A stretch of 32,000 nt of DNA from Candidatus Methylomirabilis limnetica. Lineage in GTDB: Bacteria > Methylomirabilota > Methylomirabilia > Methylomirabilales > Methylomirabilaceae. How positions within the stretch are numbered: the stretch's first letter is position 1; each line of letters starts with the position of its first letter. Below, piece by piece: positions 1 through 32,000 of the stretch. The stretch lies in the NCBI RefSeq assembly GCF_003044035.1, contig NZ_NVQC01000030.1, forward strand, positions 1 through 32,000, written 5' to 3'. Made by a program: the position numbers and the translations under genes. Under the pieces are notes generated by a model, which was not told the DNA's origin, ran no database searches, and saw only the letters and a program-made list of their open reading frames with translations.

Positions 1-127
1 TCCGGCATCATCCATCGGTATATCGAGGGGGAACTGACTTCAAAAACCGGGTAACTATCGGGTGCAGCCGATTGCTTTTTAAGGCGGTTGATCCATGCGT
101 GCAGGCGTTTGATCCTGACTTAATATC

Positions 128-416
128 GTAACTACTCAGGTAGATAGGCTGTAGGCTGGTAACTGCTCTAGGTAGATAGACTGTAGGCTTTTAGACTGTA
201 GGAACGCACCATGCACAAAGACTAACAGCCTTCAGCCTACAGCCTAAACACCTATTCAGGTAGATAGACTGTAGGAACGCGCACACAGATGAGCCAGGCG
301 TTTTTCGAATGCGACGCGAAAATTATGGAGACCGAAAAGGTTCTGGGCTCCTTGATTCGGTCCATGCACAAAGACTAACAGCCTTCAGCCTACAGCCTAA
401 ACACCTGAGTAGTTAC
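128..416. mobile_element. Composite or nested MITE-like element with GTAACTACTCAG termini and GGCTGTA/GGCTGAA heptamer arms
   Basis: Starts GTAACTACTCAGGTAGATAGGCTGTAGGCTG (128-158) and ends ...CAGCCTAAACACCTGAGTAGTTAC (416), so the termini are inverted. A second arm GTAACTGCTCTAGGTAGATAGACTGTAGG starts at 159 and a third partial arm TCAGGTAGATAGACTGTAGGAACGC lies at 256-280. A 45-nt block CCATGCACAAAGACTAACAGCCTTCAGCCTACAGCCTAAACACCT occurs twice (209-253, 362-406). The flanks do not match (TTAATATC vs TGAAACGC). Confidence 0.6.
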
Positions 417-425
417 TGAAACGCT

Positions 426-581
426 ACGCTATACATTGCGTCATAAGTCGCAACAACGCACGTCATTCCCGCGAAAGCGGGAATCCAGAAAGGCACTGGA
501 TTCCCCCGTATCAAGTACGGGGCAGGCTTATCAAGTCCGGAATGACAAACTGCCTGAGACTTACGTCGTCATGTATAGCGT
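426..581. repeat. Long imperfect palindrome enclosing a multi-hairpin GC-rich repeat (core 462-546)
   Basis: Perfect 11-bp inverted termini ACGCTATACAT (426-436) and ATGTATAGCGT (571-581). Inner stem GTCATTCC (462-469) pairs with GGAATGAC (539-546). It encloses three hairpins: TTCCCGC-GAAA-GCGGGAA, GGAATCCAG (480-488)/CTGGATTCC (496-504), and CCCCGTA (504-510)/TACGGGG (516-522). Confidence 0.6.
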
Positions 582-731
582 CACCCCCGCCGACCCACGC
601 CATATGCCGCGAGAGGACCCCATCAGGCACACATCACAGGCACAAATCACTGGGACAGGGACAGCGATAGACTTCGCAACCCGTTGTTGGTTTTTTCGGG
701 TGTTCCGTGGGTACCCGGGCCTTCCAGCATT

Positions 732-755
732 CCCTCCCCCCATCGAGGGGGAGGG
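732..755. repeat. GC-rich hairpin repeat CCCTCCCCC-N-GGGGGAGGG
   Basis: CCCTCCCCC (732-740) and GGGGGAGGG (747-755) flank the loop CATCGA. The same motif recurs at 871-891, and in extended form at 28464-28511. Confidence 0.65.
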
Positions 756-870
756 CGCGGGTGGGGGGCGTATGCCATGCACGATGTCAGCGAGTGACAA
801 GCACACGTCCACACAGCCCAAGAGACGCTATAGGTTACGTTCCGAAAGCCTCCGATACCCCCACCTTCAT

Positions 871-891
871 CCTCCCCCATCGAGGGGGAGG
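871..891. repeat. Second copy of the CCTCCCCC-ATCGA-GGGGGAGG hairpin
   Basis: CCTCCCCC (871-878), ATCGA, GGGGGAGG (884-891). Near-identical to the copy at 732-755. Confidence 0.65.
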
Positions 892-1272
892 AGCCACCCT
901 AATTGAGCCCTCCTGTACCCACGCTAATGCCGGAGGAACCTTATTCATTAGCCTGTCATGACATCTTCGTAGGGGCGCCTGCCTGTGCATCGCACGCAGA
1001 CTGGGGGGGGCGATCTCCATGTTGATCGGGAGGGCATAAAGCCCTCCCCTACAGTGCGAGCGCCGGTAGGGTGCGTGGCAATCTCAGTGCAATAATACGA
1101 GATTGCTTCACTTTGTTCGCAATGACAACTTTCTATCGCTGTTCTTGGGACAGGGACAGCGATTGCAATGAAGGCGAGGATGGTGTTATCTTTGGGACTA
1201 TGCTGCGCAAAATATCTATCGAGTCTATTGCGTCCCGGCGTCCTGTCGGTCATGGAGAGTAGAGGCAGGGAG

Positions 1273-3525
1273 ATGAGTCATTCAGGGTTACCGATGTCTT
1301 CCGCGCTTACCGCTGAGGCGATCGAGGCGATTGTTCGGGGTGGGCATGGCGACCCGTTCGCTGTGTTGGGCCCGCATGAGGTGCGCATCGCCTCAGGGCC
1401 ATGCGTCGTCGTGCGCGCCTTCCTCCCGGATGCCAGGGAGGCAACGGTCGTCCCCGCTGATGGCACGAGCAAGGACCAGCCCATGGAGCTGGTGCACCCG
1501 GATGGTCTCTTCGAGGTCGTCGTTCCGACGGCGGGCGGCCTCTTTCCCTATCGACTGCGTGTCGTAGATCAGCAGGGACAGGGATGCGAGATCGAGGACC
1601 CTTACCGTTTTCCCCAGACCTTGAGTGACTATGACCTGCATCTGATTGGCGAGGGCAGCCATCTTAGAAATTATGAAAAGTTGGGGGCCCACCTGATGAC
1701 CCTTGGTGGCGTGCCTGGGGTGTGCTTTGCGGTCTGGGCCCCCAATGCCAAAAGAGTCAGCGTCGTCGGGGACTTCAATAGCTGGGACGGCCGGCGTCAT
1801 CCGATGCGAAATCATCCCGGAAACGGCATATGGGATCTCTTCATCCCGGGACTCGCAGAGGACGCGCTGTACAAATTCGAGATCAAGTCGGCATCCGGCG
1901 AGCCGATTGCCCTCAAAGCCGACCCGTTCGCCTTTGCCTTCGAGCCACCACCCCGAACCGCCTCGCGCGTGTTCAACATTGATGCCTACCGGTGGGGGGA
2001 TGCGTCGTGGATGGACGCGCGAGCACATCAGAACGCGCTTGAGCGACCGGTCGCGATCTACGAGGTGCATCTGGGTTCCTGGATGCGGGTATCTCAGGAG
2101 GGGAATCGTTTTCTGACCTATCGAGAGCTGGCTCACCGGCTTGCGGATTACGTCACCGAGATGGGGTACACCCACGTCGAACTACTCCCGATCACGGAGC
2201 ACCCGTTTTACGGCTCGTGGGGATACCAAACAATCGGCTACTTCGCGCCAACCTGCCGGTATGGAACGCCAACCGACTTCATGTGCTTCGTTGATTACCT
2301 ACATCAGCGCGGGATCGGCGTGATCCTTGACTGGGTCCCATCCCATTTCCCCCGCGACCCGCACGGGTTGGCCTACTTCGACGGGACCCACCTCTATGAG
2401 CATGAAGATCCCCGCAAGGGCGAACATCGCGAGTGGGGCACGCTCACCTTTAATTACGGCCGAAAGGAGGTGGACAACTTCCTGCTGGGCAATGCGCTCT
2501 TCTGGCTTGAACGCTATCACCTGGATGGGCTGCGGGTGGACGCGGTGGCCTCGATGCTCTACCTGGACTATTCCCGGAAACACGGAGAGTGGATCCCTAA
2601 CATCCATGGCGGCAACGAGAATCTGGAGGCGGTCGCCTTCCTTCGGCGGTTCAACGAGCTGGTCTACGAGCGCCATCCTGGCGTGATGACCATTGCTGAA
2701 GAGTCCACAGCATGGCCCCAGGTCTCGCGCCCGACCTACGTAGGCGGGCTCGGCTTTGGGTTGAAGTGGAGCATGGGGTGGATGCATGACATGCTCGGGT
2801 ATATGGCGCTCGACCCAATCCATCGAAGCTACCGCCATAACAACCTGACCTTCGGTCTGCTCTACGCCTTCACCGAAAACTTCACCCTGCCTCTTTCGCA
2901 CGATGAGGTGGTGCATGGGAAAGGCTCACTGCTCGGAAAGATGTCGGGCGATACCTGGCAGAAGTTCGCCAACCTGCGTTGCCTCTCTGTCTACATGTAT
3001 GGGCATCCCGGCAAGAAGCTCTTATTCATGGGAGGGGAGTTCGGCCAGTGGCGCGAGTGGGATCATGACCAGAGCATGGACTGGCACCTCCTTACGGAAG
3101 GCCCCCACCACAAAGGCTTACAGTTACTGATGCGCAACCTGAACCACCTCTACCGGTCACAACCGGCCCTATACGAAGTCGATTTCGAACATCGCGGTTT
3201 CGAGTGGATCGACTGCCATGACTGGCATGGGAGTACCGTCGCCTTCCTGCGCCGGGCGAAGGACCCGAACGACTTTGTGGTAGTGGTCTGTAACTTCACC
3301 CCCGTACCCAGACACGACTATCGCATCGGCGTGCCGACCGGGGGCTACTATGTGGAGCTCCTGAACTCAGACGCCGCGATCTACGGTGGCGGCAACATCG
3401 GGAATGGTGGCGGCATTACGGCAGAACCGATCCCCACTCATGGACGGCCGTTCTCATTGCGCCTCACTATTCCTCCATTGGCCGGATTGATCCTTAAGCC
3501 CACAACCACGCCTGGTCCAGCATGA
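1273..3525 (+). CDS. glgB: 1,4-alpha-glucan branching enzyme (GH13)
   Basis: Long ORF with branching-enzyme signatures in the translation: [12 protein letters not shown] near the N-terminus, [47 protein letters not shown]. The ORF opens at 1168, but the first 35 codons run into the repeat region. ATG 1273 is preceded by AGAGGCAGGGAG. ATG 1252 is an alternative start. Confidence 0.93.
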
Positions 3526-3573
3526 GGGCTCTGAGATGATAGCGATCGCTTCTCGCCCACGGAGCATCGGAAT

Positions 3574-5718
3574 ATGACGGACAGACCTACTGAGCAGACC
3601 CTTGACAGAGTGCAGGACAAGCTCCGTTTTCTGCTTGTCCTGCACAACCATCAGCCTCTGGGTAATTTTGATGAGGTGATCCAGACGCTCATGGACAGGG
3701 CCTATCGACCTCTCCTTGAGGCCGTCTACGCCAGACCGACGCTCAAATTCACCCTGCATCTGAGCGGGCCGCTTCTACTGTGGCTGGAGCGCCGAGCGCC
3801 GGATTACCTCGATCTCATTGGCGAATTGGTTCAGCGCGGCCAACTGGAGCTCCTGTCGGGAGGGTTATACGAGCCGATCCTGGCGGCCATTCCACACGAG
3901 GACCGAATCGCCCAGATCACGCTGATGAGCGAGCGCCTTCGATCCCGTTTCGGTGTTCGCCCGCGCGGCCTGTGGCTGACGGAGCGGATCTGGGACAGTG
4001 CGATCATCCCGTCTCTGATAGATGCGGGGGTCGACTATGTCTTGATGGATGACCGAGCCTTTCTCACGTCAGGATTTGAGGCCGAGCGACTGCACGACTA
4101 CTACCTCACCGAAGCGGAGGGCGAGTCGCTTGCTATCTTCCCGATCGATAAGACGCTCCGGTACCTGATCCCGTTTCGCCAGCCGGACGAGATTGAGGCG
4201 CACCTGCGCTGGATCGCACGGATGGGCGGGCGGCTGGCCATCGCGGCTGACGATGGCGAGAAGTTCGGCGGCTGGCCCGGGACGGCAAAGTGGGTCTACG
4301 AGGACGGATGGCTGAAGGGGTTCCTGGACCTACTCGAAGGCGCGAGCGACTGGCTCGTATCGCAGACGGTGAGCGAGGCGTTGGAAGGTGTTCGCCCCGC
4401 CGGCCTCTGCTACCTGCCTACCTGCTCATATATCGAGATGGAAGAATGGTCCCTCGGGCCGGATGGGGGGCGGCGATTTGAAGAACTTAAGGGCCGTCTC
4501 GGCTCGGATGCCGATCGGTTCATGCCGAATCTGCGCGGAGGGCATTGGAAGCATTTCCTGGTCCGGTATCCCGAGGCGAACCGTGCCCACAAGAAGGGTC
4601 TGGCGCTTGGCCGACTGCTGACAGAAGGGCGCGGGGTGAAGCAGGCCAGACTTGAGATCCTCGCGGCTCAGTGTAACGACAGCTACTGGCACGGGGTATT
4701 CGGCGGCCTGTACCTGCCCCATTTGCGGCATGAGATCTGGCGACATCTGGCGCGCGCCGAGGCCCGGATCCGCCGCCGCCAGAAGCTTAAGGTAGAGGCG
4801 ATCGATATCGATTGCGACGGGGCGCCGGAGGTCTGGGTCTCGAGCAGCCGCTTCTCGGCCCAGATACAGCCCCATCGCGGCGGTCGGCTGGTGGAGTGGA
4901 CCGACTTCGCCGGAGAGGTCAATCTTCTTAATACTCTCACGCGCCGCCCAGAGGCCTACCACGACCTGATCAGACGCGCGGCGGCGCAACCCGACAGGCA
5001 GGCGCAAGAAGGTATCCCCGGAATTCACGACCTGCGGCGAGCGACGCCGGCCGATCTGGTGAACGGGCTCTGCTACGATCAATGGGAGCGCGCTGCGTTT
5101 CTCGACCACTTTTTCACTGGGCCCGATCCGCTGTCGGCCTGGGTCCGCGGTCACCTGGACGAGCGGGGTGATTTCATCGAGGCCCTCTGGAACTTCAAGC
5201 CGACATCCAGAGGCGTGGTCCTTGAACGATTAGGACGAGTTCGAACCGAACCCGACCCTTCGACAGAACTCGGGACAGGTCTCAGCCATCCGCTTCACCT
5301 ACGGAAGGAATATGCCTTCACGGATAATCGGAGACTCACTGTCCTCTACCGGATACAAAATCAGGGAAGCGATCGCATGGATGTTCGCTTCGGGGTAGAA
5401 CTGAACTTCTTCCTGCCTAGCCTTGCCTTTGGCCAATCGCTCATCACGCTGGGCGACCAGCGCGTCTCGCTTGATAATCCAGCGTACGCAGCCGAGGTCG
5501 AGCGCTTCACCGTGTCCACCCGGGAGCCGTGCCTACAGCTTCGCGTCGAACTCGACCATCCCGTCATCCTATACACCCACCTGGTAGCAACGGTTTCGCA
5601 ATCGGAAGATGGGTACGAACGAACCGTGCAGGGGGTAGCGGCCATGCCGACCTGGGATCTCTGCCTTGAGCCGGGTCAGGAGTGGACAGGGCGGGTGAGG
5701 GTGACAGTGTCGGGATGA
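3574..5718 (+). CDS. Glycoside hydrolase family 57 protein (alpha-amylase / 4-alpha-glucanotransferase type)
   Basis: 714-aa ORF 49 nt downstream of glgB. N-terminal LVLHNHQPLGNF, then GQLELLSGGLYEPIL and WLTERIWD, as in GH57 enzymes, followed by a long C-terminal extension. Adjacency to glgB fits a glycogen-metabolism role. Confidence 0.85.
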   Translation: MTDRPTEQTLDRVQDKLRFLLVLHNHQPLGNFDEVIQTLMDRAYRPLLEAVYARPTLKFTLHLSGPLLLWLERRAPDYLDLIGELVQRGQLELLSGGLYEPILAAIPHEDRIAQITLMSERLRSRFGVRPRGLWLTERIWDSAIIPSLIDAGVDYVLMDDRAFLTSGFEAERLHDYYLTEAEGESLAIFPIDKTLRYLIPFRQPDEIEAHLRWIARMGGRLAIAADDGEKFGGWPGTAKWVYEDGWLKGFLDLLEGASDWLVSQTVSEALEGVRPAGLCYLPTCSYIEMEEWSLGPDGGRRFEELKGRLGSDADRFMPNLRGGHWKHFLVRYPEANRAHKKGLALGRLLTEGRGVKQARLEILAAQCNDSYWHGVFGGLYLPHLRHEIWRHLARAEARIRRRQKLKVEAIDIDCDGAPEVWVSSSRFSAQIQPHRGGRLVEWTDFAGEVNLLNTLTRRPEAYHDLIRRAAAQPDRQAQEGIPGIHDLRRATPADLVNGLCYDQWERAAFLDHFFTGPDPLSAWVRGHLDERGDFIEALWNFKPTSRGVVLERLGRVRTEPDPSTELGTGLSHPLHLRKEYAFTDNRRLTVLYRIQNQGSDRMDVRFGVELNFFLPSLAFGQSLITLGDQRVSLDNPAYAAEVERFTVSTREPCLQLRVELDHPVILYTHLVATVSQSEDGYERTVQGVAAMPTWDLCLEPGQEWTGRVRVTVSG

Positions 5719-5914
5719 GCGGGTGGGCTTGGCTGATCCTGGAACCGCCAGAAGTCCTCGGCATTTAGTCGTTCGGCGAGTCCCAGGTCACCATCAAGAC
5801 GCTGGTCAAGACCCTGCCTCAGAGGCAAAGGGATGTAGCGCGCGAATTTAGAAGGCGGACTAAAGTGACCTTTGGAAAAGAGGGGATCGAGAGCCTCCAT
5901 CCAAAAGAGCATCT

Positions 5915-5944
5915 GGCGGCTGATGGCTGCCCGCTGTTTTTTTT
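5915..5944 (+). terminator. Weak candidate intrinsic terminator after the glgB-GH57 pair
   Basis: GGCGGC (5915-5920) pairs with GCTGCC (5926-5931) with one G-U pair and loop TGATG. After 5 nt comes a T8 run (5937-5944). The stem is short and separated from the T run. Confidence 0.25.
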
Positions 5945-5953
5945 GAAAGCATC

Positions 5954-5983
5954 TTGACCTCCCTCTTAGACTGGCAGTAAGAT
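5954..5983 (+). promoter_or_regulatory. Candidate sigma70-type promoter for the TPR gene
   Basis: TTGACC (5954-5959), an 18-nt spacer, then TAAGAT (5978-5983), about 45 nt upstream of ATG 6029. Pattern match only. Confidence 0.3.
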
Positions 5984-6028
5984 GACAGTACAGTTGTTTT
6001 GGCTGCCCCTGTAAGGAAGGAGATCTGC

Positions 6029-6646
6029 ATGCAGTGCGAGATGGTCCCGAAAACTCTTGAGGCATGTTGCAAGGCCGTTGAGCTGAATCCTGAGAACGTC
6101 GAAGCCCGGTATCAGCTTGCACTGGCGTACCATCAGGCGAGGCGGGTGAAGGAAGCGATAGCGGAGATGCAACGAGTGGTCATTCTGGATCCTAAGTACC
6201 TCGCCGCCCACTGTCAACTCAGCCTTTGGTATTACGGGCGATGCATGTTCCACGCCGCCATTGAAGCCACCAAAAAGGTCTTGGTCCTGGACCCCACCAA
6301 CCCTTGGGCCAACTATCGAATAGCGAGGTCCTACTTCCATCTGGGCAAGCTGGACCTGGCCATACAGAGTTTTGGGAAGGTGCTGGAGGCGGACCCCACC
6401 CATATCATCGTGCATTACGACCTTGGCATTATCTATGAGCGGAGACGGATGTGGCACGACGCGATCCGGGAATTCTCACAGGTGGTGTCCGAGAATCCTG
6501 AGGATTCCTCCTCCCACTTCCACCTGGGACTTGCCTATAAGCGGCTGGGAAACCGCGACCTGGCCGTCGGGGCATTCATGGCGGCCCTGAATCTCAATGC
6601 CGAAGACACCGCGTCCCTCGAACAGTTGCACGCCCTCCAAGGGTAA
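6029..6646 (+). CDS. Tetratricopeptide (TPR) repeat protein
   Basis: Repeated ~34-aa units with the A..Y.LA.AY...G....A pattern (YQLALAYHQARRVKEAIAEMQRVV, YRIARSYFHLGKLDLAIQSFGKVL, HFHLGLAYKRLGNRDLAVGAFMAAL). The ORF opens at TTG 5999, but ATG 6029 follows AGGAAGGAG (6014-6022). Confidence 0.8.
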   Translation: MQCEMVPKTLEACCKAVELNPENVEARYQLALAYHQARRVKEAIAEMQRVVILDPKYLAAHCQLSLWYYGRCMFHAAIEATKKVLVLDPTNPWANYRIARSYFHLGKLDLAIQSFGKVLEADPTHIIVHYDLGIIYERRRMWHDAIREFSQVVSENPEDSSSHFHLGLAYKRLGNRDLAVGAFMAALNLNAEDTASLEQLHALQG

Positions 6647-6798
6647 CCCCAGCCTCTCAGAGCCAGGCCGGCCCCACGCTGAGATCGATCAGTGGCAACG
6701 GCACATACGGATCATGCTCGCTCGCAGCTTCCAGAGCGCCCTGACAACTCCTCGGAAACCACGGAGAATCGCCGCAATCGGTGGAACTCTGAGGCGTG

Positions 6799-6820
6799 GG
6801 GTATGCTGGCCAGCATACCC
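6799..6820. repeat. 22-bp perfect palindrome GGGTATGCTGG/CCAGCATACCC
   Basis: Read directly from the sequence. The 11-nt half sites are exact reverse complements. It lies 150 nt after the TPR stop and 80 nt before the island start. No U-tract follows. Confidence 0.7.
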
Positions 6821-6901
6821 ACTCATTAGCCGCCATCGCTTAGGGTCCTTTCCGGGTAACTTCGTACCTGGTATTATGTGAAGGTGGGGAGAAATTGAGT
6901 C

Positions 6902-7186
6902 ATGAGAAGGATTTCCAAGGTTAAGGTCTTGCCAGGGTATCGGCTGGAGTTGGAATTCGACGATGGGGTATGTGGCATTGTGGATCTCTCTGAAACCGTC
7001 GGCAAGGGTGTGTTCGCCCTGTGGCGCGACCCGCTCGTCTTCGATCAGGTTCGTATCGGTTCATTCGGAGAACTGGTCTGGGACGACCGGATTGATCTGT
7101 GCCCGGATGCACTCTACCTCAAGGTAACGGGCAAGAAACCGGAAGACATTTTCCCTGCGCTACGCGGCCAGCCCACCCATGCCTGA
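6902..7186 (+). CDS. DUF2442-family small protein
   Basis: ISKVKVLPGYRLELEFDDGVCGIVDLSETVGKGVFALWRDPLVFDQVRI...LVWDDRIDLCPDALY matches my memory of the DUF2442 consensus. GGTGGGGAG lies upstream of the ATG. Overlaps the next gene by 8 nt. Confidence 0.8.
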   Translation: MRRISKVKVLPGYRLELEFDDGVCGIVDLSETVGKGVFALWRDPLVFDQVRIGSFGELVWDDRIDLCPDALYLKVTGKKPEDIFPALRGQPTHA

Positions 7187-7439
7187 GATCAGCCGTTTCT
7201 TCGGCATCGTCATCAAGATGTTCTTCGACGATCATAACCCGCCGCACTTTCATGCAGAGTATGGCGGCGACCTTGCCTTGATCGATATCCGAACTCTGGC
7301 CGTATTTTCCGGACGGTTGCCGCCTCGCGTAACAGGTCTTGTGATTGAGTGGGCGACGCTTCATCAGCGGGAGCTTCTCGCCGATTGGGATAGGGCACGA
7401 GCGCAGGAGGAACTTCAGAAGATCGCGCCCTTGGAATGA
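7179..7439 (+). CDS. DUF4160-family small protein
   Basis: MPEISRFFGIVIKMFFDDHNPPHFHAEYGGDLALIDI... is the canonical DUF4160 N-terminus with the H-x-PPHFH motif. The 8-nt overlap with the DUF2442 gene suggests translational coupling. Confidence 0.8.
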   Translation: MPEISRFFGIVIKMFFDDHNPPHFHAEYGGDLALIDIRTLAVFSGRLPPRVTGLVIEWATLHQRELLADWDRARAQEELQKIAPLE

Positions 7440-7511
7440 GACTGGATCCGGTACGATTTACCGCAGGCTTAGTGGCAGCATACCTAATAGTTCGGCTAAA
7501 GGAGAATAAAC

Positions 7512-8381
7512 ATAGACTTTGTCAAGTTCGAACCGATCTCGATCCGTAACCATCCTGAACTAAACGAGCGATGGGTCCAAGACCGGATTGCCGAGGACCC
7601 GTCCATACTCGGACTTGGGGATGTCGTGTTGAAGGACCGTGAACGCATGCAGCCCAAAGCCGGACGACTCGATTTGCTTCTTCAGGATGTGGAGTCAAGC
7701 CGCCGATACGAGGTCGAGATTCAACTCGGCGCCACGGATGAGAGCCACATCATCCGCACTATCGAGTACTGGGATATCGAACGGAAGCGCTATCCGCAAT
7801 ACGAGCACACAGCCGTCATCGTTGCCGAAGATATTACGAGCCGCTTCCTCAATGTAATCAACCTGTTTAACGGGACGATTCCTCTAATCGCCATCCAAAT
7901 GCGCGCCCTTCAGTCGGGCGGCAAGGTGGGCCTCGTGTTCACGACTATCGTTGACCTCCTTTCACTCGGCCTCGTTGATGAAGATGAAGAAGGACAGGAG
8001 CCGACGGACCGGGCATACTGGGAGACGCGGGGATCTAAAAAGACCGTCGCTATGGCTGACCAACTCCTTACCATTGCCAAGGCACACGACCCAACCCTAG
8101 AACTAAAATACAACAAGTTCTACATTGGTCTCGCCCGAAACGGGCAACCGTGCAACTTTGTCGTCTTTCGTCCAAAGAAGGGATTCATCCGATTTGAGGT
8201 CAGACTCAGGAACTCGCCTGAGACCCAGGAGCGTTTGGAGTCAGCAGGTCTGGATGTCATGGATTACGACAACCGCTGGGGGTACTACCGCATAAGACTC
8301 CAGCCAGGAGAACTCGACAAGCACAAGCTGATACTGTCTGACGTGATTGCTGAAGCATATGCGGCAAGCGCACAGAAATGA
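7512..8381 (+). CDS. PD-(D/E)XK / NucS-like nuclease-fold protein with a DUF5655-like C-terminal domain
   Basis: Core GRLDLLLQD...RRYEVEIQLGATDESHIIRTIEYW resembles restriction-endonuclease-fold D...E.Q/K motifs. The C-terminus (ELKYNKFYIGLARNGQPCNFVVFRPKKGFIRFEVRL...WGYYRIRLQPGEL) resembles DUF5655. The supplied ORF starts at GTG 7626, but the frame is open from 7500 and the upstream translation looks genuine. AGGAG (7500-7504) lies 7 nt before ATA 7512. The start is uncertain. Confidence 0.7.
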   Translation: MDFVKFEPISIRNHPELNERWVQDRIAEDPSILGLGDVVLKDRERMQPKAGRLDLLLQDVESSRRYEVEIQLGATDESHIIRTIEYWDIERKRYPQYEHTAVIVAEDITSRFLNVINLFNGTIPLIAIQMRALQSGGKVGLVFTTIVDLLSLGLVDEDEEGQEPTDRAYWETRGSKKTVAMADQLLTIAKAHDPTLELKYNKFYIGLARNGQPCNFVVFRPKKGFIRFEVRLRNSPETQERLESAGLDVMDYDNRWGYYRIRLQPGELDKHKLILSDVIAEAYAASAQK

Positions 8382-8465
8382 GCGCTGAGCCAGCGCATGT
8401 ACGGGACGGCGCACTGCCGCCCCTGATGCGGAGGTTAGGCAGGCAAGGCTTCACGCCGGATGCGT

Positions 8466-8494
8466 TTGACAAGTGTTACCGTGTGTGGTAACAA
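8466..8494 (+). promoter_or_regulatory. Candidate promoter with an embedded operator-like palindrome for the second DUF4160-type cassette
   Basis: TTGACA (8466-8471), a 17-nt spacer, then TAACAA (8489-8494). The inverted repeat TGTTACC (8474-8480) / GGTAACA (8487-8493) fills the spacer and overlaps the -10 element. Confidence 0.35.
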
Positions 8495-8527
8495 TATCAA
8501 ATGGGAAAGGTCCGGCGAGGTGGCTAC

Positions 8528-8695
8528 ATGTTCGTGACGTGGAAGGGGGACCACACACCTCGACACGTGCATGTCTACCGCGACGGACAGTTCATCGTGA
8601 CGTGGGATCTTGAGAACCTGAAACCGATGAAAGGCGAGGCACCCCGCAGGGTTATCGAACTCATTGGAGAGCTTGAGTCTGAGGGACGGCTATGA
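8528..8695 (+). CDS. Divergent DUF4160-like small protein
   Basis: MFVTWKGDHTPRHVHVYRDGQFIVTWDLENLKP... has the H-x-P-x-H-V-H motif of the second DUF4160 subtype. GAGGTGG (8516-8522) precedes ATG 8528. ATG 8501 is an alternative start. The stop overlaps the next start (ATGA). Confidence 0.65.
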   Translation: MFVTWKGDHTPRHVHVYRDGQFIVTWDLENLKPMKGEAPRRVIELIGELESEGRL

Positions 8696-9177
8696 AGATC
8701 CGAGCGGTGACCGGCAACAACCGCAAGAAAGTGTTTGAGGTCACAACCTCGACCAGGGCATGGGTCTTCCCCTACGCCAAACTCGACCCCCAGCCCACGG
8801 TCCAGGATCCCCTTGAACGGGTTTTCGTGGACCAGGAACTGAGCCGGGAAGGGTTCACGTATATTCTCACGTCGGGGATGGAGGGGACGGTGCACCTGGA
8901 GCAGGTCCTGGAATACAACCAGGATCCTGGCTACTTACGGGATGCACTCCTGTACAAGCTCACCATCGAAGCCCAACAGCGGGTTCAGGCCAGCCCCCTT
9001 TCGAAACGAGAGATCGTCCGTCGGCTGGGGACGTCTGCCACGCAGTTGTACCGCCTCATGGATCAAACCAACTATCGAAAAACGATAGACCAACTACTGT
9101 CCCTCCTTCATGTCCTGGACTGCGACGTCGATCTTGTTGTACGAGCTACCAGGGCGCGACCCGGCAGAGCTGCCTAA
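8692..9177 (+). CDS. 161-aa protein with a C-terminal XRE-type helix-turn-helix; N-terminal domain unassigned
   Basis: C-terminal SKREIVRRLGTSATQLYRLMDQTNYRKTIDQLLSLL is a typical HTH. The N-terminal ~100 aa (MKIRAVTGNNRKKVFEVTT...) is not recognised. The 4-nt overlap with the upstream DUF4160-like gene indicates a two-gene module. Confidence 0.7.
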   Translation: MKIRAVTGNNRKKVFEVTTSTRAWVFPYAKLDPQPTVQDPLERVFVDQELSREGFTYILTSGMEGTVHLEQVLEYNQDPGYLRDALLYKLTIEAQQRVQASPLSKREIVRRLGTSATQLYRLMDQTNYRKTIDQLLSLLHVLDCDVDLVVRATRARPGRAA

Positions 9178-9322
9178 GTCCCAATTGCGCATAAAAGGAT
9201 AACGTTTATCTTCCCTCTCCTGGCATCCACGCAGCTTCATTCGTCGTAGGCCCAAGATTTTCAACCTGCCTTTCGCTTTTTCCTTCCGGCAGAACGGCAC
9301 AGAATACCGCGTAAGAACCGTT

Positions 9323-9350
9323 TTGTCCTGTGTGTGGCTTAGACTATAAT
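9323..9350 (+). promoter_or_regulatory. Candidate promoter upstream of the adenosyltransferase gene
   Basis: TTGTCC (9323-9328), a 16-nt spacer, then the perfect TATAAT (9345-9350). A second candidate is TTGACA (9355-9360), 17 nt, TTTAAG (9378-9383). Pattern match only. Confidence 0.25.
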
Positions 9351-9470
9351 AGCGTTGACATTGTGGAAGGACGGCTTTTTAAGAGGAACACCTCATGCGG
9401 CACGGCCGCACCACGGCAGGTGAAAACCCTCTACCCCCTAAGGGGGGCGACGGGGGATTTGGACGAGTTG

Positions 9471-9494
9471 TCGGGTTACGCTACGCTAACCCGA
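9471..9494. repeat. Hairpin repeat TCGGGTTA-CGCTACGC-TAACCCGA
   Basis: Perfect 8-bp stem. The loop motif ACGCTACGCT also occurs at 421-430, at the edge of the 426-581 palindrome. Confidence 0.5.
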
Positions 9495-9514
9495 CCTACG
9501 GCTGAGCGCTGATT

Positions 9515-10057
9515 ATGAAGATCTATACGCGGAAGGGTGATAAAGGCGAAACTGGGCTGATCGGCGGGAAGAGGGTGTTGAAGTCCGCCCTTCGAGTCGA
9601 GGCCTATGGGGAGATTGACGAGCTGAACGCCGTCCTGGGCTGGATCAGGGCCAAATTGACGGACGAGACGATCAGGGCAGACCTTTTGCAGATCCAGCGC
9701 GACCTCTTCGCCGTCGGCGCGCAGCTCGCCGACCCGAGCGGCCATGTTGAAGAGAAGGCCGAGAAGACGGGAATCAGCGAGGGAAGGGTTCGAGAACTCG
9801 AAGGGATCATCGACCGGTACGATGCTGTGCTGAGCCCGCTGCGAGCCTTCATCCTGCCCGGCGGTTCAGAGTGTGGCGCGCTGCTCCACCTGACCAGGAC
9901 TGTCTGCCGGAGGGCAGAGCGGCGAATGGTCGCGTTGTCCCAGGACGTGCCGCTTTCGCCGGTGCTCATTGCTTATATCAATCGGCTCTCCGACCTCCTC
10001 TTCACCTTGGCCAGGGCGGCCAATCGTGAGGCGGGGATCGAAGAGATTCCTTGGTAA
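9515..10057 (+). CDS. ATP:cob(I)alamin adenosyltransferase, PduO type
   Basis: N-terminus MKIYTRKGDKGETGL is the hallmark of PduO/MMAB-type adenosyltransferases. At 180 aa the size fits. Confidence 0.88.
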   Translation: MKIYTRKGDKGETGLIGGKRVLKSALRVEAYGEIDELNAVLGWIRAKLTDETIRADLLQIQRDLFAVGAQLADPSGHVEEKAEKTGISEGRVRELEGIIDRYDAVLSPLRAFILPGGSECGALLHLTRTVCRRAERRMVALSQDVPLSPVLIAYINRLSDLLFTLARAANREAGIEEIPW

Positions 10058-10073
10058 CCACGGGGGGTGTAGA

Positions 10074-10604
10074 TTGCCGATCCTGAAGGTCGCGCGTCTA
10101 GGGCATCCGGTCTTGCGGCAGGTCGCACCGCCCGTCAGACCGGAGACGATTCGAGAGGCCGAGATCCAGCGCCTCATCGATGACATGATCGAGACGATGC
10201 GGGAATACGAAGGCGTCGGGGTTGCGGCGCCCCAGGTCCATGTTTCACAGCAAATTGCTGTGATTGAGTCGAAGGGGAACTCGCGCTACCCTGACGCCCC
10301 GGACATCCCGCTGACGGTCCTCATCAATCTGGAGGTAACCCCGCTCGCTCCGGCCCTGGATGACGATTGGGAAGGGTGTCTCAGTCTGATCGATTTCCGG
10401 GGGCAGACGCCGCGGTATCGGCAGGTACGGGCGAAGGCGCTTGATCGGGAGGGTCGACCGTTTGAATTCATCGCCACCGGGTTCCACGCGCGGGTGCTCC
10501 AACACGAACGCGACCACCTGCTGGGCAAACTCTTTATCGACCGGATGCCCAGTCTCGAGACCCTTTCATATCTTCCCGAGTTCAGCCGCTACTGGAGTCG
10601 CTAA
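10074..10604 (+). CDS. def: Peptide deformylase
   Basis: All three deformylase motifs are present: GVGVAAPQV, EGCLS and HERDH. The ORF opens at 9969 inside the previous gene. TTG 10074 (LPILKVARLGHPVL) follows GGGGGGTG and lies 17 nt after the adenosyltransferase stop. Confidence 0.88.
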   Translation: MPILKVARLGHPVLRQVAPPVRPETIREAEIQRLIDDMIETMREYEGVGVAAPQVHVSQQIAVIESKGNSRYPDAPDIPLTVLINLEVTPLAPALDDDWEGCLSLIDFRGQTPRYRQVRAKALDREGRPFEFIATGFHARVLQHERDHLLGKLFIDRMPSLETLSYLPEFSRYWSR

Positions 10605-11014
10605 GCGATGATACGCTGACCCGAGGCAATTTGATGAACCAGCGGTAGATCGGCGGGTGGAAATTGGTAGGCAGAGATTTCCGCCGGAGCAACCCAGCGA
10701 TAGGCTTCACACTCGAGGATGCGGGGTTCACCAGCCAGGATGGTGCACCGGTAAAAACGGAGTTGGATCTGGCGCCCAGCCTCGTGGTGCTCGGCGGAAG
10801 CCACCTGTTCTTCAACAGCGATAGTCAGCCCCAGTTCTTCCATGACCTCTCTCATCAGGCAGGCCTCGAAGCTCTCACCAGGCTTCCGCTTACCGCCCGG
10901 AAACTCCCACAGCCCCGCCAAGGGGACGTTGCCTAGACGCTGGGCAATGAGGATCTTCCCGTCCCGGACGATGAGGCCGGCCGCTACCTCGACGGTCGGC
11001 GCAACTTCAGACAT
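10601..11014 (-). CDS. mutT: NUDIX hydrolase, MutT-like (8-oxo-dGTP diphosphatase type)
   Basis: Canonical Nudix box GLWEFPGGKRKPGESFEACLMREVMEELGL. 137 aa. Its stop overlaps the def stop on the other strand. Confidence 0.8.
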   Translation of the reverse strand: MSEVAPTVEVAAGLIVRDGKILIAQRLGNVPLAGLWEFPGGKRKPGESFEACLMREVMEELGLTIAVEEQVASAEHHEAGRQIQLRFYRCTILAGEPRILECEAYRWVAPAEISAYQFPPADLPLVHQIASGQRIIA

Positions 11015-11027
11015 GACGTGTTTTCCT

Positions 11028-11182
11028 GTAACTACTCAGGTGTTTAGGCTGAAGGCTGAAGGTTCTAAATTATCTCGCAAGGCACGAATCGAGCCATTCA
11101 AGACCTTTTCTGAGTTTTCTTTGATCACGCATAACTTACCCCTAAAAGCCTTCAGCCTTCAGCCTATCTACCTTGTAGTTAC
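11028..11182. mobile_element. MITE (155 bp) with a perfect 8-bp target-site duplication
   Basis: Left end GTAACTACTCAGGTGTTTAGGCTGAAGGCTGAAGG. The reverse complement of the right end is GTAACTACAAGGTAGATAGGCTGAAGGCTGAAGG. Flanked by GTTTTCCT at 11020-11027 and again at 11183-11190. The core is highly similar to the inverted copy at 26053-26219. Confidence 0.8.
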
Positions 11183-11189
11183 GTTTTCC

Positions 11190-11321
11190 TTATCCAGTGG
11201 ATAGGAGATGCACGATTCCCCGCATTGGGCAGATCGCGCAGTTGGGCTTGCGGGCGGTACAGATGAGCGCGCCAAAGTCCAGCGCAGGAGTCGCTGCTGG
11301 AATTTTCGCCTGATGGCGGGA
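11190..11321 (-). pseudogene. Remnant of an A/G-specific adenine glycosylase (MutY/Nth-type Fe-S cluster loop)
   Basis: A minus frame reads ...PALDFGALICTARKPNCAICPMRGIVHLLSTG*, close to E. coli MutY [29 protein letters not shown]. C-X6-C-X2-C spacing is kept but the fourth Cys position is Val. There is no start codon: TGA lies immediately upstream at 11322-11324, leaving only 43 codons. Confidence 0.55.
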
Positions 11322-11418
11322 TCAGGGAAGTGATTGTTGACGGGCGGCATGGGCCGTAGTATAAGAAGTTGTAGGGTCGATTTCAATACCATTCAGGCAT
11401 TCACCACCGGCTGTCAGC

Positions 11419-11473
11419 GTAAGGGCAGGGCTTGTGCCGTGCCCGGAGAGGGCGCAGCAAGCAGCGCCCCTAC
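11419..11473. repeat. Composite GC-rich hairpin repeat (family R2)
   Basis: GTAAGGGCAGGGCTTGTGCCGTGCCCGGAGAGGGCGCAGCAAGCAGCGCCCCTAC. The terminal GGGCGC-AGCAAGCA-GCGCCC hairpin plus CTAC recurs at 23404-23427 and 28586-28609. Confidence 0.7.
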
Positions 11474-11521
11474 ATCGCTAATAGCTGATTGCTGAACGAC
11501 TAAAAGGGAGTGAGGACATAG

Positions 11522-12994
11522 ATGGCGACGCAACTGATGAAACCGGAGCGATTTTTCCTGGAGAAGTTCGGGCTGACGGAGCGGCATCTGGAACGGGGAC
11601 TGGGGGCCGCCCTTGGCCGACAGATCGATGACGCTGATCTCTACTTCGAGTACCGGATCAGCGAGTCCATGCTGCTCGAGGAGGGGATAATCAAGCAGGC
11701 GACAAAGAACATCAACCAGGGGGTCGGCGTCCGGGCCCTCGCCCATGAGAAGACCGGGTACGCCTTTTCCGACGAGATCAGCGTAGAGAACCTGGAACTC
11801 GCCGGCGCCCGAGCCAAGGGGATCGCTGAGCGGGCGGGCGTTGGGACTCCTCCACCGGTGAAGGTTGGCGGCACGCCTCCCCATGATCTGTACCCGGTTC
11901 ACCTCCAGCCAATAGAGATTCCGCTGGAGAAAAAAATCGATCTGCTCCAGCGAATCGATGCCATCGCCAGGAGCGCAGACCCCCGGATCGTCCAGGTGAT
12001 GGCATCATTTGCCTGCGAGTCCAAGATCGTTCTGATCGCGACCTCTGCCGGCGTCATGGTCGGCGACATCCAGCCGCTCTCTCGCCTGAACATCACCTGC
12101 ATCGCCCAAGAGGGCGACAACAGGCAGGTCGGGAGCTGGGGCGGAGGCGGCCGGGCCGACTTTGAGTTCTTCCTGGAGGGGGGCCGCTTCGAGCGCTACG
12201 CCAAAGAGGCCGCCCGCCTGGCCATCATGAACCTCAGCGCGGCCGACGCGCCCGCCGGAACGATGGACGTCGTCCTCGGCCCAGGATGGCCCGGGATCTT
12301 GCTGCACGAGGCTATCGGCCACGGCCTTGAAGGCGACTTCAACCGGAAGAAGACCTCGGCCTTCTCTGATCGGATCGGGCAGCAGGTGGGCTCTCCGCTT
12401 GTTACCGTAGTGGACGATGGCACGATCCCCGGACGCCGTGGCTCGCTGAATATCGATGACGAGGGAACGCCGACCGGACGCACGGTTCTGATCGAGCGCG
12501 GGATCCTGCGGGGGTATCTGCAAGATCGCTTGAATGCGCGCCTGATGGGAATGGAACCCACAGGCAACGGCCGACGCGAGAGCTATGCCTATCAGCCGCT
12601 CCCACGCATGACCAACACATTCATGCTGCCTGGCGACTCGACGCAAGAGGAGATCATCAGATCTGTCAAGCACGGCCTGTACGCCGTGACCTTCGGCGGC
12701 GGCCAAGTGGACATCACGAGCGGCAAGTTCGTCTTTTCGGCCAGCGAGGCCTACATGATTGAGGACGGGAAGGTCACAATGCCGGTCAGGGGCGCAACGT
12801 TGATCGGCCACGGCCCGGATGTTCTCACCAGGGTTACCATGGTAGGCAATGATCTTTCACTGGACGAGGGGGTTGGGACGTGCGGTAAGGACGGTCAATC
12901 GGTCCCCGTAGGCGTGGGCCTCCCTACCATCAAGATCGAGGGGCTGACAGTGGGCGGGACCCAGGGCATGCCAAAGGGGGAGCGAAGCCAATGA
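11522..12994 (+). CDS. tldD: Metalloprotease TldD
   Basis: 490 aa with the HEAIGHGLEGD zinc motif and a typical TldD C-terminus. GGGAGTGAGGA lies upstream of the ATG. A 4-nt overlap joins it to pmbA. Confidence 0.92.
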   Translation: MATQLMKPERFFLEKFGLTERHLERGLGAALGRQIDDADLYFEYRISESMLLEEGIIKQATKNINQGVGVRALAHEKTGYAFSDEISVENLELAGARAKGIAERAGVGTPPPVKVGGTPPHDLYPVHLQPIEIPLEKKIDLLQRIDAIARSADPRIVQVMASFACESKIVLIATSAGVMVGDIQPLSRLNITCIAQEGDNRQVGSWGGGGRADFEFFLEGGRFERYAKEAARLAIMNLSAADAPAGTMDVVLGPGWPGILLHEAIGHGLEGDFNRKKTSAFSDRIGQQVGSPLVTVVDDGTIPGRRGSLNIDDEGTPTGRTVLIERGILRGYLQDRLNARLMGMEPTGNGRRESYAYQPLPRMTNTFMLPGDSTQEEIIRSVKHGLYAVTFGGGQVDITSGKFVFSASEAYMIEDGKVTMPVRGATLIGHGPDVLTRVTMVGNDLSLDEGVGTCGKDGQSVPVGVGLPTIKIEGLTVGGTQGMPKGERSQ

Positions 12995-14334
12995 TCAGCC
13001 GGCAGATCGTCGAGGAAGTCCTGCAAGAGGCAAAGCGAAAAGGCGCCACAGCGGCTGACTTGGTGCTGATCGAGAATGAGCTGGTCACAGCTCAGGTCAG
13101 GCTAAGGGAGACCGAAACGCTCCGAAGCGCCAAAGAGGTCCGACTTGGGTTGCGGCTTTTTTTCGACAAACGGTCGGCCACCAGCTCCACCTCAGACCTC
13201 TCCAAGGAGTCGCTCGCGCGATTGGTGGAGGATACTGCCGTCCTGGCAAAGGCAATCGCCCACGATGAGTGCTCGGGGCTGCCGCCGGCGGAAGAGTGCG
13301 CCAAGAGCATCCCGGATCTTGATCTGTACGATCCTGACGGCGAGGCCCTCACCGTCAAGGACCAGATCGATCGAGCCAGGACGGCTGAGGATGCGGCCCT
13401 GTCCTATGACAGCAGGATCACCAATTCCGAGGGGGCAGAGTTCGCGAGCAACCTCTATCGGATCATCTACGGCAGCAGCCAGGGCTTTCTGGGTGAGTAT
13501 CGAGGCTCGACCTTCAGCCTAGCGGTGACACCCATCGCCTCGTCTGAGGACGGCATGCAACGCGATCACTGGTACTCGCGCGCCAGGCACCTGGGCGCCA
13601 TGGAGTCGCCTGAAGCGATTGGGAAGCGGGCGGCCGAGCGAACCCTCAGGCGCCTGGGCGCACGGAAGATCAAGACCCAGGAGGTCCCGGTGATCTTCGA
13701 CCCTGATACCGCTGCCAATCTCATGCGCATCTTCTGTTCTGCGCTCTTCGGTCCAGCCCTCTACCGTGGGGCCTCATTTCTGATCGACAGGCTGGGTGAT
13801 CGGATCGCCGCTGAGAGTATCTCTATATACGACGATGGCACATTACCCGGCCATCTTGGCTCAAAGCCGTTCGATGGCGAGGGACTCCCAACCCGCCGGA
13901 ATGCCATCGTAGAAAATGGCGTCCTGCGCAGCTACCTCCTCGATAGCTATTCCGCCCGCAAGCTCGGGATGAAGCCGACCGGCAGCGCGGCTCGAGGCGC
14001 CGGCGATTCCCCAACCCCCTGGCCGACGAACTTTTACCTTCAGTCCGGGTCGCACGAGCCGGCTGAGATCATTCGATCGGTGGACGCCGGACTCTATGTC
14101 ACCGAACTGATCGGTTTCGGCGTGAACCTCGTCACAGGAGACTACTCGCAGGGCGCGGTGGGGTTCTGGATAGAGAAGGGTGAGCTGACCTACCCGGTAG
14201 AGGAGATCACCATCGCCGGTAACCTCAAGGAGATGCTCTTGGGGATCGAGATGGTAGGTAATGACCTGATATTTCGCAGCAGCGTCGTCGCCCCCACCCT
14301 CAAGATCCGCCGCATGACCGTCGCCGGGCACTGA
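12991..14334 (+). CDS. pmbA: Metalloprotease PmbA (TldE)
   Basis: 447-aa TldD/PmbA-family protein lacking the HExxH motif, translationally coupled to tldD, as expected for PmbA. Confidence 0.9.
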   Translation: MISRQIVEEVLQEAKRKGATAADLVLIENELVTAQVRLRETETLRSAKEVRLGLRLFFDKRSATSSTSDLSKESLARLVEDTAVLAKAIAHDECSGLPPAEECAKSIPDLDLYDPDGEALTVKDQIDRARTAEDAALSYDSRITNSEGAEFASNLYRIIYGSSQGFLGEYRGSTFSLAVTPIASSEDGMQRDHWYSRARHLGAMESPEAIGKRAAERTLRRLGARKIKTQEVPVIFDPDTAANLMRIFCSALFGPALYRGASFLIDRLGDRIAAESISIYDDGTLPGHLGSKPFDGEGLPTRRNAIVENGVLRSYLLDSYSARKLGMKPTGSAARGAGDSPTPWPTNFYLQSGSHEPAEIIRSVDAGLYVTELIGFGVNLVTGDYSQGAVGFWIEKGELTYPVEEITIAGNLKEMLLGIEMVGNDLIFRSSVVAPTLKIRRMTVAGH

Positions 14335-14548
14335 ACCGAGCGCACGCCCCTCTATTCTCCTGGGTCATTGCGAGTGCCAGACGGGCGCGATGCGATAGTG
14401 TATCCTTCTTTCACCCCACCGCCTTGACCGAATCCGAGCTCTGGATCTGCTTTCCCCTTATGGTCTCCCCGATCATGGAGGCACTCGTGATTCCTCTTGG
14501 TCTATCGTGGATATCAATGTATCCTCATAACAAGGAGGATAAGACGAT

Positions 14549-14833
14549 ATGGGAAAGAAACAAACCGTCAGCGTGGTCTTAGATGCTGAGGTGGCGGACG
14601 CCCTGAAAGCGGAAGCGGTGGGTCGGGACCGTAGCATGAGTTGGATCGTAAACCGCCTCCTGGGTGCAGCCCTCCGGCCTCCCCATCGGATCACCCTTGA
14701 GGAAGTGCTACCCGAGGACCCCGACTGGGAGATCATCCATGCGCGCCGCCACGAGCCGCTCGCCAACTTCGACATTTATCACCGGGAGCGGGTGAAAAAG
14801 AGCGGACTGCGAAAGACCGCACGAGATGGCTGA
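14549..14833 (+). CDS. Ribbon-helix-helix (CopG-like) antitoxin
   Basis: N-terminal KKQTVSVVLDAEVADALKAEAVGRDRSMSWIVNRLL shows the RHH pattern. AAGGAGGA lies upstream. An 8-nt overlap joins it to the RelE/ParE-family gene. Confidence 0.7.
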   Translation: MGKKQTVSVVLDAEVADALKAEAVGRDRSMSWIVNRLLGAALRPPHRITLEEVLPEDPDWEIIHARRHEPLANFDIYHRERVKKSGLRKTARDG

Positions 14834-15092
14834 TGCCTACAAGGTCCGTTTCCGCAGCCGCTCTGTCCGTAAAGAGCTGGATAGCCTGGACGATGACACG
14901 TATCTCCGTATTGTGGCAGCGATCCACCGCCTTCGGGAGAATCCTCGCCCGCCAGAGACGAAAAAACTCACCGGGCAGGAGGTCTACCGCATCCGACTAG
15001 GCGACTACCGGGTCCTCTACACGGTAGATGACAAGGCGAAAGAGGTACGGATTGAAGCGGTCCGCAGGCGGAACGAACGGACATATGACTGA
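14826..15092 (+). CDS. RelE/ParE-family type II toxin
   Basis: 88 aa with LRENPRPPETKKLTGQEVYRIRLGDYRVLYTVDDKAKEVRIEAVRRRNERTY, the typical RelE/ParE C-terminal pattern. Confidence 0.75.
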   Translation: MADAYKVRFRSRSVRKELDSLDDDTYLRIVAAIHRLRENPRPPETKKLTGQEVYRIRLGDYRVLYTVDDKAKEVRIEAVRRRNERTYD

Positions 15093-15094
15093 CA

Positions 15095-15381
15095 GGGAGC
15101 GCACGATCGCGCGGAGTTCATTCGGTTGGTAGACGAAGGCCTCTCCATCACAACTCATCGGCCCCGGCGTGAACCTCGTCACAGGCGACTACTCGCAGAG
15201 CGCGGTGGGGTTCTGGATCGAGAAGGGTGAGCTGACCTACCCGGTAGAGGAGATCACCATTGCCGGTAACCTCAAGGAGATGCTCTTGGGGATCGAGATG
15301 GTCGGTAATGACCTGACATTTCGCAGCAGCGTCATCGCCCCCACCCTCAAGATCCACCGCATGACCGTCGCCGGACACTAA
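15095..15381 (+). pseudogene. Orphan duplicate of the pmbA 3' end
   Basis: 15166-15381 aligns base for base with 14119-14334 (216 nt, 10 mismatches counted by eye). 15095-15165 is a much more diverged match to 14047-14118, with a 1-nt length difference that breaks the frame. It begins 2 nt after the RelE-family stop. Confidence 0.85.
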
Positions 15382-15473
15382 TGCGGACAGAACACTCACG
15401 CCGTTACTGACGTCCAGGAAATCTTAGGACCAAATTCTACTTTGAAACCGCCGATCATCCAAATGCCGCCCGA

Positions 15474-15716
15474 TCAACGCTCATCGTTACCCTTCGACTT
15501 CCACTCACCCTTCCGCTCGATGGCGAGATATCCCCGATCCCTGGCTCTCACAGCCCGACGCAGCGCTTCGAGCGTCGGCCACGGGCATTTTGCCGGCCAC
15601 ACACCCTCGCCGTGGAGTTCCGCCGTTATCCGAGCATGGCCGTAGGCCGCCCTCTTTATTTGGGCCGCAGCCGCCTTGGCGAGGCTCAGGCTCTCCTTGA
15701 GGGCACTACACAGCAC
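15474..15716 (-). CDS. Hypothetical small protein (80 aa), unassigned
   Basis: GTG-initiated ORF 28 nt downstream of the propeller gene on the same strand. No motif recognised, and it may be non-coding. Confidence 0.3.
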   Translation of the reverse strand: MLCSALKESLSLAKAAAAQIKRAAYGHARITAELHGEGVWPAKCPWPTLEALRRAVRARDRGYLAIERKGEWKSKGNDER

Positions 15717-15743
15717 GTCCCGATGAAGCCGAGCGCCGGTTGA

Positions 15744-17336
15744 CTACTGCACCGTCACCGACAGATAGTCATAGACCCCGTTCAGATTCAGGCCGGCGCT
15801 GGTATCGATATTGAGGTGGCCATCCACGACAAAGTCACAGCCCAGGTACAGTTCATAGGTTCCCACCGGGGCGGTGTCGGAATAGAGCGAGTAGACGCCA
15901 TCAGCTTGCCCACTACTCAGATACGGGGTGACAACCGAGAGATCCGCTGGAAGCGGTACCCACCCAAGGGCGCCAAGGTACGACCAGGGCATTCCCATGG
16001 CCGGAGCGTTGACGACCAGAAATATCTCCTTGTCGCTGCATCCTTGGACAGTATAGGTAACCGTCACAGGATTCGTTAGGGCCGGTCCTGGGCCGGAGCC
16101 GACAGCCTCCAACTCAACCGACGGGCTGCTAGCCAGGATGATCTCATGGTTACCGTCGGAGTTGCCGCCGGTCAGGTTGCTGGTGGAAACGAAAGCGATC
16201 CGGGTACCGTCGGCGTTGAGGGATGGATCGAAGCTGTCGCCCCCGGTGGTGGCGGTAAGCTGGATGAAGCCAAAGACGGAGGTCCAGAGGAAGATTTCGG
16301 AATTGCTGTCGGGGTTGCTGCCGGTCAGGTTGCGATTGGAGCGAAAGGCGATTCGTGTACCGTCGGCGGAGATGGAGGGATCCCAGTTGTAACCCCCGGT
16401 GGTGGTGGTGACTTGGGTGAAGCCGGAGCCGGAGGTCCAGAGGAAGATCTCAGAATTACCATCGGAGTTGCTGCCGGTCAGGTTACTGGTGGAAACAAAG
16501 GCGATTTTGGTGCCGTCAGCGGAAATAGAGGGACTGTCGCTCCCGCCTCCGGTGGTGGTGGTAACCTGGGCGAGACCGAAACCGTTAGTCCAGAGGAAGA
16601 TCTCAGAGTTGCCGCCCGGGTTGCCACCGGTCAGGTCGTGGGTGGAGTAAAAGGCGATCCTGGTGCCGTCAGCGGAGATGGAGGGGTTGTAGTGGGTGCT
16701 AGCACCGTTGGTAGCCGTAAGCTGGGTGAAAACGGACCCGGCAGTCCAAAGGAAGATCTCAGGATTACCATCGAGATTACCGCCAGTAACCAGGTTGCGG
16801 TCGGAGCCAAAGGCGATGCGGGTGCCGTCGGCATTGATGGAGGGGGCGAAGTTTTGGCCTCCAGTGGTATTAGTGACCTGGATGAAGCCGGAGCCTGAGG
16901 TCCAGAGGAAGATCTCATTGTTGCCGTCGGAGTTGCTCCCGGTCAGATTGCGGGTGGATAGAAAAGCAATTCGAGTACCATCGGCGGAAATAGAGGGGTA
17001 GGAGTAGGTGCTGTCCCCGGTAGTGTCAGTGATCTGGGTAAAGCCGGATCCGGCAGTCCAAAGGAAAATCTCCCAGTTACCGTCGAGATTGCTATTCTGG
17101 ACCAGGTCGCGGCTGGAGCGAAAGGCGATTCGTGTACCGTCGGCGGAGATGGAGGGGCTGGCGCTACCGTCCCCGATGGTGGTGGTGAGTTGGGTATGCG
17201 TGAACTGGGCCTCGGAGATCACGGGGTTCCACCAGGCAACCAACGTTATGGCCGCAATCGCAACAACGTACCGCCACCACATATTTATCCCCATGTCTCT
17301 GAATGTGTACCACTTTAGTCCTATCGCACTCCGCAT
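15744..17336 (-). CDS. Secreted or membrane-anchored 7-bladed PD40 (TolB-like) beta-propeller protein with an unassigned ~125-aa C-terminal domain
   Basis: Seven consecutive ~51-aa units of the form Q(V/L)TTTTGG...PSISADGTRIAF.S.RNLTGSN.DGN.EIFLWTSGSGF. Hydrophobic N-terminal segment WWRYVVAIAAITLVAWW. The ORF opens at 17438, next to the dnaE stop codon. I prefer ATG 17336, which is preceded by GGAGGGGG; ATG 17294 and 17282 are also possible. Confidence 0.85.
   Translation of the reverse strand: MRSAIGLKWYTFRDMGINMWWRYVVAIAAITLVAWWNPVISEAQFTHTQLTTTIGDGSASPSISADGTRIAFRSSRDLVQNSNLDGNWEIFLWTAGSGFTQITDTTGDSTYSYPSISADGTRIAFLSTRNLTGSNSDGNNEIFLWTSGSGFIQVTNTTGGQNFAPSINADGTRIAFGSDRNLVTGGNLDGNPEIFLWTAGSVFTQLTATNGASTHYNPSISADGTRIAFYSTHDLTGGNPGGNSEIFLWTNGFGLAQVTTTTGGGSDSPSISADGTKIAFVSTSNLTGSNSDGNSEIFLWTSGSGFTQVTTTTGGYNWDPSISADGTRIAFRSNRNLTGSNPDSNSEIFLWTSVFGFIQLTATTGGDSFDPSLNADGTRIAFVSTSNLTGGNSDGNHEIILASSPSVELEAVGSGPGPALTNPVTVTYTVQGCSDKEIFLVVNAPAMGMPWSYLGALGWVPLPADLSVVTPYLSSGQADGVYSLYSDTAPVGTYELYLGCDFVVDGHLNIDTSAGLNLNGVYDYLSVTVQ
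16130..17192 (-). repeat. Seven tandem 153-bp coding repeats (the propeller blades)
   Basis: The landmark CCGGTCAGG recurs at 16168, 16321, 16474 and 16627, an exact 153-nt spacing. Degenerate equivalents follow at about 16786 (6-nt insertion), 16939 and 17095. Confidence 0.85.
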
Positions 17337-17434
17337 CGCCCCCTCCGTCTGAAAGTTAACGCCCGTCGACAAACAGCAACGCTCCCGTCTGTTCCTCACA
17401 AATACGCTGCAGATTCCTGACGGGGTCTCCGAGA

Positions 17435-20400
17435 TCACGCGCCGGTGATCGTACCCGGGCCCAACAGGGCCTCCACCTCTCGCCTGAGCAGCTCGTCCGC
17501 TGCGACGGTCATGTCTGGCGATGCGGCAATAGTCACCTGGGCACCTGGCGCAACGCTCAGGTGGAGCTTGACAGGAACGGGTCCAGGAAATCTCAGTAGC
17601 AGGCCTTTGAGCTGCTCCAGTTGCGGGGCGGACAGGTGCGATTCCTCTACCGTGATCTCCACTATCGACCTTCCGTTGCGCCTGGCGTTCGCAAGAGGAC
17701 TCACCTCCGTCAAGAGCAACTTGACCACCTCTTCGCCCACATCCACCTGTCCCTTTACCAGAACGGCCACATCCTTCACCAGGTGGAGCAGGTTCGCCTT
17801 GTAGAGCTCAGGAAATACTACCGCCTCTACCGTTCCGACCATATCTTCGAGCGTCACGAAGGCCATCCGCTCTCCGTTCTTTGTGGCGATCTCCTTGATG
17901 GCGACCACGATGGCGCATAGCGTGACCGTCTCTTTGTCCTGGCAGGTCGCGAGGCGATCGGTGGTAACAGCCGCAACCTTCGCGATGACATCCCGATAAG
18001 CGGCCAGCGGGTGGCCGGTGACGTAGAAGCCTAACGTCTCCTTTTCGGCGGCCAAGCGTAGGCTTGCCGACCACTCCGGGATGACTGGCAGCGCTCCTGC
18101 CTGGTGGCCGAGCCCGCCCTTCGTCTCCAGGACATCCAGCATTGAGACCTGGCCATGGACCCGCTCCCGCTGTACGCCGGCACCAGCCTCCATCGCCTTG
18201 TCCGCAACAGCCATGAGCTGAGCCCTCGCCGCCCCGAGAGAGTCGAATGCCCCGCACTTGATCAGACTTTCGATCACCCGTTTATTTACGAGGCGCAGGT
18301 CCACCCGCTCGCAGAAGTCGAAGATGGAGCGCAAAGGACCTTTGCCCCGCCGTGTGGCCAGGATCGACTGGATAGCCGTCTCACCGACATTCTTGATGGC
18401 CACCAGCCCGAATCGAATCTGCTCCCCCACGACGGTAAAGCTGCTTTCCGACTCGTTGACATCCGGTGGCAGAACCGTGATCCCCATCTGTCTGCACTCG
18501 TCGATGTATTTGGCGATCTTGTCGGTATCAGCCATCCCGGAGGTAAGGAGGGCCGCCATGAACTCAACCGGGTAATGGGCCTTGAGGTAGGCGGTCTGAT
18601 AGGCCACGATGGCGTAAGCAGTCGCGTGGGGTTTGTTGAAGGCATACCCCGCGAAGGGGGCCATTTTATCAAAGACCTTTTCCGCCGTCCGCGCCGGGAT
18701 CTTTTTCGCCTTCGCCCCGTCGACAAATTTCTTCCGCTGTTGATCCATCATCTCGGGGTCTTTCTTGCCCATCGCCTTACGCAGCACATCCGCCTCTCCC
18801 ATTGAGAAACCGGCAAGATCCGAGGCGATCCGCATCACCTGTTCCTGGTAGACCATGATCCCATAGGTTTCTTTGAGGATCGTCTCCATCAACGGGTGGT
18901 CGTAGCGGATCTTGACCTTACCATGCTTGCGGTCGATAAAGTCATCGATCATCACCATCGGTCCGGGTCGGTAGAGCGCCACGATGGCGATGACGTCCTC
19001 CAGCCGTTCCGGCTTCAGACGCCGCATCAGATCCCGCATCCCCGAGGATTCCAGTTGAAACACCCCGAAGGTCCGCGCCTCGCTGAGCAGTTGGAAGATC
19101 GCCGGGTCATCGAGGGGGATCTCCTCGATCTTAAACCTATGCCCGCGTCCCGCCGCGATCAGTTCCAGGGTGTTGGCGATGACCGTCAGGGTCCGAAGCC
19201 CCAGAAAGTCGATCTTCAACAGGCCAATCGTCTCGATGCCCTTCATGGCGTACTGGGTCGTCGGCTTGCTGCCGGCCTTTGAATCTTTGTAGAGCGGGAC
19301 ATGCTCGGTGAGTGGGTCGCCGGAGATCACGACACCCGCCGCGTGGGTTGAGGCGTGCCGTGTCAGTCCCTCCAGACATTTGGCAATCCGCCACAGCTCC
19401 TCCACCTCTGCCCGGCTCTGCACCGCCTCGGTAAGCGGTGGGCTCTCGGCAATCGCCTCGTCCAGACTGATATTGATCCGATTGGGGACCAACTTGGCGA
19501 TCTTATCCACCTCGGAATAGGGCATCCCCAGGCCCCGCCCGACGTCCCGGATGACCGCCTTGGCGCCCATCGTCCCGAACGTGATAATCTGGGCTACATT
19601 GTCGGCTCCATATTTCCTGGTCACATATTCGATCACCTCATCTCGCCGATCATCGCTGAAGTCGATGTCCATATCCGGCATACTGATCCGTTCGGGGTTC
19701 AGGAACCGTTCAAAGATCAGGCCGTACCGGAGCGGATCGATGTTGGTGATGCCAAGGCAGTAGGCAACCAGCGAGGCAGCCGCCGAGCCACGGCCAGGAC
19801 CGACTGAGATCCCCCGATCCTTGGCGTACTTGATGAAGTCCCAGACCACCAGGAAGTAACCGGCGAAGCCGGTCTTTTGGATGACCTCCAGCTCGTACTT
19901 CATGCGCGTCTCAACCTCGGCATTCACATCCGGGTAACGGACCTTCAGTCCCTCCCAGGCCAAATGGGCCAGATAGGTCTCGATCGTATACCCCTCTGGC
20001 GCCTGGTACTTGGGCAGGCGGAGCTGGCCGAACTGGAGCTGGAGGTTGCAGCGCTCGGCCACGGTAATAGTGTTCTTAACCGCCTCCGGCAGCTCGACAA
20101 AGACCTGCTTCATCTCCGCTGCCGATTTGAAGTAGAACTGATCGGTAGAAAAGCGCCACCGATCCTTGTCCTGAATCGTCTTCCCGGTCTGAATGCAGAG
20201 CAGCACCTCGTGGGCACGCGCATCTTCTTTGCTGGGATAGTGCAGGTCGTTGGTGGCGACAATCGGCAGCTCGAAGGCCTTGGCGAGTCGCAAGATGCCC
20301 TCAGCGACCTTTTTCTGCTCGGCCATTCCGTGGTCCTGAATCTCTAAAAAGTAGTTCTCACGCCCTAGCGCCTCGGTATACCAACTGACAGTCTCCCTCG

Positions 20401-20875
20401 CCCGAGCCTCGTCGCCATTCAGCAATGCCTTGGCCGCCTCACTGTTCAGGCAGCCGGAGAGGACAATCAGTCCTTGACAGTGCTGGGCAAACAACTCCCG
20501 GTCGATTCGAGGCTTATAGTAGAACCCCTCCAGATAGCCGGCCGAAACCAGCTTGATGAGATTCTTATAGCCGACCTGGTCCTTGGCCAGCAGGGTGATG
20601 TGGCTGGCGCCCTCGTAGCCGCTGTCCTGATTGGATCTCTCAAAACGGCTGCCGGGCGCAATATACACCTCACAGCCGATGATCGGCTTCACCCCTTCCT
20701 TCATCGCGAGGGTATAAAAGTCGATCGCACCGAAGAGGTTGCCGTGATCCGTGACAGCCAGGGCAGGCATCCGGTACTCCTTCGCCTTGGCCACCAGCTT
20801 CTCCAGGGAACAGGCCCCATCCAACAGGCTGTACTGGCTATGAACGTGCAGGTGCACAAAATCAGAATGGTGCAT
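17435..20875 (-). CDS. dnaE: DNA polymerase III alpha subunit
   Basis: 1146 aa. PHP domain FVHLHVHSQYSLLDG at the N-terminus and typical polymerase core motifs (GPGRGSAAASLVAYCLGIT, PDMDIDF). GGAGGAT lies upstream of the ATG. Confidence 0.97.
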   Translation of the reverse strand: MHHSDFVHLHVHSQYSLLDGACSLEKLVAKAKEYRMPALAVTDHGNLFGAIDFYTLAMKEGVKPIIGCEVYIAPGSRFERSNQDSGYEGASHITLLAKDQVGYKNLIKLVSAGYLEGFYYKPRIDRELFAQHCQGLIVLSGCLNSEAAKALLNGDEARARETVSWYTEALGRENYFLEIQDHGMAEQKKVAEGILRLAKAFELPIVATNDLHYPSKEDARAHEVLLCIQTGKTIQDKDRWRFSTDQFYFKSAAEMKQVFVELPEAVKNTITVAERCNLQLQFGQLRLPKYQAPEGYTIETYLAHLAWEGLKVRYPDVNAEVETRMKYELEVIQKTGFAGYFLVVWDFIKYAKDRGISVGPGRGSAAASLVAYCLGITNIDPLRYGLIFERFLNPERISMPDMDIDFSDDRRDEVIEYVTRKYGADNVAQIITFGTMGAKAVIRDVGRGLGMPYSEVDKIAKLVPNRINISLDEAIAESPPLTEAVQSRAEVEELWRIAKCLEGLTRHASTHAAGVVISGDPLTEHVPLYKDSKAGSKPTTQYAMKGIETIGLLKIDFLGLRTLTVIANTLELIAAGRGHRFKIEEIPLDDPAIFQLLSEARTFGVFQLESSGMRDLMRRLKPERLEDVIAIVALYRPGPMVMIDDFIDRKHGKVKIRYDHPLMETILKETYGIMVYQEQVMRIASDLAGFSMGEADVLRKAMGKKDPEMMDQQRKKFVDGAKAKKIPARTAEKVFDKMAPFAGYAFNKPHATAYAIVAYQTAYLKAHYPVEFMAALLTSGMADTDKIAKYIDECRQMGITVLPPDVNESESSFTVVGEQIRFGLVAIKNVGETAIQSILATRRGKGPLRSIFDFCERVDLRLVNKRVIESLIKCGAFDSLGAARAQLMAVADKAMEAGAGVQRERVHGQVSMLDVLETKGGLGHQAGALPVIPEWSASLRLAAEKETLGFYVTGHPLAAYRDVIAKVAAVTTDRLATCQDKETVTLCAIVVAIKEIATKNGERMAFVTLEDMVGTVEAVVFPELYKANLLHLVKDVAVLVKGQVDVGEEVVKLLLTEVSPLANARRNGRSIVEITVEESHLSAPQLEQLKGLLLRFPGPVPVKLHLSVAPGAQVTIAASPDMTVAADELLRREVEALLGPGTITGA

Positions 20876-20893
20876 GAATCCTCCGAAAAACCA

Positions 20894-20921
20894 GGGTGTA
20901 GGGCATAGGGTTCGGGTTAGG
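20894..20921. repeat. Degenerate heptamer array GGGTGTA GGGCATA GGGTTCG GGTTAGG
   Basis: Read directly, just upstream of the dnaE start. It is the reverse-complement type of the NNNCCCT array at 28618-28652. Confidence 0.5.
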
Positions 20922-21031
20922 AAGTGCGGCTTGCCGGTTCAGCGTCGGACCTCCAACTGAGCAAGAACTGGTGTCGGTGTTAGGCGCTGGCTTACAGTAA
21001 TCAAGTCCATTCGTTTTCTGTAGTTCGAACC

Positions 21032-21253
21032 TTACGCCACTTCCTGCATGGGGCGAATGCGAGGACTGGGAAGTGGGCGTTCCTTAGCCTCAAAATGACG
21101 AATGACATCCTCGACCACTTCGCACAGTTCACTGTAGAGTCTGACCGGATCATCTCCATGAATTCCGGTAATCAAATCAGGACACTTCCCAATATACGTG
21201 TGATCTTCTTCACTCCACTCGACCCACTTATGATACTGATCGCTCTCTTTCAT
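21032..21253 (-). CDS. HicB-like (antitoxin-fold) small protein without a DNA-binding tail
   Basis: YHKWVEWSEEDHTYIGKCPDLITGIHGDDPVRLYSELCEVVEDVIRHFEAKERPLPSP matches the HicB N-terminal domain pattern (W SeED ... pel.G ... lP.P). 73 aa. It lies 4 nt after the DUF433 gene. Confidence 0.65.
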   Translation of the reverse strand: MKESDQYHKWVEWSEEDHTYIGKCPDLITGIHGDDPVRLYSELCEVVEDVIRHFEAKERPLPSPRIRPMQEVA

Positions 21254-21257
21254 TGAC

Positions 21258-21473
21258 TCACCTTCTCGTCAGGAGGGCGGACTTGGCTAACTCGAGAACG
21301 GCAATGGCGTGTTCACGGGAAACGATGGGAAAGTCCTTCAGAAACTCATCAAGGGTATCCCCGGCTTCCAGATAATCGATGAGAGTCTGGATAGGCACTC
21401 TGGCGCCAGCAAAGACGGGGATACCACTCAGTCGATCTGGCGATGTTGTGATCAATGGCTCTGGAACAAGCAT
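21258..21473 (-). CDS. DUF433-family small protein
   Basis: ITTSPDRLSGIPVFAGARVPIQTLIDYLEAGDTLDEFLKDFPIVSREHAIAVLELA matches the DUF433 pattern (G.Pv..GtRipv..l...l..G....e.l.dyP.l....i.aal.). Confidence 0.7.
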   Translation of the reverse strand: MLVPEPLITTSPDRLSGIPVFAGARVPIQTLIDYLEAGDTLDEFLKDFPIVSREHAIAVLELAKSALLTRR

Positions 21474-21510
21474 CCTGCTCTCCGTTCGTGGTAGCTGACC
21501 CGACTCCAGC

Positions 21511-21688
21511 CTAGCACGCTTGCATCTGATTTGTGATCGGGCAAAGAAGAACTAAGCCAACTTTCTGGTTGTAGGACTGGGGGGAGGCGATCAAGGCCGG
21601 CCGGCGGCCGACCTGTTTATGTCCTGCCTGGGGATCACAGTCGACCCAGACAATGTCCCCGCAGTCTGAGACATACGGTACTTGCCAT
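21511..21688 (-). pseudogene. mazF: mazF/pemK toxin remnant: N-terminal ~55 codons, start out of frame, 3' half missing
   Basis: One minus frame reads WQVPYVSDCGDIVWVDCDPQAGHKQVGRRPALIASPQSYNQKVGLVLLCPITNQMQAC*, close to E. coli MazF YVPDMGDLIWVDFDPTKGSEQAGHRPAVVLSPFMYNNKTGMCLCVPCTTQ. The only ATG (21688-21686, overlapping the mazE stop) is in the +1 frame relative to this body. The body frame has TGA directly upstream. Confidence 0.8.
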
Positions 21689-21798
21689 CACAAAGCTTCC
21701 TTGCCGACAGGCCGACCGGTCTTAAACTCGGGGTGAATATTACGCTTGGATACCCTCTTGAGAAGATCCTCAAGCCTGTATTGCGGCGATCGAGCTTG
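21688..21798 (-). pseudogene. mazE: mazE antitoxin remnant (C-terminal tail only)
   Basis: Reads ...YRLEDLLKRVSKRNIHPEFKTGRPVGKEAL*, aligning with the E. coli MazE C-terminus [30 protein letters not shown]. The N-terminal AbrB/SpoVT-like half is absent, and the fragment abuts the guaA stop. Confidence 0.5.
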
Positions 21799-21803
21799 CT
21801 GGT

Positions 21804-23336
21804 TCACTCCCACTCGATGGTGCTCGGAGGCTTCGAGGAGATGTCGTAGACGACGCGGTTGACGCCCTTCACCTCGCTCACGATCCGGCTGCTGATCGCC
21901 TGGAGCAGGTCATACGGCAGGCGCGCCCAGTCGGCCGTCATCCCGTCGAGGCTGGTGACGGCCCGAATGGCGATAACATGCTCATAGGTCCGCTCATCGC
22001 CCATGACGCCGACGGTTTTAATCGGGAGCAGGATAGCAAACGCCTGCCACAATTCGCGGCCCACCTCCGTCTTCGCCACCTCCGCCTCGACGATGGCATC
22101 GGCTTCTCTGAGTAGGTCCAGCCGAGCCTTCGTCACCTCTCCGATAATCCGGATGGCCAGGCCAGGACCTGGAAACGGCTTGCGCCAGAGAATGACATCC
22201 GGCAGGCCGATCTCCTTCCCAAGCTCTCGCACCTCATCCTTAAACAGCTCTCGCAGCGGCTCGATCAGCTCAAAATCGAACTGCTCCGGCAGCCCCCCTA
22301 CGTTGTGGTGGGATTTGATCGTGACCGAAGGCCCCAGGACCGATACGCTCTCGATCACGTCTGGATATAACGTGCCCTGTGCGAGGAAATCGAATCGTCC
22401 CAGCCTCCGTGATTCTTCCTCAAAGACGGCAATAAACTCAGCGCCGATGATCTTCCGTTTCTCCTCGGGATCGATGACCCCTTTGAGCCGGGCGAGGAAT
22501 CGCTCCGCCGCATCGACCGAGATCAGGTGGAGACCCAGGTGCTCGCCCATAGCCTGAAGAACCTGCGCTTCTTCGCCCTTCCGAATCAGGCCATTGTCCA
22601 CGAAGACGCAGGTGAGTTTCGGACCGATCGCCTGGTGGATTAGCAGCGCGGTGACCGAAGAATCGACTCCGCCACTCAGGGCACAGAGGACCCGCCGATC
22701 CCCTACTTGGCGCCGAATACGATCGATGGCAATCTCGGCGAAGGAACGCATCTGCCAATCCGAGGCGCAACCGCAGACCTTGAACAGGAAATTTCCGAGG
22801 ATCGCCTTCCCGCTGTCAGTATGGGCGACTTCAGGGTGAAACTGAACCGCGAAGAGCGGCTGCACTCGATGGCGGATCGCGGCAAAAGGCGCATTGGCTG
22901 TGTGGGCGAGGCGACGGAACGTGTCGGGGATCCCCTCCAGCTTGTCCCCATGGCTCATCCAGACGCTGAGATCGCCTTCAAGGTTGAAGAAGAGATCGGT
23001 GCTATCGTCGATCACGAGCTTCGCCCGACCATATTCCCGGTAGGCCGATCGAGTCGTAACAGCGCCGTGAAGGTGCCCGAGAATCCCCATCCCATAGCAG
23101 ATCCCCAGGACTGGCACGCCCAGCTCGATGACCTCGCCGTGGCAGAGTGGAGCATCCGGTTGGTAGACACTGGCCGGACTACCGGAGAGAATGATCCCCT
23201 TTGGATCAAAGACTTTGATGTCGTCTAGTGGCAGGCTGAATGGATGGATCTCGCAGAAGACACCCAGTTCGCGGACGCGGCGGGCGATCAACTGCGTGTA
23301 CTGCGAGCCAAAGTCAAGGATCAGGATCTTATTCAT
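21804..23336 (-). CDS. guaA: GMP synthase (glutamine-hydrolysing)
   Basis: 510 aa. The N-terminal glutamine-amidotransferase-domain motif [23 protein letters not shown] and the ATP-PPase motif LSGGVDSSV are present. The C-terminus ends ...PPSTIEWE. Confidence 0.97.
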
Positions 23337-23342
23337 GGAGAG

Positions 23343-23427
23343 CAGCTTTCAGCGATCAGCCGTCAGCGATCGGTGTAGGGGCAGGGCCTGCCCTGCCCAA
23401 AGAGGGCGCAGCAAGCGGCGCCCCTAC
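23343..23427. repeat. Heptamer array plus an R2 composite hairpin repeat
   Basis: CAGCTTT CAGCGAT CAGCCGT CAGCGAT (23343-23370), then GTAGGGGCAGGGCCTGCCCTGCCCAAAGAGGGCGCAGCAAGCGGCGCCCCTAC (23375-23427). This fills the guaB-guaA spacer. Confidence 0.7.
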
Positions 23428-23444
23428 GCGGCTGAACGCTGTTC

Positions 23445-24917
<1,473 letters not shown>

Positions 24918-24932
24918 TCATCGTTGAGTCAT

Positions 24933-25039
24933 GAGTTTCGAGTCTCGGGTTTAGAGTTTCGAGTTTGAGGAACTCCCGAATCTCCTTTCAACTCAGAACT
25001 TGGTACTCCGAACTCGAAACTCGGAACGCGAAACTCGAA
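24933..25039. repeat. Inverted heptamer-array element between trpS and guaB
   Basis: Left arm GAGTTTC GAGTCTC GGGTTTA GAGTTTC GAGTTTG (24933-24967). Right arm ACTCAGA ACTTGGT ACTCCGA ACTCGAA ACTCGGA ACGCGAA ACTCGAA (24991-25039), which is the reverse complement of the same heptamer. The core between them is ~23 nt. Confidence 0.75.
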
Positions 25040-25044
25040 ACGGG

Positions 25045-26031
25045 TTACATGCCCATCGCGGCCTTGACCTCTGACAGGGTCTCGCTCGCAACCTTCTTGG
25101 CCTTGGAGTACCCATCTTCCAATACCTCCTGAGCGATCTCCGGGCGAGTTGCCAGCTCCTGCCGCCGGTCGTAAATGGGCCGAAGGATCGGAAGCATGTG
25201 CTGCAGGAGAACCCCCTTACAATCCAGGCAGCCGATCCCTGCCGTCCGGCAGCCGGGATCGATGATGGTGTCCCGCTCGACCTTAGGAGTGAAGATCTTG
25301 TGCAGGTCAAAGACCGGGCAGACATCAGGATTGCCGGGATCGCTCCGGCGCACCCTGGCAGGATCCGTCACCATCGGCCTGATCTTTGCGGTCACCTGTT
25401 CGGACGAGTCGGTCAGATAGACGGCGTTACCGTAACTCTTGCTCATCTTGCGGCCATCGGTGCCCGGAACCTTCGGGAACTCCGTCAGGAGCGCCTCCGG
25501 TATAACGAAGACCTCACTGTATAGGTGGTTGAAGCGTCGCGCAATCTCCCGTGTCAATTCCAAATGCGGTACCTGATCGATACCGACCGGCACATATTCA
25601 GCCTTGTAGAGTAGGATGTCCGAGGCCATCAGGACCGGGTAACCCAGAAATCCGTACGTGCTGAGGTCTTTGGTGGTGAGCTCCTGCTGCTGCTCCTTGT
25701 ACGTTGGATTCCGCTCCAGCCAGGGGACAGGCGTGATCATCGACAGCAACAGGTACAGCTCCGCATGTTCATGAAGCCTGGACTGCAGGAAGAGGGGCGC
25801 TTTCGAGGGGTCGATCCCGGTCGCCAGCATATCCAGGACCATCTCGCGGATATTCTCCCGGATGCCCTTCGTCTCGGCGTACTCGGTCGTGAGCGCATGC
25901 CAGTCGGCCACGAAGAAGAAGCACTCATACGCTTCCTGTAATAGACGCCAGTTATCCAAGGCCCCGAACAGGTGGCCGAGGTGAAGGCGCCCCGTCGGCC
26001 TCATCCCACTCAAGACCCGACTCTTCGACAT
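25045..26031 (-). CDS. trpS: Tryptophan--tRNA ligase
   Basis: 328 aa. HIGH-type motif (TGRLHLGH) and KMSKS are present. Size and motif spacing fit bacterial TrpRS. Confidence 0.95.
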   Translation of the reverse strand: MSKSRVLSGMRPTGRLHLGHLFGALDNWRLLQEAYECFFFVADWHALTTEYAETKGIRENIREMVLDMLATGIDPSKAPLFLQSRLHEHAELYLLLSMITPVPWLERNPTYKEQQQELTTKDLSTYGFLGYPVLMASDILLYKAEYVPVGIDQVPHLELTREIARRFNHLYSEVFVIPEALLTEFPKVPGTDGRKMSKSYGNAVYLTDSSEQVTAKIRPMVTDPARVRRSDPGNPDVCPVFDLHKIFTPKVERDTIIDPGCRTAGIGCLDCKGVLLQHMLPILRPIYDRRQELATRPEIAQEVLEDGYSKAKKVASETLSEVKAAMGM

Positions 26032-26052
26032 CGACGAATGTGCTCCTTTTCC

Positions 26053-26219
26053 GTAACTACTCAGATAGGTAGATAGGCTGAAGGCTGAAGGCTCTTAGGG
26101 GTAAGTCATGCGTGATCATACAAAACTCCGAAAAGGTCTTGAATGGCTCGTTTCGTGCCGTGCAAGATAATTTAGAACCTTCAGTCTTCAGTCTTCAGCC
26201 TAAACACCTGAGTAGTTAC
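26053..26219. mobile_element. MITE (167 bp), same family as 11028-11182 but inverted, with a 7/8 target-site duplication
   Basis: Left end GTAACTACTCAGATAGGTAGATAGGCTGAAGGCTGAAGG. Right end ...CAGCCTAAACACCTGAGTAGTTAC. Its reverse complement aligns along the whole length with 11028-11182. Flanks are CCTTTTCC (26045-26052) and CCTTTGCC (26220-26227). Confidence 0.8.
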
Positions 26220-26230
26220 CCTTTGCCCTG

Positions 26231-26896
26231 CTATACGCCGAGCAACAGCCCGGCAACCAGCGCGATGGGCGGCCAGATCAGGCGATCTACCACCCCGCTG
26301 AACATCAGAACCATTAGAACAACAAAACCGTACCGCTCGATCCTGCTGTACGAGGCGGCATGGCGGGGCGGCAAGAGGCCGGCCAAGACGCGGCCGCCAT
26401 CGAGCGGCAACAAGGGAATCAGGTTAAAGATGGCCAGCGCCACGTTGATCAGTACGCTCCAGTGCAACATATGATGGACCGGTGTGCTGAGCCACGAAAG
26501 CAACCCGGTGGACTCACCCACCTCTGCCGTCCCATCGAACAACCGAAGAGACAAAGCACACACGGAAGCGAGGATGAGGTTCGCGCAAGGTCCAGCCGCC
26601 GCCACCAAAATCATGTCGCGCCTCGGATGTCGGAGGTTGTCGAAATTCACCGGAACCGGCTTGGCCCAGCCCACCGGCGTGAAGATCAGCGCCAGGGTTC
26701 CGACCGGATCGAGATGGGCGATGGGGTTAAAGGTGAGGCGGCCTAACAATCGCGCGGTTGGATCGCCACGCTTGTCGGCAACCCACCCGTGGGCATACTC
26801 GTGAAACGTCAAGGCTGCCAGGATAGCCGGCAGCTTCACGCTCGTATTCAGAATGAACTGCGTTAGATCAAACATGTCATCTCTATTGTCTAGCAC
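26231..26896 (-). CDS. Site-2 protease family (peptidase M50) membrane metalloprotease
   Basis: HEYAHGW zinc motif near the N-terminus, several hydrophobic segments, and LIPLLPLDGG, the second M50 motif. The start is GTG 26896 or ATG 26875. Confidence 0.8.
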   Translation of the reverse strand: MLDNRDDMFDLTQFILNTSVKLPAILAALTFHEYAHGWVADKRGDPTARLLGRLTFNPIAHLDPVGTLALIFTPVGWAKPVPVNFDNLRHPRRDMILVAAAGPCANLILASVCALSLRLFDGTAEVGESTGLLSWLSTPVHHMLHWSVLINVALAIFNLIPLLPLDGGRVLAGLLPPRHAASYSRIERYGFVVLMVLMFSGVVDRLIWPPIALVAGLLLGV

Positions 26897-26967
26897 CCAG
26901 CCTAAATTAGCCTGAACTTACCGTAACAAAGGGGACCCCCCTTGTCAATCCCGAAGGCTCCCCTGAG

Positions 26968-27124
26968 GTAACCATTCAGTTACGGGTGGAAAATCTCCCC
27001 TAACCCCTCTTCTCCAAAGAGGGGGACTAACCGTTTCCCCCTTTGGAAAAGGGGGATTAAGGGGGATTTTATAAAAAACACCACATTTTCTTTAATGATT
27101 TTCCCCCTCTCACTGAATGGTTAC
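26968..27124. mobile_element. MITE-like element with related termini GTAACCATTCAG and a 7/8 target-site duplication
   Basis: GTAACCATTCAGT (26968-26980) and ACTGAATGGTTAC (27112-27124) are perfect inverted repeats. Flanks are CCCCTGAG (26960-26967) and CCCCTGGG (27125-27132). The interior consists of CCCCTCTT..AAGAGGGG and CCCCCTTTGGAAAAGGGGG hairpins. The terminus resembles GTAACTACTCAG of the other copies. Confidence 0.7.
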
Positions 27125-28432
27125 CCCCTGGGCGACGCGCTGAAGGACAAACGAGGTCTCATCCTCTTTGGTGCGGAGGCGCCCGTCCAGCTTGGCCGAG
27201 CGCAGGGCGGCAAGGATCCTCCGATAGATGGGGCCGGGCTGGAACCCCAACCGGCCCAGATCCCCCCCTTTGAGCAGCGGCACAACGCTCCATGAGGTGG
27301 CGAGATATTCGGAGACCGCCTCCTGCGCCGATCCTTTCACAAGTCCGGCCAGGAGCACGATCCTGGCCTCCGGTGAAAGGGGATCGAGAAGCCGGGCGAT
27401 CCGGCTTTGGCGAAGATCGATGGCGCGTGTCAGCTTCTGCACAGCTTGTCGACATGCCTTGTGGTCGGCCGCAAGCTTCTCGGCAATCCCTTGGGGCGGG
27501 GTGAGCCTTGTGAGGATGGCAACAACCGTCCTTGGATGCAACAGATAGAGCATCCCAAGGAGAAGTACCTCATCTTCTGCTGCTCCCTCCAGTAACGGCA
27601 TCGATGATGCCTGAGTGAGTATCCGCCCCACGCGTTCGAGCAGACCGAAGGCGGCAGCAGGGAGGGCGAGCTTCGGATGAATAGCCGTCAATACGTCCAG
27701 ATCCCCAAGACGCCTGATGATGCGGGAAGCGGATGGTTCCTTCGCAATCAGGTAGAGCTCCCTGAAAATTCTCGAACCGGTAAGATGCCTGATCACTCCC
27801 CCCTTCACTGCAGCCTTCATCAACCGCAAGGTGCCTCGAGCAATAACAAACCGGTATCGGCCCTCAAACCGGGCTGTTCTGAAGAGCCGGGTGGGGTCGT
27901 CGATGAAACTCCGCTCGTGTAGGACTCTGATCCGCCCGCGCTCCAGGTCCCGGAGTCCTTCCAGTGGATCAATGAGCGGTCCGAACCGATGACGGTCGAT
28001 GCGGGCAGCCATAGCATTGATGCTGAAATCCCGTCGAAGCAGATCGGCGAGCAGTGGGGCGGGTTGAACCTCCGGCAGCGCGGCAGCATGCGGGTATCGT
28101 TCCGACCTGGCGGTGGCGAGATCGAGCGTTCTGCTCCCCGATCGGCGTCGGGGACAGGCCCCAGGAAGCCGTAGGTGGGCAGTTCCGAACCTTGGGTGAG
28201 ACGTCATCACTGCCCTGAGGAAGTGCGCCAGACGTTTGGCCGCAGCGATCGCATCGCCCTCAACTACCAGATCGATATCAACATTGCCCTGGCCAAGGAG
28301 CAGGTCCCGCACATAGCCGCCGACAACATAGATCGGCGAAGGGGCGGCAGCCCTGCGTGCAGCCTCCAGCGCCCTCCGGCTGAGAGGGTCAAGCTTTCGG
28401 AATTGTGGAAGCTGCATCACATGCGTTGACAT
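27110..28432 (-). CDS. tRNA nucleotidyltransferase / poly(A) polymerase family protein (CCA-adding type)
   Basis: GGYVRDLLLGQGNVDIDLVVEG nucleotidyltransferase motif, RRDFSINAMA, and a long C-terminal extension. The ORF opens at 28540 inside the repeat cluster. ATG 28432 (MSTHVMQLP) is preferred, and 28417 is possible. The last four codons and the stop lie inside the MITE terminus. Confidence 0.8.
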   Translation of the reverse strand: MSTHVMQLPQFRKLDPLSRRALEAARRAAAPSPIYVVGGYVRDLLLGQGNVDIDLVVEGDAIAAAKRLAHFLRAVMTSHPRFGTAHLRLPGACPRRRSGSRTLDLATARSERYPHAAALPEVQPAPLLADLLRRDFSINAMAARIDRHRFGPLIDPLEGLRDLERGRIRVLHERSFIDDPTRLFRTARFEGRYRFVIARGTLRLMKAAVKGGVIRHLTGSRIFRELYLIAKEPSASRIIRRLGDLDVLTAIHPKLALPAAAFGLLERVGRILTQASSMPLLEGAAEDEVLLLGMLYLLHPRTVVAILTRLTPPQGIAEKLAADHKACRQAVQKLTRAIDLRQSRIARLLDPLSPEARIVLLAGLVKGSAQEAVSEYLATSWSVVPLLKGGDLGRLGFQPGPIYRRILAALRSAKLDGRLRTKEDETSFVLQRVAQGVTIQ

Positions 28433-28440
28433 CGTTATTG

Positions 28441-28652
28441 CCTCGAAAGCCCCCCCACCCGTCCCCTCCCCCCCGGATCGAGTCCGGGGCAGGCTCTCCG
28501 AGGGGGGAGGGTTAAGGAGGGGGTGCGTCGCACCTCGCACTTAGGGCAGCCACAAGGGCTGCCCCTACATGTCGTACCCTGCACCGGGCGCAGCAAGCAG
28601 CGCCCCTACGCACTTCGCACCCCTACACCCTACACCCTATACCCTAAACCCT
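28441..28652. repeat. Cluster of three hairpin families plus a heptamer array
   Basis: Contains CCCTCCCCCC...GGGGGGAGGG (28464-28511), the R1 hairpin CTTAGGGCAGCCACAAGGGCTGCCCCTAC (28540-28568), the R2 hairpin GGGCGCAGCAAGCAGCGCCCCTAC (28586-28609), and CACCCCT ACACCCT ACACCCT ATACCCT AAACCCT (28618-28652). Confidence 0.7.
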
Positions 28653-28656
28653 GTCC

Positions 28657-29544
28657 TTAGGCCCTTGGGTGGTAGCGGTTGTAGACCGTCTTCAGGTGCG
28701 CCCGGGAGACGTGAGTGTAGATCTGCGTCGTGGAGATATCGGCGTGACCTAACATCATCTGGACCGCCCGAAGATCGGCGCCGCGCTCGAGCAGGTGCGT
28801 GGCAAAAGAATGGCGAAGCGTGTGAGGGGTCACCCGCCGATCGATCCCCGCCGCTACCGCATGCGCGCGGAGGAGCTTCCAGAAGCCCTGACGCGTCATC
28901 GGCCACCCAAGGCGGTTCAAGAATAGCACAGGACTTGACCGTCCTTTTTGAAGATGCGGCCTTGAGGTAGCGAGATACTGGCGAACGGCCGTCTGGGCAT
29001 CGCTCCCCAGTGGAACCACACGGTCCTTCCCGCCCTTTCCTTGGCAGCGCACGTAGCCCACTTCCAGGTCCACATCGGACAACCGGAGGGTTACCAGCTC
29101 CGACACTCGAAGGCCGGCCGCGTACAGCACCTCCAGCATTGCCTTGTCACGGATACCTCGCGGATTGCTGGTGACCAGCGCGGCCAGCAGCCGCTCCACC
29201 TCCTCCTGGCTCAGCACCCCTGGTAAACGCATCCAGGGGCTCGTGGACTCGAGGTGCGCGGTGGGATCATCTTTCACATGGCCCTGCGCCAGGAGAAACC
29301 GGAAGAGGCCCCGCAGCGACGCAATGTGGCGCGCGACCGTGCGAGGCGCCAACCCCTCCTCTCGGAGCGTCAAGAGCAGGCGCGCGACCTGCCCGCGGCT
29401 GACCTCCTGGAATGCGCTAGCCCCAGCGTGCTTGAGGTAACCGGTTATCCGGCGAAGATCCCGCGCATACGCTGCCAGGCTGTTCTCAGCCAGTCCCCGC
29501 TCGACCGTGAGATACCTCAGGTATTCCTCGATCAACTGCTCCAT
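28657..29544 (-). CDS. xerD: Tyrosine site-specific recombinase, XerD-like
   Basis: 295 aa. N-terminal YLTVERGLAENSLAAYARDL and C-terminal HTLRHSFATHLLERGADLRAVQMMLGHADISTTQIYTHV supply the R..H-x-x-R..Y catalytic set. XerC versus XerD cannot be settled without a search. Confidence 0.8.
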   Translation of the reverse strand: MEQLIEEYLRYLTVERGLAENSLAAYARDLRRITGYLKHAGASAFQEVSRGQVARLLLTLREEGLAPRTVARHIASLRGLFRFLLAQGHVKDDPTAHLESTSPWMRLPGVLSQEEVERLLAALVTSNPRGIRDKAMLEVLYAAGLRVSELVTLRLSDVDLEVGYVRCQGKGGKDRVVPLGSDAQTAVRQYLATSRPHLQKGRSSPVLFLNRLGWPMTRQGFWKLLRAHAVAAGIDRRVTPHTLRHSFATHLLERGADLRAVQMMLGHADISTTQIYTHVSRAHLKTVYNRYHPRA

Positions 29545-29545
29545 G

Positions 29546-29580
29546 GTCAGCTGTCAGCTGACAGCTATTAGCTATCAGCT
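29546..29580. repeat. Heptamer array containing an 18-bp perfect palindrome
   Basis: GTCAGCT GTCAGCT GACAGCT ATTAGCT ATCAGCT. AGCTGTCAGCTGACAGCT (29549-29566) is a perfect palindrome. The array spans the 23-nt gap between the GT4 stop and the xerD start and extends into the last GT4 codons. Confidence 0.8.
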
Positions 29581-30722
29581 GCCCTTGTTAGGAGCCGCTC
29601 GTAGGCTTCGAGCAGCCGTGCGGCCGAGGCTTCGGCCGTCATCTGCATCGCCCTCACCCTGCCCTGCTCGGCGTAGCGATGGAGGCTCGCCCCATCGCGA
29701 AGCAACGTGAGCAAGCGCTGGACGAAATCATTCTCGGCATCATTGGCCAGCGCGCCGTTTACTCCATCGACAATGAAATCCGAGGTGCCAACAGACCGGA
29801 CGGCCAAGACGGGGAGCCCGTGCGCCATCGCTTCGAGCACGACCAGGCCTTGGGTCTCCGAGACAGACGGAAAGACAAAGAGGTCCGCAGCCCGATACCA
29901 GCAGCCCACAGCCTGGTGCGGAACCGGGCCCACAAAGTGGACGCGGTCAGCGATGTCCAGATGGGTGGCCAGCCGCTGTAACGACCGCTCCTCATCCCCC
30001 TCCCCGACTACCAACAAAGTGAGGTTGGGCGCACCCCGAATCGCGGCGCGGACTGCCCGCAGGAGCAACTCGAGATTCTTTTCCCTGGCCAGCCGCCCCA
30101 CGTACAAGAGGACCGGCCCGTCCTCCGGCACACCCAGGCGACGCCGAATCTGGGTCTTCGATTCCTCCGGCTCTTCCGGCGGCTCGATCCCCGTTGGAAT
30201 CACTTCAATGGGAGAGGTGACCCCATGGGTGAGCAGCCGCTCCTGCACCCCTGAAGTGGGCGCGATGACCAGATCGGCCTGGTTGGCGAAGGCATAGCTC
30301 CGGGCCTCCGCGATCCTGGCAGCCAGGGGCGAGACGACCGGCAGGTAATGGGCATAATGCTCGTACAGCGTATGATAGGTAAACACGCACGGGACTCGTA
30401 GACGGCGAGCCAATCGGCGGGCGTAAGGCCCGACAAGGAACGGGTGGTGAGCATGGATGACCTGCAGCCCAAGGCGTGGAATCAGACGACGAAGCCCCAC
30501 GGCGGCGGCTGGAATCGGCAAGGCATAGCGGTGATGTGTCGGAACGCGCAGCGATGGGAACCGGTAGGTGTCGGGCTCTACCTCCTGGCGGCCCGGGTAA
30601 CGCGGTGCAAAGATAAAGACCCGGTGGCCGAGGCGACGCAGGTGAAGGGCAAATTGTTGAATGGAGACCGCGAGGCCGTTCAGCAGCGGGGAGGCGTTGC
30701 AGGTAAAAAAACCGATCCGCAC
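29568..30722 (-). CDS. Glycosyltransferase family 4 (group 1)
   Basis: GT4 C-terminal pattern: GRLAREKNLELLL ... FVFPSVSETQGLVVLEAMAHGLPVLA. The ORF opens at 30749 inside an R1 repeat. GTG 30722 (VRIGFFTCN...) matches typical GT4 N-termini. Confidence 0.85.
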   Translation of the reverse strand: MRIGFFTCNASPLLNGLAVSIQQFALHLRRLGHRVFIFAPRYPGRQEVEPDTYRFPSLRVPTHHRYALPIPAAAVGLRRLIPRLGLQVIHAHHPFLVGPYARRLARRLRVPCVFTYHTLYEHYAHYLPVVSPLAARIAEARSYAFANQADLVIAPTSGVQERLLTHGVTSPIEVIPTGIEPPEEPEESKTQIRRRLGVPEDGPVLLYVGRLAREKNLELLLRAVRAAIRGAPNLTLLVVGEGDEERSLQRLATHLDIADRVHFVGPVPHQAVGCWYRAADLFVFPSVSETQGLVVLEAMAHGLPVLAVRSVGTSDFIVDGVNGALANDAENDFVQRLLTLLRDGASLHRYAEQGRVRAMQMTAEASAARLLEAYERLLTRAADS

Positions 30723-30726
30723 CCAG

Positions 30727-30890
30727 CACCTCGCACTTAGGGCAGCCACGAGGGACTGCCCCTACGCTTCGCACTTCGCAGTACCAAGCACGGCAAATCC
30801 CCCCGTGCCCCCCTTTTGTAAAGGGGGGGTGGGGGGTTTTTGTACCCCGCGCTTAGGGCAGCCACAAGGGCTGCCCCTACACTTCGTATC
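30727..30890. repeat. Two R1 hairpins flanking a poly-C/poly-G hairpin
   Basis: CTTAGGGCAGCCACGAGGGACTGCCCCTAC (30736-30765), CCCCCCTTTTGTAAAGGGGGGG within 30786-30840, and CTTAGGGCAGCCACAAGGGCTGCCCCTAC (30852-30880). Confidence 0.7.
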
Positions 30891-30897
30891 CCGCACA

Positions 30898-32000
30898 TCA
30901 TTTCCGGGTGACCTCCGTGTGAGTAATGGAGATGCCAAGCGCCAGGCGAGCCTGCATGTAAAGCTGTGCCGTAGCCATCAGGAAATAGTTATGCAAATTG
31001 ATCGGTGCGAAGGTGAGGCGAGACCACTCAAAGAGTTTCCTGGACTGCCGCCAACGGCGAGGCGGCCGTTGATAAATGATCGGCTTCAGCGTGTGGGGGA
31101 CTAAAACCATGCTCAAGAACATCGAAGCGGTCAGTACAATCGTCTGGAATTGGAGATTAAAGGCGGCGAGTGGACTCACACACAGGCCCTTACTCCCGAT
31201 CCGTAAGGCGAGCACATCAGGCGAGAGGAATACCTGAAACGGCCACAGCTCCTTGACGCAGGGGCTGATCCAGGAGATCAGGATCAGTTGCGCCGGTAAA
31301 AAGACCATGAGAGGTGGCATCGCGTTGGCAAACAGCGCCCGAAGCGCCAGGAACAACTTCCGCTTCAGCAGCGGCACCCGCATATCGTCAAATCTTCGCA
31401 CGTAATTGACCACGAATTTGACGTCCACCGCGCCGCGTGCCCAACGGGCGATCTGGCCCCACGAGTCCCTGGTGGTGAGCGGCGCCTGTCCCCAGGTTGG
31501 CATCTTGACAGGGGCCACGCGAAACCCTTCCATCACCACCTTGTACCTAAACTGCATATCCTCGTTGTGACGATTCGGTTCAAAGTAGTCCACCGTACGG
31601 AAATCACGGAATAGGAGGCTCGTCCCGGGACCCAGGACCAGATAGTCGCCGGCAGTCTGCATCTTTCCCAACTGATACAGGACGAACCCGGAGTTGTGCA
31701 GACGAGGCAGCATCGGCACCTTCCAGTAGTTCGAGGTGTAGGTGGTCAGCGACTGCAGGACGACCCCTCGGTCTCCCCTGGCCATCGCACGTTCCGCTTC
31801 CAGCCGATGGCGATGCTCCCGGAAGGCAAGATCCTGTGGGTGCAGAATCGTATCGGCATCGATAATCAGAATCTTCAGGTCCTCATCCCGGAGCGCGCCA
31901 TCATCGATCTGGCGCGCAAGATAACGGCCGGCCGCGCTAATCGATGTCGCCTTACATCTGTTCACGATCCCGTCGGTAGGATAGGTGAAGAGCCTGATCC
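30898..32000 (-). CDS. Processive family-2 glycosyltransferase (cellulose/chitin/PNAG-synthase-like), 5' end outside the window
   Basis: LIIDADT (DxD), NEDMQF (ED) and QIARWARG (QxxRW) motifs, followed by C-terminal hydrophobic segments. The frame stays open upstream of the listed GTG 31965 to the window edge (...RLFTYPTDGIV...). Confidence 0.85.
   Translation of the reverse strand, partial: IRLFTYPTDGIVNRCKATSISAAGRYLARQIDDGALRDEDLKILIIDADTILHPQDLAFREHRHRLEAERAMARGDRGVVLQSLTTYTSNYWKVPMLPRLHNSGFVLYQLGKMQTAGDYLVLGPGTSLLFRDFRTVDYFEPNRHNEDMQFRYKVVMEGFRVAPVKMPTWGQAPLTTRDSWGQIARWARGAVDVKFVVNYVRRFDDMRVPLLKRKLFLALRALFANAMPPLMVFLPAQLILISWISPCVKELWPFQVFLSPDVLALRIGSKGLCVSPLAAFNLQFQTIVLTASMFLSMVLVPHTLKPIIYQRPPRRWRQSRKLFEWSRLTFAPINLHNYFLMATAQLYMQARLALGISITHTEVTRK

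Follow-up and report, generated by a model that had tools for sequence, protein, structure and literature searches.

Five open reading frames, g1 to g5, lie with short gaps between them on the plus strand of the window, the 32-kb stretch of "Candidatus Methylomirabilis limnetica" DNA analyzed here, where they are flanked by a TPR gene and by the cob(I)alamin adenosyltransferase gene. They were recovered as the same-strand block with overlaps of 8 and 4 nt that a sequence-only reading of this DNA had described. The features of the block, which we divide into cassettes 1 (g1-g2), 2 (g3), and 3 (g4-g5), are the following.

6799..6820, no strand: perfect 22-bp palindrome GGGTATGCTGG/CCAGCATACCC, an inverted repeat with 100% complementarity
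6826..6901, plus strand: leader of cassette 1, beginning with TTAGCC (6826)
6852-6871: inverted repeat CCGGGTA-N6-TACCTGG in the leader of cassette 1
6869-6877: extended -10 element TGgTATTAT in the same leader
6886-6891: ribosome-binding site GGGGAG in the same leader
6902..7186, plus strand: g1, 94-aa DUF2442 protein, predicted antitoxin
7179..7439, plus strand: g2, 86-aa DUF4160 protein, predicted toxin, overlapping g1 by 8 nt
7495..8404, plus strand: cassette 2, the segment with homology to unrelated g3-bearing contigs
7500-7504: ribosome-binding site AGGAG upstream of g3
7512..8381, plus strand: g3, 289-aa protein, with an ATA start where relatives have ATG
8466..8495, plus strand: promoter of cassette 3, with TTGACA (8466-8471), an 18-nt spacer, and AACAAT (8490-8495)
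8475-8492: operator-like inverted repeat GTTACC-N6-GGTAAC inside the promoter of cassette 3
8501..8695, plus strand: g4, 64-aa minimal DUF4160-like protein, predicted toxin
8692..9177, plus strand: g5, 161-aa predicted antitoxin and repressor, overlapping g4 by 4 nt

The adjacency of these genes on one strand could still permit read-through co-transcription in this genome.

The g1-g2 pair

The family calls made earlier for g1 (DUF2442) and for g2 and g4 (DUF4160) hold, with Pfam scores above the cutoffs: g1 matched DUF2442 with an E value of 3.1e-12 (46.9 bits; cutoff, 23.9), g2 matched DUF4160 with 2.2e-21 (76.3 bits; cutoff, 23), and g4 reached the same DUF4160 model marginally (7.6e-6, 26.5 bits). 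[quoted passage not shown] In DhiTA of Dickeya dadantii 3937, DhiT is a DUF4160 toxin and DhiA a DUF2442-containing antitoxin, and toxicity, rescue, and autoregulation by co-repression have been demonstrated (PMC8198452). On Thermus thermophilus plasmids, a DUF4160/DUF2442 pair is a persistence module, and deletion of the antitoxin could not be introduced (PMC12724237). DUF4160 has also been described as an effector domain that usually adjoins DUF2442 (PMC12065111).

Like these systems, g1 and g2 form a small overlapping bicistron of a clear DUF2442 and a clear DUF4160 protein. NCBIfam includes models for both DhiT and DhiA; g2 matched toxin_DhiT (2.7e-22, 79.1 bits) and the N-terminal part of g1 matched DhiA (7.5e-7, 29.7 bits), but these scores are below the equivalog cutoffs of 100 and 200 bits, respectively, and g1 has 94 aa compared with the 160 positions of the DhiA model. 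The gene order is also different: a g1 homolog was found directly upstream of the g2 homolog in all 77 loci with enough sequence, from a whole set of 80, whereas the Dickeya and Thermus systems are toxin first (PMC8198452, PMC12724237). Of the 77 relatives, 69 keep the 8-nt overlap, and an alignment of 12 loci showed that the -10 region and ribosome-binding site of the leader are conserved as well. [quoted passage not shown] Homology to the tested systems suggests that the DUF4160 protein g2 would be a growth inhibitor, which the DUF2442 protein g1 would bind and neutralize.

The boundaries of this pair bear on its origin. The 22-bp palindrome stops 5 nt short of the left boundary of cassette 1, and the homology to unrelated contigs begins just past it, at 6821 to 6834; 9 of the 18 g1-g2 loci used in this comparison start to match at 6826. 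The TTAGCC at 6826 corresponds to the G|TTRRRY cassette junction of other contigs, in which the relatives of g1-g2 are followed by a canonical attC with an R'' core of the GGCTAAC type, imperfect inverted repeats, and an R' core GTTRRRY. A covariance model of these attC sites found 40 matches, all in the orientation of the genes and including several per contig at distances of 0.7 to 1.3 kb (e.g., L165, L112, L114, and L154). In these contigs, g1-g2 is an integron gene cassette, bounded by such junctions and with attC sites in arrays. In contrast, the left TTAGCC junction was the only integron-cassette feature detected at the g1-g2 copy of the window. The covariance model found no attC in the whole 32 kb (the best match, E = 1, lies outside the block), the homology to attC-bearing cassettes ends at 7441 to 7445, ahead of the R'' core, and a look through those called genes around the block that carry Pfam labels showed no integrase-like gene.

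It could be proposed that the entire block is a decayed integron-type array, whose parts arrived by recombination mediated by an integron integrase and whose attC sites have since eroded. Such an origin would agree with the attC arrays of the g1-g2 relatives and the exact junction at 6826, as well as with the GTTCGGC that opens cassette 2 and the GTTAGGC at 8435-8441, downstream of g3. However, the failure to detect an attC in the window or an integrase-like gene among the Pfam-labeled neighbors and the early end of the homology speak against it, and the g3 and g5 loci yielded only 2 marginal attC matches in 0.87 Mb. We consider this origin unlikely; it is a statement on origin and not on function, and only for cassette 1 does it agree with the mosaic composition of the block proposed below.

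The g3 gene and its product

The span of cassette 2 is matched by L001 and L002 over 7495-8404 with 95% nucleotide identity and by L003 over 7500-8421, and its left edge falls inside GTTCGGC (7490-7496). The ATA at 7512 sits 7 nt past the ribosome-binding site in a reading frame that is open from 7500, and the first ATG, GTG, or TTG in this frame is a GTG at 7626, which would give a protein of 251 aa. All g3 homologs have 289 aa and begin with M-[D/E]-F/L-x-K-F-E at the position of the ATA; therefore, the true length of the family is 289 aa, and the window carries a change of ATG to ATA. The length of about 290 aa given earlier for the middle protein is thus that of the family, but in this genome it needs ATA as the start. 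The ATA was found in five independent assemblies, and because it replaces ATG, the expression of g3 here is probably very weak or lost.

Purifying selection is very strong (dN of 0.08 to 0.19, with dS saturated), and the dN/dS between g3 and L001 is 0.08. When clustered at 50% identity, the family falls into at least 2,295 clusters. Proteins of this type are present in about 25 phyla, including one archaeon and bacteria of the candidate phyla radiation, at 60 to 87% identity, a pattern which fits horizontal spread.

The AlphaFold model of g3 (pLDDT, 93.1) contains a PD-(D/E)XK core composed of a helix (residues 19-33), three strands (38-47, 51-59, and 64-74), a second helix (77-93), and a further strand (98-107), as expected from the restriction-endonuclease fold recognized earlier. 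In this model, residues 1-150 form a NucS/EndoMS-like PD-(D/E)XK domain; Foldseek matched it to EndoMS (5gke_A, 7.3e-5) and NucS (2vld_B, 1.2e-4) with a probability of 1.0. AF1548 and Card1 were other matches of the nuclease domain, and PDB entries 2oc6 and 1kaf were also among the structural matches to the model. Superposition of residues 1 to about 150 on the catalytic domain of NucS shows that the acidic residues E19, D54 (71 of 73 family members), and E69 (69 of 73) are kept. Some family members also matched NucS weakly by sequence. The Lys of the (D/E)xK motif is absent in the 73 family members, position 71 being Q in 61, M in 11, and R in 1. BglII is one example of an active enzyme with an E-x-Q variant, and g3 may therefore still be an active nuclease; conversely, because the canonical Lys is absent, g3 may bind rather than cut DNA.

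The C-terminal part, residues 165-289, is a DUF5655-type domain which resembles YdhG and the DNA-binding domain of MotA. The match of g3 itself to Pfam DUF5655 (15.2 to 15.6 bits) is below the gathering cutoff of 24, and the DUF5655-like tail noted earlier is upheld at the family level, where 25 of 73 members matched (best, 5.2e-8) and several sources label close relatives as "DUF5655 domain-containing protein." Structurally, this domain matched YdhG/DUF1801, YjbR/DUF419, and the "double-wing" of T4 MotA with probabilities of 0.98 to 1.0 and target-normalized TM-scores of 0.5 to 0.6, although its sequence identity to them is only 8 to 17%. The likeness to MotA suggests that the C-terminal domain may bind DNA.

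EndoMS and NucS being the top structural matches, g3 might be taken for a housekeeping DNA repair enzyme, a mismatch endonuclease like NucS/EndoMS, rather than a mobile defense or selfish gene. The NCBIfam model "endonuclease NucS" is matched by 12 of the 73 family members, and the strong purifying selection would also suit such a role. However, the alignment of about 118 to 125 residues is limited to the nuclease domain, which is N-terminal in g3 and C-terminal in NucS; the N-terminal mismatch-binding domain of NucS is missing, and a C-terminal DUF5655 domain is attached in its place. Q or M replaces the catalytic Lys. The gene has a patchy distribution and variable neighbors, is absent from the corresponding locus of a sister genome, and has lost its ATG here, and its occurrence across so many phyla at high identity fits horizontal spread. 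A repair function of this kind therefore appears very improbable to us.

The g4-g5 pair

The homology of cassette 3 to unrelated contigs begins at 8466, with the first base of the -35 hexamer. With an overall identity of about 70%, L083, L087, and L088 keep this hexamer and both arms of the inverted repeat, and the spacer is variable. The repeat GTTACC-N6-GGTAAC lies within the TTGACA/AACAAT promoter upstream of g4, in agreement with the palindrome-bearing promoter described previously.

The two DUF4160-like proteins were said to share a His-rich motif, and they do: DHNPPHFH in g2 corresponds to DHTPRHVH in g4, and BLASTP aligned the proteins with 30% identity over 53 residues (E = 2e-5). The g4 protein is a shortened DUF4160 with the same D-H-x-P-x-H-x-H motif as g2, and its gene, that of the predicted toxin, comes first in the pair; its score with the NCBIfam DhiT model is 14.7 bits, below the equivalog cutoff of 100 bits. 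Of 11 loci, 8 have a full-length g4 immediately ahead of g5, and the 4-nt overlap is also present in the gene calls of L083, L084, L087, L174, L176, L177, and L178.

The g5 protein is 100% identical to CLG94_11320 of "Ca. Methylomirabilis limnetica." Its C-terminal part is an XRE/Cro-type HTH, as had been read from the sequence; this assignment comes from sub-threshold matches across the family to HTH_37, HTH_26, and HTH_31 (29, 29, and 23 of 29 members), and PDB entry 2o38 matches at 0.054. The N-terminal residues, about 90, matched no known family. No DUF2442 was found in g5 with Pfam or NCBIfam models, by hhalign (probability, 0.6%), or in any of the 29 family members, and the NCBIfam DhiA and DhiT models left g5 unmatched. 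Instead of DUF2442, g5 thus combines an N-terminal domain of no known family with an XRE-type HTH. The description of the locus as two DUF4160/DUF2442-type pairs is accordingly correct for g1-g2 and overstated for the second pair, since g5 gives no DUF2442 signal.

We predict from these features that g4-g5 is a second, divergent toxin-antitoxin pair with the toxin first. The mini-DUF4160 toxin g4 would be neutralized by g5, toxin binding being assumed from the architecture alone, and g5 probably acts through its HTH as a repressor of the operon, at the GTTACC-N6-GGTAAC operator. The toxin-antitoxin architecture ascribed to both small pairs is consistent with overlapping bicistrons that are conserved as units. 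Decay of the toxin alone with retention of the antitoxin was observed in both families: g2 is truncated in 6 of 80 loci, and in L085, L086, and L088 a C-terminal stub is all that is left of g4.

Probable independence of the three units

The two pairs had been proposed to control or accompany the nuclease in an integrated five-gene addiction or defense island, in which the mirrored order of the pairs around g3 would be functional. The single strand, the short gaps, the toxin-antitoxin architecture of both pairs, and the defense-rich neighborhoods of g3 relatives are in favor of such an island. However, the homology to unrelated contigs is limited to three separate spans, 6821/6826-7441/7445, 7495-8404, and 8466-9144/9176. 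In none of the 80 g1-g2 loci was g3, g4, or g5 present within 3 kb. In one of 82 g3 loci (L068), DUF2442 genes were close to g3, a DUF4160 gene could be detected in none of the 82, and the 148 proteins flanking g3 relatives represent 173 Pfam families, none in more than 4. The 11 g5 loci likewise contain no g1, g2, or g3.

A sister Methylomirabilis genome has, at the same site, the TPR gene, a g4 stub, g5, and the cob(I)alamin adenosyltransferase gene; it lacks the counterpart of 6684-8454 and with it g1 to g3. Furthermore, g3 has lost its ATG, yet both pairs are intact. The mirrored order does exist, but because the gene order inside each pair is fixed within its own family, the symmetry is an accident of juxtaposition. 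The gene neighborhood data largely refute the composite island, and we regard it as extremely improbable.

We therefore consider it likely that three independent cassettes, each mobile by itself, make up the block as a mosaic and that the nuclease is not regulated by either pair. Under this mosaic explanation, g4-g5 would have settled at the site first, and g1 to g3 would either have been inserted later or have been deleted from the sister lineage.

Possible roles and significance

Known defense genes found near g3 relatives include mad2/mad3, AriA, type I and type IIG restriction-modification genes, BREX PglX/BrxA, DrmMI, and AbiLi; these are listed occurrences, not an enrichment over the genomic background. 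The PADLOC models PDC-S11 and PDC-S18, which represent uncharacterized single-gene phage defense candidates, were matched by 14 to 16 of the 73 family members (best, 8e-9 and 2.7e-7), but the matches are weak and partial, and the g3 of the window matched PDC-S18 (5.6e-5) only with residues 102-283, the C-terminal two-thirds. No demonstrated defense function or mechanism of PDC-S11 or PDC-S18 was found in the literature.

As a single-gene defense or restriction-like factor, g3 would most likely cut or sense foreign DNA. We tentatively raise the possibility, which we hold to be somewhat doubtful, that the g3 family is an unrecognized single-gene DNA-targeting defense enzyme and, separately, that g4-g5 represents a new antitoxin class for DUF4160 toxins. 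The former could, for instance, be a restriction nuclease dependent on modification or structure, with a NucS-like domain, E-x-Q, and the DUF5655 "double-wing," whose unusual conservation would stem from the recognition of a universal DNA feature. In the latter, g5 would join a novel toxin-binding domain to an HTH.

The block thus points to the ordinary accretion of selfish cassettes and not to a new composite system. As an antitoxin-first DhiTA subfamily moving as an integron cassette, g1-g2 would link this toxin-antitoxin family to the cassette pool. The g4-g5 pair, with its 64-aa DUF4160 toxin, HTH-bearing antitoxin, and conserved operator, may be useful for solving the activity of DUF4160 toxins. 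The g3 family, uncharacterized, conserved, horizontally spread, nuclease-like, and found near defense genes, would be a reasonable candidate for a defense screen.

Gene content of the block

The 2.3-kb block between the TPR gene and the cob(I)alamin adenosyltransferase gene of Candidatus Methylomirabilis limnetica has been read, from sequence only, as a composite addiction or defence island in which two small gene pairs control or accompany a nuclease. The ORF calls confirmed the five plus-strand ORFs on which this reading was based:

6902-7186, plus strand, g1, ORF of 94 aa
7179-7439, plus strand, g2, ORF of 86 aa, 8-nt overlap with g1
frame open from 7500 and ending at 8381, plus strand, g3
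8501-8695, plus strand, g4, ORF of 64 aa
8692-9177, plus strand, g5, ORF of 161 aa, 4-nt overlap with g4

The g5 protein is 100% identical to CLG94_11320 of the same organism, and five independent assemblies contain the same block. Base composition gave no foreign signature for the block (GC of 0.54-0.58 versus ~0.59 in the surroundings). A search of the whole window for tRNA genes and Rfam families found none, and no tRNA-linked integration site was seen. The gap of 337 nt between g5 and the adenosyltransferase gene (9178-9514) carries promoter-like elements at 9323-9350 (TTGTCC, a 16-nt spacer, and TATAAT) and has no Rfam match, so that no cobalamin riboswitch was detected there.

One system or three

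The central claim, that the five genes form one composite system, is contradicted by the neighborhoods of g2, g3, and g5, by the homology boundaries, and by the synteny of a sister genome. Among 80 metagenomic loci with g2 relatives of 79-98% identity, g1 lies directly upstream of the g2 relative in all 77 that have enough sequence, with the 8-nt overlap kept in 69; g3, g5, or a g4-type gene besides g2 itself was found within 3 kb of the g2 relatives in 0 of the 80. Among 82 g3 loci, DUF2442 genes were near g3 in just one and a DUF4160 gene was detectable in none. The 148 immediate neighbors of g3 fall into 173 Pfam families, no family occurring in more than four proteins, and by its neighborhood g3 is a solo gene. 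At the 11 g5 loci, g4 is directly upstream of g5 in eight and is represented by a C-terminal stub in three, and none of g1, g2, and g3 was found.

DNA homology to unrelated contigs likewise falls into three separate spans: 6821/6826-7441/7445 (cassette 1, g1-g2), 7495-8404 (cassette 2, g3), and 8466-9144/9176 (cassette 3, g4-g5). In the sister Methylomirabilis genome GCA_028716865.1, the flanking synteny is kept, nothing but the promoter, a stub of g4, and g5 lies between the TPR and adenosyltransferase genes, and the segment corresponding to 6684-8454 (g1-g3) is missing. This indicates that the g4-g5 cassette is ancestral at the site and that g1-g3 is an indel. The four lines, from the g2, g3, and g5 neighborhoods and from boundaries and synteny, agree in arguing that the block is not one system. 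The mirrored order of the pairs, pointed out in the sequence-only reading, follows from the fixed internal gene order of each pair.

Families of the two pairs

In Pfam, g1 matched DUF2442 (3.1e-12) and g2 matched DUF4160 (2.2e-21), which are known toxin-antitoxin families, and g4 matched DUF4160 at 26.5 bits, slightly over the cutoff of 23. A direct alignment of g2 with g4 (E = 2e-5) runs through the D-H-x-P-x-H-x-H motif. In NCBIfam, g2 matched toxin_DhiT (2.7e-22) and g1 aligned to the N-terminal portion of the DhiA antitoxin model; neither score reached its equivalog cutoff. At its C terminus, g5 has an XRE/Cro-type HTH; the HTH matches are sub-threshold, but HTH_37 and HTH_26 were each found in 29 of 29 family members, and PDB 2o38 is a weak match in a PDB profile search that covers the HTH only. 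The toxin-antitoxin-like character of the pairs is supported by these assignments.

The N-terminal ~90 residues of g5 had no Pfam or NCBIfam match. A DUF2442 identity for this half, which would give a DhiA-like architecture, was rejected, as hhalign of g5 against DUF2442 returned a probability of 0.6%. The second pair, described earlier as of DUF4160/DUF2442 type, is therefore a DUF4160 protein with a different partner.

The statement that neither DUF family has a demonstrated function is out of date, because DUF4160/DUF2442 is the DhiTA type II toxin-antitoxin system of Dickeya dadantii, in which toxin overexpression causes a growth arrest that co-expression relieves, and the promoter is repressed by the complex (PMC8198452). 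A DUF4160 (87 aa)/DUF2442 (92 aa) module of Thermus thermophilus increases plasmid persistence, and deletion of DUF2442 from it could not be introduced (PMC12724237). A comparative study has also described DUF4160 as an effector domain with DUF2442 as its usual neighbor (PMC12065111). The g1-g2 subfamily differs from the Dickeya and Thermus systems in being antitoxin-first.

Regulation and decay of the pairs

In cassette 1, the DUF2442 antitoxin g1 would neutralize the DUF4160 toxin g2. The leader has a conserved extended -10 element, TGgTATTAT (6869-6877), overlapped by an inverted repeat (6852-6871) that is a plausible autoregulation site. In cassette 3, the -35 element TTGACA and both arms of GTTACC-N6-GGTAAC (8475-8492) are conserved, with a variable spacer, in copies that are only ~70% identical; this pattern fits a putative operator for the g5 HTH. 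Since the end of the -10 hexamer is just 5 nt upstream of the g4 ATG, the g4-g5 mRNA may be leaderless.

Toxin-only decay with retention of the antitoxin occurs in both families, g1-g2 and g4-g5, and toxin loss with the antitoxin kept is an expected pattern in toxin-antitoxin evolution. In the sister Methylomirabilis locus (L088 5913-6001) and two other contigs (L085 2942-3001 and L086 688-747), only the last ~20 codons of g4 remain, next to a retained promoter, operator, and g5, so that g5 is an orphan antitoxin at these loci.

Probable integron origin of cassette 1

In other contigs, the g1-g2 unit starts at G/TTAGCC and ends with an attC site, beyond which the sequences diverge, as in a textbook integron cassette. 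One such attC (L096 3181-3240) reads GGCTAAC-TATTGGGTTGAGAC...TCTCACCCAAAAC-GTTAGGC. A covariance model built from 18 sites after g1-g2 units gave 40 matches in the 0.27 Mb of g1-g2 contigs, all in gene orientation and forming arrays in several contigs, for example in L165:

956-1044, gene orientation, attC site by covariance model
2567-2654, gene orientation, attC site by covariance model
3289-3376, gene orientation, attC site by covariance model

These matches show circulation of the g1-g2 subfamily as an integron gene cassette. Run on the g3 and g5 loci (0.87 Mb), the same model gave only two marginal matches.

In the window, homology of cassette 1 begins exactly at TTAGCC (6826), the covariance model detected no attC, and no integrase-like gene was noticed among the annotated neighbors of the block. 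The boundary, the integron-borne relatives, and the missing attC together make it probable, with moderate confidence, that cassette 1 originated in the integron cassette pool and that its attC was lost afterwards.

Cassette 1 is adjoined on its left by a perfect 22-bp palindrome (6799-6820). The right arm of this palindrome and the junction (6807-6831, GGCCAGCATACCCACTCATTAGCC) resemble the sequence before cassette 2 (7472-7496, GGCAGCATACCTAATAGTTCGGC), and both may descend from related recombination sites. A 13-nt motif common to 6809-6821 and 7474-7486 was not clearly above chance (four matches versus 1.05 expected; 2 of 100 shuffles reached four).

The two marginal attC-like matches lie in g3 loci (L030 6871-6940 and L050 43-105). 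In a Burkholderiales contig, one of them directly follows the g3 homologue, so integrons may at times carry g3 as well.

Further along the window, a ParE-type toxin-antitoxin pair (~14549-14833 and 14826-15092) lies just past the second PmbA/TldD gene and precedes a ~280-bp second copy of the 3' end of that gene. The sister locus matches the window twice with one segment (L088 11558-11840 to ~14050-14332 and 15100-15380), and ~14333-15380 looks like another cassette insertion with target duplication.

Fold, distribution, and start codon of g3

Searching PDB chains with the g3 sequence gave nothing useful. A shallow alignment yielded a poor N-terminal AlphaFold model (pLDDT below 50 at residues 72-124), a fault cured by a more diverse alignment of 73 sequences (pLDDT 93.1). 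In this predicted structure, residues ~1-150 form an alpha-beta-beta-beta-alpha-beta core whose best PDB matches are EndoMS/NucS (5gke_A, 7.3e-5; 2vld_B, 1.2e-4), followed by AF1548 and Card1, which bears out the earlier call of a restriction-endonuclease fold. Residues 165-289 match YdhG/DUF1801, YjbR, DUF419, and the DNA-binding "double-wing" domain of T4 MotA. Among the 73 family members, DUF5655 was matched in 25 (best 5e-8) and NCBIfam NucS in 12, with scattered sub-threshold matches to NucS_C, PDDEXK_2, PDDEXK_9, MmcB-like, and Tox-REase-9. Conserved residues are E19, D54, E69, D76, H79, R82, E85-Y86-W87, and E106; the canonical Lys position is Q in 61 of 73, M in 11, and K in none. Nevertheless g3 is not NucS, since it lacks the N-terminal domain of NucS and has its domains in another order. 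The cassette 2 protein is probably a DNA-binding nuclease working alone.

The architecture is present in viruses too, since Gp54 of Bacillus phage G (BFVD G3MBC4, 296 aa) matches the whole two-domain model (E = 1.9e-13, 281 columns). Parts of the model are also matched by further phage proteins with DUF5655, RecB-like, or Mrr-like annotations. A search for g3 in the phage collection gave 0 records, and in plasmids it was rare (14 records).

Relatives of g3 number more than 8,000, with at least 500 GTDB species represented; the 80 loci retained, with 60-87% identity, span ~25 phyla, including the archaeon Methanothrix and candidate-phyla-radiation bacteria. The family is under strong long-term purifying selection (dN 0.08-0.19, dS saturated) and is unusually well conserved for an accessory gene with a patchy distribution. 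Defence genes are often among its neighbors: MADS mad2/mad3, PARIS AriA, type I and IIG restriction-modification, BREX PglX/BrxA, DISARM DrmMI, and AbiLi. Family members also gave weak matches to two PADLOC candidates, PDC-S11 and PDC-S18; the literature on DUF5655 and PDC-S18 yielded nothing relevant. Two g3 homologues each lie immediately next to a PDC-S11-type gene (9.6e-28), which, with the weak PDC-S11 match of the family, suggests that some genomes carry distant paralogues in tandem.

The g3 frame of the window has no ATG, GTG, or TTG until GTG 7626, and gene callers default to a 244-aa product in the M. limnetica assemblies. The top 120 relatives are nearly all of 287-291 aa (mostly 289 aa) and start with M-[D/E]-[F/L]-x-K-F-E; this start aligns with ATA 7512-7514, 7 nt after AGGAG. 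The codon is ATG in all relatives, including L001 and L002, whose copies are 97% identical, and the ATA is shared by all five M. limnetica assemblies. Together with an otherwise intact ORF (dN/dS of 0.08 versus L001), this points to a recent, fixed start-codon lesion, which would mean either very recent silencing or non-canonical initiation. In E. coli, ATA initiation is ~0.1-1% of the ATG level.

Implications

The sequence-only reading was thus partly right: the toxin-antitoxin-like pairs and the nuclease fold hold, the composite claim is wrong, and the claim of novelty has been overtaken. The new elements are modest: a DhiTA subfamily that is antitoxin-first and integron-borne (g1-g2), a mini-DUF4160 predicted toxin (g4) with a new HTH putative antitoxin (g5), and a very widespread NucS-like/DUF5655 solo protein (g3) that carries a start-codon lesion in this genome.

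Follow-up and report, generated by a model that had tools for sequence, protein, structure and literature searches.

The ISBst12 group, a group of single-ORF elements in the IS66 family of insertion sequences, includes ISDge4 of Deinococcus geothermalis, which encodes a single 449-aa transposase, has GTGACTACTCAGCA/GTAACTGCTCAGCA as its TIRs and makes a direct repeat of 8 bp; its transposition has been observed (PMC12898284). The inverted repeats of classic IS66 elements begin GTAAGCG.../GTAACCG..., as given in the excerpted text of PMC12888890. A different kind of insert, the intervening sequence (IVS) in the 23S rRNA of Coxiella burnetii, is 444 nt long and carries S23p, and Table S3 of PMC4990558 gives its sequence; cleavage by RNase III was shown there for the IVS stem in rRNA only, and the origin and mobility of ORF-containing rRNA IVSs were called unclear in 2016, the hypotheses on offer coming from papers of 1990-1993 (PMC4990558). 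Heptamer repeats of the sequence GGGAATC form 70-75 convergent intergenic pairs per genome in Xanthomonas, and the excerpted text of PMC4692102 describes these pairs as possible G-quadruplex repeats and makes no mention of S23, four-helix or intervening sequence. In a full-text literature search, we found no paper linking PF05635 with heptamer arms or IS66.

Here we report that a 32,000-nucleotide stretch of DNA from Candidatus Methylomirabilis limnetica, analysed at its full length and referred to as the window, bears on all of these systems. Four loci in the window carry what we interpret, with a probability of about 0.85, as non-autonomous MITEs of the ISBst12 group of the IS66 family that are moved in trans, three of these loci deriving from a 453-bp cassette with a PF05635 gene.

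The exact terminal sequence GTAACYAYTCAG is found seven times in the window, compared with 0.01 times expected from dinucleotide-preserving shuffles: at 128, 11028, 26053 and 26968 on the plus strand and at 405, 26208 and 27113 on the minus strand. Both the window and the genome have 59% GC, and TrpS and MutT encoded in the window are 91 and 99% identical, respectively, to proteins of Methylomirabilis (NC10). The focal copy, a heptamer-arm MITE of 155 bp at 11028-11182 (minus strand, the orientation being taken from its remnant ORF), lies between the stop codon of a remnant HhH-GPD gene and the ribosome-binding site of mutT. The earlier note had described a perfect 8-bp repeat around this copy, and GTTTTCCT is indeed present on both sides (11020-11027 and 11183-11190; 8/8 match), the left duplication reading AGGAAAAC on the gene strand, which is the Shine-Dalgarno region of mutT. 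That description overlooked the degeneracy of the element's right tip, which on the minus strand reads GTAACTACAAGG. A second heptamer-arm MITE of 167 bp (26053-26219, plus strand) is located between the stop of an M50 peptidase gene and the start of trpS, and its target duplications, CCTTTTCC at 26045-26052 and CCTTTGCC at 26220-26227, match at 7 of 8 positions as reported before. The two copies are homologues in opposite orientation, 92% identical over 128 nt and 88% identical from end to end, and both arms of each are built of tandem AGGCTGA/TCAGCCT heptamers, in agreement with what had been claimed for them.

The locus at 128-416, previously counted as one of four elements with inverted termini, is a cluster rather than a single element, while the other three are clean. 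It consists of a solo end with one tip and a heptamer arm (128-158, plus strand), a heavily deleted copy with the tip GTAACTGCTCTAGG and two arms but without a right tip (159-253, plus strand), and a near-complete copy of a subfamily with GGCTGTA units that is without its left tip (254-416, plus strand) and is 89-91% identical to elements L163 and L122 of Methylomirabilis sp. bin48; no target duplication flanks the cluster.

The remaining element, 157 bp in length at 26968-27124, has the tip GTAACCATTCAG as a perfect inverted repeat, and the earlier report of a 7/8 duplication holds for it as well (CCCCTGAG at 26960-26967 and CCCCTGGG at 27125-27132). Its assignment to the same family does not: the interior is a palindrome of G and C runs unrelated to the other window elements, with which it shares the 12-nt tips alone, and no relative of this interior is present among the loci collected, in which the element is a singleton. 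It is a separate MITE family, an unrelated hairpin using the same tips. The element is inserted four codons ahead of the stop of a PolyA_pol-family gene, where its tip provides a new in-frame stop and changes the C-terminus of the protein from ...VAQGSLRD to ...VAQGVTIQ. All three clean elements fold into very stable hairpins (z -5 to -7.6), with -67.4 kcal/mol (z -7.6) for the long hairpin of the 11028 copy, -64.2 kcal/mol (z -5.0) for the 26053 copy and -96.1 kcal/mol (z -7.6) for the 26968 element. An Rfam scan of the window gave no match and no rRNA, and a tRNA scan of the window found none. The window elements are short, non-coding, multicopy, bounded by inverted termini and flanked by target duplications, the features by which MITEs are recognized.

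None of the elements encodes a protein, as had been noted, but this description missed the remnants of a PF05635 gene, comprising its first 7 and/or its last ~14-25 codons. In the focal copy, the remnant (11070-11132, minus strand) begins MRDQRKL..., to which the final ~14 codons of the gene with its stop are joined; in the 26053 copy, the remnant four-helix-bundle ORF (26108-26170, plus strand) has MRDHTKL joined to ...RKGLEWLVSCRAR and a stop; and the 254-416 copy keeps the last ~25 codons (about 300-377). The interiors can be read as a gene start (MRDHTKL) plus gene ends (...KGLEWLVSCRAR and ...EKVLGSLIRSMHKD, each followed by a stop). The full-length counterpart, MRDHTKLRAF...EKVLNGLIRALRDD, is found in a Desulfobacterales locus (L230) as an intact 118-aa ORF within a 453-bp cassette that has no transposase and is flanked by an 8/8 duplication, TATTTTAA; another full-length copy is present in Nitrospira (L166). 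The layout of the cassette is a tip, an arm of arrayed heptamers, the 118-aa gene, a complementary heptamer-array arm and a tip. The L230 ORF matches PF05635, named "23S rRNA-intervening sequence protein" (8e-34), and TIGR02436, named "four helix bundle protein" (2e-34); among solved structures, XCC0516 (2GSC) is the nearest to it (E 3e-26), and the ORF is distantly related to DGR Avd. The L230/L166 cassette is thus a longer element with the same ends from which the window copies can be obtained by internal deletion, and the heptamer-arm MITEs of the window are derivatives of this transposase-less cassette and not of an IS. The ORFs of L230 and L166 share 86% DNA identity, with a dS of 0.48 and a dN/dS of 0.16 across Desulfobacterales and Nitrospira, and the cargo therefore evolves under purifying selection and has been transferred from one phylum to another. 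Across distant phyla, some 24 nt at each end are nearly invariant, and near-identity of the ends at a dS of 0.48 points to frequent horizontal transfer. In locus L191, the ORF of a full-length four-helix-bundle cassette (6009-6491) is broken by a nested short heptamer-arm element, so the heptamer-arm family also inserts into itself.

The family had been put forward as undescribed, with termini unlike those of any named IS, a view overturned by the finding that the same tips bound ISBst12-group IS66 transposases, including that of ISDge4. All tips in the window start with GTAAC and hence with the 5'-GTAA of the IS66 family, and the duplications in the window (8/8, 7/8 and 7/8) have the 8-bp length typical of that family. 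When viral contigs were scanned for the bare 14-mer, most matches were due to chance, but L051, L026 and L068 were also obtained. L051, 1833 bp in length, is bounded on both sides by GTAACTACTCAGGTAGG, is flanked by the perfect 8-bp duplication TCTTTTTG and encodes a single 523-aa IS66-family transposase (PF03050, 7.7e-36; NF033517, 267 bits with a cut-off of 180). With an alignment of 22 relatives as the query, 80 metagenomic loci with L051-type transposases (33-100% identity) were collected and scored for the tip motif GT[AT]AC[TCA][AG][ACT]TCA, which was found at both ends in 57 of the 80 (element length 1.4-2.0 kb), at one end in 17, mostly on truncated contigs, and at neither end in 6. 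GTAACTACTCAG, GTAACTATTCAG and GTAACTAATCAG are the commonest tips at these loci; perfect 8-bp duplications flank 17 of the transposase elements, and in 12 the tip is identical to GTAACTACTCAGGT, the 14-nt tip of the window elements. The termini of the window elements therefore also bound IS66-family DDE transposase genes (PF03050/NF033517) in L051, in 57 of the 80 loci and in ISDge4, and the sharing of tips and 8-bp duplication with ISBst12-group elements identifies the window elements as MITEs of a named group. The two other elements from the viral contigs, both of low GC, have the same 14-nt tips: L026 (5746-5901) carries a MITE of 156 bp flanked by the 9-bp repeat CGTAAGTGC, and L068 (2946-3623) carries an IS66 element of 678 bp with an internal deletion, for which no target duplication is obvious.

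Heptamer arms are present in none of the 57 autonomous elements, and what these have in common with the cassette is confined to 12-14 nt. By tblastn, no IS66-family transposase was detected in the window or in the bin48 loci, and no autonomous copy was detected beside any heptamer-arm element in 240 loci that include those of the GTDB scan described below; about 78 kb of related Methylomirabilis loci contain no further tips. The transposase at L199 was rejected as an autonomous partner, being an unrelated, truncated classic IS66. A search of viral contigs for close relatives of the L051 transposase returned the query alone, and neither of two NCBI-sourced ISBst12-like transposases that were checked comes from MITE-rich MAGs. 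The earlier conclusion that the elements are non-autonomous and moved in trans agrees with the lack of a transposase in the window, and in this host the mover would be an ISBst12-group transposase.

A pattern scan with GTAACTACTCAGGTNNNTAGRCTG of one representative genome per GTDB species identified at least 120 loci, distributed over nine or more named lineages or phyla, and the matches listed include Methylomirabilis, Nitrospirota, Desulfobacterales/Thermodesulfobacteriota, Geobacter, Brocadiaceae, Nitrospinota, Elusimicrobia, Desantisbacteria, Bacteroidales and others. Among the matches listed, the ends pair into 76 elements, mostly of 100-195 bp, with flanking repeats that match at 8/8 positions in 31 and at 7/8 in 11; for these matches, displacement of the right 8-mer as a control never gave more than 6/8, and a 9-bp extension is found in none of the 31 perfect repeats. 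The 8-bp duplications are therefore as consistent as the earlier note had anticipated. Two "long pairs", L167 and L186, were rejected as elements, since they are unrelated neighbouring ends. The duplicated targets have 26% GC and the surrounding loci 48% GC (again among the matches listed). In a genome of 59% GC, AT-rich 8-mers lie mostly at gene junctions, which explains the Shine-Dalgarno-like targets without a special preference; the sites at mutT and trpS do lie on such sequences, as had been pointed out, but AT-richness accounts better for their choice. After duplication, mutT and trpS are each still preceded by an intact 8-mer whose distance from the ATG is unchanged.

All three clean sites in the window (mutT, trpS and PolyA_pol) are empty in related Methylomirabilis genomes, and the comparison with relatives suggested earlier hence shows that the elements were inserted and are not ancestral. 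The gene order PolyA_pol-M50 peptidase-trpS is kept in Methylomirabilis sp. GCA_028716865, M. oxyfera and M. lanthanidiphila, where the M50-trpS spacer is 20-27 bp long, has no insert and contains one related copy of the 8-mer; the trpS and PolyA_pol sites are empty in five relatives (L242-L246). At mutT, L344-L346, L349 and L350 have the empty site and L347/L348 the filled one. In L344-L346, three assemblies whose MutT is 99% identical to that of the window at the protein level (98.3% for the DNA) and whose upstream flank differs by a single SNP over about 170 nt, the junction reads ...GGATAAGGAAAACACGTCATG, with a single AGGAAAAC and no element. This is a textbook filled/empty polymorphism, and with one site differing between 98%-identical strains the elements have been recently active in this genome. 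L349 and L350, in which the site is also empty, belong to more distant lineages. In L347/L348, whose mutT is only 85% identical, a copy at 2332-2487 occupies the same mutT site in the same orientation and with the same duplication, and it is 92% identical to the 11028-11182 copy and thus less diverged than the flanking gene. A filled site in L347/L348 and an empty one in the closer lineage mean either that one 8-mer was targeted on two occasions or that the element was inserted earlier and then precisely lost.

Next to the focal element, the minus strand of 11191-11330 contains a frameshifted 3' remnant of a gene for an HhH-GPD (MutY/Nth-like) glycosylase with the Fe-S cluster motif LDFGALICTARKPNCAICPMRG, and the remnant ends at a TAA that abuts the Shine-Dalgarno sequence of mutT. 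An intact HhH-GPD gene (238-246 aa) is located between tldD and mutT in L347-L350, and its deletion is common to the window and its closest relatives, L344-L346.

The heptamer arms also occur with PF05635 genes that have no IS tips. In the Coxiella IVS, (CAGATGA)n and its complement lie immediately on either side of the PF05635 ORF, with heptamer numbers that vary between strains; the ORF product is 32% identical to the cassette protein (E 1.5e-18), and the IVS sequence has no GTAAC tips. An upstream tandem array with its reverse complement downstream accompanies 16 of 17 PF05635 genes from viral contigs, with a period of 7, or of 8 in two, the sole exception being a 5'-truncated match, while among 25 window ORFs used as a control, none has an inverted repeat of comparable score between its flanks. 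The repeat unit differs by lineage (GGCTGTA, GGACTGTT, TCGGCNT, ACGTTAC, GGGAATT and GGAGAGT). Heptamer arrays around tip-less PF05635 genes indicate that the arms belong to the cargo module and not to the IS, and in the tipped family the heptamer/PF05635 module has acquired ISBst12-type tips. The arm architecture of an IVS, a PF05635 ORF within complementary arms, is found in the parent cassette, and the window copies retain only remnants of the ORF. No element lies inside an rRNA gene among the loci collected, and the window has no rRNA; a 15-mer match in L159, considered as a possible rRNA insertion, was rejected as a chance match in a protein-coding region.

Other repeats are also present in the window. 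A tip-less inverted heptamer hairpin at 24933-25041, between guaB and trpS, has 4.9 copies of GAGTTTC and 7.4 of the GAAACTC type around a 23-nt loop, with neither GTAAC ends nor an ORF, and it looks like the arms of another four-helix-bundle cassette lineage. Further intergenic heptamer arrays are found at 23349-23371 (TCAGCGA x3.3), 28621-28652 (CCCTACA x4.6) and 29546-29581 (GTCAGCT x5.1), and the intergenic DNA of this genome seems to contain such arrays quite generally. Two intergenic REP-like families, GGGCGC-AGCAAGC-GCGCCCCTAC and GGGCAGCC-ACAA-GGGCTGCCCCTAC, both GC-rich hairpins followed by CCCTAC, are unrelated to the GTAAC elements and occur at 11435-11487, 23389-23441 and 28571-28623 and also at 28516-28584, 30726-30780 and 30828-30896. 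A 564-aa ORF with a repeat domain (15744-17438, minus strand), which adjoins an 1146-aa ORF, contains ~6.6 tandem copies of a 153-nt (51-codon) unit that match at 71% (16135-17194). A 228-nt direct repeat, 94% identical (14105-14332 and 15152-15379, 1047 nt apart), duplicates the 3' end of the gene at 12991-14334.

To account for the insertions, we propose that an ISBst12-group DDE transposase, encoded elsewhere in the genome now or formerly, would recognize the 12-14 nt tips GTAACTAYTCAG[GT] and make an 8-bp staggered cut, preferentially in AT-rich DNA, into which the element would be inserted; repair of the stagger would leave the 8-bp target duplication. The copies at 128-416, 11028 and 26053 arose by deletion of about 290 bp inside the cassette gene. 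It is conceivable instead, but improbable, that the cassette moves by its own means, through the four-helix-bundle protein or by recombination of heptamer arrays, and that the GTAAC tips are incidental. The tip-less PF05635 genes with inverted heptamer arrays (16/17 viral-contig loci and the Coxiella IVS) must have spread without tips, and no partner transposase is seen in the window or in related Methylomirabilis loci, both of which speak for such a route. It does not account for duplications that are exactly 8 bp in 31/31 perfect cases among the matches listed and lie directly outside the tips, a footprint of the DDE transposase type that matches IS elements with the same tips; moreover, copies with a deleted gene are still freshly inserted, so the protein is not needed in cis.

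An 8-bp target duplication is not unique to the IS66 family, being made also by, for example, IS256, ISL3, IS1 and IS6. Movement by another transposase family of this kind would fit the duplications equally, and the window of this genome shows no partner transposase that would decide the matter, but the tips agree exactly, over 12-17 nt, with those around IS66-family transposase genes in 57 of 80 loci and also with those of ISDge4, and no other transposase family was found with these tips, which makes this alternative very improbable. Least credible of all is that the elements are native, conserved regulatory hairpins, such as terminators, attenuators or REP/REPIN-like sequences. They are very stable hairpins at gene junctions, as such a reading would have it, but the orthologous sites are empty in five to seven relatives and hold a single 8-mer, by which this reading is refuted, and the same element occurs at unrelated sites in unrelated phyla and has no Rfam match. 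To our knowledge, REP/REPIN elements make no target duplication. The 8-bp duplications here are consistent, which differs from REP/REPIN elements with their lack of target duplication and their association with RAYT; REP/REPIN, CRISPR and native terminators were all rejected on account of the empty sites and target duplications.

The elements have landed in translation-initiation regions and gene ends of housekeeping operons (mutT, trpS and PolyA_pol/CCA-type enzyme). Together with their recent activity, this makes them useful as markers of strains, and they may modify the expression of operons: the hairpins may affect the expression of mutT, trpS or PolyA_pol, and by analogy with the IVS stem, RNase III might cut them in mRNAs. 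More tentatively, and with rather less than even confidence, we suggest that a PF05635 gene with inverted, lineage-specific heptamer arrays could be one ancient, self-contained hairpin module that resides in chromosomes, phage-like contigs and rRNA genes, of which the classical ORF-bearing 23S IVS would be one manifestation and the ISBst12-tipped family the first identified vehicle between sites and phyla. If so, the 7-nt periodicity with freely changing sequence would imply a structural or protein-binding role of the arms, either as a stem for RNase III, through which the insert could be excised from whatever host transcript contains it, or as an array bound by the encoded protein and co-evolving with it. 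The family brings together ISBst12-group IS66 elements, an uncharacterised PF05635 protein and intergenic heptamer arrays, which are treated separately in the papers found. The IS group that owns these tips was already known; the link of ISBst12 ends, a PF05635 gene and inverted heptamer arrays is not made in the papers searched. A cassette of IVS architecture with transposon ends and target duplications makes the question of IVS origin testable.

Compared with the Coxiella IVS, the cassette is of similar size (453 and 444 nt, respectively) and has a homologous ORF, complementary heptamer arms and a long terminal stem, whereas the IVS replaces the loop of 23S helix 45 and lacks both GTAAC tips and a target duplication; the window elements also differ from IVSs in lying in mRNA-coding regions and not in rRNA. 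The Xanthomonas pairs, compared here by description only, are likewise inverted intergenic heptamer arrays and come from the genus of the solved PF05635 structure XCC0516, but the description in the excerpted text of PMC4692102 includes no IS tips or target duplications. With the ISBst12 group, as represented by ISDge4, the window elements share the terminal sequence (GTGACTACTCAGCA/GTAACTGCTCAGCA in ISDge4 and GTAACTACTCAGGT here) and the 8-bp duplication; the heptamer-arm copies in the window differ in being only 155-167 bp long, in having no transposase and in having heptamer arms. They resemble MITEs and mobile insertion cassettes in combining IS ends without a transposase, target duplications and many copies, and the 453-bp parent, a passenger gene between IS-type ends, resembles mobile insertion cassettes in particular. 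The passenger-carrying IS66 element ISPa75-fosZ is different in that it retains its transposase genes, according to the excerpted text of PMC12888890. Unlike in known cassettes, the passenger here is a PF05635 gene that lies inside its own inverted heptamer arrays and is carried in many phyla.

Follow-up and report, generated by a model that had tools for sequence, protein, structure and literature searches.

A duplicated pmbA tail brackets a putative toxin-antitoxin cassette in Methylomirabilis: an apparently old cargo site that may be maintained and exchanged by homologous recombination

The last part of pmbA in Candidatus Methylomirabilis limnetica is present twice, on either side of a putative toxin-antitoxin cassette. 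Comparison with related loci makes us lean, though not strongly, towards the reading that this is a repeat-bracketed cargo site at the pmbA 3' end, old in Methylomirabilis, that is maintained and exchanged by homologous recombination. The upstream tail copy (S1) would complete the working pmbA, and the downstream copy (S2) would be a non-functional orphan at the place of the native tail. By the window we mean the whole stretch of DNA analysed, 32,000 nucleotides of contig NZ_NVQC01000030.1; recombination, conversion and loop-out are processes that we infer from sequence patterns in metagenome-assembled genomes, which were assigned to clades from their pmbA and tldD identities.

The functional pmbA (12991-14334, +; 447 aa) carries three PmbA/TldD Pfam domains, the C-terminal one at E = 8e-82. 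Its start overlaps the tldD stop by 4 nt, and its orthologues in Methylomirabilis genomes are 80-99% identical. S1 (14051-14340, +) comprises codons ~354-447, the stop and the nucleotides ACCGAG. That the pmbA tail is repeated around an RHH/RelE gene pair had been proposed in an earlier note on this DNA, and it is borne out: 14051-14334 and 15100-15381 align, and in the alignment of 14051-14332 with 15100-15379 identity is 89.7% over 282 nt with a single 2-nt gap, a similarity far above the chance level. The divergence is distributed unequally over the repeat (Fisher p = 1.5e-7). Over the 3' 216 nt (14119-14334 versus 15166-15381) the tails are 95.4% identical, compared with 72.7% over the 5' ~68 nt of the downstream tail, where the reading frame is broken, just as the note had described. 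Its count of ten differences in the 216-nt part is also exact: five synonymous third-position differences (14139, 14172, 14214, 14256 and 14328), four replacements (14152 G/S, 14270 I/T, 14287 V/I and 14309 R/H), and TGA versus TAA at 14333. The downstream copy can accordingly be described in two parts. The first is the cassette/orphan junction with the eroded orphan 5' part (15093-15165, +), which carries P376 and the 2-nt deletion and would be old, unconverted and of clade-B type. The second is S2 (15166-15381, +), the orphan 3' part that appears homogenised with S1; it is annotated in assemblies as a 70-aa ORF (15169-15381) and carries a C-terminal fragment of PF19289. A 9-nt direct repeat, GAGCGCACG, at 14338-14346 and 15097-15105 was considered as a target-site duplication and rejected. 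Since only the (C)GCAC core is common to other lineages, this repeat seems mostly lineage-specific, and would be microhomology at best.

Between the tails lies what appears to be a type II toxin-antitoxin operon of an RHH-like antitoxin and a RelE-type toxin. The putative antitoxin (14549-14833, +; 94 aa) precedes the toxin and overlaps its start by 8 nt. It matches RHH domains weakly, both in PF01402 (RHH_1; 18 bits, under the cut-off of 20.5) and in PDB profiles of the RHH proteins CdbA, CopG and PutA (E = 0.02-1.3). Its orthologues are 65-85% identical, with residues 1-42 nearly invariant. The toxin (14826-15092, +; 88 aa) belongs to the RelE/ParE superfamily by PF05016 (36.8 bits, cut-off 23), and its best profile match is the archaeal RelE (aRelE) 1WMI (E = 6e-6), followed by YoeB and RelE; the NCBIfam model RelE_StbE gives 18.5, under the cut-off of 27.9. 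The toxin family is tight, with ~80 clusters at 72-99% identity. The same antitoxin/toxin gene pair is kept in all R-type loci and in L178, the only cassette copy seen away from pmbA, which is without any tail scrap. The cassette leader (14335-14548, +) is likewise homologous in all R-type loci. Upstream of the antitoxin, at ~14484-14545, it contains conserved promoter- or operator-like blocks and an RBS, and one such block, TTC(C/T)TCTTGGT.AT, is also retained in L178. A REP/MITE-like motif, GTCATTGCGAG...GC.AT, lies in the leader at 14364. The form GTCATTGCGAG...GCAATC follows the pmbA stop in most occupied loci with that flank assembled, and was considered as an element backbone or att site; it was rejected as a dispersed repeat, L169 having six copies in 16 kb, one of them inside its orphan tail. 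The motif is not enriched in the window, and neither it nor the leader as a whole has an Rfam match. With its two small overlapping genes, antitoxin first, its RelE-fold toxin, and its patchy distribution in variable regions, the module resembles chromosomal type II RelE/ParE-RHH modules in general. The unusual feature lies not in the module but in the duplicated gene tails that bracket it, and in the conservation of this bracket. In the literature, searches on toxin-antitoxin systems of Methylomirabilis and on pmbA as a site of integration gave no relevant result.

Where, then, was the native tail? In the relative L007 the site is empty, with 69 nt from the pmbA stop to the dnaE stop, so that the search of relatives for empty sites, suggested in the earlier note, has yielded one. 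In the sister strain L166, the first 9 nt and the last ~35 nt of the flank 3' of the orphan match this pmbA-dnaE spacer of L007, and the orphan of L177 retains TGAACCGAA. Because the native spacer comes after the orphan in L166, the downstream tail copy appears to occupy the original chromosomal position of the native tail. This fits the architecture of an insertion that duplicates the pmbA tail, and agrees with the suggestion that the downstream copy is the displaced old tail.

Such a layout could also have been left by an integrative element that recombined site-specifically, with a pmbA 3' end in its attP, or by a satellite lacking an integrase; the tyrosine integrase responsible would since have been lost, or would act in trans, and the toxin-antitoxin pair would be a remnant. 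This is in essence what the earlier note proposed. We regard this explanation as doubtful, although it has a well-documented precedent in the icd/e14/icdC arrangement of E. coli. There, a housekeeping gene carries an insert at its 3' end, with the gene tail present on either side of it: one of the tails completes the gene, and the other, icdC, is a C-terminal fragment pseudogene beside the native flank. When the tails recombine, the insert is lost and a chimeric gene results (PMC13626634). Common to the pmbA site and e14/phage 21 at icd are the direct repeats of a gene 3' end around an insert and a native flank that follows the distal copy. A further point in favour is the existence of empty sites. 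For four cargo types, the 5' boundaries of the orphan cluster within ~25-45 nt (PmbA codons ~340-354), which could mark an attachment site, and L011 has the R cassette and VapBC in tandem with tail scraps between them, as in accretion.

However, the e14 prophage, of 15 kb, encodes an integrase, uses a fixed attachment site and supplies the upstream tail, whereas the insert in pmbA is 0.76 kb, without a recombinase. In about a dozen occupied loci there is no integrase between the repeats nor within 6-8 kb, and none of the Methylomirabilis loci fetched has an integrase-bearing element at pmbA. The only recombinase of the window is a tyrosine recombinase at 28657-29544, a housekeeping XerD 13 kb away; the earlier statement that no integrase is present thus holds for the neighbourhood of the cassette, but not for the window. 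There is no pmbA tail in IMG/VR viral contigs, and no close relative of RelE among the plasmids and phages searched with the toxin. As such, we see no sign that the cassette is the stump of a larger island, as had been proposed. Nor does the unit look like an integron gene cassette: no integron integrase was found (XerD outscores the integron models), nor a conserved attC-like inverted repeat at the cassette end, and the cassette carries its own promoter region. The orphan 5' boundaries vary with cargo type and do not give a single crossover point. Synonymous sites of the tail hold no conserved nucleotide core either: their conservation rises only slightly in the last 20 codons (0.74-0.77 versus ~0.6-0.65), to a level that is also seen elsewhere in the gene. 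Moreover, in L177 and L173, the least converted loci, it is the orphan that diverges, with S1 being host-type, the opposite of an S1 supplied by an element; for the 3' 216 nt, gene conversion blurs the reading of this test of the origin of the proximal tail. The host-like upstream tail, the foreign piece in the 5' part of the downstream copy, and the genus-wide conservation all set the pmbA site apart from e14/icd. Integrase-less units are known from the cis-mobilizable elements (CIMEs) at the 3' end of streptococcal fda, which are bounded by att repeats and can form tandem arrays by site-specific accretion, and which have short att sites and depend on the integrase of a related ICE or IME that targets the same site. 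The pmbA site is similar in being integrase-less and repeat-bounded at the 3' end of a housekeeping gene, and in having tandem units. Its repeats, in contrast, consist of ~290 nt of coding sequence that seem to undergo gene conversion, and no integrase-bearing partner is present in the loci examined.

The arrangement does not look like a fresh insertion. The junction between the RelE stop and the tail, TGA-CAGGGAGCGCACGA, is conserved in the window and in L169/171, has few substitutions in L111 and L166, and occurs in a shortened, more eroded form in L011. Because the same junction is common to at least six Methylomirabilis lineages, diverged to ~80%, it appears to have been created once. Between the window and L011, RHH is 84.5% and RelE 81.6% identical, compared with 81.4% for tldD and 77-83% for pmbA, and the distance matrix of the cassettes broadly agrees with that of the hosts. 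Since the junction is conserved in diverged lineages, and divergence in the cassette matches that of the housekeeping genes beside it, we conclude that the arrangement is probably old in the genus. A metagenome scan with the pmbA tail gave mostly other phyla among the matches listed, of which L086 and L111 were useful. Short PmbA-tail proteins form at least 120 clusters, not all of which can be counted as orphans, because a frameshifted pmbA also yields such fragments; only inspected loci are counted here. L175 and L176, which at first sight were cases outside the genus, were rejected on these grounds, their 'orphans' being pieces of frameshifted pmbA in long-read assemblies.

Why do the two tails nevertheless look so alike? 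The tails of L010, of L167, of L169 and of the group of the window and L166 cluster within their genome, and the two tails of the window are mutual closest relatives with lineage-specific states in common. Because the tail pairs cluster in this way, the pattern indicates that gene conversion between S1 and S2 keeps them alike. In L010, differences between the copies are patchy, with nine clustered in ~60 nt, and the orphan of L166 is 98% identical to the functional tail over its full length. Comparison of the window with L166 further shows sites 14172 and 14270 to be swapped between the copies, and sites 14214 and 14287 to be copy-specific in both. When the changes in the 216-nt part are polarised, those derived in the orphan only are three nonsynonymous and one synonymous, all of them G>A, plus TGA>TAA. 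The remaining changes are one nonsynonymous and four synonymous, with those derived in S1 only being three synonymous and one nonsynonymous. The ratios of 3N:1S versus 1N:4S suggest that selection is relaxed on the orphan copy only. The earlier note had read the ten differences as those of two functional tails diverging in different genomes, rather than as decay in situ. Neither part of that reading agrees with the tails being mutual closest relatives, nor with the orphan ratio and the two swapped sites, which point to decay on top of gene conversion. The ten differences would instead be a mixture of synonymous-biased changes in the selected copy, nonsynonymous-biased decay of the orphan, and sites shuffled between the two.

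An old junction of single origin, a cassette about as diverged as its flanks among distant lineages, the short CGCAC microhomology at both cassette junctions, and concerted evolution, which explains the similarity of tails within genomes, would all be expected from a purely local history. In it, a toxin-antitoxin operon already downstream of pmbA would have gained its tail copy by one ancient in-situ duplication or template switch at the CGCAC microhomology, followed by vertical descent, decay and conversion, with no movement between genomes. We think this unlikely, due to what is seen in the closest comparisons. Upstream of the cassette, the window and L166 are nearly identical (tldD 99.7%, pmbA 98%, S1 98.9%), whereas in the cassette they differ by 12-13% (IGR 87.6%, RHH 88.8% and RelE 86.9% identity) and in the orphan 5' part they share only 72.6%; in S2 identity rises again to 96.3%. 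The breakpoints are sharp and lie at the repeats, where flanks differing by 0.3-2% meet the divergent cassette. The cassette allele therefore appears to have been swapped between lineages by recombination in the repeats. The orphan 5' part in addition looks foreign to its host: it is closest to clade-B tails and orphans (79-80%), compared with 74% to its own S1, and its ~70 nt carry P376 where the host tail carries F376. P376 is found in none of the 151 outgroups, and would be a derived, clade-B state, here in the orphan of a clade-A host. The foreign-looking part seems confined to these eroded 5' ~70 nt of the orphan. The proposal that the cassette arrived with an element-carried pmbA tail is thus right in that a tail piece of another lineage, marked by P376, seems to travel with the cassette, but this piece is the 5' ~70 nt of the downstream copy and not the upstream tail. 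Similarly, the cassette of L177 is equidistant from all other cassettes despite its clade-A host, and the bracket holds different cargos: VapBC in L010, Phd/RelE in L173, and a different small ORF in L086. An old local tandem duplication had been named in the earlier note as what a shared arrangement, with both tails equally close to the pmbA of relatives, would indicate. The duplicated arrangement is indeed present in many relatives, and the tails are about equally close to their pmbA; a static local duplication is, however, contradicted by the empty sites and the allele swaps.

An assembly artefact, in which a false join of pmbA-tail variants from different strains mimics a duplication, is hardly credible: although the source is a metagenome assembly and contigs of relatives (L009, L004 and L005) break inside the tail, the order S1-cassette-S2 is found in independent assemblies and samples (L003, L004/5, L166, L169-171, L177 and L181-183), the cassette/orphan junction is unique sequence spanned by contigs, and L004 ends where k = 31 unitigs should stop if a true repeat, with its identical blocks, delimits them. 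Both junctions recur in the independent assemblies L003, L004, L005 and L166. The Logan contigs L004 and L005 were also considered as circles, and rejected as such, their ends probably being where de Bruijn unitigs stop at the identical blocks of the tails.

A cargo site that is maintained and exchanged by homologous recombination, the reading that we favour, could have come about as follows. The junction would have a single origin, in a genome with the clade-B state P376 in its pmbA, and the S1-cassette-S2 unit would since have been inherited mostly vertically. Repeated gene conversion between S1 and S2 would, in this genome, hold the 3' 216 nt at ~95% likeness, leaving the 5' ~70 nt of the orphan old, eroded and imported. 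Occasionally, a cassette allele and the orphan 5' part next to it would be exchanged for those of another lineage, through homologous crossovers within the tail copies or at their edges. A piece of DNA that begins in the 3' part of S1 and ends, beyond the cassette, in the 5' part of S2 would be an 'ends-in' substrate, which could enter a single-tail site and regenerate the duplication, and neither this entry nor allele replacement would require an integrase. Conversely, recombination of S1 with S2 could delete the cassette precisely and give empty sites such as that of L007. As a further step, the dominance of toxin-antitoxin cargo may arise because post-segregational killing would penalise such loop-out; against this, non-toxin-antitoxin cargo (Uma2, Kelch and PD40) is also found in the flank. 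It must be taken into account that homologous recombination can propagate and maintain this structure, but cannot originate the first duplication.

Ends-in integration (Campbell-type, with gap repair) is known from plasmid and gene-targeting experiments, and its product is target-cassette-target, in which both copies have the recipient sequence where the gap was repaired and the donor sequence at the end of the fragment. Insertion-duplication of this kind predicts exactly the layout seen at pmbA; unlike in the experimental systems, its action here is deduced from sequence. To our knowledge, ends-in integration is not a recognised natural route by which toxin-antitoxin cassettes spread. We tentatively raise the possibility that these cassettes are minimal mobile units without a recombinase of their own, carrying a stretch of the pmbA tail that serves as a portable homology arm for RecA-dependent ends-in entry, with addiction as a counter to loop-out, the orphan being a reservoir able to rewrite the C-terminus of the essential-gene copy by conversion. 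If such a recombination-only route is real, toxin-antitoxin modules would have a simple means of spreading and of persisting, and selection would explain why it is addiction modules rather than other genes that are retained between direct repeats. The route would also be a warning for annotation, as a near-identical duplicate of a gene end with mostly synonymous differences would by itself prove neither a recent insertion nor two functional sources. Gene-tail duplications are usually read as footprints of integrase elements and of recent insertion. The footprint at pmbA persists genus-wide, gene conversion would make it look young, and its cargo, almost always toxin-antitoxin, would be exchanged through the repeats with no visible recombinase.

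Outside the cassette, the window differs from L166 in a later insertion of ~2 kb between the orphan and dnaE (15382-17400, -), at whose position L166 has a spacer of ~140 nt only. The insertion contains a doubtful 80-aa ORF (15474-15716), which was considered as a transposase or integrase remnant and rejected (HTH_21 at only 14.5 bits, E = 0.04, and no NCBIfam match), and a PD40 beta-propeller gene (15744-17438), in which the PD40 repeats are found at E = 8.5e-42.

The cassette studied here belongs to a Candidatus Methylomirabilis (NC10) genome, for which Methylomirabilis MAGs provide the nearest reference loci. It lies downstream of tldD (11522-12994) and pmbA (12991-14334), the latter being completed by the upstream of two copies of its own tail (S1). 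Two small genes follow, encoding 94 aa (14549-14833) and 88 aa (14826-15092) and overlapping by 8 nt, and then the downstream tail copy, a C-terminal pmbA fragment at 15100-15381 (S2, the orphan). Between this orphan and dnaE (17435-20875, minus strand) are an 80-aa ORF, the reality of which is doubtful, and a PD40 beta-propeller gene (15744-17438, minus strand). The 88-aa gene product is a toxin of the RelE/ParE superfamily (PF05016, 36.8 bits), and the profile of its family matches archaeal RelE 1WMI best (E = 6e-6), with YoeB and RelE next. The 94-aa protein has a nearly invariant N-terminus and weak ribbon-helix-helix matches. The pair has the appearance of an ordinary type II toxin-antitoxin operon, which with its leader (IGR) we refer to as the R-type cassette. 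The operon and an operator-like block are also found at an unrelated locus of a Rokubacteria-labelled MAG, there without a scrap of pmbA. Elsewhere the window is rich in small two-gene modules that resemble toxin-antitoxin systems, at ~6902-7439 (DUF2442 and DUF4160), 8528-8695 (a second DUF4160 fragment) and 21032-21473 (a 73-aa ORF and DUF433), as placed from the gene calls of contig L001 with an offset of +4990.

The repeat aligns 14051-14332 with 15100-15379 with a single 2-nt gap. Since both the pmbA/cassette and the cassette/orphan junctions were recovered in independent assemblies, the duplication is real. Its 3' 216 nt are 95.4% identical between the copies, while in the 5' ~68 nt identity drops to 72.7% and the frame is lost, a significantly unequal divergence (p = 1.5e-7). 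The earlier note had listed ten differences in the 216-nt part, with positions and kinds that proved exact, and had read them as two tails that were both under selection. When pooled, 4/9 codon changes are nonsynonymous, versus 72-76% expected by chance (p = 0.04-0.07), and this excess of synonymous changes is what had been seen. Polarised against up to 13 other tails, however, the changes separate into those exclusive to the orphan (TGA>TAA and four G>A changes, three of them nonsynonymous and one synonymous) and a remaining five (one nonsynonymous, four synonymous). Although these counts are small, the split is indicative of one copy under selection and one decaying, a mixture that would mimic two selected genes. 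In close relatives, contigs break where the identical blocks common to S1 and S2 predict, L009 inside the tail (window equivalent 14219) and L004/L005 at window 14226 and 15249/15229, so short-read assemblies will often miss or truncate this locus.

An R-type cassette followed by an orphan tail was found in the sister strain L166 and in the related loci L177, L111, L169-171, L167/168 and L181-183, and in L011 the cassette is followed by only a scrap of tail; the pmbA bodies of these hosts are 73-98% identical to that of the window. At the junction, the RelE stop is followed by CAGGGAGCGCACGA.C.CGC.GAG, which is the same in L169/171, carries a few substitutions in L111 and L166, and is shortened and eroded in L011. 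By this comparison, the cassette/orphan junction arose once. A recent insertion is contradicted by the junction being common to distant hosts and by the age of the cassette: between the window and L011, RHH (84.5%) and RelE (81.6%) are as diverged as tldD (81.4%) and pmbA (77-83%), and the distance matrices of cassette and host are broadly congruent. In L011, RelE is frameshifted at 7873-8096 (two tblastn segments in different frames) and the RHH gene is intact, which fits decay that began with the toxin, a common course when toxin-antitoxin loci degenerate.

Empty sites, which the earlier note suggested looking for in relatives, do exist: in L007, 69 nt separate the pmbA stop from the dnaE stop, with nothing inside. 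In L166, the orphan is directly followed by a ~140-nt spacer and dnaE, and both ends of this spacer (TGAACCGAG..., ...CTGCAGATTCCTGAC...ACGCGCCGGTGA) are homologous to the pmbA-dnaE spacer of L007; TGAACCGAA is also kept at the L177 orphan. As judged from these alignments, it is the orphan that occupies the native tail position. The ~2-kb PD40 segment (15382-17438) is absent from L166, 96% identical to the window, and is therefore a separate, more recent insertion into the same variable interval. The PD40 gene itself contains internal tandem repeats of 153-156 nt, and its start overlaps the dnaE stop. In another relative, L006, pmbA is directly followed by ~140 nt with homology to the leader of the cassette (L006 7345-7480, window 14335-14477), and beyond lies the ffh-rpsP-rimM-trmD-rplS operon rather than the toxin-antitoxin genes and dnaE; this piece looks like a cassette remnant adjoining a rearrangement.

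In a tree of the 216-nt tails, S1 and S2 pair within the genome for L010, L167, L169 and the window/L166 group, which, given the single origin of the R-type junction, requires repeated gene conversion. Comparison thus shows the two tails to be evolving in concert. In L010 the differences between them are patchy, nine falling inside ~60 nt with long identical stretches on either side, and the L166 orphan matches its functional tail at 98% identity from end to end, even across the 5' part, which in the window has eroded. Exchange is directly visible in the four copies of the window and L166: the derived allele at 14172 and 14270 resides in S1 in the window and in S2 in L166. At 14214 and 14287 the two copies differ in the same way in both genomes, and 14152, 14309, 14328 and 14333 set the window orphan apart from the other three copies. 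There are hints that, in the lineage of the window, the working gene has taken up a copy of orphan-type sequence. The functional tails of the window and L166 read YPVEE...(I/T)FRSS, and those of other members of clade A, the Methylomirabilis group of the host, YPVHE...SFRQS (L006, L007, L008, L014 and S1 of L177); the L177 orphan clusters with the tails of the window and L166, with which it has TFRSS in common.

The eroded 5' part of the orphan is closest to tails and orphans of the other group, clade B (79-80%); its identity is 74% with S1 of the same genome and 69-73% with the functional tails of clade A. It encodes IGPGV where the working host tail has IGFGV. In 151 outgroup PmbA loci, residue 376 is F in 108, M in 39, Q in 3 and R in 1, and never P, so in clade-B tails P376 is a derived state. 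Most economically, the junction would have formed in a genome with P376, and F376 hosts would have acquired the unit later. Between the window and L166, identity is 99.7% for tldD, 98% for pmbA and 98.9% for S1 (no differences in 13950-14149 or 14300-14349, three between), 87.6% for the IGR, 88.8% for RHH, 86.9% for RelE and 72.6% for the 5' part of the orphan, returning to 96.3% in its 3' part from ~15166. The proteins follow suit (TldD 100%, PmbA 98.9%, DnaE 98.5%; RHH 88%, RelE 83%). The flanks are thus nearly identical around a divergent allele of ~820 nt. Of its two breakpoints, the left is where S1 ends and the right lies within S2, at the point where the two tails of the window change from diverged to near-identical and where the L011 tail scrap ends. 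On this comparison, cassette alleles have been replaced, with breakpoints at the repeats.

Other cargo occupies the same site: an opposite-strand VapBC flanked by pmbA and a full orphan of its own (L010), VapBC after the R cassette and tail scrap (L011), Phd with a RelE-family toxin and an orphan (L173/174), a different small ORF and an orphan (L086), and, in L177, Uma2, the R cassette and the orphan followed by a PIN/RHH pair. All these orphans extend to the pmbA stop codon, and their 5' boundaries vary by cargo type, all within about 25-45 nt near PmbA codons ~340-354. Among ~150 pmbA loci in the matches listed for other phyla, none has a second tail. Two apparent cases, L175 and L176, are pmbA genes split into several short 'genes' by frameshifts in long-read metagenome assemblies. 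Such pieces look like orphan tails in protein databases, so the number of short PmbA-tail proteins is higher than that of true orphans.

We propose that exchanges between S1 and S2 and between alleles would proceed by RecA-type homologous recombination. At occupied sites, ends-out events would replace the cassette allele, and at naive sites the unit would enter by ends-in (Campbell-like, gap-repair) insertion, which predicts exactly the mosaic of the window: donor-type sequence in the 5' part of the orphan, and recipient-type sequence in the 3' part of S1 and S2 alike. Loop-out between S1 and S2 would produce empty sites, and a penalty on losing the toxin-antitoxin cargo would account for its persistence. 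For the first duplicating event, a template switch would fit the short CGCAC microhomology found at the two ends of the cassette.

A serious rival is integrase-dependent integration, with which the clustering of orphan 5' boundaries is compatible, as an attachment site. However, no integrase or transposase was found between the repeats or within 6-8 kb at any occupied locus inspected. The earlier statement that no integrase is present holds near the cassette but not for the whole window, which encodes a single recombinase, the tyrosine recombinase XerD (295 aa, 28657-29544, minus strand; 369 bits against an equivalog cut-off of 329.6), 13 kb away amid housekeeping genes. Neither a pmbA tail in viral contigs nor a close toxin relative on plasmids or phages was found. 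As a precedent, e14 / phage 21 at icd comes closest; the icdC pseudogene is found there, and when the two gene ends recombine, the insert is lost and a chimera results (PMC13626634). Among integrase-less elements, the CIMEs at fda are the nearest analogue. The pmbA locus departs from both families in two defining features, as it lacks a recombinase or related integrase-bearing element and as S1, which completes the gene, is not the foreign tail. The earlier idea of a foreign tail piece arriving with the cassette survives for the clade-B-like 5' part of the orphan, but not for the tail that restores pmbA. Literature searches gave no report of insertion at pmbA, and none of such an arrangement in Methylomirabilis.

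In the opposite-strand cassettes, the antitoxin start codon is ~25 nt from the orphan tail (L010 VapBC, 8097-8130; L173 Phd/RelE, 1552-1575), so their promoter would have to lie inside the orphan. The leader of the window also contains, at 14364-14395, a hairpin-prone repeated element, GTCATTGCGAG...GCAATC, of REP/MITE-like appearance and without an Rfam match. The window has one copy. In some Methylomirabilis genomes the element is dispersed, occurring six times in 16 kb of L169 (1043, 1178, 2065, 7026, 7869 and 14166), where one copy is inserted inside the orphan tail, and L008 carries it as an inverted pair (2305/2384).
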